Positions 1-64,000 of a stretch of 64,000 nucleotides of DNA are shown here, in pieces; within the stretch, counting starts at the first letter, position 1; each line of letters starts with the position of its first letter. The position numbers and the translations under genes were made by a program. Source of the DNA: Styela clava (Eukaryota); assembly GCF_964204865.1 (NCBI RefSeq), contig NC_135251.1, positions 15,996,001 through 16,060,000 of the forward strand, in the 5' to 3' direction. Under the pieces are notes generated by a model. The model made no database searches. It was not told where the DNA came from and saw only the letters and a program-made list of their open reading frames with translations.

Positions 1-78
1 TACGTCTGCGTTGGAACTAAGGACATATTCTTTACTGCGTGATCTTTTTTACAAATAGATCTTTCCCGCAAAAAAAGG

Positions 79-151
79 CGCCCGATAAGGGACTTGAACC
101 CTTGACCGTTGGATTAAAAGTCCAACGCTCTACCGACTGAGCTAACCGGGC
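79..151 (-). tRNA. trnK-UUU: tRNA-Lys (anticodon TTT)
   Basis: GCCCGGTTAGCTCAGTCGGTAGAGCGTTGGACTTTTAATCCAACGGTCAAGGGTTCAAGTCCCTTATCGGGCG folds into a full cloverleaf with A and B boxes; T7 Pol III terminator at 70-76. Confidence 0.95.
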
Positions 152-1652
152 TACGGTACGCGTTAAAACAAAAGACATAACGGATGATAAGAATGAAAAT
201 TTTTGCAATAAGTGTGTTTGTGCATTGTGCTATGTCCATCGCCAGCTATACACAATCTAATCTTCTCGGAACAAAGACGCTACAGCGGCTGTGGTAACCG
301 GGCCACGGTCCGCATTAAAGCAAAAGACATAACGGATGATAAAAATCAATGATTTTGCAGCTAAAACAATTATAAGTGTGTTTGTGCATTGTGCTATGTC
401 CAACACCAGCTATACACAATCTAACGTTGATCTTCTCAGCGTGACCTATTTTTACAAATTGAACCTTTCCGGAACAAAGATGCGCCCGATAGCGCACTTG
501 ACTCCTTGATCGTTGGATAAAAAGTTCAACACTTTACCGATTAAGCTAACCGTGCTACGGTCCGCATTAAAATAAAAAGACATAACAGATGATAAAAATG
601 AATGATTTAGCAGCTAATACAATTATAAATAGGTGTGTTTGTGCATTGTGCTATGTCCAACGCCAGCTATACACAATCAAACGTTAATCTTCTCAGCGTG
701 ATCTATTTTTACAAATTGAACCTTTCCGGAACAAAGAGGCGCCCGATAGCGCACTTGACTCCTTGATCGTTGGATAAAAATTTCAACACTCTACCGATTG
801 AGCTAACTGGGCTACGGTCTGCATTAAAACCAAAGACATAACGGATGATAAAAGTCAATGATTTAGCAGCTAATACAATTATAAGTGTGTTTGTGCAATT
901 TGCTATGTCCAACGCCATCTATACACAATTCAATCTTCCCGGAACAAAGACGCTCTACCGACTGAGGTAACTCTACCGACTGAGCTAACCGGGCTACGGT
1001 CCGCGTTAAACGAAACATATACCGGATCGTCGGAATCTGTTTATTAAGCAGCTAATACAATTATAAGTGTGATTGTGCATTGTGCTATGTCCAACACCAG
1101 CTATACACAATCTAACGTTAATCTTCTCAGCGTGATTTATGTTTACAAATTGAACTATTCCGGAACAAAGGGGCGCCCGATAGCGCACTTGACTCCTTGA
1201 TCGTTGGATGAAAACTTCAACACTCTACCGATTGAGCTAACTGGGCTACGGTCTGCATTAAAACCAAAGACATAACGGATGATAAAAGTCAATGATTTAG
1301 CAGCTAATACAATTATAAGTGTCTTTGTGCAATTTGCTATGTCCAACACCAGCTATACACAATTTAATCTTCCCGGAACAAAGACGCTCCACCGGCTGTG
1401 GTAACCGGGCTACGGTGTGCAGTCAAACAAAAGACATGACTGATGATAAAAATCAATGATTTAGCAGCTAATACAATTATAAGTGTGTTTGTGCATTGTG
1501 CTATGTCCATCGCCAGCTATATACAATCTATTCTTCTCGGAACAAAGACGCTCCAGCGGCTGTGGTAACCGGGCTACGTCTGCGTTGGAACTAAGGACAT
1601 ATTCTTTACTGCGTGATCTTTTTTACAAATAGATCTTTCCCGCAAAAAAAGG

Positions 1653-1725
1653 CGCCCGATAAGGGACTTGAACCCTTGACCGTTGGATTAAAAGTCCAAC
1701 GCTCTACCGACTGAGCTAACCGGGC
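1653..1725 (-). tRNA. trnK-UUU: tRNA-Lys (TTT)
   Basis: Identical 73-nt cloverleaf followed by a T7 terminator. Confidence 0.95.
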
Positions 1726-3226
1726 TACGGTACGCGTTAAAACAAAAGACATAACGGATGATAAGAATGAAAATTTTTGCAATAAGTGTGTTTGTGCATT
1801 GTGCTATGTCCATCGCCAGCTATACACAATCTAATCTTCTCGGAACAAAGACGCTACAGCGGCTGTGGTAACCGGGCCACGGTCCGCATTAAAGCAAAAG
1901 ACATAACGGATGATAAAAATCAATGATTTTGCAGCTAAAACAATTATAAGTGTGTTTGTGCATTGTGCTATGTCCAACACCAGCTATACACAATCTAACG
2001 TTGATCTTCTCAGCGTGACCTATTTTTACAAATTGAACCTTTCCGGAACAAAGATGCGCCCGATAGCGCACTTGACTCCTTGATCGTTGGATAAAAAGTT
2101 CAACACTCTACCGATTAAGCTAACCGTGCTACGGTCCGCATTAAAATAAAAAGACATAACAGATGATAAAAATGAATGATTTAGCAGCTAATACAATTAT
2201 AAATAGGTGTGTTTGTGCATTGTGCTATGTCCAACGCCAGCTATACACAATCAAACGTTAATCTTCTCAGCGTGATCTATTTTTACAAATTGAACCTTTC
2301 CGGAACAAAGAGGCGCCCGATAGCGCACTTGACTCCTTGATCGTTGGATAAAAATTTCAACACTCTACCGATTGAGCTAACTGGGCTACGGTCTGCATTA
2401 AAACCAAAGACATAACGGATGATAAAAGTCAATGATTTAGCAGCTAATACAATTATAAGTGTGTTTGTGCAATTTGCTATGTCCAACGCCATCTATACAC
2501 AATTCAATCTTCCCGGAACAAAGACGCTCTACCGACTGAGGTAACTCTACCGACTGAGCTAACCGGGCTACGGTCCGCGTTAAACGAAACATATACCGGA
2601 TCGTCGGAATCTGTTTATTAAGCAGCTAATACAATTATAAGTGTGATTGTGCATTGTGCTATGTCCAACACCAGCTATACACAATCTAACGTTAATCTTC
2701 TCAGCGTGATTTATGTTTACAAATTGAACTATTCCGGAACAAAGGGGCGCCCGATAGCGCACTTGACTCCTTGATCGTTGGATGAAAACTTCAACACTCT
2801 ACCGATTGAGCTAACTGGGCTACGGTCTGCATTAAAACCAAAGACATAACGGATGATAAAAGTCAATGATTTAGCAGCTAATACAATTATAAGTGTCTTT
2901 GTGCAATTTGCTATGTCCAACACCAGCTATACACAATCTAATCTTCCCGGAACAAAGACGCTCCACCGGCTGTGGTAACCGGGCTACGGTGTGCAGTCAA
3001 ACAAAAGACATGACTGATGATAAAAATCAATGATTTAGCAGCTAATACAATTATAGGTGTGTTTGTGCATTGTGCTATGTCCATCGCCAGCTATATACAA
3101 TCTATTCTTCTCGGAACAAAGACGCTCCAGCGGCTGTGGTAACCGGGCTACGTCTGCGTTGGAACTAAGGACATATTCTTTACTGCGTGATCTTTTTTAC
3201 AAATAGATCCTTCCCGCAAAAAAAGG

Positions 3227-3299
3227 CGCCCGATAAGGGACTTGAACCCTTGACCGTTGGATTAAAAGTCCAACGCTATACCGACTGAGCTAACCGGGC
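3227..3299 (-). tRNA. trnK-UUU: tRNA-Lys (TTT), D-stem variant
   Basis: Same gene with GAGC>TAGC in the D stem; T7 terminator. Confidence 0.8.
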
Positions 3300-3527
3300 T
3301 ACGGTCCGCGTTAAAACAAAAGACATAACGGATGATAAAAATGAAAAATTTTGCAGCTAATACAATTATGGGTGTGTTTGTGCATTGTGCTATGTCCAAC
3401 ACCAGCTGTATACAATCTAATCTTCCCGGAACAAAGACGCTCCACCGGCTGTGGTAACCGGGCTACGGTCTGCGTATTATTTAATGCTTGATCTTTTTTA
3501 AAATTGAACCTTCCCGGAACAAAGAGG

Positions 3528-3600
3528 CGCCCGATAAGGGACTTGAACCCTTGACCGTTGGATTAAAAGTCCAACGCTCTACCGACTGAGCTAACCGGGC
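3528..3600 (-). tRNA. trnK-UUU: tRNA-Lys (TTT)
   Basis: Identical 73-nt cloverleaf; 3' flank CCTCTTTGTT. Confidence 0.92.
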
Positions 3601-4207
3601 CACGGTCCGTATAAAGCAAAAGACATAACGGATGGTAAAAATCAATGTTTTAGCAGCTAATACACATATAAGTGCGTTTCTGCATTGTGATATGTCCAAC
3701 GCCATCTATACACAATCCAATCTTCCCGGAACAAAGACGCTCTACCGACTGAGCTAACCGGGCCACGGTCCGCGTTAAACGAAACACATACCGGATCGTC
3801 GGAATCTGTTTATTAAGCAGCTAATACAATTATCACAATCTAACGTGAATCTTCTCAGCGTGATTTATTTTTACAAATTGAACCTTTCCGGAACAAAGAG
3901 GCGCCCGATAGCGCACTTGACTACTTGATCGTTGGATAAAAAGTTCAACACTCTACCGATTGATCTAACCGTCTACGGTCTGCATTAAAACAAAAGACAT
4001 AACAAATGATAAAAATGAATGATTTAGCAGCTAATACAAGTATAAATAAGTGTGTTTATGCATTGTGCTATGTCCAACGCCAGCTTATACACAATCTAAT
4101 CTTCCCGGAACAAAGACGCTCCACCGGCTGTGGTAACCGGGCTACGGTCTGCGTATTATTTAATGCGTGATCTTTTTTACAAATTGAACCTTCCCGGAAC
4201 AAAGAGG

Positions 4208-4280
4208 CGCCCGATAAGGGACTTGAACCCTTGACCGTTGGATTAAAAGTCCAACGCTCTACCGACTGAGCTAACCGGGC
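4208..4280 (-). tRNA. trnK-UUU: tRNA-Lys (TTT)
   Basis: Identical 73-nt cloverleaf. Confidence 0.92.
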
Positions 4281-4774
4281 CACGGTCCGCATTAAAGCAA
4301 AAGACATAACGGATGATAAAAATCAATGATTTTGCAGCTAATACAATTATAAGTGTGTTTGTGCATTGTGCTATGTCCAACACCAGCTATACACAATCTA
4401 ACGTCAATCTTCTCAGCGTGACCATATTTTCACAAATTGAAACTTTCCGGAACAAAGAGGCGCCCGATAGCGCACTTGACTCCTTGATCGTTGGATAAAA
4501 AGTTTAACACTCTACCGATTGAGCTAACCGGGCTACCGTCGGCATTAAAACAAAAGACATAACGGACGATAAAAATCAATGATTTAGCAGCTAATACAAT
4601 TATAAGTGTGTTTGTGCATTGTGCTATGTCCAACGCCAGCTATACGCAATCTAATCTTCTCGGAACAAAGACGCTCCAGCGGCTGTGGTAACCGGGCTAC
4701 GTCTGCGTTGGAACTAAGGACATATTCTTTACTGCGTGATCTTTTTTACAAATAGATTCTTCCCGCAAAAAAGG

Positions 4775-4847
4775 CGCCCGATAAGGGACTTGAACCCTTG
4801 ACCGTTGGATTAAAAGTCCAACGCTCTACCGACTGAGCTAACCGGGC
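4775..4847 (-). tRNA. trnK-UUU: tRNA-Lys (TTT)
   Basis: Identical 73-nt cloverleaf with a T6 terminator. Confidence 0.95.
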
Positions 4848-5887
4848 TACGGTACGCGTTAAAACAAAAGACATAACGGATGATAAGAATGAAAATTTTT
4901 GCAGCTAATACAATTATAAGTGTGTATAGATTGTGTATAGATGGCGTTGGACATAGCAAATTGCACAAACACACTTATAATTGTATTAGCTGCTAAATCA
5001 TTGACTTTTATCATCCGTTATGTCTTTGGTTTTAATGCAGACCGTAGCCCAGTTAGCTCAATCAAAAGATTAACGTTAGATTGTGTATAGCTGGTGTTGG
5101 ACATAGCACAATGCACAATCACACTTATAATTGTATTAGCTGCTTAATAAACAGATTCCGACGATCCGGTATATGTTTCGTTTAACGCGGACCGTAGCCC
5201 GGTTAGCTCAGTCGGTAGAGTTACCTCAGTCGGTAGAGCGTCTTTGTTCCGGGAAGATTGGATTGTGTATAGATGGCGTTGGACATAGCAAATTGCACAA
5301 ACACACTTATAATTGTATTAGCTGCTAAATCATTGACTTTTATCATCCGTTATGTCTTTGGTTTTAATGCAGACCGTAGCCCAGTTAGCTCAATCGGTAG
5401 AGTGTTGAAATTTTTATCCAACGATCAAGGAGTCAAGTGCGCTATCGGGCGCCTCTTTGTTCCGGAAAGGTTCAATTTGTAAAAATAGATCACGCTGAGA
5501 AGATTAACGTTTGATTGTGTATAGCTGGCGTTGGACATAGCACAATGCACAAACACACCTATTTATAATTGTATTAGCTGCTAAATCATTCATTTTTATC
5601 ATCTGTTATGTCTTTTTGTTTTAATGCGGACCGTAGCACGGTTAGCTTAATCGGTAGAGTGTTGAAATTTTTATCCAACGATCAAGGAGTCAAGTGCGCT
5701 ATCGGGCGCCTCTTTGTTCCGGAAAGGTTCAATTTGTAAAAATAGGTCACGCTGAGAAGATCAACGTTAGATTGTGTATAGCTGGTGTTTGACATAGCAC
5801 AATGCACAAACACACTTATAATTGTATTAGCTGCAAAATCATTGATTTTTATCATCCGTTATGTCTTTTGCTTTAATGCGGACCGTG

Positions 5888-5960
5888 GCCCGGTTAGCTC
5901 AGTCGGTAGAGCGTTGGACTTTTAATCCAACGGTCAAGGGTTCAAGTCCCTTATCGGGCG
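5888..5960 (+). tRNA. trnK-UUU: tRNA-Lys (TTT)
   Basis: Identical 73-nt cloverleaf on the plus strand. Confidence 0.92.
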
Positions 5961-7295
5961 CCTCTTTGTTCCGGGAAGGTTCAATTTTAAAAAAGATCAA
6001 GCATTAAATAATACGCAGACCGTAGCCCGGTTACCACAGCCGGTGGAGCGTCTTTGTTCCGAGAAGAATAGATTTTATATAGCTGGCGATGGACATGGCA
6101 CAATGCACAAACACACTTATAATTGTATTAGCTGCTAAATCATTGATTTTTATCATCAGTCATGTCTTTTGTTTGACTGCACACCGTAGCCCGGTTACCA
6201 CAGCCGGTGGAGCAACTTTGTTCCGGGAAGATTAGATTGTGTATAGCTGGTGTTGGACATAGCAAATTGCACAAAGACACTTATAATTGTATTAGCTGCT
6301 AAATCATTGACTTTTATCATCCGTTATGTCTTTGGTTTTAATGCAGACCGTAGCCCAGTTAGCTCAATCGGTAGAGTGTTGAAGTTTTCATCCAACGATC
6401 AAGGAGTCAAGTGCGCTATCGGGCGCCCCTTTGTTCCGGAATAGTTCAATTTGTAAAAATAAATCACGCTGAGAAGATTAACGTTAGATTGTGTATAGCT
6501 GGTGTTGGACATAGCACAATGCACAATCACACTTATAATTGTATTAGCTGCTTAATAAACAGATTCCGACGATCCGGTATATGTTTCGTCTAACGCGGAC
6601 CGTAGCCCGGTTAGCTCAGTCGGTAGAGTTACTTCAGTCGGTAGAGCGTCTTTGTTCCGGGAAGATTGGATTGTGTATAGATGGCGTTGGACATAGCAAA
6701 TTGCACAAACACACTTATAATTGTATTAGCTGCTAAATCATTGTCTTTTATCATCCGTTATGTCTTTGGTTTTAATGCAGACCGTAGCCCAGTTAGCTCA
6801 ATCGGTAGAGTGTTGAAATTTTTATCCAACGATCAAGGAGTCAAGTGCGCTATCGGGCGCCTCTTTGTTCCGGAAAGGTTCAATTTGTAAAAATAGATCA
6901 CGCTGAGAAGATTAACGTTTGATTGTGTATAGCTGGCGTTGGACATAGCACAATGCACAAACACACCTATTTATAATTGTATTAGCTGCTAAATCATTCA
7001 TTTTTATCATCTGTTATGTCTTTTTGTTTTAATGCGGACCGTAGCACGGTTAGCTTAATCGGTAGAGTGTTGAACTTTTTATCCAACGATCAAGGAGTCA
7101 AGTGCGCTATCGGGCGCCTCTTTGTTCCGGAAAGGTTCAATTTGTAAAAATAGGTCACGCTGAGAAGATCAACGTTAGATTGTGTATAGCTGGTGTTGGA
7201 CATAGCACAATGCACAAACACACTTATAATTGTATTAGCTGCAAAATCATTGATTTTTATCATCCGTTATGTCTTTTGCTTTAATGCGGACCGTG

Positions 7296-7368
7296 GCCCG
7301 GTTAGCTCAGTCGGTAGAGCGTTGGACTTTTAATCCAACGGTCAAGGGTTCAAGTCCCTTATCGGGCG
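7296..7368 (+). tRNA. trnK-UUU: tRNA-Lys (TTT)
   Basis: Identical 73-nt cloverleaf. Confidence 0.92.
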
Positions 7369-8016
7369 CCTCTTTGTTTCGGGAAGGTTCAATTTGTAAA
7401 AATGAACACGCATTAAAGAATACTCAGCCGTAGCCCGGTTACCACAGCCGGTGGAGCGTCTTTGTTCCGGGAAGATTAGATTGTGTATAAGCTGGCGTTG
7501 GACATAGCACAATGCATAAACACACTTATTTATACTTGTATTAGCTGCTAAATCATTCATTTTTATCATTTGTTATGTCTTTTGTTTTAATGCAGACCGT
7601 AGACGGTTAGATCAATCGGTAGAGTGTTGAACTTTTTATCCAACGATCAAGTAGTCAAGTGCGCTATCGGGCGCCTCTTTGTTCCGGAAAGGTTCAATTT
7701 GTAAAAATAAATCACGCAGAGAAGATTCACGTTAGATTGTGTATAACTGGTGTTGGACATTGCACAATGCACAAACACACTTATAATTGTATTAGCTGCT
7801 CAATAAACAGATTCCGACGATCCGGTATGTGTTTCGTTTAACGCGGACCGTAGCCCGGTTAGCTCAGTCGGTAGAGCGTCTTTGTTCCGGGAAGATTGGA
7901 TTGTGTATAGATGGCGTTGGACATATCACAATGCAGAAACACACTTATATGTGTATTAGCTGCTAAAACATTGATTTTTACCATGTGTTATATCTTTTGT
8001 TTCAATTCAGACCGTA

Positions 8017-8089
8017 GCCCGGTTAGCTCAGTCGGTAGAGCGTTGGACTTTTAATCCAACGGTCAAGGGTTCAAGTCCCTTATCGGGCG
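8017..8089 (+). tRNA. trnK-UUU: tRNA-Lys (TTT)
   Basis: Identical 73-nt cloverleaf. Confidence 0.92.
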
Positions 8090-8569
8090 CCTCTTTGTTT
8101 CGGGAAGGTTCAATTTGTAAAAATTAACACGCATTAAAGAATACGCAGCCGTAGCCCGGTTACCACAGCCGGTGGAGCGTCTTTGTTCCGGGAAGATTAG
8201 ATTGCGTATAGCTGGCGTTGGACATAGCACAATGCACAAACACACTTATAATTGTATTAGCTGCTAAATCATTGATTTTTATCGTCCGTTATGTCTTTTG
8301 TTTCAATGCAGACGGTAGCCCGGTTAGCTCAATCGGTAGAGTGTTAAACTTTTTATCCAACGATCAAGGAGTCAAGTGCGCTATCGGGCGCCTCTTTGTT
8401 CCGGAAAGTTTCAATTTGTAAAAATAGATCACGCTGAGAAGATTAACGTTAGATTGTATACAGCTGGTGTTGGACATAGCACAATGCACAAACACACTTA
8501 TAATTGTATTAGCTGCAAAATTTTTCATTTTTATCATCCGTTATGTCTTTTGTTTTAACGCGGACCGTA

Positions 8570-8642
8570 GCCCGGTTAGCTCAGTCGGTATAGCGTTGGA
8601 CTTTTTATCCAACTGTCAAGGGTTCAAGTCCCTTATCGGGCG
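8570..8642 (+). pseudogene. tRNA-Lys variant, probably non-functional
   Basis: D-stem mismatch (TAGC), anticodon loop CTTTTTA (internal T5), variable loop change; T7 downstream. Confidence 0.7.
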
Positions 8643-8924
8643 CCTTTTTTTGCGGGAAGGATCTATTTGTAAAAAAGATTACGCAGTAAAGAATATGTCC
8701 TTAGTTCCAACGCAGACGTAGCCCGGTTACCACAGCCGCTGTAGCGTCTTTGTTCCGAGAAGATTAGATTGTGTATAGCTGGCGATGGACATAGCACAAT
8801 GCACAAACACACTTATAATTGTATTAGCTGCTAAATCATTGATTTTTATCATCCGTTATGTATTTTGTTTTAATGCGCACCGTAGCCCGGTTAGCTCAGT
8901 CGGTAGAGCGTTGGACTTTTAATT

Positions 8925-9419
8925 AATTCTCGGCGAAAAAGACCTGTGCAAACAGCCTCACAGAACGTCGCACAACCTACCAACATAGTTGCTGATGTGA
9001 CTGAAGTATCGACCTCTGAATCTGAATCCAAATGTCTGCGAGAGATCAAAGACTGGTCAGAATGTGAGGACGTCGAAAAGATCAGCCCGCTCAAAACACC
9101 ACCATCGAGACCGGCCAGGCAATTGTTCCGACTCAAAGAAACATCCACCATCGGCAACACCCCGTTCAACCCGCCTTCAATGGGGAAAGCGTATGTTAAG
9201 GTGAAGATTCACAACATCGAGTCTTTTGATACAACAACATCATCGGTCTCCGAGGAAACACCAGATGAAACAACATCTGCTCCAGCATATCTGGAATCAA
9301 ATATGCAGCCGCCAATTGTCGATCTGACCAGTAAACGTAGCAGGGAGGACACAACATCTACAGACTCGTCAACATCCAAAACTACCAACAAGAGAGCAGT
9401 AGGCAAAAAGAAAAAATAA
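8925..9419 (+). CDS. C-terminal part of retroelement ORF1p (5'-truncated)
   Basis: ORF-track 157 aa, no in-frame stop back to the insertion junction; homologous to 10941-11315. Confidence 0.7.
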   Translation, partial: NSRRKRPVQTASQNVAQPTNIVADVTEVSTSESESKCLREIKDWSECEDVEKISPLKTPPSRPARQLFRLKETSTIGNTPFNPPSMGKAYVKVKIHNIESFDTTTSSVSEETPDETTSAPAYLESNMQPPIVDLTSKRSREDTTSTDSSTSKTTNKRAVGKKKK

Positions 9420-9586
9420 CAGTGAGTGCCTCAACCTAGGTTTCGACCGCGAACCATCAAAATTCCCTTCTCGTCTTTTCATTTCGGGCATGATATGTTA
9501 CAATTTGGCCTTTAAACAAATTTCCCCGATCAAACGCCCAGTTGATGGCGTTAAATCTCAACTACGGTAATACCATCTAACAAGTA

Positions 9587-9733
9587 ACGGAAGTGATGAA
9601 AGGAATTCTACCACAACACATGGTATACAAAATGGTGATCTCTATTACAAAGAGAATTGATCCATAAACTTCCGTCGGCACAGTCTGGGTATGAAGGCAT
9701 TTGGGCTGGATTCCAGACTTGTCGTCCTGATCC

Positions 9734-9735
<2 letters not shown>
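9587..9735 (+). ncRNA. Box C/D snoRNA-like structured module forming the 3' end of the retroelement
   Basis: ACGGA-A-GTGATGA (box C 9593-9599) ... CTGA (box D 9727-9730)-TCCGT, a perfect 5-bp terminal stem directly before poly(A); internal k-turn hairpin 9632-9665. Confidence 0.7.
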
Positions 9736-9780
<45 letters not shown>

Positions 9781-9974
9781 GTTGGACTTTTAATCCAACG
9801 GCCAAGGGTGCGAGTCCCTTATCGGGCCCCTCTTTGTTCCGGGAAGGTTCAACACACTTATTTTATAATTGTATTAGCTGCTAAATCATTGATTTTTATC
9901 ATCTGTTATGTCTTTTGTTTTAATGCAGACCGTAGCCCGGTTAGCTCAATCGGTAGAGTGTTGAACTTTTTATC

Positions 9975-10160
9975 AGTCAGTCAGTAATCAGTAGTTTATT
10001 TTCTCACCATACTAAATGCACACTTGATATACAAATTGCAATAAATAAATAAAAGGCATTTCAGGGTGAGGGGAGCCGCGAGAAACCAAATTTGGTTATC
10101 GAGCAGCGGCACCCATAAGCACAAGTCTAACAAGGAAATAATAACAAAAAAAAAGTCGAA
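9975..10160 (-). mobile_element. 3' end of a retroelement (LINE/SINE) with AATAAA and an (ACTG)n-like tail
   Basis: Minus strand reads ...ggtgagaaAATAAActactgattactgactgactg. A diverged second copy lies at ~62106-62560 (agtttatt..tcaccatact, gcatttcaggg, tggttatc..cagcg.caccc). Confidence 0.6.
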
Positions 10161-10221
10161 CTGTGTATATACAGTTCAATTCAATTAAAGAGTCCAGCTG
10201 CACACTAACACAAATGTATTT

Positions 10222-10263
10222 CTGTAACGTTTCGTCCGACCAGAGTCAGACTTCCTCAGACAA
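10222..10263 (-). ncRNA. Minimal type I hammerhead ribozyme (Penelope-like element type)
   Basis: Minus strand: TTGT-CTGAGGA-A-GTCTGAC-tctg-GTCGGAC-GAA-ACGT-T-ACAG. 7-bp stem II, palindromic ACGT stem III, 4-bp stem I. Confidence 0.6.
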
Positions 10264-11462
10264 GCAGTTTACAACAAGTATCATATATACGTTAATTTGA
10301 AAATAAATATAAATACGTCAAGGCATTCCAACCAGGTATGCCCAGTAATCTCGCGTTTCAACAACAACAAAACAAGAAACGACTCCGTGCACCAATAATC
10401 GTAGTAGCCATGACGATAGCTGCGTTATGGTAAAGTCACAATGGTACCATTGTGAGGTGACTGTGGCCGTATGTAGAACATTGTATGGTGCAGGGCTACA
10501 GTTGTTTAGGTATCAATGGTAAAAATGAAGTTTCACGAACAGGAAGCCTACCAGTAGTATGGTATGCATGCAACGATAGTACCGGTAGTCATAAATAATT
10601 TAACCTTTTATGGTAAGAAGAAAATTGAACTTCAGTGTGTAACTGGAAGGCACATGATCAATGAATAAATGGTATTCTACAAAATCAAGGTAGGATTAAA
10701 TTTCATGTGGAACTAACCACTTCATACAAAACATGGAAAAAGCAAAGGTAGGTAGGTTGATAAAAATCTAATGTCAGTCAATTTATGACATAACGATGCC
10801 AAATGTACAAAGATAAAAAAAACAATTTACAATCGAATATGGTTTAACATTAAAATGATGTTATTAAGGGTGCCAGAGACCAAGATCTTAGTAACTTAGA
10901 TCGGGCTCAAATATTACCAATATATAACTGACTAAATTACATGACATCACAGTGCATGAACTATGCATGGTTTCTTCTTACACTAAAACGACAAGATCAA
11001 CCCAGGAAATTGAAACAGAGCTCTACAATCGGAAACACTCCCTTTCGTCCACCTCAGAAAGGGAGTGCATATGTGAAAGTGCTAATCCATAATTATGAGA
11101 GGAGCGACTCACTATTTAGCGATTCAACAGATAAAATATTATCTGCCCCTGCACACTTGGAAAGTAACCAAACATTAACAAAAATCGTGGACATAACAGA
11201 TTCAAACTTGGAAAATACGGATTTTAATACTAAAAGGATAAGACAAAGCACTTCATCGGAGTCGTCGTTCTCAACGATTCCAGAGGAGAAAAGAACACTG
11301 AAGAAAAAGAAATGACGTGAGTGCCAAATTTTTCTGTTTCGTTAAACACGTACCCTCGCTACGTCATATTATTGACATTAGATAAGTTTAAAGAAACGAA
11401 TTATGTAAACAGCTACCACAAAGCTCAGTTATATTGAGTTGATTACTTACTTAATTTGTGCA

Positions 11463-14400
11463 ATGGCATTAATCAAAATAGTATCTTTAAATTCAAATGG
11501 TTTTCAACATCGCTTGGATACTCTAAGAAATTTCATTGGACACGAGAGGCCTAATATCTTGTGTGTGCAAGAGGTGCACAGAATAGAAAAAACATCGGTC
11601 GCGCAGTGGGCGGAATCTTTGGGTTATAATGTATTCGTTAACACGCTGGACAAATTTGATAATTATTATACTAGCTTTAGACAAGGGACTCTGATCATGA
11701 CAAAGTTTGAAAATACTATAATCCCGGCCACATATACAATTCATATACTGCATCGTCTGGATAGCATCGAAATTGAAATTGACAATAATGTAATCAAGAT
11801 ATTCAACGTATATGCACCAGCTCAGAATGGACCGGAGAAAACTAAATTATTTGAAAACTTGGTGGCAACCCTAAAAAACTATACCGACTCATACGACCTA
11901 CTAATTGTAGGGGACTTCAATTGCGTTCTGGAACCACTCGACACGTTAATTACGAAAAACTTCAAACTACGGCCGCCAGAGAAAATACTTAAAAGTTTCA
12001 TCCAAAACAATAATATATTTGATACCTACTGTAAAAAATACCCCCAAAAACAAATATTTACTCATTATTTCGGAAAACAAGGACGCAGGATTGACAACAT
12101 CTACAACTCATATAATCCGCAACATTTGATATCACATATCGGGCACATACCAAACACTATAGCTGACCATCTCCTCTGTCCCACAATCAAATTAAAGCAA
12201 ATCAAGAAAATCCGCTGGGGGAAAGGGACCTGGCGGAACAACCTAACGCTCTACCACGACCCTATCTTTATTAGTATTATAAAAAACGTATATGAACATG
12301 CTCTGGCCGACATGGAGAACTTTAACAATATACAAGATTGGTGGGATTATTTAAAAAACAAAATTAAAAAAGTTTCGATTGCTTACTCTAAAACCAAAAC
12401 CCTGGACAAAAAAAAACAATATTGCCCGAATTCGTAAACAAATAGATGTCACCATCAATGAAGGCTTAGAGGGAAATGTAATTAAGATTGGAAATCTGAA
12501 AGCACAACTTAAATTAATGTTAGATGAGCGTAAACAATTGGATTTATTGATGGCTAATATGGAAAATTTAGAGAAAAATGAAAAACCAACAAGGATTTTC
12601 TACTCAAAAATAAAACAAAGAGCGAAACAAACTACTATAGAAAAACTAAAATCCAAACACAACACAATGACCTCAAACGAAGACGGGGTCATGTCGGAAA
12701 TCGAAGAATTCTATACAGAGCTGTGGAAAAATGAAAATGAGCCAGATATACGCCACCAGAAATACTATCTTAAATTAATAGGCCAAACTCAAATAAACGA
12801 AGAAGACAACAACCTCCTTGAACAACCGGTTACCCGGGAAGAGATCTACAATGCAATACAATGACTGCGTAACAACAAAACTCCCGGCATCGATGGTCTT
12901 TCGAAAGAGTTTTATACTACATTCTGGGACATAATAAAAACGCAGCTTATACAACTAATAAATAATATATTACTTTTCGGCCCATTTCCCAAATCATCAT
13001 CTATCGCTAAGGTAAAGTTACTATACAAGAAAAACGACGAGACGAAACTAAAAAACTGGCGACCTATTACCACTCTTAATATGGACTACAAAATCATCTC
13101 CAAAATCATAGTGAATCGTTTGGCCCCTATACTGAATAAAATTATAAGTCCCACACAAAAATGTTCCCTTTTGGATCGAAATATGTCGGATATCCATTAT
13201 AACATCGATGCCGTCATAAGGCATTGTAAACAAAAGGAAATACCAGGAACCATCGTCCTAATTGATAACCTTAAAGCATTTGATCGAGTAAATCACAATT
13301 TTCTATTTCGAACCCTGCAATATATCGGACTCGGGAACAAGACTTTGAAAGCTAAAAAAAATATGTATCGCGACAATAAAACTATCGTAGACTTAAACGG
13401 TAGACTATCTAGAGAGATAAATATAAGGAGAGGCATAAAGCAAGGATGCCCCTTGAGTATGCTCCTTTACGCCGTTATAGTTGAACTTCTGGCAAGATCA
13501 ATACGCGAAAATACAAACATACGCGGAATAAAGCTCGGACGCCATGAGTTTAAATTGGACCAGTTTGCAGATGACGTCACCTTCGCTGTACGAGACCAAA
13601 ATTCAATTGCACAAATCTTCCAAGAACTATATAACTTCCAATTAGCTTCCGGACAACAAATTAATCAGGATAAGACAGAAATATTATGTATTACAAAAAC
13701 ATCCCAAAATTTAATAACCAGGTCCCAATACAACAAATATATAAAAGAAACAGTAAAGATACTTGGAATAAAATTTGGACGTAAACAAATAGATAGAATA
13801 TGGGACGAAATAAAAACCAAGCTGATTGGAACCTTGAATTCTATAAAACCCAGACATCTCACTTGGCATGGAAAAATTTTAGTAATCAACTCTCTTATAA
13901 TGTCTATAGTAACTTTCCATGCAAAAGTAAAGACCATTTCGCCAAAAACAACCAAAGAAATAGAAAGCATACTATTTAAATTCCTCTGGCTGCCGGAAAA
14001 GATCGAGGCAATTGGAAGAAAAAAGCTCCAACTACCATTGACGGATGGGGGTTTAAACATGGTGGAGGTAAACTCCAAGATTGAGACATGTCAGGTAGAA
14101 AAGCTGGAAGCCTTTATGATTGGTAAAGACTTAAATCAATTCTGGCACCACGAAGGCCTGTATTCATTAGGATCAAAAATCAAATTTATAAATAAGGATT
14201 TATACTCCAACTCCACTCCCCACAGCAACGTAATCCCTATATACTGGGCTCATCTGTTCAAGATCTTTCAGAAAATTGACCTCACTCGTGACCAGTGGAT
14301 AACAGCAAGGCATAGACACATATACCAATCACTTAAAGAATATACTAGACAACAGTTACGGGAACAGCCACCACAACAACTAGCCATAAACTGGGAGGAA

Positions 14401-14946
14401 GTACACCTCTTCAATACAAGCTATATATCAAATGTAGAAAGAATTGTCTCCTATCGAATCACCCGAAATGGATACATCTTCGGGGAAAAGAAGCGGGGGA
14501 TGACGATCCGGTTCAACCCATCGGGCAAACTGAAAATCCTAAACTGTAAGTTATGGAAGGACAAATCGGACAACACCAAGCACATCTTTCTCAATTGTAA
14601 AACAACAGGTAATTATATTACAGAAATCTTGAACTGCCTCAATGCCATACTGGACACCCAAATTATCATAAATAAAGAACAGATTTTTTATAATAGTTAC
14701 AATGGCCCACATCAAATTGCTGTGACCAAAGCCTTTGTTCTACTGAAAAAGAACGTAATTAAATTAAAACTGCAACTAGACACCCTGGATCGATATCTGG
14801 CCCCCACAGACGATGACATCATACCCAAAACTGTAACCCAAATCATGGAATTCCTCATAATGATAAAACATAAATTCAATGACGTGCAACCTTTAGGACT
14901 AAGGAGTAACTGGAAGGAAATACTAAACGGCTATCTGACGGTCTAG
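11463..14946 (+). pseudogene. L1/Tx1 ORF2 (endonuclease-reverse transcriptase) with two lesions
   Basis: ATG 11463; frameshift at the A9 run ~12408-12416; in-frame TGA 12862-12864; otherwise continuous (ORF pieces 11439-12437, 12379-12864, 13081-14946). Confidence 0.9.
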
Positions 14947-15062
14947 CAAAATAAAATAGCAACTTGGGAACTTTTAAACAGCCACCATAAATGGTAGACC
15001 AAACCAAAATTCAAAACTGCTCGACGAACTTTGTTTTTAGCCCCGATAATACATTCAATACA

Positions 15063-15376
15063 GCGGAAATGATGAATCGGGATCTTCTCGGTGGATGTCA
15101 TGCTGCGTTATACGCGGTATGTACGGAAGCCGGGGTGGCCGAAGTTGTGCCCTGCTCTGCATGGCATGGACGGAAGCCCCAGGTTTAAGCGTATGCATTG
15201 CATATGTAGAAGCCCGTGGTGGAAGTCTGTGCTTTGCTGATGCGCGGCACATACTGAGGCCCACGGAAGTGTATGACTACTGCATGCAGTAGCATGCTTA
15301 TGAAGCGATTGACCGATATAACTCGGATATGACGTGTCTTAAAGACACTGATCTGAGTCTGGGAAAACTGATCTGC
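15063..15376 (+). ncRNA. Box C/D snoRNA-like structured module forming the 3' end of the L1/Tx1 element
   Basis: GCGGA-A-ATGATGA (box C 15069-15075) ... CTGA (box D 15368-15371)-TCTGC terminal stem, 2 nt before the A tail; k-turn hairpin 15321-15358 and many internal hairpins. Confidence 0.7.
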
Positions 15377-16311
15377 CATAAAATATAAAAAAAATAAAAT
15401 AAAAAAAAACCAACGGCTTTCGGCGCCGTTTGAAAGTTTTGGAAAGTTTCATTAAATATACTAATCCAAATGTTCTTTGTGTGCAAGAAGCACATAGAAT
15501 AGATAAAGACTCAGTGATTCTTTGGGCAAATGATTTCGGATACAATATACATTTCAATACTATAGGAAAATTCGACAAGCATCACACAAATTCTAAGCAA
15601 GGAACCGCTATTTTAGTCAAAATAGAAAACTCAATATTGCCGTCAACTTATACAATCCATATAAAGGACCGCATAGCATGTGATAGCATAGAAATTCGTG
15701 TCGATGATCACATTGTAAAAAATTTTAATGTATACGCCCCGGCTCAAGACAGACCGATTAAGACCGAATTCTACCAGAATCTGGTAAAAATACTGATAAA
15801 CTACTGTGACACCGACGAGATGTTACTCTTTGGCGATGTCAATCTAGTACTAGACCAAGCCGACACCTCAAACCCCAAAAATTTCAAAATTCGGGCCCAG
15901 AAAGAATCTTTAAACAATTTATTGAGCAGAACAACTTTTCGGACACCTTCAGAAAGAAATACCCCAAAAAACAAATTTATACATTTCTATTCCGATCACA
16001 TGGCCGTCGAATTGACAATATATATAATTCTAAAAATTTGGACCACCTAATTTCAAGAATTGAACACACAGCAAACACAATATCCGATCACCTGCTGTGT
16101 ACGGTGATTGAACTTGTGCAAATGAAAAAGGTCCGATGGGGGAGGGGCACGTGGCGCAATAATTTATCACTATACAGAGACCCAAAATATGTGGAAATTA
16201 CAAAAAACGTATACAAGGCCGCTCTTGCTGAATTAGACAATTATGACGTAATACAAGAATGGTGGGATATTTTGAAAATGAGAATAAAAAAGAGCACAGT
16301 AGCATACTCGA

Positions 16312-17231
16312 CAGGGGTCACCGGCTGTGTGGCCATCGTTAGTGTGCTAAGCGTTAGGTTCGCAGGTTAGAATCTCATGCGAGGATAGTTATGTGCAAGA
16401 GACTTGCTGGACCCCTTGCTGTTGTTGGGATGGCTTCCTTTGCCATCAAGTCTATGCTTACGAAAACGAATAACTTACCTATTCCAATACCCGACATGAA
16501 ATGGTAACCAGACGAGAGGCCTTGGTTCGCCATATGGTTAAGCCGTCTTATCGACCATCTTCTCCCCCGGGATAAATATGTAAATCCCATCCTATCCTGA
16601 GTTTATGTCAAAAATGTTGATTCACAAAGATAGGTTGAACGAAACAATGGTCTCGTAAAATAGAATTGCTGTATGATTTGAATCGCGAGCTTTTTCTGCC
16701 CGTACTGCGCTGGATAGTTAGCGCGGTAGCGTGACAAGCCGTGAAATATCTTTTCGCTTTGCCGTCGCTACAATCGCCCCACAAATGAGACACGCGCAGG
16801 CTGTTTTCATGTTGGTAAAAATATATCCACCCCCAATCATCATGAAAATGGTGGGTTTTTCATCGTTTTCTGCCATTTTTCTTTGGAATCAATAAATATA
16901 TTATTGCTGCTCCACAAACCAACGGACAAGAAAAAGCGCGGGTTCGTAGTAAGTGATATCAGCGTGATGTCATAATTGGAAGAGTGTTAATTGACCCGTC
17001 ACATTACTGAGGGTCAAATAAAAATCAGGTTGTTGGCTACAATAATTAATATAGTGCCATTCCCGATTCCCATATAAATGTGATTTATACAAGAATAGCA
17101 GGACAAAATTTAATCGATGCAGCTTACTCATAAGCGCCGTTATTAAGCTCTGTTTGGAACAGACCTGCGGGCGACTCATATGGTCTTCACGGGCGACTTG
17201 GTGCCCACGGGCAACGCGTTAGTGACCCCTG
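16312..17231. mobile_element. hAT-like non-autonomous DNA element inserted in the second L1
   Basis: TIRs caggggtcac / gtgacccctg; the L1 reading frame (AYSKNK) resumes after it; degenerate TSD ctc(taa)ga. Confidence 0.65.
16322..16598 (+). mobile_element. Probable tRNA-derived SINE nested in the hAT element
   Basis: A-box/B-box-like head (tggccatcgttag...ggttagaatct) and (ATCCT)n-like 3' tail (aaatcccatcctatcct). Confidence 0.5.
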
Positions 17232-17842
17232 CTCTAAGAACAAAGCAAAAACAAAACGTAATGCGATAACGCAGCTATGGGAAAGTCTAGACAAACTCAT
17301 TAATGAAGGAAAAAATGAGAATCTGCCGCAAATCGAAAGAATAAAACTTCAACTAAAAACATCACAAGAAGAGCGCAACCAACTAGATATCCTAATGGCC
17401 AAAATGAGTGACATGGAGCAACACGAAAAGCCAACAAAAACTTTCTTTGAGAAAATTAAAAGAAGGACAAAACAAACTATCATAGAAAAGCTGATCTCTC
17501 AAAATAACACCATAGTCACCGGCGAGGACGAAATAATATCGGTGATAGACTTCTACTCAACCCTGTGGGGAAAAGAGCACCAAACAAACGAGCTATATCA
17601 ACACCAATATCTCTCCTTAATGAGTCATACACAAATAACAGAGGACGAAAACCGCACATTGGAACAACCCGTCTCCAGTGAAGAAATTCTTGATACAATA
17701 AAGTCCATGCGCAACAACAAGTCCCCCGGCCTGGACGGCCTGAGTAAAGAATTTTATACAACTCTATCCGATTGATCACACTCTGATGAAAATGGGGTTT
17801 GAATCCGAGATCTTCAACCTGCCAGCGCAGTCATATACTAGG

Positions 17843-18231
17843 CAGGGGTTCTCAACATGGGGTTCGTGAACCCCTGGGGGATTTCCAGGAGTACTTGGAC
17901 GGCAGTCGAGTTTTTGTGTGTTGCTGTTTTTTAATAGTCTTTATTACTACTAGAGGAAAATGCGTGTCGATTGAAACTAGATGCCAATTGGAACGTAGAT
18001 TTTTCCTGGTGTTGCGTTGTTGTGATTGTGACGCAACAATGTAAAAGCCACGGCTTTGCAGGCAAATTGTGAAATCTCAAAAGACAGCAAGCTGCGAGCA
18101 AATCGTTAGTCAATATATCACAATTTTGTTCGATGTCTGATTACCGGGGGTTCGCGTTGATTGGTTCGTGACTCGGGGGGTGGGGGTGGGGGGGGGGGAG
18201 TACTTGACAGAAAAAAGGTTGAGAACCCCTG
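17843..18231. mobile_element. hAT/Charlie-type MITE
   Basis: TIRs caggggttctcaac / gttgagaacccctg; flanking duplication (a)tactagg. Confidence 0.8.
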
Positions 18232-18351
18232 TACTAGGGAGAAAAAAACTCCTGGAAAAAAGTGGAAAGACGAATGAAATATTGAAAAATCCAAACAGAA
18301 TGTGTTCGTGTTGATCAAATCGTATGTTTCAGATATGTAACGAAAGTGTCT

Positions 18352-18420
18352 GGTCTGATAAGAGACTTGAACCATTGACCGCTGGATTAAAAGTTTATGT
18401 TTTAATACTGGCAAGCTAGA
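18352..18420 (-). pseudogene. Degenerate tRNA-Lys(TTT) relic
   Basis: acttttaatccagcggtcaatggttcaagtctcttatcagac aligns with the 3' half of the array tRNA. Confidence 0.7.
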
Positions 18421-20423
18421 TACATATCAATTTAAATTTTTACCGAGACAAAAATATATGTTGTATGTATTCGAATTAAACGTTTTCAATCAAGCACTCT
18501 TAACGCTGCAAAGCAACATTCCAATTTGACTTTCATAACGACAAAAACTTAACAAAAAATAGACGCTTTTATTTTCTTTGAAAATTGGGTTTCCTTTGAG
18601 TGACTACTAGCTAATTACGCTTTATTATCAATTACTTAACTTGGGATAACAATCGTTTAATAAATTATGAGAGACTCCAAAAGCTGTTTTTGTGAAGTAA
18701 TTGAGATCAATGCGCAAAATGATTAACTATGAATTAAGAGATGAACGCAAAAATTAACAATAGTATTTGCACACTCAGAGTATTTAAGAAGAGGTAATGC
18801 AACCCACACGAGAGATTACATGCGATTTAGATTTTTTATAATGTAAATCAATATTTTTTAACGAAATATCCATAGGTAATTAGTTATCATGCAGCAGCAC
18901 ACAAATCATACGTCAAGAAAGAGTGTACGAACATATAAAAACGTATCGTTAGAACAAGGTGCTAAAAGTTTGCTTGCTGGATCAACTTGGTTTTTCGTTA
19001 CCTATGTTGTTTGCATTAAATAATAATAGAAGCAATTGTTGCATTGATAACGGCAGAACAAACTTCAATATATATTATCAAGCAATGCTGAGTAAACAGG
19101 CTAGAGCAAAGGAAATTGTTTCACACTTTAAACATAAACAAATTCAAGCACATACAACGTCAAAATGAATCTGCATTACAAAATAAATAAAATTTCAGTG
19201 ATCAAGCACAATTTTAAACTGATGAATGAAAAAATGATATTAAGAGATCAAATTTACACATTTAAAACCCGTTAAAAGAATTGCGTGTCTTGGCTTGGTC
19301 ACCCCGCCGCTACGATATTATGTTGATATTCGAAATACGCAGCGATAAAATTATATCTTATACGATTGGGAATTACTTGAAAAGTAGGGGTAGTGTTAAG
19401 AATAATCCAATTTACTATACGCTCATGATCATCATGAAACTATTAGCAACCGGCAAAACTGTGAGTCATTGATAGATTAGCGGCACTTCTAAAATTGTTT
19501 AAACTTTTTGTCGGGAATATACGGGTTGGACTAGGATGCGAGCAGTAGAAGAAACCGACGTGTGAAAAGCACGGCATGCCACTAGAAGTCAACTCTAATC
19601 TCAACCGAAATAACAAACACTCCACTGGGTGTTTGTTCCATCGAGCTCTATTTAATACTCTGGTGGAAATAAAAATTCCTACTCCTTTGTTGAGCGAAGG
19701 TAATTATAAATTAACCAAACAAACAAATTCAGCACACCTATGGGGCTACTGTCTTAGATTCAGAGTAGTTACGATTTATTATACTAATGGTTACAATAAA
19801 GATGATCTAGATTCTAGATTCTTGAGATAAATATATCGGAAACACCACAACACTGATACAGTACAGTCTACATTGGCAAGTAATCGGAAGATTCAAGATA
19901 TCTATATAAACATCGAGCATTCTCTGGAACAAATGATACTAAATATCCCGAATGTCTGATGAAGATATTCATTGACATATTTCCTATGTTAAAAAACTTT
20001 ATAAATTTCAATCCAGTGTAAATTCTCAGAGTTTAAATAATCTGTTACATGAAATGTTCTATAACGATAGGGTGGCGTAGCATTTCTCAACTTGGCAACT
20101 ATAGCCAACGTGTCAATACGTAACGCCGTGTCAATATATACCTTCAAATCCACATTTACATTGTGTTGATACGTATAATAATATCTGTCACTCATAATGT
20201 TAATAGAAAAGGTTGTCAAGACAGGTTTGTCAATGAGCTCTGCAAGATCATATAATATTCCCCTTATATGGCTATTCCTTCTCTTACCTCAGATAAAATT
20301 TAGTAAACTACTAAATAAAAATAAAGGTCAGAAGTAAAAAAATTAAACATTCTTGAGGATTTATTTATTATACGATAAAATATTTCAAATAAAATAACGA
20401 AAAAGCAACATAAAAGACGATTT

Positions 20424-21267
20424 TTACAATTAGGAACAAAAAGGAGATGAAATTATCGAACTACATTCAGATCCATACGCTTAATCGTTTGGATTCAGTT
20501 CTTTCGCTGGAGTTTGTTGGATAAAAGTTATTTGGTCAGACGCATCTGAAGATTCATCCAATATTTTGTCGATAAAATCAACATGACGAATTGGAAGATG
20601 AACGTTTTCCTGATTGAAGGAAAATGAAAATGAACTTTCTTTGCCGTGGCCGCAATGCTCTGAAATAACATCCATTGCGTCATTGAACGATTGCTCTGTG
20701 TCTTCAACTTCTAGTTCACATAAGTCATCAAATACTTTGTAGTTAAAGTCGGTGAAGAAAAAATAAGAAGATTCAATCGTTGGTTCTGAATTACAGTTTG
20801 ATTTAAAGTTCTGATTTAGGACATTGGCAGAAATTTCCGTAGAATTGCGCAATCCGTCAAAATCAGGCGTGACAAAGGTGTCAAACAATGGACGACAAGC
20901 TGCAGCATCAATAGCATTTATAAAATCCTCTTCTTCTGAACCTGAACTATACATTAACCTATATCGATCGTCAAAATCTTTTATACCTTCTTTGCATTCA
21001 TGTAGAAATTGGATATATTTTGGATAATTCAAGCGTTTGTTTCTTGTGAAGTTTTTGTCTTTTTGGAAGTCGAACTGAAATATTATTCTACAGCATTTCG
21101 AGTGCTTGATTAAAAACGCTTATTCGCTTTCTTTTGCAGCCTTTTTTTGTCTTTTTTGGTTTTCTGTAACTTGTTTGTTCCTCATGCTCAAATTTCCTTT
21201 TAAGAGACATTGTAGTTCCTCCTGACAAAAATGCAAGACCGGTTTCACAATTCCACAAATTGTTCAT
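20424..21267 (-). pseudogene. bHLH transcription factor pseudogene (copy A)
   Basis: Paralog of 29401-30249 with frameshifts in the basic region, TAG in helix 1 and stops near the C-terminus. Confidence 0.88.
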
Positions 21268-24200
21268 TTTCCATTTCGTGAGTATTATAGGCAGTAGCAA
21301 CAGTAATGATATGATTACTATATATGATCCATGGTGTTTATATATATATCTTGAATCTTCCAATTACTCGATTTTGTCTGACCCATGTCAGTTGGTGTTT
21401 CCGATTCAATAATCTTTAGATCATCTTTATATCAAACAAGATTAATAATGCGGAACTCGAAGAACAAACGGCCTTGCATAGATGTATAAATCACTATTTT
21501 TGTGTAATGTTTAATATCTTCACTCAGCACAAGACTCGGAACTTGTACTTCCGCCAGAGCAATAAATAGCTCAATGGAACAAACACCCCATGGAGTGCAG
21601 TGTGTCGTCGCGGTTGACATTACAGTTGGTTTCCAGGGCATACATGATTTTCACACATCGGTCTTCCATGCCACCCCTATATTAATTTTTTGACCGTGTA
21701 CTACAGACAATAATTCAAATGAAATTTACTGAAGCTAGTGAAAAATCACAGTAATTATTTGACTAATTAATTAAGGATCATTTGTTGGAGTGCTACAGTT
21801 TGCAACATTCCAAGATGATATTTCCATAAACTTGAAATATAATGGCAATAAAGTTTACGCACCAGTAACTTTGCAAATCAAGCATAGTATGGTTTCATGA
21901 ATTATAATTTGTTTCGGACATAAAAACAATTGTGAAAAGTACTAACGATTGTCAGTGACTCAGCATTAAATATCTCTCTTCCATTTTTATTTTTTTTTTA
22001 TACGATGTTTACAACTCGAGGTTCTCAATAGAAGTCATCTATGTGTAATATGCTACTATTTCTGGAAGAACTGAAATCTTTTTCGTTCGGCATTGTCCAC
22101 TCAATTAATTACGCTCTGTGTGAAATGGCAGAAATGTGTTTTGAACCCTTAATTTTTAGCATGCAAAGAAACAACTCTCGCGAAAAAAACAGTGGAAAAA
22201 GATGAATAAAATATTGAGAAATACAAACAGTACATGTAAGAAATGATAAGTGTATGGGCAATGAAATTTGTAAGAAATATTTTGACTTTGAGGTGTATCA
22301 GCTCGTGATCGGTTCATTCTTCAATACTTGCAAATTAGATACATATCAATTATAGTTCACAAAAACTGTATTATTGACTTTTCTCCCGTGTTTGTATTCT
22401 GATTAATCGTTTTCAATCTAGCACTCCTGAAGCTGCAAATCAATATTTCAATTTGACTTCCTTAACGACAAAAACCTAACAAAAATAAACGCTTGTATTT
22501 GCTTTGAAAGTTGGGTTTATTTTAAGTGGCTACCTGCTAACTACGTTTATCATCAATTAATTTACTTGGGATAACAATCTTTCAATAAATTATGAGACAC
22601 CCCAAGCGTGTTGAGCTGTGTTTAAGTAGTTATTGAGAGTAATGGGCGAAAATGATTATAAATATTATATTATAAATTAAGAAATGAACTCAAAAATTAA
22701 CAATAGCAGTTGCATATTTGACGTATTTAAGAAGAGATAATGCAGCATGAGAGGTTAACATGCGATGTAAATGTTATAAAACATTTCATGTAATAGACTA
22801 TTTAGACATAGAATTTACACTGAATTGGAATTAATTTATAAAGTTGTTTTAACATGGGAAATACGGCGATGAATATCTTTATCAGATATTCAAGATATTA
22901 AGTCTTTTTAGTTCCAGAGAATTCTTGATGTTCATATAGATATCTTGAATCTTTCAATGACTTGCCAATGCAGCCTGATTTTGGTATTATGCTGTTTCCA
23001 ATTTAATAATCCCTAAATCTCATTAGTAATAAAGTGGAACCGCAGGGGCTCGGTACTGGCGTAGGTCTGCTGAATCCATTTGTTAGATTAATATATAGTA
23101 TAATACTTTCGCTTAACACACGAGTAGGATTTTGTATTTCCGCCAAGGTAATGAATAAAGCGCGATGGAACAAACACCCTGTGGAGTGTGGTTTGTTATA
23201 TCGGATGAGTATAGGGTTTGCTGTTGCATCCAGTTGCATTCCGTGCTTTTCGCACGTCGGTCATCTCTACTGCCCATATTGTAGTCTCAACCGTATATTT
23301 AAAACAAAAAGCTTAAAACAGTTTTAAAAATACCGATAATCTATCGATGTCTCATAGCCTTTATGATGATTGTAAACGTATTGTATTTTGGATTATTCTT
23401 AACAGTACCCCTATCGTATATCATGCAAGATGACATTGGGCCAAAGACACGCAGTTCTTTTAACGTGCTTTATGTGTACACATTTGATATCCTAATATCA
23501 CGATTTTATTCATTTGTTTGATATTGTTCTCGGTCACTAGTAAATTTTTTTATAATTTTCAAATGCAGTATTTATTTTGACATTGTATGCGCTTGCATTT
23601 TGTTTATTTGTAGTGTGAAACGATTTTCTCATTTGGTCTAGCGCGCTAACCCAGCATTTCTTGATAATACTTAAGTTTGTCTCACCGTTATCAAAGCAAT
23701 TCTATTATCAGTTAATGCAAACAGCATATGTAACAAACAAAAAAACGAGTTGATCTAGCAAGCAAACTTTTATCACCCAGTGATAACGATAGGTCTTTAT
23801 ACTTTCGTACTCTCATCTTTGCCTTATTATTTGTGTTTCGCTGCATAATAATAAATTATTAGTTGAAATCATAAAACATCTACATCGCATGTTAACCTCT
23901 CATGCTGCATTATCTCTTCTTAAATACGTCAAATATGCAACTGCTATTGTTAATTTTTGAGTTCATTTCTTAATTTATAATATAATATTTATAATCATTT
24001 TTGCCCATTACTCTCAATAACTACTTAAAACACAGCTCAACACGCTTGGGGTGTCTCATAATTTGTTGAAAGATTGTTATCCCAAGTGAATTAATTGATG
24101 ATAAACGTAGTTAGCATCTAGTCACTTAAAATAAACCCAAGTTTCAAAGCAAATACAAGCGTTTATTTTTGTTAGGTTTTTGTCGTTAAGGAAGTCAAAT

Positions 24201-25390
24201 TGGAATATTGATTTGCAGCTTTAGGAGTGCTAGATTGAAAACGATTAATCAGAATACAAACACGGCAGAAAAGTCAATAATACAGTTTTTGTGAACTATA
24301 ATTGATATGTATCGATTTGCAAGTATTGAAGAATGAACCGATCACGAGCTGATATACCTCAAAGTCAAAATATTTCTTACAAATTTCATTGCCCATACAC
24401 TTATCATTTCTTACATGTACTGTTTGTATTTCTCAATATTTTATTCATCTTTTTCCACTGTTTTTTTTTCGCGAGAGTTGTTTCTTTGCATCCTAAAAAT
24501 TAAGGGTTCAAAACACATTTCTGCCATTTCACGCAGAACGCAATTATTTGAGTGGACAATGCCGAACGAAAAAGATTTCAGTTCTTCCAGAAATAGTAGC
24601 ATATTACACATAGATGACTTCTATTGAGAACCTTGAGTTGTAAACATCGTATAAAAAAAAATAAAAATGGAAGAGAGATATTTAATGCTGAGTCACTGAC
24701 AATCGTTAGTACTTTTCACAATTGTTTTTATGTCCGAAACAAATTATAATTCATGAAACCATACTATGCTTGATTTGCAAAGTTACTGGTGCGTAAACTT
24801 TATTGCCATTATATTTCAAGTTTATGGAAATATCATCTTGGAATGTTGCAAACTGTAGCACTCTAACAAATGATCAATAATTAATTAGTCAAATAATTAC
24901 TGTGATTTTTCACTAGCTTCAGTAAATTTCATTTAAATTATTGTCTGTAAGACACGGTCATAAAATTAATATAGGGGTGGCATGGAAGACCGATGTGTGA
25001 AAATCATGTATGCCCTGGAAACCAACTGTAATGTCAACCGCGACGACACACTGCACTCCATGGGGTGTTTGTTCCATTGAGCTATTTATTGCTCTGGCGG
25101 AAGTACAAGTTCCGAGTCTTGTGCTGAGTGAAGATATTAAACATTACACAAACAAATAGTGATTTATACATCTATGAAAGGCCGTTTGTTCTTCGAGTTC
25201 CGCATTATTAATCTTGTTTGATATAAAGATGATCTAAAGATTATTGAATCGGAAACACTAACTGACATGGGTCAGACAAAATCGACGAGTAATTGGAAGA
25301 TTCAAGATATATATATATAAACACCATGGATCATATATAGTAATCATATCATTACTGTTGCTACTGCCTATAATACTCACGAAATGGAAA

Positions 25391-26233
25391 ATGAACAATT
25401 TGTGGAATTGTGAAACCAGTCTTGCATTTTTGTCAGGAGGAACTACAATGTCTCTTAAAAGAAAATTTGAGCATGAGGAACAAACAAGTTACAGAAAACC
25501 GAAAAAGACAAAAAAGGCTGCAAAAGAAAGCGAATAAGCGTTTTTAATCAAGCACTCGAAATGCTGTAGAATATTATTTCAGTTCGACTTCCAAAAAGAC
25601 AAAAACTACACAAGAAACAAACGCTTGAATTATCCAAAATATATCCAATTTCTACATGAATGCAAAGAAGGTACAAAAGATTTTGACGATCGATATAGGT
25701 TAATGTATAGTGCAGGTGCAGAAGAAGAGGATTTTATAAATGCTATTGATGCTGCAGCTTGTCGTCCATTGTTTGACACCTTTGTCACGCCTGATTTTGA
25801 TGGCTTGCGCGATTCTACGGAAATTTCTACCAATGTCCTAAATCAGAACTTTAAATCAAACTGTAATTCAGAACCAACGATTGAATCTTCTTATTTTTTC
25901 TTCACCGACTTTAACTACAAAGTATTTGATGACTTATGTGAACTAGAAGTTGAAGACACAGAGCAATCGTTCAATGACGCAATGGATGTTAATTCAGAGC
26001 ATTGCGCCCACGGCAAAGAAAGTTCATTTTCATTTTCCTTCAATCAGGAAAACGTTCATCTTCCATTTCATCATGTTGATTTTATCGACAAAATATTGGA
26101 TGAATCTTCAGATGCGTCTGACCAAATAACTTTTATCCAACAAACTCCAGCGAAAGAGCTGAATCCAAACGATTCAGCGTATGGATCTGAATGTAGTTCA
26201 ATAATTCCATCTCCTTTTTGTTCCAAATTGTAA
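25391..26233 (+). pseudogene. bHLH transcription factor pseudogene (copy B)
   Basis: ATG 25391, frameshift after AAKE, TAG at 25567-25569; the C-terminal part is open to CSKL*. Confidence 0.88.
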
Positions 26234-28182
26234 AAATCGTCTTTTATGTTGTTTTTTCGTTATTTTATTTGAAATATTTTATCGTATAATAAATAAATCC
26301 TCAAGAATGTTTAATTTTTTTTACCTCTGACCTTTAGTCAAGTAGTTTACTATATTTTATCTGAGGTAAGAGAAGGAATAGCCATATAAGGGGAATATTA
26401 TATGATCTTGCAAAGGTCATTGACAAACCTGTCTTGACGACCTTTTCTATTAACATTATGAGTGACAGATATTATTATACGTATCAACACAATGTCAATG
26501 TGGCTTTGAAGGTATATATTGACACGGCGTTATTAGTTTCGAATATTTATTATTAAATGTGTCTGTTATAGAAACTAATCAAAGACAGAATAACAGTTTC
26601 ATTCGTATTAATTAATAAAACAAGTTTAAATTAAAACAAACTTATATAACTGAATAGATTTGAGCATATACGAAACCAGGAGTTTTAAAACGTGTGCCAA
26701 TGGATTAACCCATATACATCCACTAATTAAATAAACAGTCGTCTTTGGCTATAGTTGCCAAGTTGAGAAATGCTACGCGACCCTATCGTTATAAAACATT
26801 TCATGTAACAGATTATTTAAACTCTGAGAATTTACACTGAATTGAAATTTATAAAGTTGTTTTAACATAGGAAATATGTCAATGAATATCTTCATCGGAC
26901 ATTCGGGATATTTAGTATCATTTGTTCCAGAGAATGCTCGATGTTTATATAGATATCTTGAATCTTCCGATTACTTGCCAATGTAGACTGATCTGTATCA
27001 GTGTTGTGGTGTTTCCGATATATTTGTCTCAAGAATCTAGATTCTAGATCATCTTTATTGTAACCATTAGTATAATAAATCGTAACTACTCTGAATCTAA
27101 GACGGTACCCCCATAGGTGTGCTGAATCTGTTTGTTTGGTTAATTTATAATACCTTCGCTCAACAAAAGAGTAGGAATTTTTATTTCCACCAGAGTATTA
27201 AATAGAGCTCGATGGAACAAACACCCAGTGGAGTGTTTGTTATTTCGGTTGAGATTAGAGTTAACTTCTAGTGGCTGCGTATTTCGAATATCAACATAAC
27301 ATCGTAGCGGCGTGGTGACCAAGCCAAGACACGCAATTCTTTTAACGGGTTTTAAATGTGTAAATTTGATCTCTCAATATCACTTTTTCATTCATCAGTT
27401 TAAAATTGTGCTTGATCACTGAAATTTTATTTATTTTGTAATGCAGATTCATTTTGACTTTGTATGTGCTTGAATTTGTTTATTTTTAAAGTGTGAAACA
27501 ATTTCCTTTGCTCTAGCGTGTTTACCCAGCATTGCTTGATAATATATATTGAAGTTTGTTCTGCCGTTATCAATGCAACAATTGCTTCTATTATTATTTA
27601 ATGCAAACAACATATGTAACGAAATAACAAGTTTATTCCAGCAAGCAAACTTTTAGCACCTTGTTCTAACGATACGTTTTGATATGTTCGTACACTCTTT
27701 CTTGACATATGATTTATGTGCTGCTGCATGATAACTAATTACCTATGGATATTTCGTTAAAAAATATTGATTTACATTATAAAAAATCTAAATCGCATGT
27801 AATCTCTTGTGTGGGTTGCATTACCTCTTCTTAAATACTTTGAGTGTGCAAATACTATTGTTAATTTTTGCGTTCATCTCCTAATTCATAGTTAATCATT
27901 TTGCGCATTGATCTCAATTACTTCTCAAAAACAGCTTTTGGAGTCTCTCATAATTTATTAAACGATTGTTATCCCAAGTTAAGTAATTGATAATAAAGCG
28001 TAATTAGCTAGTAGTCACTCAAAATGAACCCAATTTTCAAAGAAAATAAAAGCGTCTATTTTTTGTTAAGTTTTTGTCGGTATGAAATGTTGCTTTGCAG
28101 CGTTAAGAGTGCTTGATTAAAAACGTTTTATTCGAATACATAAAACATATATTTTTGTCTCGGTAAAAAATTAAATTGATAT

Positions 28183-28254
28183 GTATCTAGCTTGTCAGTA
28201 TTAAAACATAAACTTTTAATCCAGCGGTCAATGGTTCAAGTCTCTTATCAGACC
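28183..28254 (+). pseudogene. Degenerate tRNA-Lys(TTT) relic (palindrome mirror of 18352-18420)
   Basis: Same alignment to the tRNA-Lys 3' half. Confidence 0.7.
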
Positions 28255-28979
28255 AGACACTTTCGTTACTTATCTGAAACATACGATTTGATCAACACGA
28301 ACACATTCTGTTTGGATTTTTCAATATTTCATTCGTCTTTCCACTTTTTTCCAAGAGTTTTTTTCACCCTAGTATAGGGGTTCTCAACCTTTTTTTCTGT
28401 CAAGTACTTCTGTCAAGGGAGGATGGTCGCGCATTGGTACCCATACTGAAGGGAGCACTGAATTTGCAGAAAAATCGGTGAGCCGGTCGAGCAATGCGAA
28501 GCATAAAGTGCTCTCCGTTAATTTGTATTTTGAAAAATACTATTTAACATTTGTTAATAACAATAACAAACAGTCCGATATCGTCTCGATAAAGTCGGTG
28601 CTCACTGCTGAATTGACGTATTAGTAGTACCGATATTAACAATTTGAACATTGGAGAGTTGGAACCTGGCGTGCAAGTTTGATTTGAAGTTGAGAGACGG
28701 GTAAACTGTGAGTCACTGATAATTGTTGGTATGTCTACAACAAATTATAATTTATGAAATAATGCTGTGCTCGGCTTTCAATATTATTGGTGCATGAAAT
28801 TTATTGCAATCATATTTCAATTTTATGATAATCTCATCCTGGAATGTTGCAAACTGTAGCACACTACGAAGAGATTATTTATTAATTCGTCATTTCATTA
28901 TTTACTGTTATTGTTAACTACCTGTAATTAATTTCATTTAAACTATTGTCTGTAGTATACGGGTTTAAAATCAATAGAG

Positions 28980-29400
28980 GGATGGCATGAAAAGCCGACG
29001 TGTGTAACTCACGTATGCCCTGGAAAGTGAAAATCGGCTATAATGTATCCGCGACAAAACATTGCACTCCATGGGGTGTTTGTTCCATTGGGCTATTTTT
29101 TGTTCTGGCGGAAATACAAATTCCAACTCTTATTCTGAACAAAGATAATATACATTAACCAAACAAATAGATCTTTCTACACATATGCAAGACGGTCTGT
29201 TTTTCGAGTTCCGCATTATTACTCTTGTTTGCAATAAAGATGATCTGGAGATTATGGAATCGGAAACACCAACCGTCACGCGCTAGACTACATCGACGAG
29301 TAATTGGAAGATTCAAGATATATATGTGTAAAAACATCACGGATGATAGTCATAATACCTTTACTGTTGCAAACTGCTTCTATTACTCTCGAAACAGAAA
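28980..29400 (+). promoter_or_regulatory. Conserved upstream module of the bHLH copies
   Basis: Blocks ccgaYgtgtg(a)aa, ggggtgtttgttcc, aaacaaata, gagtaattggaagattcaagatatatat recur, in full or in part, upstream of the copies and in ORF-less relics. Confidence 0.55.
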
Positions 29401-30249
29401 ATGAACTATTTTCGGAAGTGTGAACCCCGTCTTGCATTTTTATCAGGAGGAAGTACAAGGTCTCCTAAAAGAAGGTTTGAACATGAGGACCAAACAAGTT
29501 ACGGCAAACCGAAAAAGACAAAAACGGCTGCTAAAGAAAGATCGCGATTAAGCATTTTCAATCAAGCACTCGAAACGCTGCAGAATATTATTCCAGTTCG
29601 ACTTCCAAAAGGACGAAGACTTCACAAGAAACAAACGCTTGAATTTGCTTTGAAATATATACAATTTCTACATGAATGCAAAGAAGGTACAAAAGATTTT
29701 GACGATCGGTATAGGTTCATGTATAGTTCAGGTTCAGAAGAAGAAGATTTCATAAATGCTATTGATGCTGCAGCTTGTCGCCCATTGTTTGACACCTTTG
29801 AACAAACTGATTTTGATGGTTTGTGCAATTCCAAGGAAGTTTCTGCCAAAACCACAAATCAGAACTTTAAATCAAACTGTAATTCAGAAGAAGCGATTGA
29901 TAGCTCTGATTTTCTTTTCACCGACTCCAACTGCAAAGTATTTGGTGGTCTATGTGAACTAGAAGATGTGGACACAGACCGATTGTTTAATGATGCAATG
30001 GATGTGATTTCAGAAAATCGCGGTCTAGACGCAGAAATTTCATTTTTAATTTCCTTCAATCAAGGAAACGATGATCTTCCAATTCTTCATGTTGATTTTG
30101 TTGACGAAATATTGAATGAATCTTCAGTTGCGTCTGATCAAATATCTTCAATCCAACTAACTCCAACGAAAGAGCAGAATCCAAACGATTCAGCGTATGG
30201 ATCTGAATGTAGTTCGGTATTTTCCCCTCCTTTTTGTTCCAAATTGTAA
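29401..30249 (+). CDS. Intronless group A-like bHLH transcription factor (copy C), Mesp/Figla-like domain
   Basis: 282 aa; AAKERSRLSIFNQALETLQNIIPVRLPKGRRLHKKQTLEFALKYIQFL fits the bHLH consensus; TATA-like box ~85 bp upstream, AATAAA downstream. Confidence 0.9.
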   Translation: MNYFRKCEPRLAFLSGGSTRSPKRRFEHEDQTSYGKPKKTKTAAKERSRLSIFNQALETLQNIIPVRLPKGRRLHKKQTLEFALKYIQFLHECKEGTKDFDDRYRFMYSSGSEEEDFINAIDAAACRPLFDTFEQTDFDGLCNSKEVSAKTTNQNFKSNCNSEEAIDSSDFLFTDSNCKVFGGLCELEDVDTDRLFNDAMDVISENRGLDAEISFLISFNQGNDDLPILHVDFVDEILNESSVASDQISSIQLTPTKEQNPNDSAYGSECSSVFSPPFCSKL

Positions 30250-32090
30250 AAAAAAATTATTTTATTTTTATTTTATTTGAAATCTTTTATAGTATAATAA
30301 ATGAATCCTCAAGAATGATTAAGAAATTTTTTACTTCGGACTTTTAGTCGAGTCGTTTACTTTATTTCATTTGATGTTAGTGAAGGAATAGTCAGATTAG
30401 GAGAATATTTGATCTTGCAGAGGTCTTTGACAAATCTGTCGTTGCGACCGTTTTTTACCGAGTGACTGACAGTAATTATTATACGAAGTGATGTAAAGGT
30501 AGCTTTGAAGTCATATATTCACATGGCGTTGTTAGTTTCGAATAAGACTATGGAGATATTTTGAAGATCCTGATTCATCATTAAATAAATCTTTCATAGA
30601 AAGTAATAAAAGACAGACTAGTAGTTTCAGTTGTATTGTTATCGTAGTTAAATAGTGCACATGTTTAAAATGTAGCATGTATAAAAATGAATGTATAAGT
30701 TATCAATAACTGTACACTAATCCGGCCTACCACGCTGCCTGGGCATACGAAACATACGGTACGAAATTCTCTAAATCTAAATAGTCTATTACATGAAATG
30801 TTTTATAACGATAGGGTTTATATCTTCATACCTATGTAAGTTCTGTTATCATTCTGATTCCGTTTGTTATTCTCATGACATCAATATGCATGACTATGGA
30901 ATATCAAACTGCCTTGATATTTTGGTGAAAAACAGAGCACGCTCTCTCAGATATAGTTTGACTTGATAGAATTTAAACTGGGTTGGAATTTCGTAAAATA
31001 ATTTAACACAGAAAGGTATCATTGATTATCTTTATCGCAGATTTTCAGGATATTTAGTTTCATTTGTTCCGGAGACTAGAATAAAAATTACAATTATCCA
31101 ATAATGCCCGCGGTTTCAGAGCATAGAATTTTTGTCCCCACGTATATAAGCATATTCTTAAAATACTATTTCTGAAAATATAATTAATATTGCATCATAA
31201 AACATATTAATAATAAAATAACATACACGTTTTAACAATGTCAGGGAAAGTCCACCTTGAAATTTTTACAGTAATTACTCCATCAAATTCAATTTGCCCT
31301 ATACTTCGAAATCGAAATTGTTTTACATTAGATTTATAACGAGACAACGGCTCGCGTAGTATCCTGCAGACGCAACTTGGCAACAAGCCTAAGCCTAAGA
31401 AGTACTTTTAGTTTCGCCAAATCAAACTGGATTGGTTGAAGTAGAGTATAACGGCTAATAAATTTTAAATGTCGTATGGCGTTTAATTTTGAAAAGTGAT
31501 TGGTTAGGGGTTTTAACAAAAAAGACTGGCAAATCATAAAAGAAAAAAGTAGCTCGACAATTTTTAATTAATTAGCTCGTACCGTATGTTTCGAATGCCC
31601 CGGCAGCGCGGTAGGGCGGATTAGTGTATAGTTATTGATAACTTTCATTTTTATACATGCTACATTTTTAGCATGTGCATAATTTTAACTACGATAATAA
31701 TACAACTGAAACTACTAGTCTGTATTTTATTACTTTCTATTAAAGACTTATTTAATGGTATATAAGGATCTTCAAAATATCATCATAGTCTTATTCGAAA
31801 CTAACAACGCCATGTGAATATTTACCTTCCACGCTACATTTACATCACTTTCGTATAATATTTATTCTCAGTCACTCTGTAGCAAATGGTTGCAAAGACA
31901 AATTTGTCAAAGATCAAATATTCTTCTATTCTGACTATTCCTTCACTAACATCAAATGACATAAAGTAAACGACTCGACTAAAAGTCCGGAGTAAAAAAT
32001 TTCTTAAACATTCTCGAGGATTCATTCATCATACAATAAAAGATTTCAAATTAATTAATTAACAAACAAAAAAACATAAAAGTCGAAATT

Positions 32091-32896
32091 TTACAATTTG
32101 GAACAAAACGGAGGTGAAAATATGCTCTTTCGTTGGTGTTAGTTGGATGGGAGATATTTGTTCATACGCAACTGAGGAAGATTCATCCAATATTCCGTCA
32201 ACAAAATCAACATGAAGAATTAGAAGATCATCGTTTCTTTGATTGAAGAAAAGTAAAAATGAACCTTCTGCGTCTAGACCGCGATGTTCTGAAATCATAT
32301 CCATTGCATTATTGAACAATCGGTCAGCGTCCATAACTTCTAGTTCACAAAGGTCATCAAATACTTTGCAGTTGGAGTCGGTGAAAATTAGAAGTATCAA
32401 TCGCTTCTTCTGAATTATAGTTTAGTTTAACGTTCTGGTTTGTGGCTTTGTCAGAAATTTTTGTGGAATTGCACAAGCCATCAAAATCAGTTGAGGCAAA
32501 GGTGTCAAACAATGAACGACAAGCTGCAGCACCAATAGCATTTATGAAATCCTCTTCTTCCGAATCTGAACAATACACGAATCTATAACGATCATCAAAA
32601 TCTTTTTTACCTTCTTTACATTCATGAAAAAATTGAATATATTTCAAAACAAATTCAAGCGTTTGTTACTCGTGAAGTTTTCGTCCTTTTGGAAGTCGAA
32701 CTGGAATATTATTCTGCAGCGTTTCGAGTGCTTGATTGAAAACGCCTAAGCGCAATTTTTCCTTTGTCGCAGTTTTAGTCTTTTTTGATTTTCTGAAACT
32801 TGTTTGGTCATCATGTTCAAACTTTCTTTTGAGAGACCTTGTACTTCCTTCTGGCAAAAATGCAAGACTGGATTCACAATTCAGCAAATTGTTCAT
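32091..32896 (-). pseudogene. bHLH pseudogene (copy D)
   Basis: TAA at 32666-32668 near the loop/helix 2 boundary, frameshift ~32385, deletion removing DSAYGSEC. Confidence 0.88.
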
Positions 32897-33937
32897 TTTT
32901 TTTCTTTTTGAGAGTATTATAAGCAGTTTGCAACAGTAATGATATGATTACTATGATCCATGGTGTTTATATTTATATCTCAAATCTTCCAATTACTCGT
33001 CACTGTAGTCTGACCCGTGCCAGTTGGTGTTTCCGATTCAAAAATGTTTAAATCATCTTTATTGCAAACGAAAGTAATAATGCGATACTCGAGAAACAGA
33101 CGTCTTGCATAGGTGTAGAAAGATCTATTTGTTTAATTAATGGTTAATACATAAACTGATAGAAAGCAATCGTACCATTGATAACGGCAGAATGAACTTC
33201 CATATTATAAAGCAATGCCGGGTAAACACGATACAATAAATAAAGAATCGTTTCACACTCTAATAAAAATAAACAACTTTTAGCACCTACGATGTCAAAA
33301 TAAATCTGCTTTAAAACATTTTGTGAAAATATTTTAGTGATAAAGCACAATAGTAAACTGAGGAGTAAACACGTGATATGAAAAGAGAAATCTTGCACAC
33401 CTCAAAACAAGTTATTGTTGCATGATGTCATCTCACATGTTGCGATGTTTTAACTTATGAGTGGTATGCCTAAGCATATTACAAATTAGAATTTGCTTAC
33501 GATCATTACAAAAAATAAGAGACTTCGACACTAGGCTAGTAAAGAAGCTCCATAAAAGGCTGATGCCACGAATAAAACTAGAAGCCAACCATTTTCTCAT
33601 AAGCGATAACAAACCCATCCAGCATTTTCTTATTCGAGCGGAAGTACAAATTCCGAATCTTATGCTGAATGAAAATATTATACGTTATCCAAACAGACAG
33701 ACCTCACTACACATATACAAGCACCGTCTGATATTCAGAATTCTTCGAGTTCCGCGTTATTACTCTTGTTTACAATAAAGATAATCTATGGATTATTGAA
33801 TCGGAAATGCCCACTGACACGGGTCAGACTAAAATCGACAGTAATTAGGAGATTCAAGTTCTATAAAAGAAATAGGAATGTTGATTATCATATCATTGCT
33901 GTTGCAAACTTGCTCATAGTACCCCCGAAAAAGTACA

Positions 33938-34777
33938 ATGAACGAGTTGCGACATTGTGAATCAGATATTGCATTTTCAATGAAGAAAAGTACGTGCACT
34001 CTTAAAAGAAAGTTTAATTATGAAAATCAATTTCTATCAAGTTACAGGAAACCGAAAAAGCCCAAAACAGCTGCTAAAGAAAAAACGCGATTGAGCGTTT
34101 TCAACCAAGCGCTTGAAACACTGCAAAATATTATTCCAGTACGACTTCCGAAAGGACGTAAACTTCAAAAGAAACAGACCCTCGAATTCGCTGTGAAGTA
34201 CATCCAATTTCTTCACGAATGCAAAGAAGGTAAAGAAGATTTTGACGATCGTTATAGGTTTATGTATAGTTCAGGATCGGAAGAGGAAGATTTCATATGT
34301 GCTATTGATGCTGCAGCTTCTCGTCCCTTGTTGAAAGATTTTAACGAACCTGATGCTGATAGTATATGTGCCAAAGATACAAATCTAAATTTAAAATCAA
34401 ACCAGAGTTCCGACGAGGTGATCAATATTTCTCCTTGCCTCTTAACCGACACCGACTACAAAGCATTTGATGACTTGTGTCAAAAAGAAAATTTGGACAC
34501 AGAGCAGTTGTTCAATGATGCAATGGATGTTGTTATAGAACGACATCACAATCCTGACGAACAAAGTTCATTTCATTCTTTCTTCAATCAAAAGAACGTT
34601 GATCTTCCAATTCTGCATGTTAATTTTGTTGATGAAGTGTTAAATCAATCTATGGTTGCCTCCAATGAATTACCATCTTTTCAACAAACTCCAACGAAAG
34701 AGCGATATCTAAACGATTCAGCGTATGGATCTGAATGTAGTTTTGTATTTTCATCTCCTTCTTGTCTCTTGTTGTAA
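33938..34777 (+). CDS. Intronless bHLH transcription factor (copy E), divergent subtype ending CLLL
   Basis: 279-aa intact ORF with the same bHLH. Confidence 0.9.
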   Translation: MNELRHCESDIAFSMKKSTCTLKRKFNYENQFLSSYRKPKKPKTAAKEKTRLSVFNQALETLQNIIPVRLPKGRKLQKKQTLEFAVKYIQFLHECKEGKEDFDDRYRFMYSSGSEEEDFICAIDAAASRPLLKDFNEPDADSICAKDTNLNLKSNQSSDEVINISPCLLTDTDYKAFDDLCQKENLDTEQLFNDAMDVVIERHHNPDEQSSFHSFFNQKNVDLPILHVNFVDEVLNQSMVASNELPSFQQTPTKERYLNDSAYGSECSFVFSSPSCLLL

Positions 34778-36269
34778 AACATTTTTACTTTTTTGTCAAG
34801 TTATATTAAATTTTAATTGTTCAATAAAATATATATTAGCGAAATGAGAGAACTGTAATTTAATCCTTTAGCCAAGTCGTTCACTAATACAATATTCTCC
34901 GCGAATCGTTCTACGTACGCTATAATTTCGTGTCAAAATGATTTATCAAGACCACGAAGGATTTTGAAAAACTTCAGTGGTATACTTCCAATCGGAATGG
35001 ATGACAACGTTTTATATTAAAATGATCCCGTAAACTAGTTTTACGTTTTTATTACATTATCATTATAGCGGTAGTTAGTTCATTGCAGCTGACGGGCAAC
35101 TAACTACAACTTAGAACAAATAGAACTAGTAACAAAATGAAACAAAAATTTAAACAACAAGGTTTTTAACGTTACTCATGCAAAAATGACTATTAATCTA
35201 TGAATTGAGAGATGAACGTAAAAATTAACAATATCAGTTGCACACTTAGAGTATTTAGGAAGAGGTAATGCAGCCCACACAAGAGATTACATGCGATGTA
35301 GATGTTTTATGATGTAAAAATAAATAGATTTTTAATGAAATATCCAATGGTTAATTAGTTATCATGCATCAGAACACAAATCATAAGTCGAAAAAGAGTT
35401 TACGAACATATAAAGTCGTTAGAACAAAGTGCTAAAAGTTTGTTTGCTGTATCAACCCGTTTTTTTTTGTTACATATGCTGTTTGCATTAAAATAATAAT
35501 ATAAGCAATAGTTGCATTGATAACGACAGAACAAACTTCAATATATATTATCAAGCAATGCTGGGTATACACGCTAGAGCAAAGGAAATCGTTTCACACT
35601 TTAAAAATAAACAAATTAAAAGCACATGCAAAGTCAAAATAAATCTGCATTACAAAATATAAAAAATTTCAGTGATCAAGCCCAAGATTAAACTGGTGAG
35701 TAAAGACGTGATATTAAGAGATCGAATTTGCACACATAAAACACGTTAAAAGAATTGCGTGTCTTTGGCCCAATGTCACCCCGAATGCTACGATGTTATG
35801 TTGGTATTCGAAATACGCAGCGATAAAATTATATCTTATACAATTGGGAATTAGTTGAAAAGTAGGGGTAGTGTTAAAAATAATCAATAACAAATAATCG
35901 TTTTGTCTGAAATATACGAGTTAGACTAGGAGGCGAGCAGTAAGAAAAGACCGACGTGTATAAACACGGAATGCCACTAAACGTCAGATATAATCTCATC
36001 CGGCATAACAAATCACACTCCACGGGGTGTTGATAGATTATTATTTTCCACTCATACTGTTAATAGAAAACAGGCGCCAATACAGGTTTGTCGAAAACCT
36101 CTGCAATATCAAAGTATCTCCTTATCTGACTATTCCTTCTCTAACCTCATATGAAATAAAGTGAACTACTTGAGTAATGTCCGAAGTGAAAAATAATTCA
36201 AACATTCTTGAGGATTCATTTATTATACGATAAAATATTTCAAATAAAATACAAAAAAAACATAATTTT

Positions 36270-37118
36270 TTACAATTTGGAACAAAAAGAAGGTGAAAAT
36301 ATCGAACTACATTCAGATCCATACGCTGAATCGTTTGGATTCTTCTCTTTCGTTGGAGTTTGTTGGATTAAAGCTATTTGGTCGGACGCAACCGAAAATT
36401 CATTCAATATTCCATCAACAAAATCAACATGAAGAATTGGGAGATCAACGTTTTCTTGATTGAAAGAAATTGAAAATAAACTTTCTGCAGTTGGGTCGGG
36501 ATGTTCTGGAATAACATTCATTGCTTCATTGAACAACAGGTCTGAGTCTACTAATTCTAATTCACAAGGGCCATCAAATACTTTGAAGTTGGAGTCGGTG
36601 AAGAGAAAATTAGAAGTACCAATCGCTTCTTCTGAATTACAGTTTGAATTGAAGTTTTGATTTGTGGCTTTGGCAGAAATATCCGTGGAATTGCACAAAC
36701 TATCAAAATCAGTTGAGGCAAAAGTGTCAAACAATGGACGACAAGCTGCAGCATCGATAGCATTTATGAAATCTTCTTCTTCTGAACCTGAACTATACAT
36801 GAACCTATAACGATCATCAAAATCTTTTTTGCCCTCTTTACATTCATGAAGAAATTTGATATATTTCAAAGCAAATTCAAGCGTTTGTTTCTTGTGAAGT
36901 TTTCGTCCTTTTGGAAGTCGAACTGGAATAATATTCTGCAGTGCTTCGAGTGCTTGATTGAAAACGCCTAAGCGCGATTTTTCTTTAGTCGCAGTTTTTG
37001 TCTTTTTTGATTTTCTGAAACTTGTTTGGTCATCATGTTCAAACTTTCTTTTAAGAGACGTTGTACTTCCTCCTGGCAAAAATGCAAGACCTGATTCACA
37101 ATTCCGCAAATTGTTCAT
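36270..37118 (-). CDS. Intronless bHLH transcription factor (copy F)
   Basis: 282-aa intact ORF with the same bHLH, ending CSKL. Confidence 0.9.
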   Translation of the reverse strand: MNNLRNCESGLAFLPGGSTTSLKRKFEHDDQTSFRKSKKTKTATKEKSRLGVFNQALEALQNIIPVRLPKGRKLHKKQTLEFALKYIKFLHECKEGKKDFDDRYRFMYSSGSEEEDFINAIDAAACRPLFDTFASTDFDSLCNSTDISAKATNQNFNSNCNSEEAIGTSNFLFTDSNFKVFDGPCELELVDSDLLFNEAMNVIPEHPDPTAESLFSISFNQENVDLPILHVDFVDGILNEFSVASDQIALIQQTPTKEKNPNDSAYGSECSSIFSPSFCSKL

Positions 37119-38812
37119 TTTTATTTCGTCTTGAGAGTATTATAGGCAGTTTGCAACAGTAATGATATGATTACGATGATCCATGGTGTTTATATTTATA
37201 TCTTAAATTTTCCAATTACTCGTCAATGTAGTCTGACCCGTGTCAGTTGGTGTTTCCGATTCATTAATCTCTATATCATCTTTATTGCAAACAAACGTGA
37301 TAATGCGGGACTCGAAGAACAGACGGTTTTACATAGATGTAGAAAGATCTATTTTTTGATTAATGGTTAATATGTTCGCTCAGCACAAGAGTCCGAATTT
37401 GTACTTCCGCCAGAATAACAAATAGCCCAACGGAACAAACAGCCCATGGAGTGCAGTGTGTTATCGGTGATAGCATTATAGTTGGTTGCCAGGGCGTACG
37501 TGGTTTTCACACATCGGTCTTTCATGTCACCTCTATTTCATAAACTTGAAATATAATTGCAAAAAAATTCATTCACGAATAATTTTGAAAGCCAAGCTTA
37601 GCACCATTTGATAAATTATAATTTGTTTGGACATAAAACAGTTGTGGAAAGTACCAACAGTTGTCAGTGACTCACAGTTTATCCTACTCTCAGCTTAGAA
37701 TCAAACTTGCACATCAAATCCAACGCTCCAGTGTATTTACATAGGTGTTATTAATACATCCGATATTGGACTAAAACAAATGAAAGAAGAACGCTTTGTG
37801 CTCCGCATTGGTCGACTGCCTCGCCGTTTCTTTCATCAAATTTAATGCTTTCATCGTTTCAGGCCTTACAGTAAATCGATATTCGATACCCGATATTTGT
37901 ACCCCCATATCTGAACAAAAGCCACCTATGTGTAATGCGCTACAGACGGAACGTTATCATTTGGTGCTGAAAGTTTGCTTGCTAGATCAACTCATGTTTT
38001 CGTTACATAATTATACTGTTTGCATTAACTGATAAGAAGCAATCGCAGCATTGATAACGGCAGAATAAACTTTCATATGATGAGGCCATGCCTGGTAAAC
38101 ACGATATAATAAATAACGTTTCGTTAAATCGTTTCACACTTTAATAAAAACAAACAACTTTTAGCACCTACGATGTCAAAATAAATCTGCTCTAAAATAT
38201 TTTGTAAAAATTTTACTAGTGATCAAGCACAATATTAAACTAAAGAATGAACACGTGATATGAAAAGAGCAAACTTGCGCACCTCGAAACAAGTTATTGC
38301 TGCATGCTGTCATCTCGCATGTTGCGATGGTATGAGTGGTATGGCCAAGCATATTCCAAATTAGAATTCGCTTACGATCATTACAAAAAATAAGAGACTT
38401 CGACACTAGGCTAGTAAAGAAGCTCTATAAAAGGCTGATGCCACGAATAAAACTAGAAGCCAACCATAATCTCATCCGCGATAACAAACTCATCAAGCAT
38501 TTTCCTATTCGGCCGGAAGTACAAATTCCGAATCTTATGCTTAGTGAAAATATTATACGTTATCCAAACAAACAGATCTCACTACATATACACAAGCACC
38601 GTCTGATATTCAGAATTTTCCGACTTCCGCGTTATTATTCTTGTTTGCAATAAAGATAATCTACCGATCACCTTATCGGAAATGCCCACCAACACGGGTC
38701 AGACTAAAATCGCCGGTAATTAGGAGATTCAAGTTATATGAAAAGAGTAAAAAGGTTGATGATCAAATCATTACTGTTGCAAACTTGCTCATAACACTCT
38801 CGAAAAAGTACA

Positions 38813-39648
38813 ATGAACGATATGAGGCATTGTCAATTAGATACTGCCATTTTAATGAGAAGAAGTACGTGCACTCTTAAAAGAAAGTTTAATTATGAAA
38901 ATCAATTTTAATCAAGTTACAGAAAACCAAAAAAGCCCGAAACAGCTGCTAAAAAAAAACGCGATTGAGCGTTGAGAAAGCGCTTGAAACAATGCAAAAT
39001 GTTATTCCAGTACGACTTCCGAAAGGACGTAAACTTCAAAAGAAACAGACCCTCGAATTTGCTGTGAAATACATCCAATTTCTTCACGAATGCAAAAAAG
39101 GTAAACAACGATTTTGACGATCGTTATAGGTTCATGTATAGTTCAGGATTGGAAGAAGAAGATTTCATAAATGCTTTTGATGCTGCAGCTTCTCGTTCAT
39201 TGTTTGAGCTTTTTTATGAACCTGATGCTGATAGTATATCTGCCAAAGATACGAATCTAAATTTAAAATCAAACCAGAGTTCAGAAGAGGTGATCAATAC
39301 TTTTCCTTTCCTCTTTACCGACGTCAACTACAAAGTATTAACTTATGTCAAATAGAAAAGGTGGACACTCACACAGAACAGTTGTTCAATGATGCAATGG
39401 ATGTTGTTTCAGAACAGCACAATCCTCGCGAACCAAGTTTATTTTAAATTTTCTTTAATCAAGGAAACTTTGATCTTCCAATTCTGCATGTTAGTTTTGT
39501 TGATGAAGTGTTAAATCGATCTATGATTGCCTCCGATGAAATAGCATCTTTTCAGCAAACTTCAACGAAAGAGCGAAATTTAAACGATTCAGCGTATGGA
39601 TCTGAATGTAGTTTTGTATTTTCATCTCCTTCTTGTTCCAAGTTGTAA
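38813..39648 (+). pseudogene. bHLH pseudogene (copy G, E-subtype)
   Basis: TAA at codon 33, further frameshifts, terminal ...SCSKL*. Confidence 0.88.
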
Positions 39649-42476
39649 AACATTTTTACTTTTTCGTTAAGTTATTTAAAAATTAAAAACGTTAACGTTT
39701 TTAAAGTTACTCATAAATTGATAGTTTATTCACGTTATGATTTTAGCAAAACTGATTAAAATGACTTTTTATGGGGTGTAGGAATAGGAATAGTAGGAAT
39801 ATGGAGCAGCATGAATAAGACCTGTCAACTTGAGCAGCTAGTACAATTTACAATAAATTATATTCACATATTTCTCTTAACTCTGAACGAATCGCTCTTT
39901 CACCCATAGATTTAGTTTCATGGTAATAAACTGATGGTTTGTCAGTCAAATAGTTCATAATGATAAGAAAAAAACATGCACGCAGTTCAAAGAGTATGAG
40001 CACGAAGAAAATTAGTAAAACTGACTTAATCAAACTCATTATACGACAAAGATAATGGGCGGCGTGATCAACAGTGAATCAATATTGACCGATAAAAAAT
40101 AACGATGCAAAAATAGGTTTGTTAAATAATAAATAAGAACAATTATATTTAAATTTATTTGATTTATTTTGTAAGAAGTTTTTAAACTGAACTCTGAACG
40201 TATAGATATCATATGGAATCCATAATATAGATGGTATATTGATTATTTACTGTATACGCATAAGCGAATGTTTAGTATATATTTAAATTTATTATCTGCT
40301 TTCCATAACTTTTCTTACGCACTGCGGTTTGAAGTGATTAAAAAGGTTTCTGAACTTTTAATTCATTGTATAAAATTTATATGTGAAACAGTGAAGTACA
40401 AATATCTTCAAAAATCTCTCATCGAGTGTCTATTTTGACTAAAGTGAATTTTAACCGCCAGATACGAATATTTGGTATTAACTTCGGTAATTGTAGTATG
40501 AAATACATATTGTGAATTGCACTCAATGAGTTACTTTACCTTAAATTGTTGACGTGTTGTGCTTCAGGCCAACTCATCTATGTAGAGAATGAGTATATTA
40601 TTTAGGACCTCGTAGACATAAAAACCATTTTCCGGAAATCAGTGCCTCACGTTCATAATTTTGCTAAATAGGAAAATGAAACACATAAGAAGTATATAAG
40701 CCAAAAATAAATATCTCACAATTCGAAATCATTTTAGTCCATCTCCGGTAGACTCACAGTTATTCTCAAATGTATAAAAAAAAGGGGGGGCTACACTTGG
40801 AGGACTGTAGGGTACAAACATAGAATAACTATTTATCCGTGGCCTTTGTCGATTGGGCGTATGCAATCGATAATATACTGTACAAAGTACAAACACATCT
40901 ATGATACGAATAAAACTTACTGAGTGAAGACTTCAATAAATAGGCTAAAGAATAATTACCGTTTACTTTATTGTTGTCTTCAACAATCATATTTTAACAT
41001 CGCTATTTGGTTCACTAAATATTGAATAATTGTTAATCAGTTCATCCAATATTTACTCTGCATAATTAATTCGATAAATTCACTTATTACAAGCTTTTAA
41101 CTGTGCTATTACTATATATATATATAAGTCACGCGTATGCTCTTATTCGATCATTGTTGTATGGGTAAGTCTGTGGTGTCTGTTCGTCAAGCAAAACGTT
41201 CGAGTAGAATATTCGCGATACGTGAAAGTGAAAGACCACTTGATATAGTCCTTCTGGCTCTACCTGATATATACCTATTGTCAATGTAATCGGATACCCT
41301 AACATTAAGCCAAAGAGAAAGCAGCAGTCGCGTTACTCCAATTGATCACATAAATATGAATATCATCAAAAGTTAACATGCTGCTTTGTTATGAAATGCA
41401 TCATTTTTGAAATGGTATCAATTGACTCTATGTTTAGTATATATTTTTACTTGGTTTTACCTATTATCTATGTCCGCAACTAAATTAATGAGAAAATACA
41501 TTGTACATGTCATATACTAACACAATTCTAATTATTCACCCTAAAAGTGATGACGTATCGAAAAACCCCGGAGTGGAGAAATTGGGGAACCCCCATGAAT
41601 AAAACCGAAGTGAGAAATTGGTATCAGTTTGCTCAGCTTTATTTGTCAGAAGCTGAAAGAGAATGATTAATACAGTTTGCCACTTGGCCGAGTGACACTG
41701 AGGTCTGTTCACTGCAGCTATATATAAGGTTAGAGCTGGAAATAGAATAGTGTATCAAGTATGTAAATAGTGATATGTGGAGACTTACTAATTTTAAAAA
41801 CTTCCCACAAAAATAAAAATTATAGCAAGAAATGTTGCCTATACTGACATCCCGAATTAAACCGAGTTGTCCAACATTTTTATACTAGTTGTATAAATGA
41901 AGGGCGGTTAAATAATTCGATTGTATGCTGATAGACTTAGGAAGAGTGTAATTGATCGCTATACCACCATATGTTTTGTGAGATTTGTAGATTGATACTT
42001 TATTGTTTATTAATATATTTATATACATTATATTTATTTCGCTAGACAAATTTTAGCTGGTCTGTATAAATCAACCCATGCCTATTAAGGTCAAAAACAA
42101 TTGCTCGACAACTCTTACTGTCTTAAAACATTAAAATTCTGGTAGGATAGAAATATAATAGTTATCTAAGTGGGTTCTAAGCTGAGGAATAGTAAATTGT
42201 CTGACTGACCTTTTTTCATTTCTAGAACTTGAACATTATGATATCTTGCAGACGCATTGCTGTATGAATCATTACAGTGCCTTTATTTCCTTGTTAGTGT
42301 CGAAACGGTATTTTATGTTACTTTGCAGTGACAGCACTGAAGTTAGAGCGTACCTTGAATAAGAAACGAGAACTCGTCTCATTTGTTTCTTTTTTGTTAG
42401 GTTATCGACGGTCTGTCTGTTTGATTATATTAAGCCATTGTATTATTAAGACATTTGTAGTCTTCTATCAACAAAA

Positions 42477-45400
42477 ATGTCAGCCAAAACAAGGTTTGTA
42501 AATGACGAAGCGGAGAGTTATGAATCTATCAACATTCAAGTCAAGTTCTCCGGACTTGATGTGATATCGTTGAAATCATCGGAGAAGACGTTGAATGTTG
42601 GAGGAAGAGAGGTAGATAAATCTAATTCTAATCAGTTACTACTCAATCGGATGAAAATCCTTTTTTGTGTTTGAGCTGGCGGAATGTTACACTTGGTTCC
42701 GTTACAATTGAACCCACGTACATTTGAACCCATGACAATTGCACCTGCATGCTCTTGCACATATGGACTTTTTTTTGTTTTACGGATAGTTGAACCCATA
42801 CCAACCCTAACCCATGGCATTTAGCACCCGCATATAGATTGAACCCGCGGATATACACATGGGTTCAAATGTACGGTCACCGTTACACTTAAATATCAAA
42901 CTTGAGTTACATAGCGTTTTCACATTGTACTGGCCCGCTCATATTCAATTCTTTTTGAAAGATTTTTAATCAGAATAGCAAATGTGTAACATTTTAGGTA
43001 CATTTGTGTCACTTTTACTTTCTAATATCTATACTGACATGAATCGGAAACTACAGTTTATTAGATAGCATAGTTCTCAATGAGCTCTATCATAAGCTTT
43101 AACATTATCCACTAAATATTTCGTATATTTTTGAAGTTTCCATCATCTAGATTTGGAACATGGATTTTCAATAACGGACATCAGCAGGAAGATGTCAAAG
43201 AAATTCTGATTAATGGGGGAATTGTTGTTGCTCTGATTTGGGGGATGTTGAAAACATATCCCGAGGTGAGTAATATTCTTGTTACTAAAAAAGATATTTA
43301 CACTACAATCGACCTAAATAATCGATAAAGGCAATATCAAAAACTCAACCTCAAGTGTATCATATTTATCACGACCATTTAGTTTGTATCTTTGCAGTGT
43401 ACATCAGTGAGATTGTTATGTACTTTCTCCTACCAAGAACCAAGTATAATGAAAATATTTAACTAACAGCAACCTATAATTCAAGCATCTGTCTAATTAT
43501 TTATTAGACTCCGGTGACCAAAAAACTGCTAATTCTGGCCTTCCAAACGTCGACGCACATAAGTGGCGACCTGGGCTTGACGGACGTAAGTCTTCGAACT
43601 TTCGAATCTACCCGCAATACCTGTCATTTTTTTTACGTAAGATAAAGTATAAGGGCAATGACCCTAACAACGTTTGACAACGCCTGGATGCTGGAACCGA
43701 TTTGTTCATGGTTTCAGTATTGAATGCACAACCGATGGATACACTCAGTATATTCTTTAATGGACGAAATGAAGTATTGACTATTCAGTGACTTAATTAT
43801 TTTAGGCGTTCGGCAAAGGCTTGACAGGACGCAAATGTATTTCTGTTAATGATACCAAACTTATTGCAATTTTATTTTTTCAGGTAACTGCTTGGGTTAC
43901 TGACGTGAATGGATATTGCTTTTCTTTGGATGTTAGGAAGAGTCAAAAGAAAAGAATGATAAATGAGATTGGTTGTGGAAAGATGGCGAAACAAGTCGAA
44001 AGAGCTTTGAAAAATCTTGCAGTCACGTCTTTCTACAAGAACATCAAAGTGAAGTTGTTCAAACTAATGTAAGTGATATTGATCAGTAATTCCGGTCAAA
44101 TTCTAACTAATTTGTAGTGGAAGGTAACTAAACAACGTTATTTCCTATGTTGATTTCTGTCTGATTCAGAACTAATAGCGGTGCTCGCAAATGAATATTT
44201 GATCGCTTTTTTTTTATATATATACACATATGATATATAGGTATTACTGAAAGAGCACTTTACAAATATTAAAACTGTTTTTCGCTTCATTTTTGCACCC
44301 CGATTTGAGGATGAATTCTCCTTACCCGGATCCTCATACCTTGAGCACTATTCGGTCATAAATTTATGTTACACCGACGACCTCATAATGTTCTGACTAT
44401 GACTATTTTCAGGCGAGATGCTAGTCCGAGTAAAAAGAGAACTGAAAATGGTATGATTTTTTTTTACAATATCGTCACGCTAATAACCGAATTGCGTAAG
44501 TCATTTTTAGCAGTTTTGAGAAAAACGTAAAAAACTTCCTAATGATTTTGTTATGCAATTGAGAGTCAATAATTTGCCATGGTTCAATTTTTTGATCGTA
44601 GCCGGATTTGGGTTAATTTGTATGACGCAGTTAAGTGACGTCATAATGGCGCACTGTGACTTAGGCAGAAATGTGTCTATGACTTGGTGACATACGCAAT
44701 TTGCAACTTCACTATATGCACCAGTCCTGAAAACTAAACATTCCAAAAACGAATGTAATTCTCAGTATCTACAATGTCTAATCCACAAAATAGCTAATCA
44801 GTTTCAATTAAATCATTTTTTTTGTTTAAAAATATATATTTAATCAATATAACACGTTCTGCACACCCACCGAAATAAGACTAAGATTAAATATAAAGAA
44901 TAAAACAGCAACGCACCCAATATAAAAGCCAACCAAGGTAAATTTGACTCGGACAGTGAATATCACAAGTGTACATCTTCCTATACTGTAGTAAAAATTC
45001 AAATTAATACGCGCTAAGCTAGAATCCGAGATGCAAAAACTCGAAAATACTTCGCCGAGGTTATTTTGCCTTTGTGACGTCACAATAGTACTGCGTAACA
45101 AGGATAATTCATTATGACGAAACAATTGCACAAATGTGCATGTCATACTAAATCTCCATTTTTATGGGTTTCGGAATTCCTGAAATAAAATCTGAGTTAA
45201 CAGACAGGTGCGCAGCATTACATAAATACCTATTTTATAAAAAACTCAAAATCGTCAAAAATGACTTACGCAATTCGGTTATTAGCGTGACGATATGTGA
45301 TCGAGTATTCATATGAGATTTACAGTAACATTGTTTAAGACTACAAAAGTTGATTCCAGTAGAAATTGTGTAACAAAACATTTACACATCCAATAATACA

Positions 45401-48400
45401 AGTGTAGTGAGAGTGTAGCCTACTCCGCGTGGACCTGATTCCTCCGAGGTCCGTATAACATACCGCAATATTTGCGTTGTCAAAAGCCAATATATTGTAA
45501 AATTACGCAATCAGATTGAAGCATACCAAAAAACGAATAATGAAATACACTTATGACTAAAACAAAGACAAGCAATTCTTGAGTGGGTGGGAGTACAATG
45601 ATGGATAATCTTGTACATAATCATAATAAATAAAGTGGAAATAAAGTGGGTGGACCTTGCTTCTACGCATTTAACATGCTCTATTGCTTCTGAGTAGTAA
45701 AAAATATTGAATTGCACAGTAACCATTAATCATTGAGTACAAAATTTCCTGAAGGAACAAATCATTTGTTCAAATTGCTTATGCTTAGAGTTTGTGATAT
45801 GCAGCGGTTTACTTTTTAAAGATTGATCCAAAACACGATTTTTCATTTTGTACGATCTCGTCAATATTAAATTTTATCCACACTTCTTTTTTTATTTATC
45901 GATATTCAGATGAAGATAAATCTGATCATATTTCAGAAGCCATGAGAATGAAGAAACTTGAAAATGCAGGTGATTGTCAAATCAAATTTATATAATATCT
46001 ATGGGGAATATTATAGCAATCAATAAATAGTCACCGATACAATAAAAATAAAACTATCCTACCATTTTCCAATAGGCCCTACCTGCTGATTTTAATTAAA
46101 TATAAATTGTGCTTAATTTAAAAGAGTTTGTTGACTCCTAGCCCAGCCTATAATCATAAAGATTGAAGGAAGATAAATAAAGCACAACCGGTGTTAGCAA
46201 GACCATATAAATTTCTATGCAGAAAAACTGGCACTCCCATAGTATGTGAACCAAGATGGCGGACACCGGAATATAGTATGTGTACCAGGTTAGGGTTAGG
46301 CCATAATTTTATCCCAATTTTCCTCATTTTCGTTCTATTACGTGTTCGGAGACTAGCCAAGTGACTCACGTAATATTGGTCCGCCATCTTGGTTCACATA
46401 CTACGGGAGTATCGAAAAACTCCATCAAGAAATGATATGACAAAGAACACTAGCGTGTATGCAAGAAAAATTACCAAAGCGTAAACTATGATCTAAAAGT
46501 ACGATAGCGTGATATAATAGTTCTAAGTAATTTGGCAAAAGTTTAAACAAGCATGGGGACTATTTAAACAACGGGATTATAAATATACCTCGTGGCAACG
46601 CACCACCAACAACCCTACACTAACGAATAATTGGGCTATCCCGGGTTGGAATTCAGCCAGGAATATCACATAACAATCGAAACAATTCACTCGCTGTTGT
46701 TGCGATTCACATAAAATTGCGGTTGTGATTAAATTGAGCGAATTGTTATAGTACGTATAAGAAATGCTGCTTGACAATTACATATCAGTCTGGAGAGGCA
46801 TGCTTAAAGTTTCATGTTTTTCTGTTATAAAGTTCTTAACCATGTTGAAATATTACCTGTAGAAAAAGTTGCAATATTCATGAATGACGGTAACTTCAGC
46901 TGGGCGTTTATGCGATTAAAGCAAGAATTGCAGACTGAAAAAGATGACGTTTCAAGGTGATGGTTTGTTGTAATAAATGGGCATTCTAGATAAACAGTAT
47001 CTAGTTATATCTATCTCAAATTAATATACATTTGCTCTCGTAGTAATGAACTCTTATGTACTTATGGACTATAGAATTCATGTCTCCAGTGCGAGAAATC
47101 AATGCAATAAAAAATATTTTAGAGGAAAATAGTCCTCGGACAAAATCGCCTTGTGATGTTCTTTTAATTATGACTTTTTTAATCCTTGATTAACTTATCA
47201 AATAGATAAAGTGCCTTGTCGTATTACTACGTAAAATGAATCGACTCTCGAGCCATTTAGTAGATCAATTTTGATGAAATGCCCGAATGCCTTAAATTGA
47301 GGATATACTGAATTCATTGTTTAGATATTTTACTTTTATTAGTCTTCTTTTTTTTAATCTTATTATTGTTTACTTTTTTAGACTACAGATGCTGTTAAGG
47401 CTTGCCATATGCTCATTACATCTCAGAAACGCTGATGAAATTGAAACGTCTACGGATCAAGTTTTGAGACTGATGAAGGTTGTCACCATTTCAGCCAAAC
47501 AACACAATGAATATCAGCATGATTTCCTTTTCCTTCACGAGATGTTCACCAAAATGGGACATTTCATCAGAGCGATAGAAATGGCTTTTGCTTTCAACAG
47601 AGTTACAAAAAAATTCCCGATTCTGATGAACGCATTGAGAAGATATTTCGCTACTTGACTCGTATTGTCGGATCTCTAACAGACCTTGTTTCGATTAATC
47701 CGGGAGCCTGTTTAATGAGTCAAGTGATTTTATATAAGCAACAGGTAAAGACAATATTATACTCAATACGTAAGTCATTGGAATTAAACAGCTAAGTTGT
47801 AAGCAAACTGTTAGACTAATAGTTTTATATTCTTTACCATATTTGTTATTTTTATGAACAATTTGACAAGAAATATGCCGACTTCTTTTTCACAAGGGTG
47901 GATAAAGAAATTGAAGACACTAAAAATGAGAAAAACTGTAGTCCATTAGTGATGGCTCGAAACGTATACTACATTGAAATCATGAAGACTCATATGGAAT
48001 CGGCAATAAACAAAAGTGTTGCACTTCTTTTCGGAGAAAATAGTGAGACAACTTTTTTTTTTGGAGTACAGCATAGTACTCGCACAAAAGTTTTATAAAA
48101 TTGTAAAAGATATCTGGCTTATCAAAATATTTGCTTTTCCAACACTGAATATGAATTATCTATATGTTGCTTTTTGCTACTTTTTGCTTCTCCATTATTA
48201 TGTTGCTGGATGATAGTGCATGCTGGGGTTTTGAATTACGGTTTAGTCAATTCGATGTTGTTGTATAAATACCATTATTTTTAATTAAAGAAATGCCTCG
48301 AAGAATTTATTTTTGCACAGCGAAAGAATTTAATGAAATGGTATGCTGTTGGAGTGATTATCCGTTTGTGGCGAAGAAGCTAGCAGAACATCCATTAACA

Positions 48401-50762
48401 GCAAGCTATACAGAAGATGAAAATTTTACAAATGCTTGTCTACAAATATCAAAAAATCCAGCTTTGCTTAAAGAGTATGACTTACGTTTTACTTATGGTT
48501 CCCCCAAAAAGATCTACTGTTCAATAAAGTAAAGTTACGTGTTAAAATAGAATCGTTTTCGTGTAATTCGTGTAATATTGTATAATTATTTTCGAATTAT
48601 ATTGACACTGTATAACAAAGGGGAGGGCCTCGGTCATGTTTTCGTGACAATTATGAGTTAAAACACAAGATAACTTGAATTCATATACCGGCTTAACAGC
48701 ACAACCATTCTGGTGTATTTATGGCATATCTATAGGATTAGCTGTGCGTTTCATTATCTATGATATAAAAAAGGGCGAAAACAATTTTTATTAGTTATGT
48801 ATCCCAACTGAACTTATTTCATATAACAGAAAAATATCAGATATAAGAATTGCTCAAGCAAATGAAGTGCTCAGATCGGAATTTAAAGGTACAGATGAAA
48901 AGAGCAAGCAATCGGCAAAAAGGTTGGACCTGCTTGTTTTATTTTTTATTTAATGATTTCTTAATTTTTACTCAATGTTTAAAGTTAGGAAGAGATGAGT
49001 TGTATTTACAACGATTGGTATTGGGAAAGAAGAAAGTTTAATATTATTTAATCATTCAATAATAAAAAAAATTCAGAGAAATGGAGGAAATTGACGTTGC
49101 ATCTGGAAATTTCGGAGTTACAACTAGCAAAAAATCTGGGAAAAATAACAATCGTCCTTTGGATAAGAAAAAAGAGGTGATTACAAAATCATTATTCTAT
49201 ACTTTACTTCAAAATTAATATTGTATCTGAACTTTGATCACATATGTTTTGCAGTATTGTCCCCTGAATGCCTCCAATGCACAATATTGCTAACGAGGTT
49301 ACTCTCTTAATTTACTCATAAATTCACATTTCTGTGTATTGAGTATAAAACAAATCAGCATACTTAAATTGATTGAAATTCTCAAGTTGGTGTTTCTATT
49401 CTCTCTGATCTAGAAAGTGTGACATTGCAATGAGCTACTCCTAATTGCAAATCGATTTGTTCAAATGTTTACACGCATGTCATTATATAGTCATTCAGAA
49501 AATTGGCATTGTCTAACATATTCCAAAGAATTTTTTTTCATCATGCTTAATATATAAAAAGTTCTGTCATTTTTATATTTTATTATCAAAGTAGCAACAG
49601 AAGCCAATGAAGTAGTGATTATCAAATAACAAAAATTAGTTTTATGCTTTTTGCCATTTATATGAATTTTAATATGAAGGCTGACGTTGAAAAAGAAAAG
49701 GGAAACGACGCATACAAAAACAAACTCTTCGATAAAGCCCACAAGCATTACGACAAGGCTATTGAGTTGGATCCAATGAATGCGATGTTTCATTCAAACA
49801 AATCTGCAGTTTATATTGAAGAAAAGAAATTGGGACAAGCAAAATCAGCTTGTTTAACAGCAGTTAGATTGGCAACACAAAGCGAAAGACATGATAATCG
49901 CGATTTATCGAAGTAAGTTTAGTATTCTATGTAAACGGGCATTTTGAAATTTTGACACTGGTCGTTGATTACATTATTTGAGAGCATATTCTAAACACTG
50001 GGAAATGTCAAGTGCAATTCTGTAGAAGCTTCACGAAAAACTCGTAGTATCGGGGACGAAAAGTTAAAATGGAATATTCAGTTTGATTTATCATGTGCAG
50101 ATGCATTCTATACCTCTCCGCAGAATTTTATTAATGCTATTCACTTACTTCATTAATTAAAACCGCAATAGCTAACGTGCATTTAAGAATAAATCTATTT
50201 TCGCGCCATTAACATACAACTCTACAACAAAATTTCTGTACTCGCCCATATATTTCATTGAATTCTGATTTTAATTATCACAGTAAAATTTCGTAACCTT
50301 ATTCACTATCTTATGAAAATGTTCAATTTTTATAAACCATGTGTTATGTTTAGAGATCAGCTCTGTATGCTTATACTATTAGTTGCATTTTGTATGATTT
50401 GTTCTTATTTATCTATCCCTGCGTGCGTAATGTTCAGAAATTTATATAATCTATAATCTTTGAGTCACAAGGCAGCACGAACCAGCTAAATTAGTACGAT
50501 GCAATAAATCATAATAGTAAGTGGATATCCATCCCATTTGCATATCGTGATTGTTATATTCGTTTCTAGAATTCTTGCCAGACTTGCTCGGATTGAAGTA
50601 TTAGAAGGGAAACCGAATGGAGCAATCGAGACATACGATCGATCACTTCGACTTCATCATGACGATAAAGTGGCCCAACAAAGACAACAATGCATTGATG
50701 CTATTATGGCAATGCGCTTCATGCATTCGATGAGATTCGGCTCCGAATTTCCGTTTTACTGA
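42477..50762 (+). CDS. Chimeric STIP1/HOP-like protein: uncharacterised N-terminus + DP1 (STI1) + TPR2A, ~605 aa, 13 exons; one 1-nt frameshift in the assembly
   Basis: Phase-consistent GT-AG exons 42477-42493, 43151-43265, 43884-44068, 44413-44450, 45910-45969, 46863-46956, 47382-47744, 47871-48042, 48321-48474, 48830-48922, 49077-49176, 49680-49912, 50570-50762. EKEKGNDAYKNKLFDKAHKHYDKAIELDPMN...SKILARL...YDRSL matches HOP TPR2A; KLAEHPLTASY...KNPALLKEKISDIRI matches DP1; AATAAA at 50811. Confidence 0.75.
42695..42881. mobile_element. MITE, 9-bp TSD family (MULE-like), copy 1
   Basis: TSD gttacactt on both sides; ends ggttccgttaca / tgtacggtcacc. Confidence 0.85.
44472..45293. mobile_element. 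Non-autonomous DNA transposon with ~40-bp TIRs
   Basis: tcgtcacgctaataaccgaattgcgtaagtcattttt and its exact inverse; flanked by TA (or ATAT). Confidence 0.85.
46230..46413. mobile_element. MITE with 8-bp TSD
   Basis: TIR actcccRtagtatgtgaaccaagatggcggac; TSD gaaaaact. Confidence 0.8.
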
Positions 50763-52297
50763 TTCCGGAATGTAGCAAAATGTACAGTAGCTTCTAGAAC
50801 ATTTTACTGTAATAAAAGTTCTTCAACTATATTCCATTTGTTTCGTTAATATAAGCCACATTGATACATATACTTAATAGGGAGCAATCGATATTTGTAA
50901 ATTACTGAAGAATTTTTCTGTGTAACAAACACTGTTCTAAATTATGGGTTAATCGTATTTATTGTATTTTCTTTTAACTTACATGATTATTGACTTGTTA
51001 ATGTTATGGATTTTGTTTTAAATGCAACATCTTTATCATACAAATTCAGCTACCAGATAACGACACACATTAAACATATTAACTTTTTAAAATTGATTTT
51101 CACGAAATTTGTAATTTCAATTTTATAGAATTAATTAATTTTTGTTTGTCATCCGTAGTGTAATATAAGAGCAGATGAAAGTTCTTAGTCTTGATCTCCA
51201 TCAAACTCTATTTCTGTGGTCGCCTGATCCTTACACCGAAACCATAAATAATAATTCAGACTTGGCCAGCAAACTATTGGAATGTTGTTGCCAATTTGTT
51301 CGCCACGGCCATGCAGTATGTAATGGATATATATGTATATACTGTCTATATATATATACTGAATTTGTTTGCTCGAAATGACGAATTTCAAACCATTTTA
51401 ACATGTATTTTACTACTGAATGTGACTACAATAAATATATATAGATAAAAGACGAAATTTATGACAACAAAACGCGGACCAGGTTAATAGACCTATCGGG
51501 CCGGATTGGCTCCGCTGGCCATAGTTTCCCCATGTCTGTTATAGTGTTTTTATGAGATGCGCAAGTTGAGTAAACATACCAAATAGTATATTTTAAAGAT
51601 AGGACAAGAGGTCAGTTAATCAGGTCAGATGTATCAAGTTAAATATTTGAGATTGCGTAACGCAATGTATAAATGACGAATGAAATGCTGTGATAGATCG
51701 TCCTCATACAGATATGATGTCATATGGTGCAAATAGTACGATTGGGGCTGTCGCCAAAGTTTGCAGGTTCTGTGTTGCATGCAATGCATATTTAATATTT
51801 CGCCCATATTTGCTTCAGATGACATTTTCATCAAGTAGGGTTCATAGAACAACCTTGGCTTGTGTGTTCAGATTACTATCATGAATGTAAAGTCACTAAA
51901 AAATAATTATTAGTTGTGAATGGAACCTAACAAATTCCACACTATTTATATTTATTCTTAAACTACACGAGGGAAAAAATGTTACTGAAAATTCGAAAAC
52001 ACTTGATGATAAAACAAATTAAGGACGTTATGGCGGAAACACTTAATTATATAAATAGTTCAAGGGTTTTACTGTGTTACAATTTGGTCTGGCTATTATT
52101 AGAATTCCTAAATTGATACGCAACACATACCAACGTTGGGGTGAAATAGTTAATACATCGTAGTTTCAGTGTATAAATGCCACGTTTTGAGATTGTATTT
52201 TTGAGCCTGGTACGTAGATTTCTCAGTGCTTACGGATTTTTATGTGCTATATTCTTTAATATGTACCAGCTCTCGATATCATTTTTATCGGAGTGAA

Positions 52298-52465
52298 GTG
52301 TTTGACTGGGATACTCGGCAAGAAACTTTATTATTAGGAGGTTATTATTACGGATACCCATTTCCCAATATTGTTGGAGGATATTTGTCAAAATGATTTG
52401 GAGTTAAACTTGGTCGAGGAATCTCTATGTTTTTTCGGCCATTCTTGGAATATTAATCCCATTGA
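52298..52465 (+). pseudogene. Inverted pseudo-exon of an SLC17 paralog
   Basis: VFDWDTRQETLLLGGYYYGYPFPNIVGGYLSK*FGVKL aligns to SLC17 exon 3 (FNWDIGQESLLLGCYYYGYIISNVVGGYLAKRFGIKL). Confidence 0.8.
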
Positions 52466-52725
52466 TTGATTGATACTCCTTTTTCCTGATGCAGGAATAA
52501 TAGCGGACCAACCCGGGCGGAAAGTCGTGTTTATACAATTGGAACACATAAACCTTCGTAAATATATGATTATTATATTTATTGTCTACTGTTTCGAAAG
52601 ATCAATATACTTAGAAAATATCGTATGGATTTAAATTATATTAATATCTGAGTATAAATACACCTATACACTGGTTGGGGTGTCGATCGTCCCTGGCGTC
52701 GGATCTGAAGCCAAACGCGTAGGAT

Positions 52726-55700
52726 TCAAAGTTTATCGTTCTGAACATCGGGAAGTTCCTTTTTATTGAAAGTGGTTATGTTTTCTGATCGTTCATAAAC
52801 TGTAAAACGATACAATAATATTTATTATCTTTTAACAGTTAAAAAACGTTAAAATAGCCAATATGTTTTGATGCTTAGATCATTATGCTGTAACAAAATC
52901 AGTAACTGTTATAACTAGCGTTCTATTAGTATATTGTCATGTTAAAAATAGCAAATAAAAACTTTTCATATCACCTTTGCTAGACGACGCCGTGTCGGAA
53001 ATTGAAGTATCATTAACATCAGGCGGAATGGCCCAAGATTGTACTTCTCCAGAGCCAAATATAGCAAAAAATATGAATCCGACAGTAGCAACTAATGCCG
53101 ACATCCAAAATACATACTGCCATTGCTGAATGGTTTGCTTGGATAAAATGTGTAAAAATGTTTTACCGTCAAATTTTTCAAAATACATGGTTTGAAATGA
53201 TTTCCATGGGAACGAATAAACAAAGCGTACATTTTCAGGTTTGATTTTAAAGTATGCCGCCACAACAACTAATTGTGGCAAAATAAACTTACCCCGTTCA
53301 GAAGAATAAGTCCGGCCATTTGAGGCGCAAGAAATCCGGGAAAGTTTCCAATGGCATTAATGACTCCGCAAGTAATCCCACTATATCTTGGTGCTAAATC
53401 TATGATATTTGCTTCATGACTTGTCACTATGATATACAAAACAGTAAACAAATATTCTTAAGAAGTGAGATAACTATATTATTTTATTATATAGTAGGTC
53501 GGGGTAAATCGGACACCCGGGGTATGATGGACAGTCAAAATAAAATCCTCCTAATAGCGACACCTCGCGCTTTTTCGTCGCTCAAAACGCATCGCGTGAA
53601 AGAGCGACATCATGCGAATAACGACAGAACCAAGATTTTACATTTCAGGCTCGACAACTTACAAGGCGGTGCTTTTTGGGGAAAGGGTGTTTTTGTTGGG
53701 ACAAAAAAAACATCAAATTATAGAGTCCCATGGTGGCGAAGAATAATTTTAGCCGGAAAATTCTACGAACTCGGTTCTATTTTGTTTATTTGTTGAAAGT
53801 AGTTGCATTAGACAGAATAAATTCTTTAGCAGACTGCCAGTACTCATTTTTGGGTTGGCAGGGTCACTTAAGAAGCAGGGTCGATTTTGAAGGGGGAAGG
53901 GGGAGGATTTTTTTTAATATAGTTTGTTGGGAATGTGAATGGGGCGTCGTCATCGAAACTTATAAATAATTATTTTTTGGTACTAAGTACTCTTTTACAA
54001 CAAAGATCAAAAGCACACTTATCGCCATATTTATACTGGGTCTCTTAGAAGTTAGGCCCGGCGTAAAATTTCATCTTACCCCGACTAATTTTTTTTTCCA
54101 TATGCGTATAAAATACGCCCAAGGTTATGCCAAGAAATTACAAAATAAATACTTCTAGAGGTAGTCCGTGTAAAGAAGGTATAAAAATTGCAGTTGAAAA
54201 AGTGCAAACTAAATTTTAAATTTCTAGTTTTCCTAAAACTGTTCAAACTTTTTTGAAAATTGCCTTGTTATGTCGTTTATGGGGTAAGACGGACATACTT
54301 TTTAATATGCAAGAAAAGTGATCTGTTTAAAAGAGACAGAATCCTGGGTCATCTAGGCGTTGACCGAAGTCTTATGACCGAAATCTTAGACACCATCAAG
54401 TTTATTTTGGTGTGTGTCCGTCTTGCCCACAAAGTGTCTAACTTACCCCGATATGTTTTTAGCTGAAAATCGGGCGTAAATTCCGATTCGTTGCTATGGC
54501 AACAATGTGCAAATGTGGCAAGATAGCTGGAGGGTGGGTGCATAAATCAAACGTAGAACGAATGCAGCTGCGACATTATTTGAAGAGTTATTCAAAATAA
54601 CTTATTAGTGGGTCCGACTTCCCCCGACCTACTATATATACATACCATTAAATGCAAGAAAGGCTACCGAAATGCTGAAAAAACTCACTGCTGCCGCAAC
54701 ATTGCAACCACTGTAGCCGGCTAGTACAATGAATATACTCGGAATAATCAGAGACAAAAACGAATTCACTTTTCTCACTGTAACTGTTTTTGCGATACGT
54801 CGTTGACGGATGATATCACAAAAATATCCAGCTGCCAGCAATGTGAAGAATTGCAACAAATAAGGAAGGGCAGAAAGTGCTCCACTCTGCAATGCATGTT
54901 AGAATGTAGGTATAATCCAGCTTTAATTGATACAAATTTGCATGATTTGCCAAACTCACAGCAGCAAGATTAAATCGAAGTATTGAAGACATGTACGTTG
55001 GTAGTAGAGACAAGTACGTGTGCGATGCCCAATTACAAGCAAAAAATCCTACAGTTGTGGCCCAAAGTGGAATTGACGTAAATAATGCTTTCCATGGAGT
55101 TGGTTGGTCACTTTTCTAAAATTAGAATAAGATATTGAGACATATGAAAAATATGACAAATTTATTTCTTCGCACCTCTTGAGATATCCCCGTTGTCTTT
55201 TCAATATACGATTTTTCTTCTTCTGAAATTCTTGGATGATCAGATGGTGAATCATGAACGACAGCAATCCACAGCATTGAGCATGGTAAAGCGATACCGC
55301 CTGTAATAAAATGTTTGCTTAAATCTTATTTTGTAAAAGTTTATAATTTTCTCGGGACTCAACGCCAGTTTTCATTGACATGTTGCTATGGTAATTAATA
55401 CAAAATATCGCAACGTCACGTAACACTTGTCTGTCGTATTTTTCAGCACACTGGGTGCTCGGTCTTACCATTGCGATTTACATGTGGTAAGAGATATAGA
55501 TAAGATTCAGTTGTCAAAGGTGATAAAATTTGAGGAGATCATTATAATAAAATACACATCAGGTAATACCAATATGAAAAAGAAACAGTCTCGTGGCCAA
55601 TTTCGCCTAATATTGGCATCAAATCGAAAAAATTTGTAGCTTCCTCACTTTGCGGATGAAAATTTCAAGTCGGCTTTTTCTTAACTAAAATGCTGACTAT

Positions 55701-58700
55701 TTTGATCATTTGAATTACTATCTGTCAGAAAAATGTCTCATTGAGAGAAATTCGGCGTCACAGGCACAATAATTGATTATCGTTTGAAATAGAATACTTT
55801 AATTCAAAGTCATGGTGTTCGACAGCATAGTCAATTCACTTCATATAAAGACTGAAATGCGGCGTATCTAAGTGACTTCAATTTAAGCACCAATCAGAAC
55901 GTCCCACAAGGTAAATTTGTCGTCGCATAGAGTCATAGACCAGTGGTTTTCAATCTTTTTGGTGAAGCGGAACACCAATACAACAATCCAGATTCTCGAG
56001 AAACCCTATGAGCCATAGTTTATTTGTCTTTTATTGTTTAAGTTTATTAACTACTGTAAATAGACATTTATATCTAGGCAAAACTAAATGATCTTTAGAA
56101 TGTAGCGAGTTTAATATTAGTGGCAAACCTAATAGATTTTGATTATATTCAATAATATACATATATATATATTAATATAGATTCTCGGATTTGGATGTTA
56201 CCTTGCGGAACCTATGTACTGTACTGGCAGAACCCTGGGGTGTCGCAGAACTCCGGTTATAAAACATTGGCATAGGCAATAAAAGAGCAAGTTTTGTTAG
56301 TAAGATGAAAATCTGATTTAACTCTCTTTGTGGTGGTCATTTCATCAAAAGTATCAGTACAAGGAAGACAGGATGAAATTTAAGCTAAGAAATACCTGTT
56401 ATATAAAATACTGCTTCCCATCCTAGTTGATCTGCTATTATTCCGGCTACAGGGAGTGTGACTAGTGTTCCGATACAATTTCCACAAGAAGCTATTGCAA
56501 CAGCTTTTGTTAGTTCCAGCGGTGGAATCCATTTTCCAATAGCAGCATGAACTGATGGAGCGAGTGGTCCCTTTATTGTTAAGATTAGAACAAGTTTGCA
56601 ACCTATTAGTGGACATAATAAAGTTTAAAGAATGAAAATGTCGGAAAATGCCAAATGATTAGTTTTACCCGTTCGACGTGTGAAATATTCAAATTTTGGA
56701 CTAAAAATTGAAACATCATATTCTATCTTCTATTCGAAATGAAATAGTTAATTGTGATATGTAAAGAGAATGAACTCTCATATTTTTATATTATAAAATA
56801 GAAGTCAGCTTTTTTGGTTGGAGTTTTTTAAGGTATTGCGCTGGTTATATCATGATATTGTCTTTTTCTTGAAACGAGTTAGGCTCTCATTTACAGTAAT
56901 ATTCAAATTCGTAGCAGAAATAACAACCAACCTGTAGCACTCCAAGTAGTATTCTCGCAGCCACAAACAGTCCAAAACTGGATTTAGCAATCGGAGGACT
57001 TAATATTGTGACAATAGAAGACAAAAGCATCGAGATTCCAAGAACAAGTTTTATTCCAAATCTTTTTGCCAAATACCCTCCGACAACATTCGAAATTATA
57101 TATCCGTAATAATAGCATCCTAAAAGCAAACTTTCTTGTCCAATATCCCAGTTGAAAGACCCATTCTGAAAATCATTTAGCCATAACATTTTGATAATAC
57201 GAAAGATAATATATAATAAATATACACAAAAATATGTTTGTAAAAAATGAAACGTGGTCTCTCTTTGTTTATTAACCTCAAAATGCCGCATTTGAACGGC
57301 AAAACACAAACCTCTAACTGTCAATTTCAAGTCAGGGCTGATAAGTTATCGGCGTATTCATTTATTTTTCTAATGAATTTTAATAGTACTACTAGTTTGA
57401 ATATTAGGTATTAGGCGGATTACCGCCATACGGTTAATAATATAACGATATGAAATAGATTTGACAATAAAAGATTATTTTGTATGCAAACACTAAACCA
57501 TTCCGAGATTTTCGATTTCAAATTCAGTCACAAAATCCAACTCTATTTACTGAAACTTGAAATGACCGCACATTGTAACAATAGGAATTTGGTTAGTTAT
57601 ATTTCACATATGGCTATATGCCTCGAATCTTTAGAGTATTGGGACACAAATAAAATTCGGAAAAAGGGTATTTCAAATTTCTGTCAAAAGATTGTCACAG
57701 TCACTAAATACAGTTGAAATGATGTTTGGCTATCATCGTACTACATGTATGCAAAAGAGTTTTTGACAAACATTTGTTAAAAGTATGCGCATAGCATTGT
57801 ACGCAGCTCAATTTGTGTTAAACAAATTTTGTCTTTTTGTTAACTTTGTAATATATTATAAGCAAAGTACCTCCCCATTTTCATCTATTTCTGAACTTCC
57901 ATGGTCAGGACAAACATCAGATGTGTTAGCTGAGGTATCTTCATCAGTTTGATTCACCATGGCAACAATAGCAACACTGAGATTGGTTCTCATCGAAAAT
58001 AAGTTGAACTTTGCAATAAATGACATCAACACGATTATATGTCTTGCTTTGATATAGCAGCCATTCGATGTTTTTTCAGACTTAGAAAAAAATTGACGTA
58101 AATTAATTTAACAAAGGGACCGCATTTTGCAATTGAAGGCAAAGGTTAACGTTAAAATTATATACACTACAAAATGTAATTGCACGTGACTCTAACCTAA
58201 TTTCAACATTTCTTTGAATATAAAATGCTTGTATTTAGTAAAGATGCACAATAGCTAGGGTTACCATATTTTTGATTTTGTAACTTTACATTTTCCGATT
58301 TTACTACAACGGCCTACATTTAAATCAATCCCGGCTGACTTCATTGACCACATTGTCATCGATAGTTTATGCGCATATTCTCTGTCTAAATATCGGGTTC
58401 AGTTCGAAATATAGAAAGGAATTAACGTTACAAATAATTCGAATTTAGATTTTTTATGTACAACAAAAGGAAGAAAGAATAATAAAATAGTCGGCGGCTT
58501 TCAAGCACTGAGAATTTACTTCTTCGCCTAATGATACTTTTCTGTAGATAACACCTTCTTCAAAAAGACGTTGTTCATTATTACTTTCACGTAAAAGTCA
58601 GAGCAGGGCCAATTAGTATTGATTTTACATGTGATAGGTTCGCTAACAATGAAACAAACAAAATAACGCATTCACCTCCAGTAAGTAGGCAAGCGTTGCA

Positions 58701-59754
58701 CTGCAAAGCAACAGCAGTAACGAGCACATGTTAATTGATAATGTTCGTATTAATGTATTATGCTGGATGGCTGAACGCCAAAGCGGGACTTTTCTGACTT
58801 GTCGGGACGGCGGGACAAGACGCTAAAAAGCGGGACGTATGGTAAGCCTAACAATAGCAAAAGTATAACAAACAACCTATATAAAATCGTGTTTAAAAGC
58901 GAACAGTTCTTGATAGTACTTGTTCAAATTTGTTTGAAACAAGTGTATCGTGTAAAAACATTGATAAAGTATTGTATATATATAGCATAAATAAACCAAA
59001 TGTACCCCATTTCATGTTGAAATTATCAAAACAAATTTAATTCAAACAAAGACTTTCGTGGGAATCAAATCACACCCCTTTTAGGAACATAACAAGTTTC
59101 GTCCAGCCAATATCAAATTGGGTTTTATTTTATCACGATATTTAAACACTAATTTAAATAATTATATGTAAGTTCCCATCCGTACGATGTTCATAGTTAC
59201 CCGTATTGAGATAATAGGAGTTTCTGTTTATAACGTGAATCACGAGCTCACGTTTACAGTATTTAATTAGATTTATGATCAACGTATAAATACTACTTGA
59301 TATCTTTCAATGTTGGGCTAGTCTGGATAAATGTTTTAGGACCGTATTCTGTGAATTGTGGAAATCTACGAATAAAATAAAATAGATATTTTCTAACGTA
59401 TCTTCATTTAACGTGGGCGTTGACGACTGCCAGTGTCTATCATCAGGTTGACAAACTTGAGACAAAACTATTGTCAGTCAAAATTTGTGTCAGACGCAAC
59501 TAATCGAACCAGTCAACAAACAACTTCTGTATAGTGGTAAATAATCACTATATTTGGTGAAATCACTATATATATTCATATATGGCATTTTGAAAATTAT
59601 ATAAAATGACATTACTCATATATAACGATACACAACTGTAGTAGATAAATTTGCTTGAATTTCATATTCTTACCTCCTCGTTTTCGTGTGAGATATTTTC
59701 AACTCCATCCCACTCCTTTGTATTGTTTCTCCTTGCTCGTGTATTTGTAGACAT
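52726..59754 (-). CDS. SLC17 family (sialin/VGLUT-like) MFS anion transporter, 10 exons, ~530 aa
   Basis: Phase-consistent exons 59754-59674, 58080-57871, 57165-56932, 56570-56396, 55300-55176, 55115-54960, 54886-54646, 53426-53293, 53137-52975, 52799-52726; motifs RTNLSVAIVAM, YYYGY, KWIPPLE, HPRISEEEK, LPTYM, DLAPRYSG, GSGEVQSWA. Confidence 0.92.
53492..54634. mobile_element. TA-flanked non-autonomous DNA element (Tc1/mariner-pogo-like) in an SLC17 intron
   Basis: TIRs tagtaggtcggggtaaatcggac / gtccgacttcccccgacctacta. Confidence 0.75.
55941..56269. mobile_element. Old hAT-type MITE
   Basis: cagtggttttcaa ... ttataaaacattg, degenerate TSD tcatagac/gcataggc. Confidence 0.55.
58256..58850. 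mobile_element. hAT-type MITE
   Basis: TIR tagggttaccata / tatggtaagccta; perfect 8-bp TSD acaatagc. Confidence 0.85.
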
Positions 59755-60806
59755 GTTCTATTTAGTCATATTCAAATATTTGCCGAATAAATAAGGATGT
59801 GTTCCAAAGTACAAAGCAGTCGTAATGCTGTTGTATCCCGAGGAAATGGATTTTCCGTTTTTTTATTCGATCTGTTTTAATGTCAGATTTGTTCTCCCGT
59901 AGCCGTGTAAACAAGTAAACTAAACAGTCAGGTTTCTTTTCCCAAAGAGAGTGTCATTTATAGTTGTCAATTGTCTATATAGCAAGTGGTCAACGTATCC
60001 TGGGATTGGGACGAACGTTGCTTTAAATTGTGAAAAAAGACTGCGCAATAGCCTTCGAACTTTATAGGCGAAGGTTAGTTTTCTACAGGGTTCAATTCAC
60101 CCAAACGCTTGTTTATCGCAGGCTTTTTTTTACAAATTTCGAGTAATACGAGTCCATCAATCAAAAAGTAGGGCAGACATGAAAACCATGGATAGATTTT
60201 TCTACCAAACGCTAAAGTATCCAAGCTATTTAACCAATTATTTGAGCGAAATGGAAACAAAGATTCCAAATGCCCCAAGAATTGATATGAATGCTTGATA
60301 AATACAGAAGTTACTATTTCTTGATTACAAATATGTGACTTTTCTCACGATATTCCATGATATGCACTGCAGATTGAATAATAAACTCACAGACGCAAAC
60401 ATGAACGATAACTAGCGTTGGGATGAAATACGAATAGTAGGCCGTTGTGATAAAGTTTTATCGGAACAACAAAATTACAACCTTAAAACGGTGAAGAAAA
60501 ATTGGTACTATGTTTGCATCCATAACGCAATGATAACCCTACAATACTCAAACAATGAAATGCAATAATTATATAAATACGTATTTGAAATAATGCCATG
60601 CTTTCAAATAAATAAATAGTTTCAGACATTTTTATCATAACGTTGATCGCAGGAAACACTGACGAGGCCCTGTTGAAACTAGATGACCTAATTTTAGATG
60701 CATGATTAATCAACCATTGAACTTGTGCAAAGCAAGCTAACCATTTCAAAAGCCAGCGGACTCATCGCCATGTCTTCTGCAACTATCTCAATCACTGCCC
60801 GCCACC

Positions 60807-61009
60807 GGTGACCGTACATTTGAACCCACGTACATTTGAACCCATGTGTATATCCACGGGTTCAATCTATATGCGAGTGCTAAAACCCATGGGTTAGGGT
60901 TAGTATGGGTTCAACTATCCGAAAAACAAATAAAAATCCATAGGTGCAAATTCATACGGGTGCAATTGTCATGGGTTCAAATATACGTCGGTTCAAATGT
61001 AATGGAACC
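60807..61009. mobile_element. MITE, 9-bp TSD family, copy 2
   Basis: TSD cccgccacc. Confidence 0.85.
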
Positions 61010-62149
61010 CCCGCCACCAATTATCATATCGTTGGCTACCGCTACAATAATATTATGATTTCTTTGGCTGGCATTGAATTCACTAGTTCTGCTTCAGTTT
61101 ATATTTCTAACAATGATTACTTGTATTCTAGTGCTCCTTTTTGTTGCGAAAACATATTCTCTTTCCGCTACCTGATCTTGTAAGTTTTCAAAGTACATAT
61201 TCACATATGAAGTTTATAGACTTTTCTGCATGATGATAATTGAACAAGTCAAAATGTGTCAAGTTGGTTAATCAATAACAACATAGTGAGAGAACTTCTA
61301 GTATTCTGACGCAGCAAATCTGAATCATAAGGCCAACAACTCTCTCATTTTCGTGGCCAAAAGATCGATGTACGTTCAAGCCAAGCTGAATGAAAAATAT
61401 CCTGTATCACGAGGTCGGGCCGTTTCAAAACTCTGTTTCGAAGCACTTATAAGTCGAAACGGTGCTGTCTAAACTTTCGAAAACTATCAAAGATGTTTGG
61501 CTACGCTAAGAAATCGTAACGCTCACCTTCTTGACCAGCTATCAAAGAGGCTTCTTTGCCAATGCGCGGAGCTGCTGACTAATCACGTCTGGATTCGCCC
61601 TTATTTCATCTTCACAACAGTCTGTGGTATCATATAAAGGAGCAAATTAGACTGTACGTTGTTACTAAACTTACATGGTGGAGTGATAATGAAATGTGTA
61701 CTTCAAGTTTGTCACAGCTTGCCCTAACTCCTTGTGTAAAAGTTCTCTCGAATGCAGACCATACTGCTCTAGAATTGAGGTCTGATTTAAACAGGCAAGC
61801 ATGTAGAAACCTGTGTTTTGGAATGGTAATACTGGTCTATGGCCGCATGATATTCAATTACGTTAAAAACGGTGCTCTTCCCATCACGTTTTCTAATTGT
61901 TCACAATACGCCACGTTTCAAGCTTTTTTGTTTGGGCATCACCACCAATCGATAGTCGTTTGGAGTTCTGTTCGTTCATTGACTGTAAGACAATATATTA
62001 CTGTATCTGTCGTGTAAGCAATCAAGAGCCTCAAAAGTTAGTAGATACGATGAATTTTATTTTGCAATTGGCTGACAGTCAATGGAGAGACTTCGGAGCT
62101 GTTTGCAATCACTAGTTTATTATTTCACCATACTGAGAATAGTCACAAG

Positions 62150-62448
62150 CAATGTTCCCTCTAATTTCTTGTAGTATGTGTGCGCAGAACTTTTGGTATG
62201 TGCGCACTTTTTTGGGAATGGCTAATATTTGTGCAAAAACCAATGTAGAAATTTTGGCGTTCTAACAGGGTAATGGGTGGGCCAACAACAACACTTTCTC
62301 AACCTGCCAACCGAGAAAATTGTTACATTACATCGAAATACGTCTGTGCGCAGTAAATCTATGCGTGTGCGCAGCCTCTGAAAGCTGTGTGCGCAGCCTC
62401 TGAAAGCTGTGTGCGCGCGCACACGCGCACACCTTAGAGGGAACACTG
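62150..62448. mobile_element. hAT-type MITE nested in a retroelement 3' end
   Basis: TIR caRtgttccctctaa; perfect TSD gtcacaag; internal 21-bp tandem repeat. Confidence 0.88.
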
Positions 62449-63441
62449 GTCACAAGACATACATATTTCAATAAATCATAAAAAAATTGCATTTCAGGGC
62501 GGAGGAAGACCCGACAATGGTTATCAAACAGCGTCACCCTTAAATAAGCCTAACAGAAAATGATAATAAAAAAATCGAAGTTCATATAATAATTGGGTAC
62601 TAGATTAATTCTTGCCAATAAGTTTATATCGATTTTTTTTTAATCTGTCCCCGAAATACTTCCTGCACAAATTTTCCTTCTTGCCGCGTTGGCGACCTCT
62701 GAAGGCGAGATAATCGTTCAGCGCAGTAGAGGATTATGCAACTGTCTTGTTCTCGACATGACAACCCACTCGCCACTGGTTTTCATCGCCAGTTGTCAAA
62801 AGTATCGCCTTTGCTATGCAGTTAGTAGCGATATGTCTTGCACAAGTAGTAAGTATACTGATAATGACTTGTAGCGATCTGTTAGGGTGTAGAGCCCAAA
62901 CAGTGCAAAGATGTTTGGCTGCGCTAAGAATTCGTAACGCTCACCTTCTTGATCAGCTATCAAAGAGGCTTCTTCGCCGATGCTCGGAGCTGCTGACTAA
63001 TCACGTCTGAATTTGCCCTTATTTCATCTTCGAGCTGTATAATCAGCTGACGCAGTGCGTGCTCAATGTATTTTAAACATACCTTATCTCCCAACTGTAG
63101 CTGTTGGAGTGGAGCGTGGACAAGAAATCCTCTGATAAGAATTCTTCGTAAAATTTTCCAGTCTAATACTCGTCTTTCAATACCTTCTCGAAACTGTCCA
63201 GCGTGACTTTTGTACTGGCTTTCCTATGTGTCTTACTTGGGTTTGCTTGATAAGATACATCTGCTTTCTCCCCCCTTTTAAACCAATTCAGCACCATTTT
63301 TACGGATTCATTAATTAGGATCACATAATACTTGGTTTTATTTCTTGGTTTTTCTTCGGGATTGGTATTGTCGGTTTATGGGGACACTATGGATCAGCAG
63401 CCTTGTTCCTAACTAGTTTTTATTGGGTTAGTTTTGGAAAC

Positions 63442-63658
63442 GGTGACCGTACATTTGCACCCACATACATATGAACCCTTACATTTGCACCGGTATATAC
63501 GCGGGTTCAATCTATATGCGGGTGCTAAAATCCATGGGTTAGGGTTAGTATGAATTCATATATCCGTAAAATTTCATGGGTGCAATAGTATGCAGGTGCA
63601 ATTGTCGTGGGTTCAAATTACGGGTGCAAATGTACATGGGTGCAAATGTAACGGAACC
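63442..63658. mobile_element. MITE, 9-bp TSD family, copy 3
   Basis: TSD tttggaaac. Confidence 0.85.
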
Positions 63659-63804
63659 TTTGGAAACAACTAAGACTACTTGCAGTTTGCGTCTCCTCGC
63701 GAGGTAGTCTATTCGCGGCGACCATTGTGACGTGTGTTGTTGTGCTAGTTTCTTTCGGCAATCTTGTATACACTAGGCGGCGACGATCTGATTTCTTTTG
63801 GTCA

Positions 63805-63935
63805 GCTGTTCATTTTTTCGAGAATGAAGAGTCGCTTACAACGCGTGCGGTTGCATTTTGTCAAAATCGCTGTTCATTTTTTCGAGAATGAAGAGTCGCT
63901 TACAACGCGTGCGGTTGCATTTTGTCAAAATCGCT
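63805..63935. repeat. Two tandem 64-bp copies
   Basis: gctgttcattttttcgagaatgaagagtcgcttacaacgcgtgcggttgcattttgtcaaaatc at 63805 and 63869. Confidence 0.9.
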
Positions 63936-64000
63936 GAATGTTTTCGTGAGCGTGTTAGTTAATCCGTAAACACGTTTACGTATTTATTCCCTCTAAATAA

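Follow-up and report, generated by a model that had tools for sequence, protein, structure and literature searches.

Why is one copy of a lysine tRNA gene in the tunicate Styela clava split in its anticodon arm by a retroelement, and what selected this site: chance, the tRNA-Lys sequence or the tRNA gene as such? The locus lies in a stretch of 64,000 nucleotides (NCBI RefSeq assembly GCF_964204865.1, contig NC_135251.1, forward strand, positions 15,996,001 to 16,060,000), hereafter the window, whose positions are used throughout. An earlier note, made from the sequence alone, described a recent insertion with a pure A44 tail and a perfect 15-bp target-site duplication (TSD) in tRNA-Lys(UUU), pointed to the inverted repeat CGTTGGA-CTTTTAA-TCCAACG as the target, and inferred a Tx1-type family that targets the tRNA-Lys coding sequence itself. 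The observation is confirmed to the nucleotide, whereas the interpretation is supported only in part.

Inspection of the sequence and a scripted check agree on the anatomy of the insertion (Table 1). The repeated 15 bp, CGTTGGACTTTTAAT, are identical at 15/15 positions, and the 39 nt preceding the insert are those of the canonical gene of the array. Joining the two flanks in silico yields a sequence that ARAGORN calls tRNA-Lys(ttt). However, the 3′ part of the split gene differs at 4 positions from the canonical gene, including the T loop, and this variant occurs once in the 132-kb array region; the copy was therefore probably already a pseudogene or is an odd copy. The 812-bp insert is 98.5% and 98.1% identical to two copies elsewhere, which fits a recent event. 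Its first base (T at 8924) is C in the other copies and thus represents an untemplated or mutated base at the junction.

Table 1. Features of the split tRNA-Lys(UUU) gene and its surroundings in the window.
Positions	Strand	Feature	Support
1..8644	.	Distal part of a tRNA-Lys(UUU) array of about 125 kb (15.88-16.004 Mb of the contig, G000:C2); the window holds 10 intact genes, 6 on the minus and 4 on the plus strand, plus many partial pseudogene units	10 genes by ARAGORN, 10 tRNA matches by Rfam; 106 exact uninterrupted anticodon-arm sites genome-wide, most of them in this array
8885..8923	+	tRNA-Lys(UUU) nt 1-39, 5′ part of the split gene; the first TSD copy is its last 15 nt (8909-8923)	Identical to nt 1-39 of the intact genes
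8924..9735	+	5′-truncated body of a 1.64-kb ORF1-only poly(A) retroposon: ORF remnant at 8925-9419 (164 codons plus stop, C-terminal part of a 408-410-aa protein with two CCHC knuckles) and 3′ UTR at 9420-9735	Other copies continue upstream with conserved sequence
9587..9735	+	3′ module with box C/D-like layout and a 5-bp closing stem: ACGGA (9587-9591) and GTGATGA (9593-9599) at one end, CTGA (9727-9730) and TCCGT (9731-9735) at the other, directly before the tail	Same layout in 27 of 29 element 3′ ends examined, with A-T, G-T or G-C at the outer pair
9736..9779	+	Pure poly(A) tail, 44 A	Scripted check
9780..9828	+	Second TSD copy (9780-9794) and tRNA nt 40-73 (9795-9828)	4 differences from the canonical gene in the latter
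9935..9974	+	Next tRNA-Lys pseudogene copy, nt 1-40, also interrupted in the anticodon arm	Read from the sequence
9975..15409	+	LINE-A, a longer, degenerate relative: ORF1 remnant, then ORF2 with EN and RT carrying stops and frameshifts, then an A-rich tail; inserted in sense in that tRNA copy, which resumes with CCAACG at 15410-15415 (TSD about 1 bp)	tblastn with the ORFs of the autonomous element, 53-58% identity
15416..17766	+	LINE-B, a third LINE fragment (ORF2 residues 13-489); 5′ junction abuts tRNA position 45/46; no 3′ end found	tblastn as above

What, then, was inserted? We first considered a processed pseudogene of a host gene, but many diverged subfamilies share the ORF-plus-3′-UTR unit and the ORF is homologous to a LINE ORF1. 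The insert encodes neither a reverse transcriptase (RT) nor an endonuclease (EN). Three full copies elsewhere (loci L031, L032 and L033) share the 1.64-kb unit with its single ORF, which is intact in 2 of the 3, and the protein is 46% identical (E 4e-127) to ORF1 of the autonomous LINE described below. With an ORF1 homologous to that of a LINE, no ORF2, a 3′ module laid out as in other elements and a poly(A) tail, the insert is an ORF1-only, HAL1-like non-autonomous LINE derivative. Its family is not specific for tRNA-Lys: of 30 loci retrieved, only the window copy is followed by CGTTGGACTTTTAAT, and of the 8 distinct sites of copies at least 90% identical, 7 are at unrelated sequences that are not tRNA genes. 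Other copies at unrelated TT/AAAA-type sites had been named beforehand as the finding that would refute Lys targeting by this family, and this condition holds, except that those sites are not TT/AAAA-type either. The long element next door (LINE-A) could have been its helper, but there is no DNA similarity between the two.

Still, several observations indicate that the site is not chance. At locus L035, 32 kb away in the array, an independent poly(A) insertion uses the same nick: tRNA nt 1-38 are followed by AGAAT and A40 and then by the arm again, while the insert, the 5′ junction and the tRNA 3′ part all differ from those of the window. In the 132-kb array region, 7 of 7 A-runs of 15 or more are element tails directly in front of a tRNA-Lys arm, and there are no T-runs, hence no antisense insertions.

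A related, autonomous LINE of 5.6 kb provides further evidence. A full-length copy with intact ORFs resides in tRNA-Lys(CUU). Its ORF1 has two CCHC knuckles, and its ORF2 carries an N-terminal APE endonuclease (Pfam Exo_endo_phos, residues 10-238, 2.7e-10), an RT (RVT_1, residues 527-750, 8.7e-30) and a C-terminal Cys/His motif. The best relative of solved structure is human L1 ORF2p (7e-64 over residues 6-896, against 5.6e-25 for R2); homologue searches otherwise returned only unnamed proteins, the best at 34-35% identity, and an atlas search gave only generic names. We refer to the element as L1/Tx1-like, its placement in the Tx1 clade itself being conjectural. Across the insertions, including those of the window and L035, tails of 22-50 A and TSDs of 15, 14, about 11, 8, 6 and 9 bp are those of target-primed reverse transcription.

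Copies of this LINE that are 98-100% identical (19 rows of the search, with 6 full-length 5′ ends) make 8 examined events, of which 7 lie in the anticodon arm, always in sense orientation: tRNA-Lys(CUU); Lys(UUU), as 5 array-duplicated copies; Ser(GCU); Val(CAC); Val(UAC); Cys(GCA), as 4 duplicated copies; and Glu(UUC), from the 5′ junction only. The eighth is a non-tRNA site. This census is partial, since only the best 40 of 134-192 candidates were scored, and it leaves out two near-identical fragments on contigs C18 and C10. Because Rfam at E of 0.01 or below found no partial tRNA matches at the flanks, the tRNA identities come from ARAGORN on rebuilt empty sites or on intact paralogues; Val(CAC) (locus L054) rests on its anticodon loop and 3′ half compared with a paralogue, without the 5′ junction. 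The template-strand nicks fall between linear nt 23 and 36, spread over about 14 nt, and show no shared motif. The anticodon arm is therefore a real, recurrent target in this genome, and the target is tRNA genes in general, not the Lys sequence. By contrast, older relatives are not in tRNA genes when inspected by eye (0 of 9 flanks in one set and 0 of 20 in another).

Full-length copies also carry stacked 5′ pieces of earlier tRNA targets. Locus L072 reads [tRNA-Ser 1-41][24 nt][Lys 18-30][element], whereas L071 and L074/75 read [Lys 14/15-33][Ser 2-41][24 nt][Lys 18-30][element], all matches being exact. 5′-Truncated copies carry no heads and still sit in tRNAs, so that the first nick is the targeted step. 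Chimeras of tRNA and LINE RNA made by template switching are ruled out for the insertions themselves, because the rest of the same tRNA and the array spacer follow each tail, with a TSD. For the heads this origin remains possible, but the parent-type locus L072 makes co-transcription with the host tRNA gene the simpler reading. No transcript spanning a tRNA-element junction was seen: contigs from runs only guessed to be RNA cover 21-25 of 30 bins of the element, but none covers the 5′ junction. It is worth noting that the element contains 20 sense runs of T4 or more, including 4 of T5 or more; Pol III alone should not make full-length RNA.

Based on the above data, we propose, with reasonable though not full confidence, that the window records a recent target-primed insertion of a 5′-truncated ORF1-only element into one copy of the tRNA-Lys(UUU) array, at a site most likely chosen by the machinery of a tRNA-gene-targeting LINE active in this genome. 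What the analysis shows is the architecture of that autonomous LINE and the residence of its nearly identical copies, in sense, inside the anticodon arm of many different tRNA genes; the mechanism is inferred from sequence alone. In this view, the ORF2 protein, or a partner, recognizes a generic feature of tRNA genes rather than one sequence, candidates being the Pol III factors bound to the A and B boxes or the A-box/D-arm consensus itself. It would then nick the template strand between the boxes, prime on the poly(A) tail and generate a TSD of 1-15 bp. The resident copy would next be transcribed together with the 5′ part of its host gene, so that daughters carry this piece as a 5′ head, a step for which the analysis shows a parent-type locus and its daughters. 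Lastly, the ORF1-only RNA of the window would have been mobilized in trans by this machinery, other copies of its family having used other helpers or targets. Since this family shares almost no DNA with the tRNA-targeting LINE beyond the last few bases and the layout of the 3′ module, trans-mobilization is inferred from the shared nick site only.

Could the site be explained otherwise? The notion of a sequence-specific endonuclease that recognizes the tRNA-Lys inverted repeat draws support from three insertions at or within 1 nt of the same nick in tRNA-Lys genes (the window, L035, and L037/L050 in Lys(CUU), which has the same stem). It is nevertheless very unlikely and already contradicted for the inserted family, only 1 of whose 8 distinct sites is in tRNA-Lys and which encodes no endonuclease; moreover, the related LINE is also found in Ser, Val (two species), Cys and Glu genes with arm sequences unlike Lys, and another insertion in the Lys array is nicked about 8 nt further on. 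A one-off hit by a generalist L1-like machinery would agree with most copies of the inserted family being elsewhere, yet it is the least likely reading, as the 106 exact 28-bp sites are a tiny fraction of a 377-Mb genome and the very same phosphodiester bond was used twice in the array; the pattern search found 0 and 3 matches for the reversed control, against 3 true junctions.

The most serious alternative, though still unlikely, is that tRNA genes are fragile, with heavy Pol III transcription, R-loops and fork barriers leaving template-strand nicks that any LINE particle can use. Four different elements (the ORF1-only element, LINE-K, LINE-A and LINE-B) indeed all sit in tRNA-Lys arms, the nicks are scattered without a motif, and the primer ends do not pair with poly(A). 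However, the enrichment is lineage-specific, being seen in 7 of 8 events of the young autonomous LINE but, by eye, in 0 of 9 and 0 of 20 flanks of its older relatives and in only 1 of 8 ORF1-only sites, and all insertions are in sense with regular tails and TSDs, features that endonuclease-independent events of mammalian L1 usually lack. Retention bias, by which random insertions survive only in redundant arrays, is also very unlikely: most hit genes do lie in very large arrays (Lys, 106 exact sites; Glu, 239 matches; Val, 170 matches), where disruption costs little, but arrays are mostly spacer, yet every junction is within nt 23-46 of the gene and in sense. In addition, copies 98-100% identical are too young for strong sorting, and the ORF1-only family and older relatives persist at many non-array sites.

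A LINE that finds any tRNA gene and cuts inside it would imply a different targeting principle for an APE endonuclease, either tethering to the Pol III apparatus or reading of gene architecture, whereas the known site-specific LINEs, which are studied as natural safe-harbour integration systems, read one DNA sequence. The stacked heads are a rare written record of successive hops and of co-expression with the host gene, and units composed of a tRNA 5′ part, a LINE tail and poly(A), which are extremely 5′-truncated insertions, already sit in the arrays and bear directly on the old question of how tRNA-derived SINEs arise. A bolder reading, possible but doubtful on present evidence, is that tRNA genes are recognized as a class, through the Pol III apparatus or the A-box/anticodon-arm architecture, and that each generation stacks a new tRNA head, which together would be a living route to tRNA-headed SINEs. 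The conserved box C/D-like 3′ module, whose function is conjectural, might bring the particle to nucleolar or Cajal-body territory, where tRNA, snRNA, 5S and histone gene clusters gather; this would explain why sister lineages in this genome are found in or near such genes. For annotation, split tRNA genes with long "introns" in large arrays can be LINE insertions, and Rfam scored one such gene as a tRNA with a 60-nt insert.

How does this element compare with known systems? LINEs specific for a single tRNA species are already known, but literature searches, in a collection without most subscription journals and Repbase Reports, found no paper describing an APE-type LINE inside the anticodon arm of several tRNA species; targeting of many isotypes inside the gene appears to be what is new. 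The Tx1 clade of target-specific APE-type LINEs includes Tx1L in a DNA transposon, Keno in U2, Mutsu in 5S, Dewa in the spacer of tRNA-Leu and Tx1-Mar in a Mariner element (PMC4494074, PMC3706591), which bears out the background cited in the earlier note for Keno, Mutsu and Dewa. The element described here resembles these in its APE endonuclease plus RT, two ORFs and poly(A) tail, in a lineage-specific preference for multicopy RNA genes or other repeats (sister lineages here prefer a palindrome-bearing repeat) and in RNA-gene pieces picked up at the 5′ end, as in SINEU heads. However, the known members each recognize one sequence, and Dewa sits in a spacer, whereas here the insertions are inside the coding region of at least 7 tRNA species with unlike arm sequences. 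The RLE-type LINEs of the NeSL group, NeSL-1_TV (tRNA-Pro), LIN15_SM (tRNA-Arg) and LIN25_SM (tRNA-Glu), likewise are non-LTR retrotransposons that target the tRNA gene itself (PMC4640811), but each is tied to one species and encodes a restriction-like endonuclease, downstream of the RT in a single ORF, in place of the N-terminal APE domain and two ORFs found here.

Dictyostelium TRE5-A (PMC3706591) is targeted through Pol III factors. Yeast Ty3 and Ty1 are targeted in this way as well. For these elements any tRNA gene serves as a target, which points to recognition of the Pol III gene or complex rather than a sequence, but they integrate at a distance upstream or downstream of the gene, whereas all junctions observed here are inside it. 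Dada DNA transposons insert at defined positions inside tRNA and snRNA genes of multicopy arrays (PMC3706591, PMC8869645), yet they are DDE transposons with 6-7 bp TSDs and no poly(A), and each family is specific for one gene. Finally, the window insert recalls HAL1, the "half-L1" ORF1-only derivatives of mammalian L1, in having ORF1, a LINE 3′ end and poly(A) but no ORF2. No ORF2-bearing parent with the same 3′ UTR was found for it, several diverged ORF1-only subfamilies exist, and its ORF1, in contrast to HAL1, is of the CCHC-knuckle type.

The DNA studied begins with the distal part of a very large tRNA-Lys(UUU) array, in which ARAGORN finds 10 intact genes and Rfam finds the same 10. Genome-wide there are 106 exact, uninterrupted copies of the 28-bp anticodon-arm site, most of them in this array. 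Beyond the intact genes a further copy begins that is identical to the canonical gene for 39 nt; it is followed by 812 bp of foreign sequence, a run of 44 A, an exact repeat of the 15 nt preceding the insert and the remaining 34 nt of the tRNA. The two flanks, once joined, are called tRNA-Lys(ttt) by ARAGORN. The structure described in the earlier note, a retroelement inserted in the anticodon arm with a perfect 15-bp TSD, is thus correct to the base. The 3' part of the split gene differs from the canonical gene at four positions, two of them in the T loop, and this variant is unique in the 132-kb array region.

A search of the genome with the insert gave about 50 scored matches among 134 candidates. 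The closest copies are 90-99% identical and continue with conserved sequence upstream of the 5' end of the window copy, so the latter is 5'-truncated. Three full copies share a unit of only about 1.64 kb, containing a single ORF of 408-410 aa, intact in 2 of 3 copies, with two CCHC knuckles and no RT or endonuclease, followed by a 3' UTR of about 320 nt and poly(A). The encoded protein is 46% identical (E 4e-127) to ORF1 of the autonomous LINE described below, and the insert is therefore an ORF1-only, HAL1-like non-autonomous element. The earlier note had proposed that this family targets the tRNA-Lys coding sequence itself, and had named the sites of other copies as the test. Of 30 fetched loci of the family, only the window copy is followed by the Lys sequence; among copies at least 90% identical there are 8 distinct sites, seven of which are unrelated sequences that are neither tRNA nor TT/AAAA-like. 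Rfam finds no tRNA at those flanks, only a U1 gene about 700 bp from one copy (locus L005) and a 5S gene about 400 bp from another (locus L008).

The site is nevertheless not a chance one. A genome search for eight A followed by the 15-mer, allowing 2 mismatches, gave four places, against 0 and 3 for the reversed control. One is the window and one (locus L036) is not a tRNA. The third, locus L035, lies 32 kb away in the same array and consists of tRNA nt 1-38, then AGAAT plus A40, then the arm again, with a TSD of 14 bp containing one mismatch; its tRNA 3' part is canonical and its 5' junction is different, making it an independent event at the same bond. Rfam scores this gene, which carries a 59-nt tail-only insertion, as a full tRNA with a 60-nt insert (55.6 bits), and such units of tRNA 5' part plus LINE tail plus poly(A) look like raw material for a SINE. 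The fourth, locus L037, is in a tRNA-Lys(CUU) gene on another chromosome, with the tail one base further upstream. In the whole 132-kb region, all 7 of 7 A-runs of 15 or more are element tails directly in front of a tRNA-Lys arm, and there is no T-run of that length, so there are no antisense insertions.

The insertion in tRNA-Lys(CUU) (locus L050) is a full-length LINE of 5,585 bp including the tail. It has an ORF1 of 495 codons, an ORF2 of 1,162 aa with Exo_endo_phos at residues 10-238 and RVT_1 at residues 527-750, a C-terminal Cys/His motif, a 3' UTR of about 430 nt and A50. Its best solved relative is human L1 ORF2p (7e-64 over residues 6-896), far ahead of R2; database homologues are unnamed and at most 35% identical, and its assignment is therefore left here without separating Tx1 from L1.

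Copies 98-100% identical to this element (19 matches in the genome search, with six full-length 5' ends) resolve into eight examined events, two further fragments on contigs C18 and C10 being left out of the count. Seven of the eight are inside tRNA genes, all in sense orientation. The full-length copy in tRNA-Lys(CUU) is one. In tRNA-Lys(UUU) of the C2 array, a 3-kb truncated copy is present five times with identical junctions, so that this is one event spread by array duplication; the TSD is about 11 bp and the nick lies in the loop. The tRNA-Lys copy hit here has TTA instead of TTT as anticodon in both TSD copies, ARAGORN calls the rebuilt gene a stop-reading tRNA, and the insertion was then copied five times with the higher-order repeat of the array, with tails of 22-39 A. 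A full-length copy lies in tRNA-Ser(GCU), with TSD TAATCC, and another copy, considered without its 5' end, lies in tRNA-Val(CAC). The copy in tRNA-Val(UAC) (locus L071) sits inside an array with 170 matches of a Val(UAC/CAC) motif, with the nick at 31/32; its 5' flank is a Val variant running to nt 66, whereas the 3' flank starts at nt 32 of Val(UAC), giving an imperfect duplication of about 35 bp with several differences, which may be a long TSD plus conversion or a recombinant of two insertions. In tRNA-Cys(GCA) a 380-bp copy is present four times, with TSD TCGACTGC. The copy in tRNA-Glu(UUC) lies at an array with 239 matches of the D-arm motif; its 5' junction follows nt 30 and its 3' end has no tail. 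The eighth event is a non-tRNA site, present three times, with TSD TAAAGAATA. The genome has very large single-isotype tRNA arrays, and these are the regions where the LINE copies sit. Template-strand nicks fall between linear nt 23 and 36 and 5' junctions between nt 30 and 46, no motif is shared at the nicks, and the primer ends cannot pair with poly(A). The 5'-truncated copies lack any 5' head and are still in tRNA arms; it is therefore the first nick that is directed.

Every full-length copy has 13 nt equal to tRNA-Lys nt 18-30 before its first element base, preceded by CTGTTAGTTGT. The copy in tRNA-Ser reads [tRNA-Ser 1-41][24 nt][Lys 18-30][element], whereas the copies in the Val array and at the non-tRNA site read [Lys 14/15-33][Ser 2-41][the same 24 nt][Lys 18-30][element]. 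The matches are exact, apart from one mismatch in the Lys 14-33 head of loci L074/75. The 24-nt piece between the Ser and Lys heads, seen among loci L071-L075, is T(A/G)AACCTTACTAT followed by CTGTTAGTTGT, and the copy in tRNA-Glu has only its last 11 nt. The Ser-resident copy is thus the parent type of the others: its RNA began at or next to position +1/+2 of the host tRNA gene and carried that piece to the next site, a tRNA-Lys, where the same thing happened again. This shows repeated residence in tRNA genes and co-expression with the 5' part of the host gene, whichever polymerase is used; the element has 20 T4+ runs in sense, including 4 of T5 or more, which argues against Pol III for the full length. 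Contigs from sequencing runs that are only guessed to be RNA cover 21-25 of 30 bins of the element at 95% identity or more, and none covers the 5' junction.

Relatives of this element have other habits. A degenerate 5.4-kb relative in the window, LINE-A, whose ORF2 is 53-58% identical, is inserted in sense after nt 40 of the next tRNA-Lys pseudogene copy, with a TSD of about 1 bp. Six bases of tRNA follow, and then a second 5'-truncated LINE fragment, which abuts nt 45/46. In 20 fetched 3' flanks of other LINE-A-type and more distant related copies (72-94% identical to the query), inspection by eye reveals no tRNA part. Four of them, plus one ORF1-only copy, sit at the same position of another repeat on C5, with different tails. 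Several sister subfamilies (3' flanks of loci L004, L012, L014, L018, L026-L030, L070 and L078-L084) insert within about 40 nt of a short palindrome in that repeat family, and Rfam finds no RNA family in the flanks scanned (L004, L012, L014, L018, L026 and L028). None of 9 flanks of 69-90% relatives of the autonomous element is a tRNA, again by eye. Target preference is therefore lineage-specific, as in the Tx1 clade (PMC4494074). The 3' ends of the elements (the window insert, the 3' UTR of L050 on the reverse strand, and loci L002-L030) have a box C/D-like layout directly before the tail, with a 5-bp stem, GTGATGA, then 130-320 nt, then CTGA and the other stem arm. This layout is found in 27 of 29 ends examined, with A-T, G-T or G-C as the outer pair in different lineages, and it may be the RT recognition site or a localisation signal.

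Locations of the features (window positions unless a contig, G000:C, or a fetched locus, L, of this genome is named)
Location	Feature
77-8644	10 intact tRNA-Lys(UUU) genes
8885	Start of the split tRNA-Lys copy
9587-9735	Box C/D-like 3' module of the insert
9736-9779	Poly(A) tail of the insert
9935-17766	Next tRNA-Lys pseudogene copy, split in its anticodon arm, with LINE-A and the second LINE fragment; the array ends here
9975-15409	LINE-A
28213-28254	Degenerate 3' part of a tRNA-Lys gene, from about nt 32 on, preceded by A-rich sequence; far outside the array, inside a gene cluster
G000:C2 15.88-16.004 Mb	tRNA-Lys(UUU) array
G000:C2 15.91-15.964 Mb (array region offsets 33,719-87,888)	Five copies of the 3-kb LINE insertion
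L035 1426-1557	tRNA-Lys gene with the tail-only insertion
G000:C4:22137680-22137830	L071, LINE in the tRNA-Val array, with its 5' flank
G000:C13 18.33-18.57 Mb; G000:C4 22.08-22.18 Mb; G000:C10 6.87 Mb	Large single-isotype tRNA arrays (Glu(UUC) D-arm motif; Val(UAC/CAC) motif)
G000:C5 7.91-7.96 Mb	At least four LINE copies and one ORF1-only copy at the same position of a repeat
L005 3030-3193; L008 950-1058	Two ORF1-only copies within 400-700 bp of a U1 snRNA gene and a 5S rRNA gene, respectively

Based on the above data, the sequences themselves establish TPRT-type insertions, the recurrent use of the tRNA anticodon-arm interval by one young lineage across seven tRNA species, the sense orientation and the transduction of heads, whereas the recognition of a generic property of tRNA genes is an inference. 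Because the nicks all fall between the A and B boxes, we favor tethering to the Pol III factors or direct reading of the A-box/D-arm consensus, a cruciform of the arm being a weaker alternative. The window insert shares only the extreme 3' end and the layout of the 3' module with the autonomous LINE; we infer that it was mobilised in trans by that machinery, since it used exactly the bond used by the tail-only insertion L035 and lies 1 nt from that of L050. The ORF1-only reading of the insert is confirmed, but a reading of the neighbouring LINE-A as its likely helper is not. The interpretation put forward in the earlier note is accordingly supported only in part: a real tRNA-directed retrotransposition system exists here, but the note was wrong on which element carries the specificity and on what is recognised.

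A literature search, limited by incomplete coverage and without access to supplements, found no description of an APE-type LINE that integrates inside the anticodon arm of many tRNA species or carries stacked tRNA heads, and it is in these respects that the system described here appears to differ from those already known. tRNA-gene-specific LINEs exist in the RLE-bearing NeSL group, with one tRNA species each (PMC4640811). Dewa, of the Tx1 clade, sits in the spacer of tRNA-Leu, TRE5-A integrates near tRNA genes and not in them, and Dada DNA transposons insert inside tRNA genes (PMC3706591; PMC8869645).

What the first reader, a model, noticed from the sequence alone, without database searches (positions are those of the whole stretch)
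9587..15376. Two related L1/Tx1 retroelements end in a box C/D snoRNA-like module directly before the poly(A) tail
Seen: short element ACGGA-A-GTGATGA(9593) ... CTGA(9727)-TCCGT-A44; long element GCGGA-A-ATGATGA(15069) ... CTGA(15368)-TCTGC-CAT-A-rich tail. Both have textbook C/D k-turn geometry (5-bp stem, 3-nt bulge, tandem G.A, U-U, G-C). The stems differ but still pair (A-T vs G-C at the outer pair, G-C vs G.T inside), while the interiors (149 vs 314 nt) share little primary sequence. Neither module has an AATAAA before the tail. Established: such motifs bind SNU13/15.5K, NOP56/58 and fibrillarin, block exonucleases and direct RNA to Cajal bodies/nucleoli. Inference: this family may use a snoRNP to define and protect its RNA 3' end, to mark the template for ORF2p, or to localise near tRNA gene clusters. 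I know of no description of this for LINE 3' UTRs.
Basis: partly seen in the sequence, partly recalled or inferred. Interest (0 to 1): 0.92.

Follow-up and report, generated by a model that had tools for sequence, protein, structure and literature searches.

The report
Retrotransposon tail mimics box C/D snoRNA

Summary
Both elements sit in anticodon loops of tRNA-Lys(UUU) genes. Each ends in stem(5 bp)-N-RUGAUGA ... CUGA-stem, directly before the A tail.

This is not chance and not a single capture:
- The genome holds at least 129 and 176 candidate copies of the two module types.
- Of 88 D-box-terminated ends fetched, 63 carry a perfect C box with a fully pairing stem at exact spacing. Shuffled upstream sequence gives 0.05.
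- The motif persists across elements whose ORF2 C-terminal halves are only about 50% (one 36%) identical.
- Only the positions that the C/D consensus leaves free (N, R) vary.
- The outer stem pair covaries: G-C, A-U or G.U.
- 3b:3n is always U.U and 4b:4n always G:C, which is the box C/D signature.
- A second, internal kink-turn is the most conserved block and also covaries.

No Rfam family matches. Eighty distant L1/Tx1-like relatives from metagenomes lack the motif, and many end in AATAAA plus poly(A).

Protein binding, 3'-end processing and localisation are untested.

My best reading is a protein-nucleated kink-turn handle that serves as the family's cis-acting 3' element. A full snoRNP is possible.

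First-reader notes flagged the same motif on other pieces of this genome; none was followed up.

The parts
8885..8922 (+). 5' part of a tRNA-Lys(UUU) gene up to the last anticodon-loop base; target of the short element
   Evidence: Read directly. Identical to the intact tRNA-Lys genes of the array.
8923..9779 (+). Short ORF1-only non-autonomous element (857 bp) with a 14-bp target-site duplication cgttggacttttaa (8909-8922 and 9780-9793)
   Evidence: Full-length copies at 90-98% identity lie elsewhere in the genome (L002, L003, L005, L018, L019), plus 71-73% subfamilies.
8946..9419 (+). Small ORF (157 aa), 45% identical to the 124-aa first ORF of the long element; S/T-rich, no known domain
9587..9735 (+). 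Short-type 3' module (149 nt) closed by the C/D-like terminal kink-turn
9587..9599 (+). 5' stem half ACGGA, spacer A, C box GTGATGA
   Evidence: UGAUGA is kept in 21 of 22 distinct copies; only the spacer and stem base 1 vary between subfamilies.
9632..9665 (+). Internal kink-turn hairpin of the short type: ATGG-T-GA-TCTCT / loop / AGAGA-ATT-GA-T-CCAT (D'-like then C'-like order; U.U then C-G)
   Evidence: Read directly. GGTGATCT is invariant and the flanks nearly so in alignment A1. The helices are predicted by RNAalifold.
9727..9735 (+). D box CTGA and 3' stem half TCCGT
9736..9779 (+). A44 tail, starting directly after the stem
9780..9828 (+). Second TSD copy and the 3' part of the interrupted tRNA-Lys gene
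9975..15409 (+). Long APE+RT element inserted in the anticodon arm of another tRNA-Lys gene (5' flank 9935-9974, 3' flank ccaacgg from 15410). In this copy ORF2 is in three frame pieces.
10941..11315 (+). First small ORF (124 aa) of the long element
11439..14946 (+). ORF2 (Exo_endo_phos endonuclease, then RVT_1 reverse transcriptase), broken into 11439-12437, 12379-12864 and 13081-14946 in this copy. Intact 1153-1185-aa versions exist elsewhere in the genome.
15063..15376 (+). Long-type 3' module (314 nt here, 306-342 nt in the family); a highly structured domain closed by the terminal C/D-like kink-turn
   Evidence: Single-sequence fold -131.7 kcal/mol, z = -6.0, includes the terminal stem.
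15063..15075 (+). 5' stem half GCGGA, spacer A, C box ATGATGA
15322..15357 (+). Internal kink-turn hairpin of the long type: CTCGGA-TAT-GA-C-GTGTC / TTAAA / GACAC-T-GA-TCTGAG (family TCCGAG)
   Evidence: This is the most conserved block of the module. C-stem pair 2 covaries U-A 22 / A-U 3; G.A and A.G are 29/29. Predicted independently by RNAalifold.
15368..15376 (+). D box CTGA and 3' stem half TCTGC (family TCCGC)
15377..15409 (+). Heterogeneous A-rich tail (CAT AAAATATAAAAAAAATAAAATAAAAAAAAA), containing one AATAAA

Best explanation
The last 140-340 nt of these site-specific APE+RT (L1/Tx1-like) retrotransposons, and of their ORF1-only non-autonomous derivatives, form a plus-strand RNA domain. 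Its 5' and 3' ends pair and bring RUGAUGA and CUGA together into a box C/D-class kink-turn, ending exactly where the A tail begins. A second kink-turn hairpin lies inside.

Shown: the motif, its conservation under selection, its covariation, and its position.

Inferred: box C/D-class k-turns (3b:3n U.U, 4b:4n G:C) do not fold without protein. So the terminal motif is most likely folded and occupied by a host L7Ae-family protein (SNU13/15.5K class). The resulting RNP would be the family's cis-acting 3' element. It would mark the RNA as the template that ORF2p must start on ('stringent' 3'-end recognition, which would explain why the non-autonomous partner shares only the termini). It would also shield the body's 3' end, so that tails always start right after the stem.

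Whether NOP58, NOP56 and fibrillarin also join is left open.
For: 1. Presence and geometry at the stated coordinates.
2. Abundance. There are 129 and 176 first-look candidates for the two module types. The pattern CTGATCCGY+A7 is found 62 times, against 0 for the reversed control.
3. An independent test. Thirty-nine ends were retrieved by the 3' pattern alone. Twenty of them carry a perfect C box with a 5/5 pairing stem at exact spacing. Overall 63 of 88 ends do, against 0.05 of 88 with shuffled upstream sequence.
4. Depth. Module-bearing elements have ORF2 C-halves 95% to about 50% identical, and one 36%. Many sit behind intact 1153-1185-aa ORF2s.
5. Selection pattern. Motif columns have mean pairwise identity 0.98, against 0.80 for the rest of the module (permutation p about 0.0003). 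The internal k-turn is the most conserved block. Only N and R of N-R-UGAUGA vary.
6. Covariation:
- Outer terminal pair: G-C 17, A-U 10, G.U 1 in the long type, with one deep switch and a second possible one on a tree built without the stem columns.
- Internal k-turn C stem: U-A 22, A-U 3.
- RNAalifold recovers both helices unprompted, and 13 pairs have compensatory changes.
7. G.U pairs in the plus strand (17 of 22 short-type copies) would be C.A in the minus strand, so the plus-strand RNA is the folded species.
8. 3b:3n U.U in 28/28 and 4b:4n G:C in 28/28 is the box C/D signature described in PMC5689011.
9. Short and long modules share only the termini, as LINE/SINE partners share tails (PMC3472496).
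10. The tail always begins at or within a few bases of the stem end, and differs between near-identical copies.
Against: - No RNA, protein-binding or transposition data exist.
- Four of the five stem pairs never vary, so support for pairing rests on one pair per stem plus wobble changes.
- In the window's short copy the single-sequence minimum-energy fold pairs ACGGAAGU with an internal ACUUCCGU instead of the terminal stem, and z is only -1.1.
- Helices abut both boxes, so there is no snoRNA-like single-stranded guide.
- Conservation of exact sequence could reflect direct reading by ORF2p with no host protein involved.
- About two thirds of tails start with a short mixed A-rich linker, often AAUAAG- or AAUAAA-like. 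Canonical polyadenylation from a tail-embedded signal is therefore not excluded.
- All evidence comes from one genome.
Confidence: 0.55

Rival explanations
1. Full snoRNP reading. The terminal motif assembles SNU13, NOP58, NOP56 and fibrillarin. Exonucleases trim the transcript back to this particle, and a non-canonical poly(A) polymerase then adds the tail, so the 3' end forms without a cleavage/polyadenylation signal. The particle routes the RNA through Cajal bodies or nucleoli, near the small-RNA gene arrays that the family targets. Vertebrate telomerase RNA, with its H/ACA 3' domain, is an analogue.
For: - The motif meets the whole C/D core consensus, including stem II U.U and G-C, which snoRNP assembly needs beyond 15.5K binding (consensus from PMC5689011; the stem II requirement is from my own knowledge of Watkins et al. 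2002).
- The body ends 5 nt after CUGA, as mature snoRNAs do. Tail starts are untemplated and mixed.
- No AAUAAA lies before the tail. In contrast, about 30 distant L1/Tx1-like relatives with recognisable tails mostly have AATAAA 10-30 nt upstream of the tail.
- The short type has C, D'-like, C'-like and D in the canonical order.
- The targets seen (tRNA genes; splice-donor-like GTAAG/GTGAG sequences that earlier notes assign to SL RNA genes) are small-RNA genes.
Against: - No binding, localisation or small-RNA data exist.
- No Rfam snoRNA family matches.
- The long type has a variable A-rich stretch where a guide would be, and its inner k-turn is in C-then-D order.
- Helices directly flank the boxes.
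- AAUAAA- or AAUAAG-like words inside many tails could act as ordinary signals.
Confidence: 0.25
2. Self-contained reading. The two kink-turns are architectural or are read directly by the element's own ORF2p (or ORF1p). No host L7Ae-family protein is involved, and the likeness to box C/D is convergent.
For: - Stringent-type LINEs need a specific 3' structure for their own RT (PMC3472496).
- The exact sequence CGGA/UCCG recurs in both k-turn C stems of the long type. This looks like a sequence-specific protein site rather than a generic stem.
- The inner k-turn is more conserved than the terminal one.
Against: - The U.U / G:C combination is the class of k-turn that stays unfolded without an L7Ae-type protein (PMC5689011).
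- ORF1p and the ORF2p C-terminal part have no recognisable RNA-binding or L7Ae-like domain.
- SNU13 is abundant and should bind any accessible consensus C/D motif.
Confidence: 0.15
3. Passenger reading. A host box C/D snoRNA gene was picked up once by 3' transduction and is carried along, perhaps still as a working guide RNA, without any role in retrotransposition.
For: 3' transduction is common in LINEs (my own knowledge). Elements that target small-RNA genes could land upstream of a snoRNA gene.
Against: - A passenger would decay between families. Instead the boxes and stems are the most conserved columns across ORF2 lineages about 50% identical, while the interior is replaced entirely between the short and long types.
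- No Rfam match.
- No conserved guide in the long type.
Confidence: 0.04
4. Chance resemblance in an otherwise conserved 3' UTR.
For: Short motifs (CTGA, TGATGA) are common.
Against: Shuffled controls give 0.05 of 88 ends against 63 observed. There is no other full match in 128 kb of window strands or in 334 kb of unrelated LINE loci next to tails. A second k-turn and covariation are also present.
Confidence: 0.01

Closest known systems
Box C/D snoRNA core motif, especially long structured members such as U3, U8 and U13 with a terminal C(')/D k-turn plus an inner B/C-type k-turn
   Same: RUGAUGA near the 5' end and CUGA 5 nt from the 3' end. A 5-bp terminal stem, a 3-nt bulge, tandem G.A, U.U at 3b:3n and G:C at 4b:4n. 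There is also a second inner k-turn.
   Different: It lies inside a retrotransposon 3' UTR and is followed by an A tail. No Rfam family matches. There is no evident guide, and helices abut the boxes. In the long type the inner k-turn is in C-then-D order. Protein binding and accumulation as a small RNA are untested.
Stringent-type LINE 3' tails (3'-end stem-loops shared by LINE/SINE partners; a monocot L1 lineage with a conserved 3'-end structure, PMC3472496)
   Same: A conserved RNA structure at the very 3' end, next to the tail. It is shared between an autonomous element and a non-autonomous partner that otherwise differ.
   Different: Here the shared element is a discontinuous motif formed by the two ends of a 140-340-nt domain, and it equals a host snoRNP core motif. 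Known tails are simple hairpins with no known host-RNP mimicry.
Vertebrate telomerase RNA with its 3' H/ACA snoRNA-like domain (my own knowledge)
   Same: The RNA template of a reverse transcriptase carries a snoRNA-type domain at its 3' end. That domain gives stability, defines the 3' end and directs nuclear-body trafficking.
   Different: It is H/ACA (dyskerin) rather than C/D. It is a cellular gene, not a mobile element. The function here is only inferred.
sno-lncRNAs and 5' snoRNA-capped, 3'-polyadenylated (SPA) lncRNAs (my own knowledge)
   Same: snoRNP assembly on a long Pol II transcript blocks exonucleases and sets an RNA end.
   Different: Those derive from intronic host snoRNAs. Here the motif would cap the 3' end of a retrotransposon RNA and is followed by a tail.
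snoRNA retrogenes and platypus snoRTE elements (snoRNA joined to an RTE LINE tail; my own knowledge, term seen)
   Same: snoRNA-type sequence and LINE machinery are combined in one retroposed unit.
   Different: There the snoRNA is the cargo or head and the LINE tail is a separate 3' piece. Here the LINE's own tail is the sno-like motif, conserved in autonomous elements.
Tx1-clade target-specific APE-type LINEs (PMC4640811)
   Same: An APE+RT element with precise insertion into multicopy small-RNA genes (here the tRNA-Lys anticodon loop, with a TSD).
   Different: Clade membership was not tested by phylogeny here. I found no Tx1 description that mentions a C/D-like 3' end.

Membership tests
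Box C/D snoRNA | C box RUGAUGA close to the 5' end of the RNA domain | tested here: met
   GTGATGA at 9593 and ATGATGA at 15069. UGAUGA is kept in 27 of 29 long-type rows and 21 of 22 short-type rows.
Box C/D snoRNA | D box CUGA a few nt from the 3' end | tested here: met
   CTGA at 9727 and 15368, 5 nt before the tail. 28/28 in the long-type alignment. Loci L061-L100 were selected on this feature; L001-L060 were not.
Box C/D snoRNA | Terminal 4-5-bp stem that brings C and D together, supported by covariation | tested here: met
   A 5/5 pairing stem at exact spacing in 63 of 88 ends, against 0.05 in shuffles. The outer pair is G-C 17 / A-U 10 / G.U 1. RNAalifold predicts the stem. Only one of the five pairs covaries.
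Box C/D snoRNA | k-turn signature of the class: 3-nt bulge, tandem G.A/A.G, 3b:3n U.U, 4b:4n G:C (PMC5689011) | tested here: met
   Spacer N plus RU gives the 3-nt bulge. U.U 28/28 and G:C 28/28. The criterion was read. This is by sequence only; no structure probing.
Box C/D snoRNA | Internal D' and C' boxes in the order C-D'-C'-D | tested here: inconclusive
   The short type has a GUGA ... UUGAUCC k-turn hairpin in D'-then-C' order (9632-9665). The long type's inner k-turn is AUGACG ... CUGA in C-then-D order (15322-15357).
Box C/D snoRNA | Antisense guide of 10-21 nt ending next to box D or D', complementary to rRNA or snRNA | tested here: inconclusive
   In the long type the stretch before box D is variable and A-rich. 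In the short type it is conserved but predicted to be paired.
Box C/D snoRNA | Homology to a described snoRNA family | tested here: not met
   No snoRNA match at Rfam gathering scores in the window. Only chance-level hits (E 4-8, about 10 bits) at a permissive threshold.
Box C/D snoRNA | Accumulates as a discrete small RNA bound by SNU13, NOP56, NOP58 and fibrillarin, located in the nucleolus or Cajal bodies | not testable with these tools
There are no protein-RNA tools.
Stringent-type LINE 3' recognition tail | Conserved RNA structure at the extreme 3' end, directly before the tail repeat or poly(A) | tested here: met
Stringent-type LINE 3' recognition tail | Tail shared between the autonomous element and non-autonomous partners that differ elsewhere | tested here: met
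   The ORF1-only 857-bp family and the APE+RT elements share only the terminal motif. Which autonomous family drives the short-type module was not identified.
Stringent-type LINE 3' recognition tail | Required in cis for reverse transcription, bound by the element's RT | not testable with these tools
   Needs a retrotransposition assay or binding assays.
L1-group / Tx1-like target-specific non-LTR retrotransposon | APE-type endonuclease followed by reverse transcriptase | tested here: met
   Exo_endo_phos E 1.5e-12 and RVT_1 E 1.5e-24.
L1-group / Tx1-like target-specific non-LTR retrotransposon | Precise insertion into a multicopy gene, with a target-site duplication | tested here: met
   tRNA-Lys(UUU) anticodon loop with a 14-bp TSD for the short element, and the same arm of a second tRNA-Lys for the long one.
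L1-group / Tx1-like target-specific non-LTR retrotransposon | RT phylogeny places it in the Tx1 clade | not tested
   No reference Tx1 proteins were available by reference. The nearest database protein is 51% identical and unnamed.
SECIS element | AUGA/GA quartet, a helix of about 9-12 bp to an apical AAR motif, and an in-frame UGA in the upstream ORF | tested here: not met
   The inner k-turn has AUGA/GA, but only a 5-bp helix before the loop. No SECIS hit in Rfam. Intact ORF2 copies have no internal stops.

The most novel reading that the evidence does not exclude
A retrotransposon lineage has built a genuine box C/D snoRNP into the 3' end of its RNA. The particle defines the 3' end without a cleavage/polyadenylation signal (exonucleolytic trimming to the particle, then non-canonical A-tailing). 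It carries the template through Cajal bodies or nucleoli to the small-RNA gene arrays the family inserts into. This would be a mobile-element counterpart of the H/ACA domain of vertebrate telomerase RNA.
Probability: 0.28. Interest if true: 0.88.

Novelty: new variant of a known kind. Interest (0 to 1): 0.72.

Why it matters
How LINE RNAs are chosen as templates, and how their 3' ends are made and protected, is understood for only a few elements.

Here a whole group of apparently active, site-specific LINEs and their parasites keeps a host snoRNP core motif at the exact 3' end of the template. The motif is conserved more strictly than the reverse transcriptase itself.

If a host k-turn protein or a full snoRNP is used, several things would follow:
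- A new way for mobile elements to exploit a housekeeping RNP-assembly pathway.
- A second, independent case (after telomerase RNA) of a reverse-transcriptase template stabilised by a snoRNA-type domain.
- A possible explanation for how elements driven from snRNA-, SL- or tRNA-type loci obtain a usable 3' end.

The motif is small and discrete, so box and stem mutants with compensatory changes make the idea directly testable.

Tried and rejected
Readings rejected:
- Known snoRNA family: no Rfam match at gathering or permissive thresholds.
- Chance: rejected by shuffles and by scans of the window and of unrelated LINE loci.
- Single capture: rejected by copy number and by depth across ORF2 lineages.
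- Minus-strand or DNA-level signal: unlikely, because G.U pairs are on the plus strand.
- SECIS: the helix length is wrong, Rfam gives no hit, and ORF2 has no in-frame stops.
- ORF1p as an L7Ae-like k-turn binder: no Pfam family and no usable Atlas hit. The protein is S/T-rich and looks disordered. This does not exclude binding.

Searches that gave little:
- Cross-species test. Eighty L1/Tx1-like relatives from metagenome contigs (23-35% identity) show no C/D-type end. About 30 of them have recognisable tails, mostly behind AATAAA. They are too distant to say when the motif arose.
- Literature. Seven full-text searches found no paper linking non-LTR elements with kink-turns or C/D motifs at their 3' ends. 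The library is incomplete.

- The count of structure pairs was not used, to avoid typing a 360-character structure string. I made the same counts in scripts.

The consensus lines that the alignment tools print for the 3' UTR modules were not used.

Full report
**What is there**

The window opens with an array of ten intact tRNA-Lys(UUU) genes. Two further copies of that gene are interrupted in the anticodon arm.

The first interrupted copy holds an 857-bp element (8923-9779):
- It is flanked by a 14-bp duplication, cgttggacttttaa.
- It carries only a 157-aa ORF and a 3' UTR.
- It ends in A44.

The second holds a 5.4-kb element (about 9975-15409):
- It has a related 124-aa first ORF, 45% identical.
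- It has an ORF2 with an APE endonuclease and a reverse transcriptase. In this copy ORF2 is split into three frame pieces.
- It ends in an A-rich tail.

**The observation**

- Short element: ACGGA-A-GTGATGA at 9587-9599, and CTGA-TCCGT at 9727-9735.
- Long element: GCGGA-A-ATGATGA at 15063-15075, and CTGA-TCTGC at 15368-15376.

With one spacer base, the strand that carries box C has a 3-nt bulge (N, R, U). Then the GA of box C faces the GA of box D, then U faces U, then G pairs with C. That is the standard kink-turn layout.

The two interiors are unrelated by blastn. No poly(A) hexamer precedes either tail at a usable distance. The long copy has one AATAAA inside its tail.

**Is it more than chance?**

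On both strands of the window, the two modules are the only places with RUGAUGA, CUGA and a fully pairing 5-nt stem at this spacing.

In the genome:
- The short-type module has 129 first-look candidates and the long-type 176.
- The 3' pattern CTGATCCGY followed by seven A occurs 62 times, against 0 for the reversed control.

I fetched 100 loci. Of 88 D-box-terminated ends, 63 have a perfect C box preceded by a stem half that pairs 5/5 with the 3' end at the exact spacing. Shuffling the upstream 500 nt gives 0.05 of 88.

The cleanest test uses the 39 ends retrieved by the 3' pattern alone, with no 5' information. Twenty of them have the perfect partner. Most of the rest look like truncated or decayed copies, or carry one mismatch in the C box.

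Module lengths vary widely with the same termini: 141-151, 170-195, 280, 306-342 and 477 nt.

**Depth and selection**

Elements carrying the module have ORF2 C-terminal halves that are 95%, 70% and about 50% identical to the window copy, and in one case 36%. Many modules lie directly behind intact ORF2s of 1153-1185 aa (matched by coordinates to L032, L034, L036, L037, L040, L052, L069, L070, L080 and L100). So these families look recently active.

I restricted the conservation test to long-type copies found by BLAST and not selected on the motif:
- Stem, C-box and D-box columns have mean pairwise identity 0.98.
- The other 267 columns have 0.80 (permutation p about 0.0003).
- The single most conserved block is the inner kink-turn.

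What does vary is telling. The spacer is A, U or C. The first box base is A or G. These are the N and R of the consensus.

**Structure and covariation**

RNAalifold, given only the alignments, predicts the terminal stem in both types and both helices of the inner kink-turn of the long type. Thirteen pairs there have compensatory changes.

Terminal stem:
- The outer pair is G-C in 17, A-U in 10 and G.U in 1 distinct long-type copies.
- It is G.U in 17 and A-U in 4 short-type copies.
- The only A.C is in a decayed copy whose C box is also mutated.
- On a tree built from the interior only, G-C and A-U separate at the deepest split. One G-C copy is nested in the A-U clade, so there are one or two independent double changes.

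Inner kink-turn of the long type (CUCGGA-UAU-GA-C-GUGUC ... GACAC-U-GA-UCCGAG):
- G.A and A.G are kept in 29/29.
- The C stem switches U-A to A-U in three copies.

The remaining stem pairs are invariant, so covariation support is real but thin.

The many G.U pairs fit folding of the plus-strand RNA only.

The window's long module folds at -131.7 kcal/mol (z = -6.0) with the terminal stem in the minimum-energy structure.

The window's short module is weaker. Its z is -1.1, and its minimum-energy fold uses an alternative 8-bp helix between ACGGAAGU and an internal ACUUCCGU. The alignment-based fold prefers the terminal stem.

**Which kind of kink-turn?**

According to Ashraf, Huang and Lilley (PMC5689011), box C/D k-turns are marked by 3b:3n = U.U and 4b:4n = G:C. 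They stay unfolded unless an L7Ae-type protein binds. Ribosomal k-turns differ.

The terminal motif here has U.U in 28/28 and G:C in 28/28, with -1b:-1n = A:U. On sequence it belongs to the protein-dependent box C/D class.

The inner k-turns deviate:
- Long type: C.U then G:C.
- Short type: U.U then C:G, in D'-then-C' order.

**What it is not**

- It matches no Rfam family, snoRNA or other.
- It is not a SECIS element (short helix, no in-frame stops).
- It is not a host snoRNA locus. Every copy read sits at an element's end before an A tail.
- The small first ORF has no recognisable domain.

**Tails**

The element body always ends at the 3' stem half; one long-type clade has one extra C. In 16 of 57 BLAST-derived copies, pure A follows at once. 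In the others a short mixed A-rich linker comes first, for example G, AG, AAU, AAUAG, AAAUAAG, CAGUU or CAAGAGU. The linker differs between copies that are 97-99% identical.

This fits tailing of an RNA whose 3' end is fixed at the stem. But some linkers are AAUAAA- or AAUAAG-like, so a tail-embedded ordinary signal in master copies is not excluded.

Among 80 distant L1/Tx1-like relatives from metagenome contigs, none has a C/D-type end. About 30 show a tail at the expected distance, most of them behind AATAAA.

**Mechanism**

Shown: a selected, plus-strand, protein-dependent-class kink-turn that closes the 3' UTR domain exactly at the body/tail junction, shared by autonomous and non-autonomous elements whose interiors differ.

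Inferred: a host L7Ae-family protein (SNU13/15.5K) folds and occupies it. This RNP then acts as the cis-acting 3' element, both as recognition handle for ORF2p and as protection of the 3' end. I give this about 0.55.

The alternatives and my odds:
It is attractive because the family's targets are small-RNA genes and no upstream poly(A) signal exists. It has no direct support (about 0.25).
- Direct reading by the element's own proteins without host factors: about 0.15.
- A hitch-hiking host snoRNA, or chance, is very unlikely.

**Comparison and novelty**

The closest known things are:
- the box C/D core motif itself;
- the 'stringent' 3' tails that LINEs share with their SINEs (PMC3472496);
- target-specific APE-type Tx1-clade elements (PMC4640811);
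- from my own knowledge, the H/ACA domain of vertebrate telomerase RNA, snoRNA-ended lncRNAs, and platypus snoRTE.

I found no description of a LINE whose own 3' end is a box C/D-type kink-turn. The library is incomplete. I class it as a new variant of a known kind.

**Earlier scan notes**

First-reader notes on other pieces of this genome report the same kind of 3' end (s1-825766, s1-822899, s1-822901, s1-822908, s1-825932). None had a follow-up. My genome-wide copies agree with them.

A followed-up note (s1-817479) calls the genome a tunicate and describes related families in spliced-leader RNA genes. I did not verify the organism. I did see GTAAG/GTGAG-type sequences directly after the tails of several copies.

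**Limits**

- All evidence is from one genome.
- There are no RNA or protein data.

Noticed in passing
window 9417-9428 and 11313-11325: GTGAGTGCC, a 5' splice-site-like word, follows the stop codon of the small first ORF in both elements.
   Followed up: no
window 15120-15270 (long module interior); alignment A2 columns 70-240: Four degenerate repeats of a unit like UAC-GGAAGCC-(N)GGG-(N)-GGAAGU lie inside the long-type module. Each could form a small hairpin flanked by GGAA/GGAA purine loops. The block UAUGUACGGAAGCC is among the most conserved.
   Followed up: partly
window 9568-9576 and 15044-15052; also L047-L060: A conserved AAUACCAUC word lies about 10-20 nt upstream of the 5' stem half in both module types (AAUACAUUC in the window's long copy). 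A CACCAUAAAUGGUAG hairpin lies further upstream in several families (also at 14974-14990).
   Followed up: no
window 9587-9594 with 9668-9675: Alternative 8-bp helix ACGGAAGU/ACUUCCGU in the short module. It competes with the terminal stem in the single-sequence fold. The internal UCCGU repeats the 3' stem half, so a conformational switch is possible.
   Followed up: partly
tails of L002-L060: Short mixed A-rich linkers (AAUAG, AAAUAAG, CAGUU, GAAUGAGAAAAUU ...) sit between the stem and the pure poly(A). They differ between near-identical copies. AAAUAAG recurs in different subfamilies.
   Followed up: partly
window 15410-16370: Right after the long element's tail, the tRNA remnant ccaacggc is followed by tttcggcgcc... 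and ORFs at 15430-16050 and 16038-16370, which may mark a further element. A similar GGTTTCGGCGC word follows the tail in L032.
   Followed up: no
Different families sharing the C/D-like end therefore have different small-RNA gene targets.
   Followed up: partly
L004 (G000:C14:1686236-1689423, minus strand): A nested arrangement. An ORF2 only 36% identical to the window's is followed by a 5'-truncated short element, and then by a 142-nt module with C box AUGAUGU and the usual CUGAUCCGU end. The most distant family seen so far therefore also has the motif.
   Followed up: partly
window 77-8644: Ten intact tRNA-Lys(UUU) genes lie in two opposed blocks (six on the minus strand, four on the plus). 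Spacers include pseudo-tRNA fragments, for example 8720-8750.
   Followed up: no
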